Source of the DNA: Candidatus Odinarchaeota archaeon
GTDB lineage: Archaea; Asgardarchaeota; Odinarchaeia; Odinarchaeales; Odinarchaeaceae
DNA length: 6,221 nucleotides
Reading direction: 5' to 3'
NCBI GenBank assembly: GCA_038826135.1
Contig: JAWBON010000069.1
Location: 1 to 6,221 of the forward strand
The translations under genes were made by a program, and so were the position numbers. The notes beneath the pieces were generated by a model. It did no database searches. It was not told the DNA's origin and was given only the letters and a program-made list of their open reading frames with translations. This document shows positions 1 to 6,221 of this stretch, in pieces (within the stretch, counting starts at the first letter, position 1; each line of letters begins with the position of its first letter).

Positions 1-14
1 TTTTTTCAGCAAAA
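1..14. terminator. Possible T-tract terminator(s) just past the arsC stop
   Basis: On the - strand, TTTT follows the TAG directly. On the + strand, T6 at 1-6 could terminate a convergent gene outside the window. Both tracts are short and weak evidence. Confidence 0.2.
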
Positions 15-419
15 CTAATCTAATCGATTTATCAATTCTTCAACTCTCTCTCTAACTTCATCGCGTATTTTTCTAGCCTCTTCTAAGTTTACAGCCTCTT
101 TAAAATCTTTTATTTTCCATTCAACTGTTTTTTCAGGCGGGGCTGAAGGGCAGGATTCAATGCAGCCCATTGTCACTATTAAAGCAGCCTCTCTTATCAT
201 TTCATATGTTAATTTTTTCGGTGTCTGAGTTGTTAAATCCACGCCGATTTCTTTCATGACTTTTACAGCTGTAGGATTTAATAATTCTCCTTTTTCAAGA
301 CCTGCACTGAACGCTTTATAATCAGGGTTCTTATTTAAAATATTGAAGAAAGCTTCAGCCACCTGGCTTCTTCCAGTATTCTCTCGACATACGAATAAAA
401 TCTTTTTCATATCTATCAT
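15..419 (-). CDS. arsC: Arsenate reductase / LMW protein-tyrosine-phosphatase-fold protein (ArsC family)
   Basis: P-loop ILFVC-RENTG-RSQ (CX5R with conserved Asn), AEAF, SAG, and the TMGCIESCP cysteine pair (C86/C90) typical of thiol-cascade ArsC. It also has the W-x-I-x-D acid loop and a C-terminal 'RKIRDEVRERV' helix. The real start may be the second ATG at 410 (MKKILFVC). Arsenate reductase versus phosphatase activity cannot be proven from sequence. Confidence 0.85.
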   Translation of the reverse strand: MIDMKKILFVCRENTGRSQVAEAFFNILNKNPDYKAFSAGLEKGELLNPTAVKVMKEIGVDLTTQTPKKLTYEMIREAALIVTMGCIESCPSAPPEKTVEWKIKDFKEAVNLEEARKIRDEVRERVEELINRLD

Positions 420-492
420 TTTATTTATTTTTAGATAATTTTTATACTTGATGTAAACATATTATTCTAAATAAATAATATGGTGGCGTGAC
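420..492. promoter_or_regulatory. Compact divergent promoter region between arsC and the tubulin cluster
   Basis: 73-bp, very AT-rich intergenic region. TTTTTATA at 439-446 reads as a TTTATA TATA box on the + strand and as TATAAAAA on the - strand. Perfect 10-bp inverted arms lie at 421-430 (TTATTTATTT) and 469-478 (AAATAAATAA), and a short palindrome ATGT-AA-ACAT at 451-460. A Shine-Dalgarno-like GGTGGCGTGA at 482-491 precedes the TTG at 493. Confidence 0.5.
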
Positions 493-1251
493 TTGGCTGA
501 AGCCGGCTTTCTCCCATTAGGTATTGAAGGTCTAGACGCTGCGTTAGGCGGTGGTGTTTTGAAGAACGGGATAGTTCTTATCTCCTTCGAACCAGGGTCT
601 GATGAATGGGCTTTCGGGTCAGAGATTATAAGAAACAGTTTAATTAGCGATGAATACGTTATTCACGTGGATTATGATCACGCGCCTGATTATTACGTTA
701 ATAGTATTGTAGGGTTAGGTGTTGAATCTTATAGTGCCCGCGATAAGCTTAGAAAAGAATATGATGCTGGAAAGGTAAGGTTTATTGACTGTTTTACAGC
801 GGAATCATCACAGGATAAGGTTAAACCAACAGCTTTCACAGTGATTTTAGATAACCCTTATAATCTCTCTAAACTGTTATTCACTATGAAGCAGGTTAGA
901 GAGTCTATTCCACACAGATCTGTTGTTAAATGGGTTTTCTCGAACATAACATCTCTGAGCATTAATCTTGCAGTCCAGGATATTGTTCGCTTCTGTCGAT
1001 CAGCTTTCAGGATGCATAAACAATTTAATGATCAAGCAATCTACTATGTTAACAGGGGCGCTCACCCGCCTGAATTCTTATCTCTTATATACCAGTTGGT
1101 GGATGTTGTAGTGGAGTTGAGAAATAAAGAGGTGGGTAACAGAGTGATGCGTTTTCTAAGAGTTGTTAAAAACCAGTTTAAAGAGCACATTGCATCCGAC
1201 CTAGTGTATAAAGTGGATAAGGGGAGGATTATTATAAGCTTATTGAAATAA
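493..1251 (+). CDS. KaiC/RAD55-like RecA-superfamily ATPase domain protein, predicted catalytically inactive
   Basis: The N-terminal 'LGIEGLDAALGGG' signature, 'VRFIDCFT', 'QLVDVVVEL' and 'RFLRVVK' follow the single-domain archaeal KaiC-like (COG0467-type) pattern over the full length. Walker A reads FEPGSDEW, the catalytic EE position reads YD, Walker B reads WVFSN, and the KMRG motif reads KNQF. TTG start with an upstream SD-like sequence. Confidence 0.8.
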   Translation: MAEAGFLPLGIEGLDAALGGGVLKNGIVLISFEPGSDEWAFGSEIIRNSLISDEYVIHVDYDHAPDYYVNSIVGLGVESYSARDKLRKEYDAGKVRFIDCFTAESSQDKVKPTAFTVILDNPYNLSKLLFTMKQVRESIPHRSVVKWVFSNITSLSINLAVQDIVRFCRSAFRMHKQFNDQAIYYVNRGAHPPEFLSLIYQLVDVVVELRNKEVGNRVMRFLRVVKNQFKEHIASDLVYKVDKGRIIISLLK

Positions 1252-1264
1252 TTTAAGTTTAAAA

Positions 1265-2902
1265 GTGATTTTTATGAGCGCGGATCTTGAAACACTAGCC
1301 GTCAACCTGAAGAACCTTGGGGACTCTGTGAAAATAATGTTTGAGAAAGCTTCGAGTATAATCCCTGAATCATCTGAAGCATTAGAGTTTATTAAGCTTC
1401 TATTAAACGATGTTGAAAAACTAGGATTAGAGTTAAAGCTCTCCGTTGAATCCTCAAGCGGTATAAAAGGGATTTTCGGCGCTAAAAAAAAGTATGCGAA
1501 AACACTGGGGGAGAAAATTAATAAACTGGAGGCCAACATTCTTGAAGGGCAGGTTAAAGCCTACAGTTACTATACTGATTATTTAACCAGTTTTGAAGGA
1601 GTGCTTCACGAAATAGAAAGAGACTACGAGCTTGTTAAAGATGAGAGTGTTAAGAGGAAAATGAATTGGAGCAGTCTGGTTAATATTAAACTTTCTATTG
1701 AAAACCTGAAATCAGTTAATTCGAATCTTAGCGATCGGATACTTAAATTGAAGTCTTCTAAAACTTTTAACATATCTGAACTGGTGGATTCAACTGACAG
1801 TATTTTAAAATGGCGTGGTGAAATTGAAAATTTAAAAAAAAGCCTGGAAGAATTACAGCGGAAACTAGCTTTCAGAAACATTCTCTTAGCGAAGATAATG
1901 GATATTCAGGGAAGCGTTGAAAAACAGAATGTTGAATTCTTTAAAACGATTCAAATAGATTTTTACGGGTTTCTTGAGAAATTAACCTCTCAAGTAACAG
2001 CGGAGAGAACCGATGACGTCTACTTGGAGGAGACTCTTCAACTATTAGATCCTATTAACACTTCTTTTAAAAATATTGCAGAAATAATCACGTCGCTCCA
2101 AGACGCGGGAATACCTTTAAACATAGTATTAGAGCAGTCTGATATCAAAAACGCTTTAACTCTTTTTAAAATAATACTGGAAAAATTTAGAATAGGCTTC
2201 AAAGAGTATATTGAACAAGAATATCTTTTCGTCGATAAGCTTAAACTAGCATGTTTAGAGCTTCACCCTGTGATTAAGAGTATTATAACCTACCTTGATA
2301 AACTAGGCGAAGCGCATAAAAATCTCAGAAACCTTATCTTAGGTGTAATCTCATCCTGGCTGATTAACTTTAAACAGAAAGGCGGTTGGGACGCTCTTAA
2401 AAAACTTTGCATCATATTAGAAAACTTTCTGTTAAACCATTATCCAGCGATTAATGAATGTATTAGAAATAGGATGCGGGGTGTGAACCCTAACACGATA
2501 CGTGGAGCCGCCTTATTTCAAAACTGTATACCCAGCGAATACCTTAAGGAACAATTCATATATGACACTATTCTACCTGTGATATTGAAGAACGAGGGTG
2601 TTGATGTGTTGATGAATGTTCTTCAAGCTTACGGTGAAAGAGGATGGATTAAACGAGCAGAGATTAAAAATATTTCAAGCGAATACATAGATAACTATCT
2701 TAAAACAACACCGTCTATTAAAATTGTAGACGTTAACGGCTATGAAATTCTGTTTTCACCTGAAATACTGCTTAAAAAAATTAAGAATATTTCCAACGAA
2801 TCTTTATATAACTACTTTAATAAATATGTATCAAACAGCGAACTGTGTAAAAAAATCTCAGAAGAAGTCTTTAAAAAACTATCTCAACAATCTAACACTT
2901 GA
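1265..2902 (+). CDS. Uncharacterised 545-aa alpha-helical/coiled-coil protein with a possible C-terminal winged-helix-like domain
   Basis: Long open frame filling the space between its neighbours (13-nt gap upstream, 34-nt gap downstream). L/I/E/K-rich amphipathic helices run over aa ~5-390. The C-terminal segment has a helix-strand-helix-helix-hairpin pattern (VLMNVLQAYGERGWIKRAEI...EYIDNYL...IKIVDVNGYEILFS). The likely start is ATG 1274, with GTGA at 1265-1268 acting as SD. No family recognised. Confidence 0.75.
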   Translation: MIFMSADLETLAVNLKNLGDSVKIMFEKASSIIPESSEALEFIKLLLNDVEKLGLELKLSVESSSGIKGIFGAKKKYAKTLGEKINKLEANILEGQVKAYSYYTDYLTSFEGVLHEIERDYELVKDESVKRKMNWSSLVNIKLSIENLKSVNSNLSDRILKLKSSKTFNISELVDSTDSILKWRGEIENLKKSLEELQRKLAFRNILLAKIMDIQGSVEKQNVEFFKTIQIDFYGFLEKLTSQVTAERTDDVYLEETLQLLDPINTSFKNIAEIITSLQDAGIPLNIVLEQSDIKNALTLFKIILEKFRIGFKEYIEQEYLFVDKLKLACLELHPVIKSIITYLDKLGEAHKNLRNLILGVISSWLINFKQKGGWDALKKLCIILENFLLNHYPAINECIRNRMRGVNPNTIRGAALFQNCIPSEYLKEQFIYDTILPVILKNEGVDVLMNVLQAYGERGWIKRAEIKNISSEYIDNYLKTTPSIKIVDVNGYEILFSPEILLKKIKNISNESLYNYFNKYVSNSELCKKISEEVFKKLSQQSNT

Positions 2903-2936
2903 AACTTCATAATTAAAATAATAGGCTGGACTGAAT

Positions 2937-4214
2937 ATGCCTGGAAGAGAAATATTAGTTTTACATGTAGGCCAAGGCGGTAACCAGATAGGTTACAATT
3001 TTTGGAAAACAATATGCGATGAACATCATATTGACATAAATAACACTCAGAAGAAGCCTGTTGACGAGGATAAAGTTGATTATAAATCCGTTTTCCTAGT
3101 TGAAGCCCCCGACGGCTTCCATCCCCGAGCGCTCTTCATCGACTTAGAGCCTTTAGCGGTTGAATTCTTGGTGAAAGAGAAAAAGCTTGCATCGTTTTTC
3201 TCAGAAGATCTTATGGTTTTAAGCTATTCAGGAGCTCATAACGTCTGGTCTATAGGCTATCAAACAGGTAAAAAACTGATCCCCGTGATCTTAGAGAAGA
3301 TAAGGGAGACAATGCCTGAAACACTTCAAGGATTTCTAATAATACACACTTTAGGAGGTGGAACCGGCAGCGGCTTCGGCTCCCTGATAACTGAAACTCT
3401 TAAAAAAGAATTCCCTGATAAAGGCATACTTAACTTCAGCATAATGCCCTCCGAAGTTAACGATATAACTCTTGCCCCCTACAACACTGTTTTAAGCATA
3501 AACCATTTATCTAAATTCTCAGATCTTGTAGTATTATTCGACAATACTGCTCTCATGCGGATAGTTAAAGACCAGCTTAACATCCCTATAATAAGACAGT
3601 TCTCTGATCTTAACTTTTTAATCGGCAGAGTTATGGCCTCCATCACAGCATCCCTAAGGTTTCCAGGCCAGCTTAACATGGATCTTATGGAGATGGCTCA
3701 TAATCTTGTAGCATTACCGGAAACAAAATTTATAATACCCTCCGTTGCACCTTTAACTAGAGAAGAGGGTGAAATATCCACGGAACTGGATCTTGTTGAA
3801 AGATGCTTCGACCCAACCCACTACATGGTAAACTGTAGCGGTCAAGGTAAAACACTATCCTCCGTTTTAATGTTTAGAGGAGATATCGCAATAGAGAATG
3901 TTTTCAGCATAATGGGCGATATTAAAACCAATGTTGAATTCGCTCCTGGAGTTCACCCTGACCTAGGCTTAAAATACGGTATGTGTGAGAGCGGCCCTGT
4001 AGAATTCGGTAAAGAAATAACACTTCTAACAAATAACACTATCATCTCGGAACCGTTCAACCGGGTGCTTGAACGCTTCGACTCGCTTTTCAACCGAAAC
4101 TGGTACATTAACCATTACGTTAACTCAGGCTTGTCTAAGACGGGTATGAAAGAAGCCCGCGACAATTTTGAAAAAATCATTAAAATATACAAGGAAATAG
4201 AGGGCTCCGGATAA
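2937..4214 (+). CDS. Eukaryote-type tubulin, OdinTubulin-like (Asgard archaeal tubulin)
   Basis: Tubulin-specific motifs that FtsZ lacks: N-terminal REILVLHVGQGGNQIG, EHHID, PRALFIDLEP, PYN, FDNTAL, DLN, SLRFPGQLNMDL..NLV, APLT and FD. The signature HTLGGGTGSG lies at aa 137-146 (GGGTGSG = 3354-3374), and the C-terminal H11-H12 helices are present. The length, the MPGREIL N-terminus and His393 match my recollection of the structurally characterised Odinarchaeota tubulin (not verified by search). Confidence 0.97.
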   Translation: MPGREILVLHVGQGGNQIGYNFWKTICDEHHIDINNTQKKPVDEDKVDYKSVFLVEAPDGFHPRALFIDLEPLAVEFLVKEKKLASFFSEDLMVLSYSGAHNVWSIGYQTGKKLIPVILEKIRETMPETLQGFLIIHTLGGGTGSGFGSLITETLKKEFPDKGILNFSIMPSEVNDITLAPYNTVLSINHLSKFSDLVVLFDNTALMRIVKDQLNIPIIRQFSDLNFLIGRVMASITASLRFPGQLNMDLMEMAHNLVALPETKFIIPSVAPLTREEGEISTELDLVERCFDPTHYMVNCSGQGKTLSSVLMFRGDIAIENVFSIMGDIKTNVEFAPGVHPDLGLKYGMCESGPVEFGKEITLLTNNTIISEPFNRVLERFDSLFNRNWYINHYVNSGLSKTGMKEARDNFEKIIKIYKEIEGSG

Positions 4215-4233
4215 TTTTCAAGAGGATCCGTAA

Positions 4234-5703
4234 ATGTCGAACAGCAATATAATCGAGGATTTCAATAATACGCTAAATCTTTTAATTCAAAAAATTTTCT
4301 TAAGCATTGAGCATATAATTATTGAAATGCATAGTCTTACCAGCTTACTAGAGAAAAACAATATCAAAATAGATAGTATCCGTGATTTTTTAGAAAAATT
4401 TAAAAAAAACTACATGTCAAACACTGGAAACACAGAGCAAAATTTGAAGGTAATCACCTCAATAGAGGACTTTTTAACATCTTATCACTGGGATGCTCAC
4501 GAATTCTATGACTCCTATAAGAAGCTGGTTGAGTCTTCCACAAGTTTTAAAGAAAGTCTTAAAAACTCTCTCACATCAATTCAAAAAAATATTAATCTCA
4601 TAACTAAAAGCTACGAGGATGAATCTAAAAAACTTATGGAAGAAAACAAGTCTCTTCAGAAAACTGTGAGCGAGATTCAAGCGAAAAACACATCATTACT
4701 AGAAGAAAAGAAAGCTCTCAACTCAAAGCTTGAACAGCTTAAACTCTCATATGATTCTTTAAATAAACAGTTCAACGAGCTTGAAAAAAACTATACCGTG
4801 AGTATTGAGAAAATCAGTAATCTCCAGAAATCTAATATTTCGCTTGAAAACAATCTTAAAACTGTTCAAGACAAATTTGACAAGATTAAAAGCAGTTTCA
4901 ACCAACTATACAACTCGTTTAACAGACTTCCAAGCAATGAACTAAAACTCCCCTCATATATTATTAAAAAATCTGTAAGACCGCCACCTGAGGTTGAACA
5001 GTTAGAAACGCTCTTCAAAAACATAGAGCTTCTAATAGAGCTTGACAATTCTCTTTTATCCTCGTACAGTAATAGTAGAGCTTTCAGTGAAGCCTTATTC
5101 AACAGCAACTACACTCAAATATTAAACCAGGTTTTCAAGAATATCATGGATATCGAGGACCAGGAGCATAATGAAATTGAACGTAAAATATGCGAGGTTG
5201 AAGCCTTAGCTAATGATCCGCAGCATATAAGATACATTCACACCGAGCTTTTTAAACCTTATATTAAAGCCGCTCGGACTCTGTTATCCACGCGGCAGAA
5301 AAAGATGGGTGAAGCCGCCTCTCAACTAATTGAAAAAGTTAAAGAAAAATTGGAAAACCAGGAGCTTAGGAAAATATTAATTCGAAGAACAGGTATAAGA
5401 AACACGGATATAGATGAATGTAGTATTCAAAGCTATGAGATACCTTTAGAAACCGATAATATCGACGCTTCACTGAGAAACCTGGTTGAATCATTAAACG
5501 ATGAAATAGCTGAGAGGAAAAGAGAACTGGTCACAATGTTCTTCGATTCCTGGCGTGAAACCGCTTTACAACTTACAGGGGGAGGGGTTGAAAAAATCGT
5601 TGCATATATTATTTTACTTATAACTAAACGCATACTTGATAAAACCAGTGTTAAAGACTCTGATCTGAGAAAACTGTTTAAGCGGAGCCTAATACTTGTT
5701 TAA
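4234..5703 (+). CDS. Uncharacterised 489-aa protein with a central long leucine-zipper coiled coil
   Basis: Starts 19 nt after the tubulin stop, with SD GAGGA at 4222-4226. An uninterrupted heptad repeat spans aa 134-232, followed by a Pro-rich linker (aa 233-252) and a helical C-terminal domain. No family recognised. Confidence 0.85.
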   Translation: MSNSNIIEDFNNTLNLLIQKIFLSIEHIIIEMHSLTSLLEKNNIKIDSIRDFLEKFKKNYMSNTGNTEQNLKVITSIEDFLTSYHWDAHEFYDSYKKLVESSTSFKESLKNSLTSIQKNINLITKSYEDESKKLMEENKSLQKTVSEIQAKNTSLLEEKKALNSKLEQLKLSYDSLNKQFNELEKNYTVSIEKISNLQKSNISLENNLKTVQDKFDKIKSSFNQLYNSFNRLPSNELKLPSYIIKKSVRPPPEVEQLETLFKNIELLIELDNSLLSSYSNSRAFSEALFNSNYTQILNQVFKNIMDIEDQEHNEIERKICEVEALANDPQHIRYIHTELFKPYIKAARTLLSTRQKKMGEAASQLIEKVKEKLENQELRKILIRRTGIRNTDIDECSIQSYEIPLETDNIDASLRNLVESLNDEIAERKRELVTMFFDSWRETALQLTGGGVEKIVAYIILLITKRILDKTSVKDSDLRKLFKRSLILV

Positions 5704-5758
5704 AATATTTTAATATAATTGAAACTATAATTTTATTATTGTTTTATGAGGCGGTTGA
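5704..5758 (+). promoter_or_regulatory. Intergenic region with a candidate TATA box, T-rich tracts and an RBS for the HMA-thioredoxin gene
   Basis: TTTAATATA at 5709-5717. The T-rich TTTTATTATTGTTTT is a possible weak archaeal terminator for the tubulin cluster. SD-like GAGGCGGT at 5748-5755 precedes ATG 5759. AT-richness makes chance matches likely. Confidence 0.4.
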
Positions 5759-6221
5759 ATGAGTGAAGAGAATGTTACTGAAAAAAGGATCCCTGTCAAA
5801 GGAATTAACTGTGCTAAATGTAGACTGGATATTGAAAATGTTTTAACACGTTTTAAAGGTGTTGAAAGCGCTAAAATGGATTATATGACCGGTAACATCT
5901 CTGTGAAATACGATTATAAGAAGACTGATCTACCTGAAATTGAACGTGTTATTGAAAACTTAGGATATAATATAGCCTATAAAGAGTATGAGACTGGTTT
6001 ATCTAAGTTTAAAAAACTGTTCGGTAAGAAAATAAAACATCTTCGAAAAGTTGACGACCATACTTTTCCCGGCCTAGTCTTAGAAACCTGTAAGCTTACA
6101 GTGCTTTTAGTTTACGAGGAAAACTGCGGGGAATGTGAACGCATAGAATCAGAGTTAAACTCGTTAATCCCTGTTTTTAAAAATAAAGTATACTTCTATA
6201 AAGCCGACTGTAAACTTTCAA
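5759..6221 (+). CDS. Heavy-metal-associated (HMA/CopZ-like) domain fused to a thioredoxin-like domain; 3' end truncated by the window edge
   Basis: Manual translation from ATG 5759 is open to the window end: MSEENVTEKRIPVKGINCAKCRLDIENVLTRFKGVESAKMDYMTGNISVKYDYKKTDLPEIERVIENLGYNIAYKEYETGLSKFKKLFGKKIKHLRKVDDHTFPGLVLETCKLTVLLVYEENCGECERIESELNSLIPVFKNKVYFYKADCKLS. The HMA motif is GINCAKC (Cys at 5810 and 5819), with KGV and LGY hallmarks. The thioredoxin-type pattern is 'KVDDHTF...VLLVY...CGEC...KVYFYKAD' (CGEC at 6125-6136). Confidence 0.85.
   Translation, partial: MSEENVTEKRIPVKGINCAKCRLDIENVLTRFKGVESAKMDYMTGNISVKYDYKKTDLPEIERVIENLGYNIAYKEYETGLSKFKKLFGKKIKHLRKVDDHTFPGLVLETCKLTVLLVYEENCGECERIESELNSLIPVFKNKVYFYKADCKLS

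Follow-up and report, generated by a model that had tools for sequence, protein, structure and literature searches.

A conserved tubulin cassette in Odinarchaeia: two lineage-limited orphan genes as candidate filament-associated proteins of OdinTubulin

The window analysed here (6,221 nucleotides of Candidatus Odinarchaeota archaeon) is the entire contig C69, so that the real upstream neighbour of its genes is cut off. It carries the following features:

15 to 419, minus strand: arsC/LMW-phosphatase-like gene (LMWPc and arsenate-reductase models), outside the unit
433 to 455, plus strand: TATA-like promoter element, 5' of the pseudo-KaiC gene
493 to 1251, plus strand: putative KaiC/RecA-fold pseudo-ATPase of 252 aa (PF06745), optional member of the cassette
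1274 to 2902, plus strand: g545, predicted helical-bundle protein of 542 aa, found in Odinarchaeia only; a GTG at 1265 upstream is also open
2937 to 4214, plus strand: OdinTubulin orthologue of 425 aa (Pfam Tubulin and Tubulin_C)
4234 to 5703, plus strand: CC489, coiled-coil protein of 489 aa, found in Odinarchaeia only
5759 to 6220, plus strand: HMA-thioredoxin fusion gene (HMA and Thioredoxin domains) with its own AT-rich upstream region, outside the unit

The four plus-strand open reading frames of the unit (493-1251, 1265/1274-2902, 2937-4214 and 4234-5703, for 252, 545/542, 425 and 489 aa) are separated by 13 nt (pseudo-KaiC/g545), 34 nt (g545/tubulin) and 19 nt (tubulin/CC489). The first gap becomes 22 nt if g545 starts at the ATG at 1274, the start favoured by its orthologues and by the database gene call P0001. 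The TATA-like block, of the type AAATAATTTTTATAATTG and with the box itself at 441-449, is shared by four genomes of the genus; it precedes the pseudo-KaiC start codon by about 45 nt, with an SD-like GGTGG in between, at 481-485. In most lineages, genes 2-4 have SD-like motifs of the GGAGG/GGTGA type 7-13 nt ahead of their starts. The layout drawn by the first-pass annotation, i.e., four co-oriented and closely spaced genes at 493-5703 behind a promoter-like region and with SD-like motifs, is thus borne out. A sigma-70 promoter scan of the window was set aside as not applicable to archaea.

The third gene encodes a tubulin, with Pfam scores of 159.9 bits for PF00091 (cut-off 33) and 49.3 bits for PF03953 (cut-off 26.6). 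Its residues 1-424 match the solved OdinTubulin (PDB 7EVB; phmmer E 7e-259), it is 88% identical to the LCB_4 copy (closed genome G006), and it retains the GGGTGSG signature and the catalytic Glu of the T7-loop NMDLMEM. Among archaeal 'proto-tubulins', OdinTubulin has been characterised best, and its host organisms are uncultured. A single tubulin is encoded in the genome studied here, along with two true FtsZ genes. Curved protofilaments and stacked rings have been described for OdinTubulin, as for OdinFtsZ2 (PMC8956254; PMC12583498).

Synteny and co-occurrence around tubulin, which the first-pass annotation had named as a check of its proposal, were compared across Odinarchaeia, a class with 7 genomes in the reference set. 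The order g545-tubulin-CC489 is kept in four divergent lineages: genus g1, with four genomes; the L015 lineage; family f2, with two complete cassettes and a third, in G003, that breaks off where the contig ends; and the L064 lineage. Without exception among the Odinarchaeial lineages recovered, g545 lies directly upstream and CC489 directly downstream of tubulin. Across lineages, tubulin is 69-91% identical and g545 26-67%, the partners overall ranging over about 26-67%; the CC489 orthologue of the L064 lineage is recovered by hhalign with a probability of 100 (E 6e-45). Synonymous sites are saturated at the distances between cassette lineages. Gaps stay between -4 and 84 nt (6-84 nt for g545/tubulin, overlap to 29 nt for tubulin/CC489).

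The flanking genes differ between lineages, which indicates that the cassette outlived local rearrangement. Upstream, an arsC, a DEAD helicase or a cation-efflux gene is found; downstream, the HMA-thioredoxin gene (family f1 only), ThiF on the other strand (f2) or aconitase (L064 lineage). The arsC-like gene, inserted here between the cassette and a nucleotidyltransferase located across the contig break on contig C22, is present in G006 and reduced to a 42-aa remnant in G004; it was not detected in the G005 locus, and the L015 gene map has none.

Profile scans of 400 Asgard genomes revealed no full-length g545 or CC489 outside Odinarchaeia, while a tubulin scan of equal size showed that such a sample holds two genomes with Loki/Heimdall-type tubulins. 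Furthermore, a HMMER scan of 1.84 billion representatives returned six g545 clusters only. Two proteins from the representative search (P0015 and P0016) were rejected as coiled-coil and GldL proteins, and apparent g545 matches in the Asgard genus g13 proved to be a HEAT-repeat protein (hhalign probability 12.6%). By these sequence searches, both g545 and CC489 are orphans limited to Odinarchaeia. Partner genes are therefore both conserved beside tubulin and co-distributed with it, as expected of a prokaryotic tubulin operon. That g545 and CC489 always flank tubulin and were found nowhere else supports them as dedicated partners, as far as genomic association goes.

The proposal that all three neighbours are dedicated partners is thus supported, at this level, for g545 and CC489 and fails for the pseudo-KaiC. 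The product of the first gene matches KaiC (PF06745) with 46.4 bits (gathering score 26.6) over residues 8-248. Its Walker A motif (GxxxxGK[ST]) is lost: the KaiC sequence 'GTPGTGKT' aligns with 'FEPGSDEW', the Lys-Thr pair being replaced by Glu-Trp. Five orthologues all carry Glu in place of this Lys, and identity is 71-79% in four. As judged from its sequence, it is a P-loop-less protein of KaiC fold and not an active ATPase, in agreement with its earlier description as a "dead KaiC". In the cassette, it occurs in family f1 only; no orthologue was found in family f2 or the L064 lineage (two of the four lineages), and relatives are present in many copies in tubulin-less Asgard genomes (families f16-f19). 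For these two reasons it is not a dedicated accessory; alignment and distribution identify it as an optional add-on from a wider Asgard family. The view of the unit as four genes has to be revised in the other direction as well, because a Pol-beta-type nucleotidyltransferase lies upstream of the cassette in every lineage.

No Pfam family matches g545 above cut-off. Its AF2 model is helical (pLDDT 90.1, pTM 0.73), and a small winged-helix-like alpha/beta module is predicted, once, at residues ~448-497 near the C-terminus. Conservation is highest from about residue 375 through this module. The first-pass label "helical/wH protein" is in line with the confident helical model and the predicted module; all TM-scores of the latter are < 0.5. 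No transmembrane segment (maximum Kyte-Doolittle 19-residue window 1.27) or internal repeat (hhalign on segments) was detected in g545. Foldseek against the PDB gave no match at E <= 1e-3, and the AFDB clusters and Atlas gave weak rows only. In the same way, the wide VIA-align search returned generic three-helix bundles, all under the helical noise level except a 98-residue designed bundle (Z 15.2), and profile searches of PDB sequences (A1, A3) yielded only coiled-coil or designed-protein noise. Complex prediction of tubulin with g545, based on 7-row alignments for each, scored 0.00 and is counted neither for nor against an interaction.

CC489 gives only coiled-coil noise against Pfam. Its N-terminal part is a heptad coiled coil (~4-230), in line with the rod-like coiled coil announced downstream of tubulin; the C-terminal domain (~235-489) is helical and conserved, and the tail is basic and amphipathic. 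A continuous helix is predicted at 69-230, and hydrophobic residues occupy 80% of the a/d heptad positions at 126-230 versus 12% elsewhere. The C-terminal half carries the invariant motifs RY(I/L)HTE, LIRRTGIR and (D/E)LRKLF...L(V/I), and the last 40 aa have a pI of 10.1. No transmembrane segment was found in CC489. The C-terminal domain is too poorly modelled for a fold search of its own, and fold and Atlas searches with CC489 led to coiled-coil hairpins only or to TM < 0.4. An assignment to SMC proteins was rejected: TIGR02169 reaches 27.4 bits (cut-off 729), over coiled-coil residues 23-264 only, and no P-loop family matches.

Altogether, the window is best read, with a probability of roughly 55%, as an Odinarchaeia-specific tubulin cassette in which g545 and CC489 encode lineage-specific proteins associated with OdinTubulin filaments. 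The invariant core g545-OdinTubulin-CC489 would form a single SD-coupled transcription unit, preceded by the nucleotidyltransferase and, in one family, joined by a pseudo-KaiC inserted before g545, presumably non-catalytic and dispensable for the core. Both proteins would act on the homopolymeric, ring- and spiral-forming OdinTubulin, g545 as a scaffold or regulator, soluble and built of several helical bundles in an EzrA-like architecture, and CC489 as a parallel coiled-coil dimer whose C-terminal domain and basic amphipathic tail could link the filament to g545, to the membrane or to DNA. The scaffold, adaptor, crosslinker and kinetochore-like linker roles suggested at first for the neighbours are putative. 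Neither centromere-like repeats nor transmembrane segments point to a cargo. More tentatively, g545 as an EzrA-like helical scaffold and CC489 as a coiled-coil tether could shape and anchor OdinTubulin rings, which would make them the first tubulin-associated proteins of archaea.

All cassette lineages belong to one small class, and part of the synteny could consequently reflect inheritance rather than selection. In the extreme case, g545 and CC489 would be unrelated Odinarchaeia-specific structural proteins whose order has not decayed because the class is young. Besides the fact that every carrier belongs to this class of 7 reference genomes, this would fit the regional synteny remnants (ThiF, aconitase and radical-SAM genes) that are found nearby in different arrangements. 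It seems unlikely, since the flanks are rearranged in every lineage whereas the cassette is intact, with overlapping or nearly touching genes even at 26% partner identity and with SD-type coupling signals retained.

By analogy with FtsZ-EzrA, the cassette could also encode a membrane ring system, in which g545 would regulate the curved rings already reported for OdinTubulin and the basic amphipathic C-terminal helix of CC489 would anchor them on the membrane. EzrA is the nearest named structural analogue of the g545 model, although a weak one: it makes up 27 of the 30 best Swiss-Prot structure rows (TM 0.28-0.29, E 7e-3), and the Pfam EzrA model (PF06160) matches one of seven g545 orthologues at E 0.013 and none above cut-off. 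The CC489 tail (...LRKLFKRSLILV) has an invariant pattern, a muH of 0.5 and a pI > 10. However, g545 has no transmembrane anchor, unlike EzrA, and helical-bundle matches this strong are common; alignment with the EzrA structure 4uxv gives a VIA Z of 9.8 over 252 aligned residues (rmsd 22.5), below the helical-protein noise of ~13. Moreover, the hydrophobic moment of the tail is unexceptional within CC489. A membrane ring in this specific form is thus regarded as improbable.

DNA segregation of the TubZRC(Y) type, in which the g545 C-terminus would bind a centromere moved by tubulin polymerisation and CC489 would be a TubY-like modulator, is more doubtful. Residues 401-542 of g545 are mildly basic (pI 8.4) and have a helix-strand-helix-hairpin topology; the weak structural neighbours of this part include the SelB winged helix and HHH_RecD2, TrmB/HTH and NOD2 winged-helix domains. 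Against this, the TM-scores of the module are low, as mentioned above, no tandem or iterated (centromere-like) repeats were found in the window, and the locus is chromosomal and single-copy. Furthermore, TubZ holds TubR through a flexible C-terminal tail, whereas OdinTubulin presumably lacks a tail of this type; the sequence encoded by gene 3 ends at the last helix.

Finally, the published reading (Santana-Molina et al. 2023, PMC9871819) is very unlikely. It holds that the gene upstream of tubulin is homologous to Prc1 at its N-terminus and to Snf8 at its C-terminus and that the one downstream is ATG16- or SMC-like; OdinTubulin would thereby be tied to cytokinesis and ESCRT systems of a eukaryote-like kind. 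The winged-helix-like module of g545 fits Snf8 in kind and ATG16 and ATG17-like Pfam matches occur in family f2 orthologues, but these matches are of coiled-coil type and under cut-off. Up to E 1, neither MAP65_ASE1 nor EAP30 matches any of seven orthologues, and PRC1 and ESCRT-II chains are missing both from the PDB-sequence profile search and from the fold matches listed. The SMC model covers the coiled coil only, at 27 bits for a cut-off of 729.

The preferred reading, a tubulin cassette with g545 and CC489 as its associated proteins, has direct consequences. The Odinarchaeia-specific three-gene core provides two concrete candidates for direct test in the published OdinTubulin assembly assays, and the pseudo-KaiC is struck off the list of dedicated factors. 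If g545 or CC489 binds, archaeal tubulins would gain their first accessory factor, and this would hint at whether the OdinTubulin polymer serves membranes, DNA or scaffolding. If the ring-shaping and anchoring proposal is true, a true tubulin under dedicated, MAP-like control would have existed in Asgard archaea, independently of eukaryotic MAPs.

Several known systems are comparable to this locus. Like TubZ-TubR-tubC (with TubY), it places a tubulin-family gene beside a small set of apparently dedicated non-enzymatic partners, one with a (here predicted) winged helix and one with a coiled coil; it differs by its chromosomal location and by the lack of centromere repeats, of any sequence relation and, presumably, of the tubulin C-terminal tail. 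EzrA of Firmicutes (~560 aa) is similar in length to g545 and is a chain of antiparallel helical bundles, an architecture that g545 may share; its partner, FtsZ, is a tubulin-superfamily polymer with curved filaments. In contrast to EzrA, g545 has no N-terminal transmembrane anchor and ends in the winged-helix-like alpha/beta module; the relation is one of analogy, not membership. In Prosthecobacter, BtubA-BtubB-BtubC also combines a eukaryote-like tubulin in a prokaryote with a tight operon including a non-tubulin helical protein, BtubC, which stabilises the filament. Odinarchaeia have a single tubulin and two flanking orphans instead, neither of the TPR/kinesin-light-chain type of BtubC. In LCB_4, the same two flanking genes were briefly remarked on and called specific to one genome (Santana-Molina et al. 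2023, PMC9871819). The first-pass statement that OdinTubulin has no characterised partners still holds, even though both genes had thus already been mentioned in print (PMC9871819). Compared with that account, whose Prc1/Snf8 and ATG16 homologies were not reproduced, the flanking genes are found here to be kept in four Odinarchaeial lineages, and the nucleotidyltransferase and the pseudo-KaiC are new members of the locus.

The window corresponds to a complete small contig (C69, 6221 bp) of a 1.26-Mb Odinarchaeial assembly and is wholly occupied by six ORFs:

15-419, - strand: arsC/LMW-phosphatase-like gene (ORF call)
493-1251, + strand: gene 1, KaiC-domain protein (Pfam PF06745, 46.4 bits)
1265/1274-2902, + strand: gene 2, helical protein g545 (ORF call)
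2937-4214, + strand: gene 3, tubulin (Pfam PF00091, 159.9 bits; PF03953, 49.3 bits)
4234-5703, + strand: gene 4, coiled-coil protein CC489 (ORF call)
5759-6220, + strand: HMA-thioredoxin fusion gene, start only (ORF call)

ORF calls, Pfam and NCBIfam bear out the four co-oriented genes (1 to 4) described in the first-pass annotation. Its gene distances are also right, except that genes 1 and 2 are separated by 22 nt, not 13, when ATG 1274 is taken as the start of g545. This start is ambiguous: the ORF opens at GTG 1265, but the start used by the database gene call, and matched by the orthologues, is ATG 1274. The same is true for CC489, whose database gene call (P0006, 464 aa) begins 25 codons downstream of ATG 4234; orthologue alignment favours the longer form. 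Pfam and NCBIfam assign no family to g545 and give only sub-threshold coiled-coil matches for CC489 (SMC, ZorA, GAS, EzrA and others).

Over its whole length, the tubulin aligns with the OdinTubulin of known structure (7EVB, E 7e-259); the T7-loop Glu and the GGGTGSG signature are both present, and identity to the copy of the closed LCB_4 genome is 88%. The lack of a second tubulin paralog, initially noted for the window, holds for the whole genome, which encodes two bona fide FtsZ proteins.

The surroundings of the tubulin gene, present in six of the seven reference Odinarchaeia genomes, were fetched from these references, and two more metagenomic lineages were reached via the g545 family. 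The gene orders are as follows (NTase, Pol-beta-type nucleotidyltransferase; pseudo-KaiC, gene 1; CC, CC489 orthologue):

genus of the window (four genomes): NTase, in some genomes an arsC-like gene on the opposite strand, pseudo-KaiC, g545, tubulin, CC489, HMA/Trx
lineage L015, same family (f1): NTase, pseudo-KaiC, g545, tubulin, CC, HMA/Trx, P-type ATPase, ThiF
second family (f2): NTase, g545, tubulin, CC, followed by ThiF on the opposite strand
lineage L064: NTase, g545, tubulin, CC, aconitase, spaced by 76 nt, 6 nt and an overlap

Identity in L015 is 83% for tubulin and 47% for g545. In f2, it is 72% for tubulin and, over the tblastn-aligned parts only, 27% for g545 and 31-32% for CC. In L064, it reaches 69% for tubulin and 26% for g545, the CC being recognized by hhalign (probability 100, E 6e-45). 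In the remaining reference genome (G003, 82% complete), the NTase and the first 53 g545 codons lie at a contig end, so that the absence of tubulin there is an assembly gap. The genes located outside the stretch from NTase to CC vary between lineages. Thus, synteny supports the proposed clustering, the order g545-tubulin-CC being kept in four Odin lineages, and the cassette is kept intact across local rearrangements.

The Walker A of gene 1 reads FEPGSDEW opposite GTPGTGKT of KaiC, and the substituted Glu is invariant in five orthologues, so that the description of this protein as a "dead" KaiC was justified. Its assignment as a dedicated tubulin accessory was not. Pseudo-KaiC is not a universal cassette member, because it is absent from the cassette locus in f2 and L064, f2 genomes encode only generic KaiC/RadA paralogues (24-25% identity), and a profile of the Odin protein detects clear relatives in four further Asgard families, all without tubulin (12 genomes; E 1e-22 to 1e-43). 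In one of these families, the relatives form tandem arrays of double-domain proteins (about 520-540 aa) whose Walker A is also degenerate (L071:1486-3051; L073:6054-11220; genome G123). Another family has one such protein joined to V4R and DUF5943 domains, next to a Ras-like GTPase (L074:6069-7838, genome G134). Pseudo-KaiC thus stems from a pseudo-ATPase family spread more widely among Asgard archaea, and a single Odin family has recruited it to the tubulin locus. The relatives look like a pseudo-KaiC family of Asgard archaea that is undescribed and independent of tubulin. Of the four-gene unit initially proposed, the g545-tubulin-CC489 core stands, pseudo-KaiC does not as a regular member, and the NTase has to be added. 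The unit should be redefined as a three-gene core plus NTase, with pseudo-KaiC as a family-specific addition.

The NTase (277-288 aa) is the sole other gene adjoining the cassette in every Odin lineage found (orthologues L015:6127-6966, L013:10506-11372, L014:10404-11237 and L064:6082-6924). In the genome of the window, it occupies the extreme end of contig C22 (1-837, - strand; locus L067), pointing outward; this matches the arrangement of the closed LCB_4 genome, which makes C22 almost certainly the contig adjoining the window. Its N-terminus gives weak NTP_transf_2 and ANT-like matches and no specific family. That it may modify cassette proteins is pure speculation.

The arsC-like gene lies between NTase and cassette in the genome of the window and in LCB_4 (L011:10806-11195). 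G004 retains a 42-aa remnant of it (L010:4992-5114), while it was undetected at the G005 locus and is absent from the L015 gene map; it is a recent insertion or decay inside the genus, separating the NTase from the operon. Upstream of the NTase, f2 carries a 203-224 aa protein (L014:11710-12321 and L013:11492-12166, both - strand) with faint Pfam SesA matches and, in one genome, a below-cut-off match to the gamma-tubulin complex GCP N-terminal domain (E 0.0085); despite the proximity of tubulin, these matches are probably noise. Downstream of the cassette in f1, the HMA (CopZ-like)-thioredoxin fusion has an AT-rich upstream region of its own and is followed in L015 (L015:12684-15462) by a YHS/P-type metal ATPase, which identifies it as a metal-homeostasis unit.

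Both partners are limited to Odinarchaeia. A word search of 5.8 billion sequences gave five g545 clusters, and an exhaustive HMMER scan of 1.84 billion representatives gave six real ones; two marginal extra matches in the latter were unrelated coiled-coil proteins. The conserved C-terminal half of CC489 retrieved Odin proteins only. Profile scans of 400 Asgard genomes found no full-length g545 or CC489 outside Odin, the remaining CC489 matches being confined to coiled-coil positions about 10-250. A tubulin scan of the same sample size found Loki/Heimdall-type tubulins in two genomes (four copies in G144, two in G053) for which neither partner profile reported a full-length match; the partners are therefore confined to the Odin tubulin clade, in line with the statement in PMC13394414 that Asgard lineages share no synteny beyond AtubAB.

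The OdinTubulin structure paper does not discuss gene neighbours. Santana-Molina et al. 2023 (PMC9871819), considering LCB_4 only, reported a "Prc1/Snf8-like" hypothetical gene upstream of tubulin and an ATG16-like/"Smc" coiled-coil gene downstream, both described as specific to that genome. Contrary to this claim, the two genes are conserved across the class. The Prc1, Snf8, ATG16 and SMC identities were not reproduced by HMMER, PDB profile or fold searches. No OdinTubulin binding partner is reported in the literature found. The tubulin-partner association is real, conserved and published only in part, and it yields candidates for testing.

A TATA-like block (AAATAATTTTTATAAT-type, window about 433-455), kept in all four genomes of the genus, lies ~45 nt ahead of the gene 1 start and is followed by an SD-like GGTGG. 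A motif of the GGAGG, GGTGAT or AGGAT type stands at -7 to -13 before every internal gene in most lineages. These signals are consistent with a single polycistronic unit. The best-supported reading, on genomic grounds, is a dedicated tubulin module in which g545 and CC489 would act with OdinTubulin, because co-occurrence is strict, order invariant, spacing tight or overlapping and SD motifs coupled, and because the arrangement held while the partners fell to about 26% identity and the flanks were rearranged.

In this module, CC489 could serve as a dimeric tether, with its conserved C-terminal domain and its tail binding a third component. Its model shows a helical hairpin and a continuous helix (69-230), with a clean heptad at 126-230 (80% hydrophobic at a/d positions vs 12% elsewhere; Leu in 12/30 a/d). 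The term "leucine-zipper rod" thus fits the N-terminal half; the C-terminal half is the conserved part (53-60% identity in the genus vs 45-49% for the whole protein). Searches with CC489 gave no recognisable fold match. Motifs invariant in all lineages are RY(I/L)HTE, LIRRTGIR, a low-confidence loop in the model, and the terminal (D/E)LRKLF...L(V/I), a basic amphipathic tail (pI 10.1 for the last 40 aa). The other partner, g545, may be a soluble scaffold or regulator. Its model, built from seven sequences (pLDDT 90.1, pTM 0.73), predicts long antiparallel helical bundles (6-404), then a small helix-strand-helix-hairpin module (about 448-497) and terminal helices. Conservation is highest over the C-terminal module and the residues before it back to about 375, a part that contains GERGWIK(R/K) and Y.YF.KY.

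The tubulin module may serve either in DNA segregation or in a membrane ring. The winged-helix-like module of g545 would fit DNA segregation, but centromere-like repeats were not found in the window. A membrane ring would accord with the curved, FtsZ-like filaments of OdinTubulin, with the basic amphipathic tail of CC489 and with the analogy between g545 and the FtsZ regulator EzrA. Fold searches gave g545 no significant specific match, and EzrA is its recurrent named analogue: it accounts for 27 of the top 30 Swiss-Prot rows, with a probability up to 1.00 but TM of 0.28-0.29 and E 7e-3, and appears as 4uxv (Z 9.8), at rank 7 in AFDB clusters and as a Pfam match of one orthologue (E 0.013). 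The likeness to EzrA is one of architecture, an analogy; g545 has neither a membrane anchor nor detectable internal repeats.

What the first reader, a model, noticed from the sequence alone, without database searches (positions are those of the whole stretch)
2937..3710. Single tubulin combining alpha-, beta- and gamma-like motifs: self-activating GTPase loop
Seen in sequence: the T7 loop/H8 reads SLRFPGQLNMDLMEMAHNLV (N247, D249, E252; F242-E252 = 3660-3692). Established knowledge: FPGQLN is the beta-tubulin form (FPGQLNADLRKL), whereas Glu at this position is the catalytic alpha-tubulin E254, where beta has Lys. The N-terminus MPGREI...QIGYNFWKTICDEH resembles gamma-tubulin (MPREI...QIGFEFWKQLCAEH). 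The T3 loop is SGAHNVW versus beta SGAGNNW, and T5 is TLAPYN versus VVEPYN. Inference: every interface should be hydrolysis-competent, as expected for a tubulin from before the alpha/beta split. This is largely known for OdinTubulin. If this copy comes from a distinct species, its substitutions help define what is constrained in the lineage.
Basis: partly seen in the sequence, partly recalled or inferred. Interest (0 to 1): 0.65.

Follow-up and report, generated by a model that had tools for sequence, protein, structure and literature searches.

The report
Second-species copy of OdinTubulin
This gene is a well-conserved copy, from a different hot-spring Odinarchaeia species, of the already crystallised archaeal tubulin "OdinTubulin".

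Summary
ORF 2937-4214 (+), 425 aa, is an intact tubulin. It aligns without gaps to OdinTubulin (PDB 7EVB, E 7e-259, 88% identity). An AlphaFold model matches those crystal structures at TM 0.95.

E252 aligns with the catalytic Glu of alpha-tubulin and the Lys of beta-tubulin. The genome (93% complete) has one tubulin and two FtsZ genes. A homopolymer in which every interface can hydrolyse GTP is therefore the best reading, as published for OdinTubulin.

In an ML tree the protein sits inside a monophyletic Odin-type clade (99/97). It lies outside the alpha, beta, gamma and epsilon clades, and the backbone is unresolved.

The "gamma-like" N-terminus is not specific: identity is 51% to gamma and 55% to beta. 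The acidic residue at 252 and P243 are also present in FtsZ, so the apparent mosaic is retained ancestral states.

The copy comes from a distinct species: 73-75% DNA identity to congeners, dS 1.6-1.9, dN/dS 0.03-0.05.

The modest new point is that the 37-residue H7-T7-H8 segment is invariant across ten Odin-type sequences except at position 245. This copy keeps the ancestral Q245 and M207, whereas the crystallised LCB_4 protein has derived P245 and I207.

The scan has already reported the conserved flanking-gene cassette in other Odin genomes.

The parts
2937..4214 (+). Odin-type tubulin gene, 425 aa, intact
   Evidence: ORF list. Pfam PF00091 and PF03953. Gapless alignment to PDB 7EVB at E 7e-259. 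AF2 model TM 0.95 to 7EVG/7EVB. dN/dS 0.03-0.05.
2970..2987 (+). T1 loop GQGGNQ (residues 12-17), part of the GTP phosphate-binding site
   Evidence: T1 (residues 10-17) is invariant in 10 Odin-type sequences.
3228..3248 (+). T3 loop SGAHNVW (98-104). H101 is a clade-specific residue
   Evidence: H101 is present in 10/10 Odin-type sequences, against G or A in alpha, beta, gamma, epsilon and FtsZ. Akil 2022 (PMC8956254) assigns the His101 main-chain amide a role in positioning the hydrolytic water.
3354..3374 (+). T4 tubulin signature GGGTGSG (140-146)
   Evidence: invariant.
3468..3485 (+). T5 loop TLAPYN (178-183). A180 replaces the Glu of alpha/beta VVEPYN
   Evidence: A180 is present in 10/10 Odin-type sequences, against E in alpha and beta.
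3555..3557 (+). M207 codon. This is the ancestral state; it is I207 in the LCB_4/J65/RPA3 subclade
3600..3710 (+). H7-T7-H8 'nucleotide sensor motif' (residues 222-258)
   Evidence: 36 of 37 positions are invariant in 10 Odin-type sequences, against 60% for the whole protein. The motif is named in Akil 2022.
3660..3692 (+). T7 loop and start of H8, FPGQLNMDLME, with N247, D249 and catalytic E252 (3690-3692). Q245 is at 3669-3671
   Evidence: Register with alpha Glu, beta Lys and FtsZ Asp. Q245 is the only variable site in the motif.
1265..2902 (+). Upstream 545-aa helical protein with no Pfam or NCBIfam family. It is a conserved neighbour (context only)
   Evidence: It lies next to the tubulin gene, on the same strand, in all 6 genomes with the tubulin.
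4234..5703 (+). Downstream 489-aa coiled-coil protein. It is a conserved neighbour (context only)
   Evidence: Only sub-threshold SMC/Rad50 coiled-coil hits. It lies next to the tubulin gene, on the same strand, in all 6 genomes.

Best explanation
The gene encodes the orthologue of OdinTubulin in another species of the same Odinarchaeia genus. It is the cell's only true tubulin. GTP binds at loops T1-T6 of one subunit. The T7 loop and helix H8 of the next subunit (N247, D249, E252) complete the active site when subunits stack head to tail. Because every subunit carries the Glu, and there is no Lys-bearing beta-like partner, GTP can be hydrolysed at every longitudinal interface. Eukaryotic microtubules hydrolyse only at every second interface. 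The alpha-like Glu and the beta-like FPGQLN are ancestral characters that different eukaryotic paralogues later lost. Shown here: identity, register of the motif, single copy, clade membership, strong purifying selection and fold. Inferred from the published LCB_4 work: polymerisation, hydrolysis chemistry and tubule geometry.
For: 88% gapless identity to 7EVB. The AF2 model matches 7EVG/7EVB at TM 0.95, against 0.89-0.91 for eukaryotic tubulins. E252 aligns with alpha Glu, beta Lys and FtsZ Asp. The own genome has one tubulin and two FtsZ. Each related genome that has the gene shows one match, including a closed 1.42-Mb single-contig genome. In the ML tree the Odin-type clade has support 99/97, and the window groups with its three congeners at 100/99. 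dN/dS is 0.034-0.046 at dS 1.6-1.9. T1, T3, T4, H7 and H8 are invariant in ten sequences. Akil 2022 (PMC8956254) shows the corresponding Glu ordering the hydrolytic water and equates it with alpha-E254 and beta-K254. [quoted passage not shown]
Against: No biochemistry exists for this orthologue. No published mutant of the catalytic Glu of any OdinTubulin turned up in the papers I read; only H393D was made. The genome is 93% complete, so a second tubulin in unassembled DNA is not formally excluded. Polymer geometry may differ, since 51 residues differ from LCB_4, including Q245 in the T7 loop.
Confidence: 0.9

Rival explanations
1. The Odin-type tubulin is not a relic from before the alpha/beta split. 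It is a derived single-gene lineage, for example an orthologue of the Lokiarchaeial AtubC, or a descendant of an alpha-like gene that lost its partner. On this view the mosaic of motifs says little about the ancestral eukaryotic tubulin.
For: The backbone among the alpha, beta, gamma, epsilon, Atub/Btub and Odin clades is unresolved in the careful ML tree. PMC13394414 reports that Odin tubulins tend to cluster with AtubC, with low support. PMC9871819 stresses that the position is unstable.
Against: The acidic residue at 252 and P243 are shared with FtsZ. This fits simple retention and needs no partner loss. PMC13371889 recovers Odin tubulins as a basal clade. No Lys-bearing paralogue was found in any of six Odin-type genomes.
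Confidence: 0.3
2. The gene is eukaryotic contamination, or a recent transfer from a eukaryote into the bin.
For: Many short contigs in prokaryotic assemblies carry eukaryote-like tubulins, so contamination of this gene family is common.
Against: The protein is only 33-38% identical to any eukaryotic tubulin. It lies outside the alpha, beta, gamma and epsilon clades (each 98-100 support). It sits in a gene order conserved across six Odinarchaeia-order genomes, one of them closed. GC content is uniform across the contig, 0.31-0.41.
Confidence: 0.01
3. The gene is a decaying or non-catalytic tubulin remnant.
For: None found.
Against: The 425-codon frame is intact and all GTP-binding loops and the NxDxxE motif are invariant. 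dN/dS is 0.03-0.05 with synonymous sites near saturation.
Confidence: 0.01

Closest known systems
OdinTubulin of Candidatus Odinarchaeum yellowstonii LCB_4 (OLS18786.1; PDB 7EVB, 7EVE, 7EVG, 7EVH, 7F1B; Akil et al. 2022, PMC8956254)
   Same: Same length, with a gapless alignment at 88% identity. T1, T3, T4, H7 and H8 are identical, as are N247, D249, E252 and H101. It is likewise the single tubulin gene in its genome. The flanking genes are the same.
   Different: 51 substitutions against the native LCB_4 protein, mostly in the H1-S2 loop, the intermediate-domain surface and H11-H12. Q245 and M207 here are P245 and I207 in LCB_4. The crystal structures carry the engineered H393D change, whereas this copy has native H393. 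DNA identity is only about 73%, so it is a different species.
Eukaryotic alpha-tubulin
   Same: Catalytic Glu in H8 at the aligned position. The N-x-D of T7 is conserved.
   Different: 33-37% identity. Alpha has F[DE]GALN and EDAANNY where this protein has FPGQLN and SGAHNVW. Alpha forms an obligate heterodimer with beta. The alpha clade excludes this protein at 100/100.
Eukaryotic beta-tubulin
   Same: FPGQLN in T7, an SGA-N-W-type T3 loop, and the highest overall identity of any eukaryotic class (34-38%).
   Different: Beta has Lys where this protein has E252, so beta cannot activate hydrolysis. The beta clade excludes this protein at 98/95.
Asgard AtubA/AtubB (Lokiarchaeum ossiferum, Heimdallarchaeia) and bacterial BtubA/BtubB
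   Same: Prokaryotic true tubulins with 32-36% identity.
   Different: These are paired Glu/Lys paralogues encoded in tandem that form heterodimers and mini-microtubules (PMC13371889, PMC13394414). The Odin type is a single gene. No homologue of its two flanking genes lies near the Loki tubulins.

Membership tests
Tubulin family (Pfam Tubulin PF00091 + Tubulin_C PF03953) | Both domains above the curated thresholds | tested here: met
   PF00091 159.9 bits (cut-off 33). PF03953 49.3 bits (cut-off 26.6)..
Tubulin family (Pfam Tubulin PF00091 + Tubulin_C PF03953) | Tubulin fold | tested here: met
   AF2 model with pLDDT 82 and pTM 0.87. Foldseek TM 0.95 to OdinTubulin entries and 0.89-0.91 to alpha/beta tubulins.
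Odin-type tubulin clade (OdinTubulin) | Groups with OdinTubulin in a phylogeny, to the exclusion of other tubulin classes | tested here: met
   Careful IQ-TREE (LG+C20 PMSF, 45 rows, FtsZ root). The Odin-type clade has support 99/97. The window groups with J65, LCB_4 and RPA3 at 100/99. At 50% clustering the whole clade is a single cluster, and the next hits are at or below about 39% identity over full length.
Odin-type tubulin clade (OdinTubulin) | T7/H8 motif N-x-D-x-x-E with the catalytic Glu on every subunit | tested here: met
   N247, D249 and E252. Invariant in 10/10 sequences and in register with alpha Glu, beta Lys and FtsZ Asp.
Odin-type tubulin clade (OdinTubulin) | Single tubulin gene, with no Lys-bearing partner | tested here: met
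   The own genome has one tubulin and two FtsZ (93% complete). There is one match per genome in five relatives, including a closed one.
Odin-type tubulin clade (OdinTubulin) | Clade signature residues H101 (T3) and A180 (T5) | tested here: met
   10/10 Odin-type sequences have them. They are absent from the alpha, beta, gamma, epsilon, Atub/Btub and FtsZ rows. I derived this signature here; it is not a published definition.
Odin-type tubulin clade (OdinTubulin) | GTP-dependent polymerisation into tubules of curved protofilaments at high temperature, with GTP hydrolysis | not testable with these tools
   Shown only for the LCB_4 protein (PMC8956254).
Gamma-tubulin | Specific sequence affinity (N-terminus or whole protein) and clade membership | tested here: not met
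   Residues 1-30 are 51% identical to gamma and 55% to beta. The whole protein is 29% identical to gamma and 34% to beta. The gamma T7/H8 lacks the Glu (S/G/N). The gamma clade excludes the window at 100/100.
Beta-tubulin | Lys at the H8 position (non-catalytic) and clade membership | tested here: not met
   The window has E252. The beta clade excludes it at 98/95.
Alpha-tubulin | Clade membership | tested here: not met
   The Glu is shared, but the alpha clade excludes the window at 100/100.

The most novel reading that the evidence does not exclude
Position 245 is the only variable site in the otherwise invariant 37-residue nucleotide-sensor segment (H7-T7-H8). Together with position 207 it marks a derived change (Q245P and M207I) in the small subclade that includes the crystallised LCB_4 protein. 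If these two residues tune GTPase rate or protofilament curvature, the model OdinTubulin would be atypical of its clade. This ancestral-state copy would then be the better proxy for the proto-tubulin.
Probability: 0.15. Interest if true: 0.35.

Novelty: new member of a known kind. Interest (0 to 1): 0.2.

Why it matters
OdinTubulin is one of the reference points for how eukaryotic microtubules arose. A second, well-diverged orthologue adds no new principle. It does give a natural-variation map across ten Odin-type sequences. The GTP loops and the H7-T7-H8 sensor are frozen (36 of 37 positions). The H1-S2 loop (39% invariant) and the C-terminal helices (31%) drift. The crystallised protein differs from the clade consensus at two sites, in the T7 loop (245) and beside the T6 loop (207). 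That helps in choosing constructs and mutants, but it would not surprise a specialist.

Tried and rejected
(1) Gamma-tubulin affinity of the N-terminus. I measured per-class identity over residues 1-30 and it is not specific, so I rejected it.

(2) Eukaryotic contamination or HGT. Rejected by the tree and by synteny.

(3) Homologues of the two flanking genes near the Lokiarchaeum tubulin genes or other prokaryotic tubulin loci. tblastn at E<=1e-2 found none.

(4) Pfam and NCBIfam assignment of the flanking 545-aa and 489-aa proteins. I found nothing above threshold, only coiled-coil noise such as SMC, Rad50 and GAS.

(5) The bacterial-type promoter/terminator scan is uninformative for an archaeon.

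(6) Resolving whether the Odin type predates the alpha/beta split. The backbone stays open even with LG+C20 PMSF.

(7) Residue numbering. Akil 2022 writes Asn246/Asp248/Glu251, but counting from Met1 in both the PDB SEQRES alignment and this ORF gives 247/249/252. His101 and H393 do agree with Met1 numbering. I treat this as a numbering slip in the paper and could not resolve it further.

(8) I did not fold or further search the flanking proteins. Other reports of this scan already cover that cassette.

Full report
**Observation.** The window is one whole 6,221-bp contig (C69) of a 1.26-Mb, 105-contig genome that is 93% complete. ORF 2937-4214 (+) encodes 425 residues.
- MPGREI is residues 1-6 and QIGYNFWKTICDEH is 17-30.
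- SGAHNVW is 98-104, with H101.
- TLAPYN is 178-183.
- SLRFPGQLNMDLMEMAHNLV is 239-258 (nt 3651-3710).
- F242-E252 is nt 3660-3692, with N247, D249 and E252.

The protein passes Pfam thresholds for the tubulin GTPase domain and the tubulin C-terminal domain.

**What it is.** The best solved relative is OdinTubulin (PDB 7EVB and sister entries). The E-value is 7e-259 and the alignment runs 1-424 to 1-424 without a gap. An AlphaFold2 model (pLDDT 82, pTM 0.87) matches the OdinTubulin crystal structures at TM 0.95. It matches eukaryotic alpha/beta tubulins at TM 0.89-0.91.

Whole-genome searches found one orthologue in each of the three other species of the same genus, at 91, 88 and 87% identity. 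They also found one in two of three genomes of a second genus in the same order, at 72-73%. No match at E<=1e-20 appeared in 34 further Asgard genomes. Record titles identify the relatives as Odinarchaeota J65_bin.29, Odinarchaeia RPA3, and two MAGs labelled Hodarchaeota and Promethearchaeota by their submitters. The 88% relative lies on a single 1,418,269-bp contig. Its translation equals the 7EVB sequence apart from position 393. From memory, that size matches the closed LCB_4 genome.

The window's species is clearly distinct. DNA identity over the syntenic region is 73-75%. Synonymous sites are near saturation (dS 1.6-1.9), while dN/dS is 0.034-0.046. The gene is therefore under strong purifying selection.

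**Register of the catalytic loop.** In two MAFFT alignments built from tool-retrieved sequences, E252 falls in the column of the alpha-tubulin Glu (VD[IL][TM]EF) and of the beta-tubulin Lys (ADLRKL). The alignments used named alpha and beta tubulins, plus a gamma-tubulin identified by its PDB hit 8vrd at 7e-217 and an epsilon-tubulin named by NCBI. With the genome's own two FtsZ proteins added, the same column holds the FtsZ Asp. Residues at position 252 by class:

| Class | Residue at 252 |
|---|---|
| Odin-type | E (10/10) |
| Alpha | E |
| Epsilon | E or D |
| FtsZ | D |
| Beta | K |
| Gamma | S, G or N |

Akil et al. 2022 (PMC8956254) show the corresponding Glu holding a cation and the hydrolytic water in the crystal. 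They equate it with alpha-E254 and beta-K254. They number the residues Asn246/Asp248/Glu251, one less than counting from Met1, although their His101 and H393D agree with Met1 numbering. The first refutation test, 'out of register', is therefore not met.

**Is it a mosaic of alpha, beta and gamma?** Only partly.
- FPGQLN matches beta and the Glu matches alpha. However, Pro243 is also present in FtsZ, beta and gamma, and an acidic residue at 252 is the superfamily default. These are retained ancestral states rather than a combination.
- The N-terminus is not specifically gamma-like. Residues 1-30 are 55% identical to beta, 53% to Asgard/bacterial tubulins, 51% to gamma, 48% to epsilon and 33% to alpha. 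Only Pro2 is shared with gamma and epsilon.
- H101 in T3 and A180 in T5 are invariant in the Odin-type clade and absent from every other class sampled. They are lineage signatures rather than resemblances to a eukaryotic paralogue.
- Akil et al. already made the hybrid point: a hybrid alpha/beta sequence raises identity from 34-35% to 37.5%.

**Phylogeny.** I ran a careful IQ-TREE analysis (LG+C20+F+G4 by PMSF, 45 rows, 432 columns, rooted on the genome's own FtsZ pair). The rows came from the exhaustive representative search, named hits and prokaryotic loci.
- The ten Odin-type sequences form a clade with support 99/97.
- The window is sister to (J65, (LCB_4, RPA3)), with support 100/99.
- Alpha, gamma and epsilon are each monophyletic at 100/100 and beta at 98/95. 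All of these clades exclude the window.
- A Bathyarchaeota protein (MBT4422911.1) attaches as a very long-branch sister at 97/98. PMC13394414 also mentions this sequence.
- The backbone among the classes is unresolved.

The third refutation test, nesting inside a eukaryotic subfamily, is not met. 'Before the alpha/beta split' can be neither confirmed nor rejected. Published trees differ: PMC13371889 finds a basal 'proto-tubulin' clade, PMC13394414 finds possible orthology with AtubC at low support, and PMC9871819 finds the position unstable.

**Mechanism.** The own genome has one tubulin and two FtsZ genes. Each Odin-type genome shows a single match, including the closed one. With a single gene carrying the Glu, each subunit's T7/H8 completes the GTP site of its neighbour, so every longitudinal interface is hydrolysis-competent. 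This is the published view of OdinTubulin (PMC8956254; PMC13371889). Here it is inferred from sequence identity and has not been measured.

**What this copy adds.** The protein differs from native LCB_4 at 51 positions. Across ten full-length Odin-type sequences, 253 of 425 positions are invariant. Invariance by segment:

| Segment | Invariant positions |
|---|---|
| T1, T3, T4, H7, H8 | all |
| H7-T7-H8 (residues 222-258) | 36 of 37 |
| H1-S2 loop | 39% |
| H11-H12 | 31% |

The single variable site in the H7-T7-H8 sensor segment is 245. It is Q in the window, in six other full-length sequences and in two partial, more divergent ones. It is P only in J65, LCB_4 and RPA3. The only other change shared by that subclade against all the rest is M207I. 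The crystallised protein therefore carries two derived substitutions, one in the T7 loop and one next to the T6 loop, and the window keeps the ancestral pair. This rests on a single evolutionary event, so no covariation statistic is possible. The 14 residues unique to the window lie outside the nucleotide loops.

**Context.** The tubulin gene sits between a 545-aa helical protein and a 489-aa coiled-coil protein. The three genes share a strand, with gaps of 34 and 19 nt. This trio is conserved in all six genomes, and the neighbours evolve much faster than the tubulin:

| Protein | Identity within genus | Identity between genera |
|---|---|---|
| Upstream 545-aa helical protein | 63-67% | 27% |
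| Downstream 489-aa coiled-coil protein | 45-48% | 31-32% |
| Tubulin | 87-91% | 72-73% |

No homologues of the two neighbours lie near the Lokiarchaeum tubulins. Santana-Molina et al. 2023 had already noted the two flanking genes in LCB_4 (PMC9871819). Earlier reports of this scan describe the cassette in other Odin genomes and note it on this window. I therefore verified the synteny and did not pursue it further.

**Verdict.** Odin tubulins have been described as a single-copy monophyletic group in all known odinarchaeial genomes (PMC13394414). This is a new member of a known kind and of low interest. Its modest value is as a natural-variation data point (ancestral Q245 and M207).

Noticed in passing
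window 1265-5703: The trio of helical 545-aa protein, tubulin and coiled-coil 489-aa protein is co-oriented, tightly spaced and conserved in all six genomes that carry an Odin-type tubulin. The flanking proteins diverge far faster than the tubulin (27-32% against 72% between genera). PMC9871819 already noted this for LCB_4, and other reports of this scan cover it.
   Followed up: partly
window 493-1251: A KaiC/ArlH-like protein (Pfam PF06745, 4e-12) lies directly upstream of the cluster. It reads FEPGSDEW where a Walker A GxxGxGKT would be expected, so it is probably not an ATPase. It is a conserved neighbour only within the genus.
   Followed up: no
window 5759-6220 and 15-419(-): An HMA metal-binding domain is fused to a thioredoxin-like domain; the ORF runs off the contig end. 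A low-molecular-weight phosphatase/ArsC-type gene lies on the other flank.
   Followed up: no
P0250 (MBT4422911.1, Candidatus Bathyarchaeota): A 434-aa Bathyarchaeota tubulin is the long-branch sister of the Odin-type clade (97/98). It has Asp at the catalytic position and an altered T7 loop. PMC13394414 mentions such a sequence and could not rule out contamination.
   Followed up: partly
L037, L049, L052, L055 (Myxococcota); L021 (Methylococcaceae): Full-length tubulin genes sit on long bacterial contigs (54 kb to 1.5 Mb). The Myxococcota genes form two tight pairs of lineages in the quick tree. They are possibly a little-known bacterial tubulin system outside Verrucomicrobia.
   Followed up: no
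L022-L036 and similar short loci; L031: Dozens of 1-3-kb contigs in bacterial assemblies carry eukaryote-like alpha or beta tubulins. One 'Verrucomicrobiaceae' locus (L031) sits inside the eukaryotic alpha clade on a short branch. These are most likely eukaryotic contamination of the bins.
   Followed up: no
PDB 7EVB family against native sequence, residue 393 (window nt 4113-4115): The six OdinTubulin entries returned by the fold search (7EVB, 7EVE, 7EVG, 7EVH, 7EVL, 7F1B) are all the engineered H393D mutant. The window and all natural orthologues have His393. The paper's T7 residue numbers are one lower than Met1-based numbering.
   Followed up: yes
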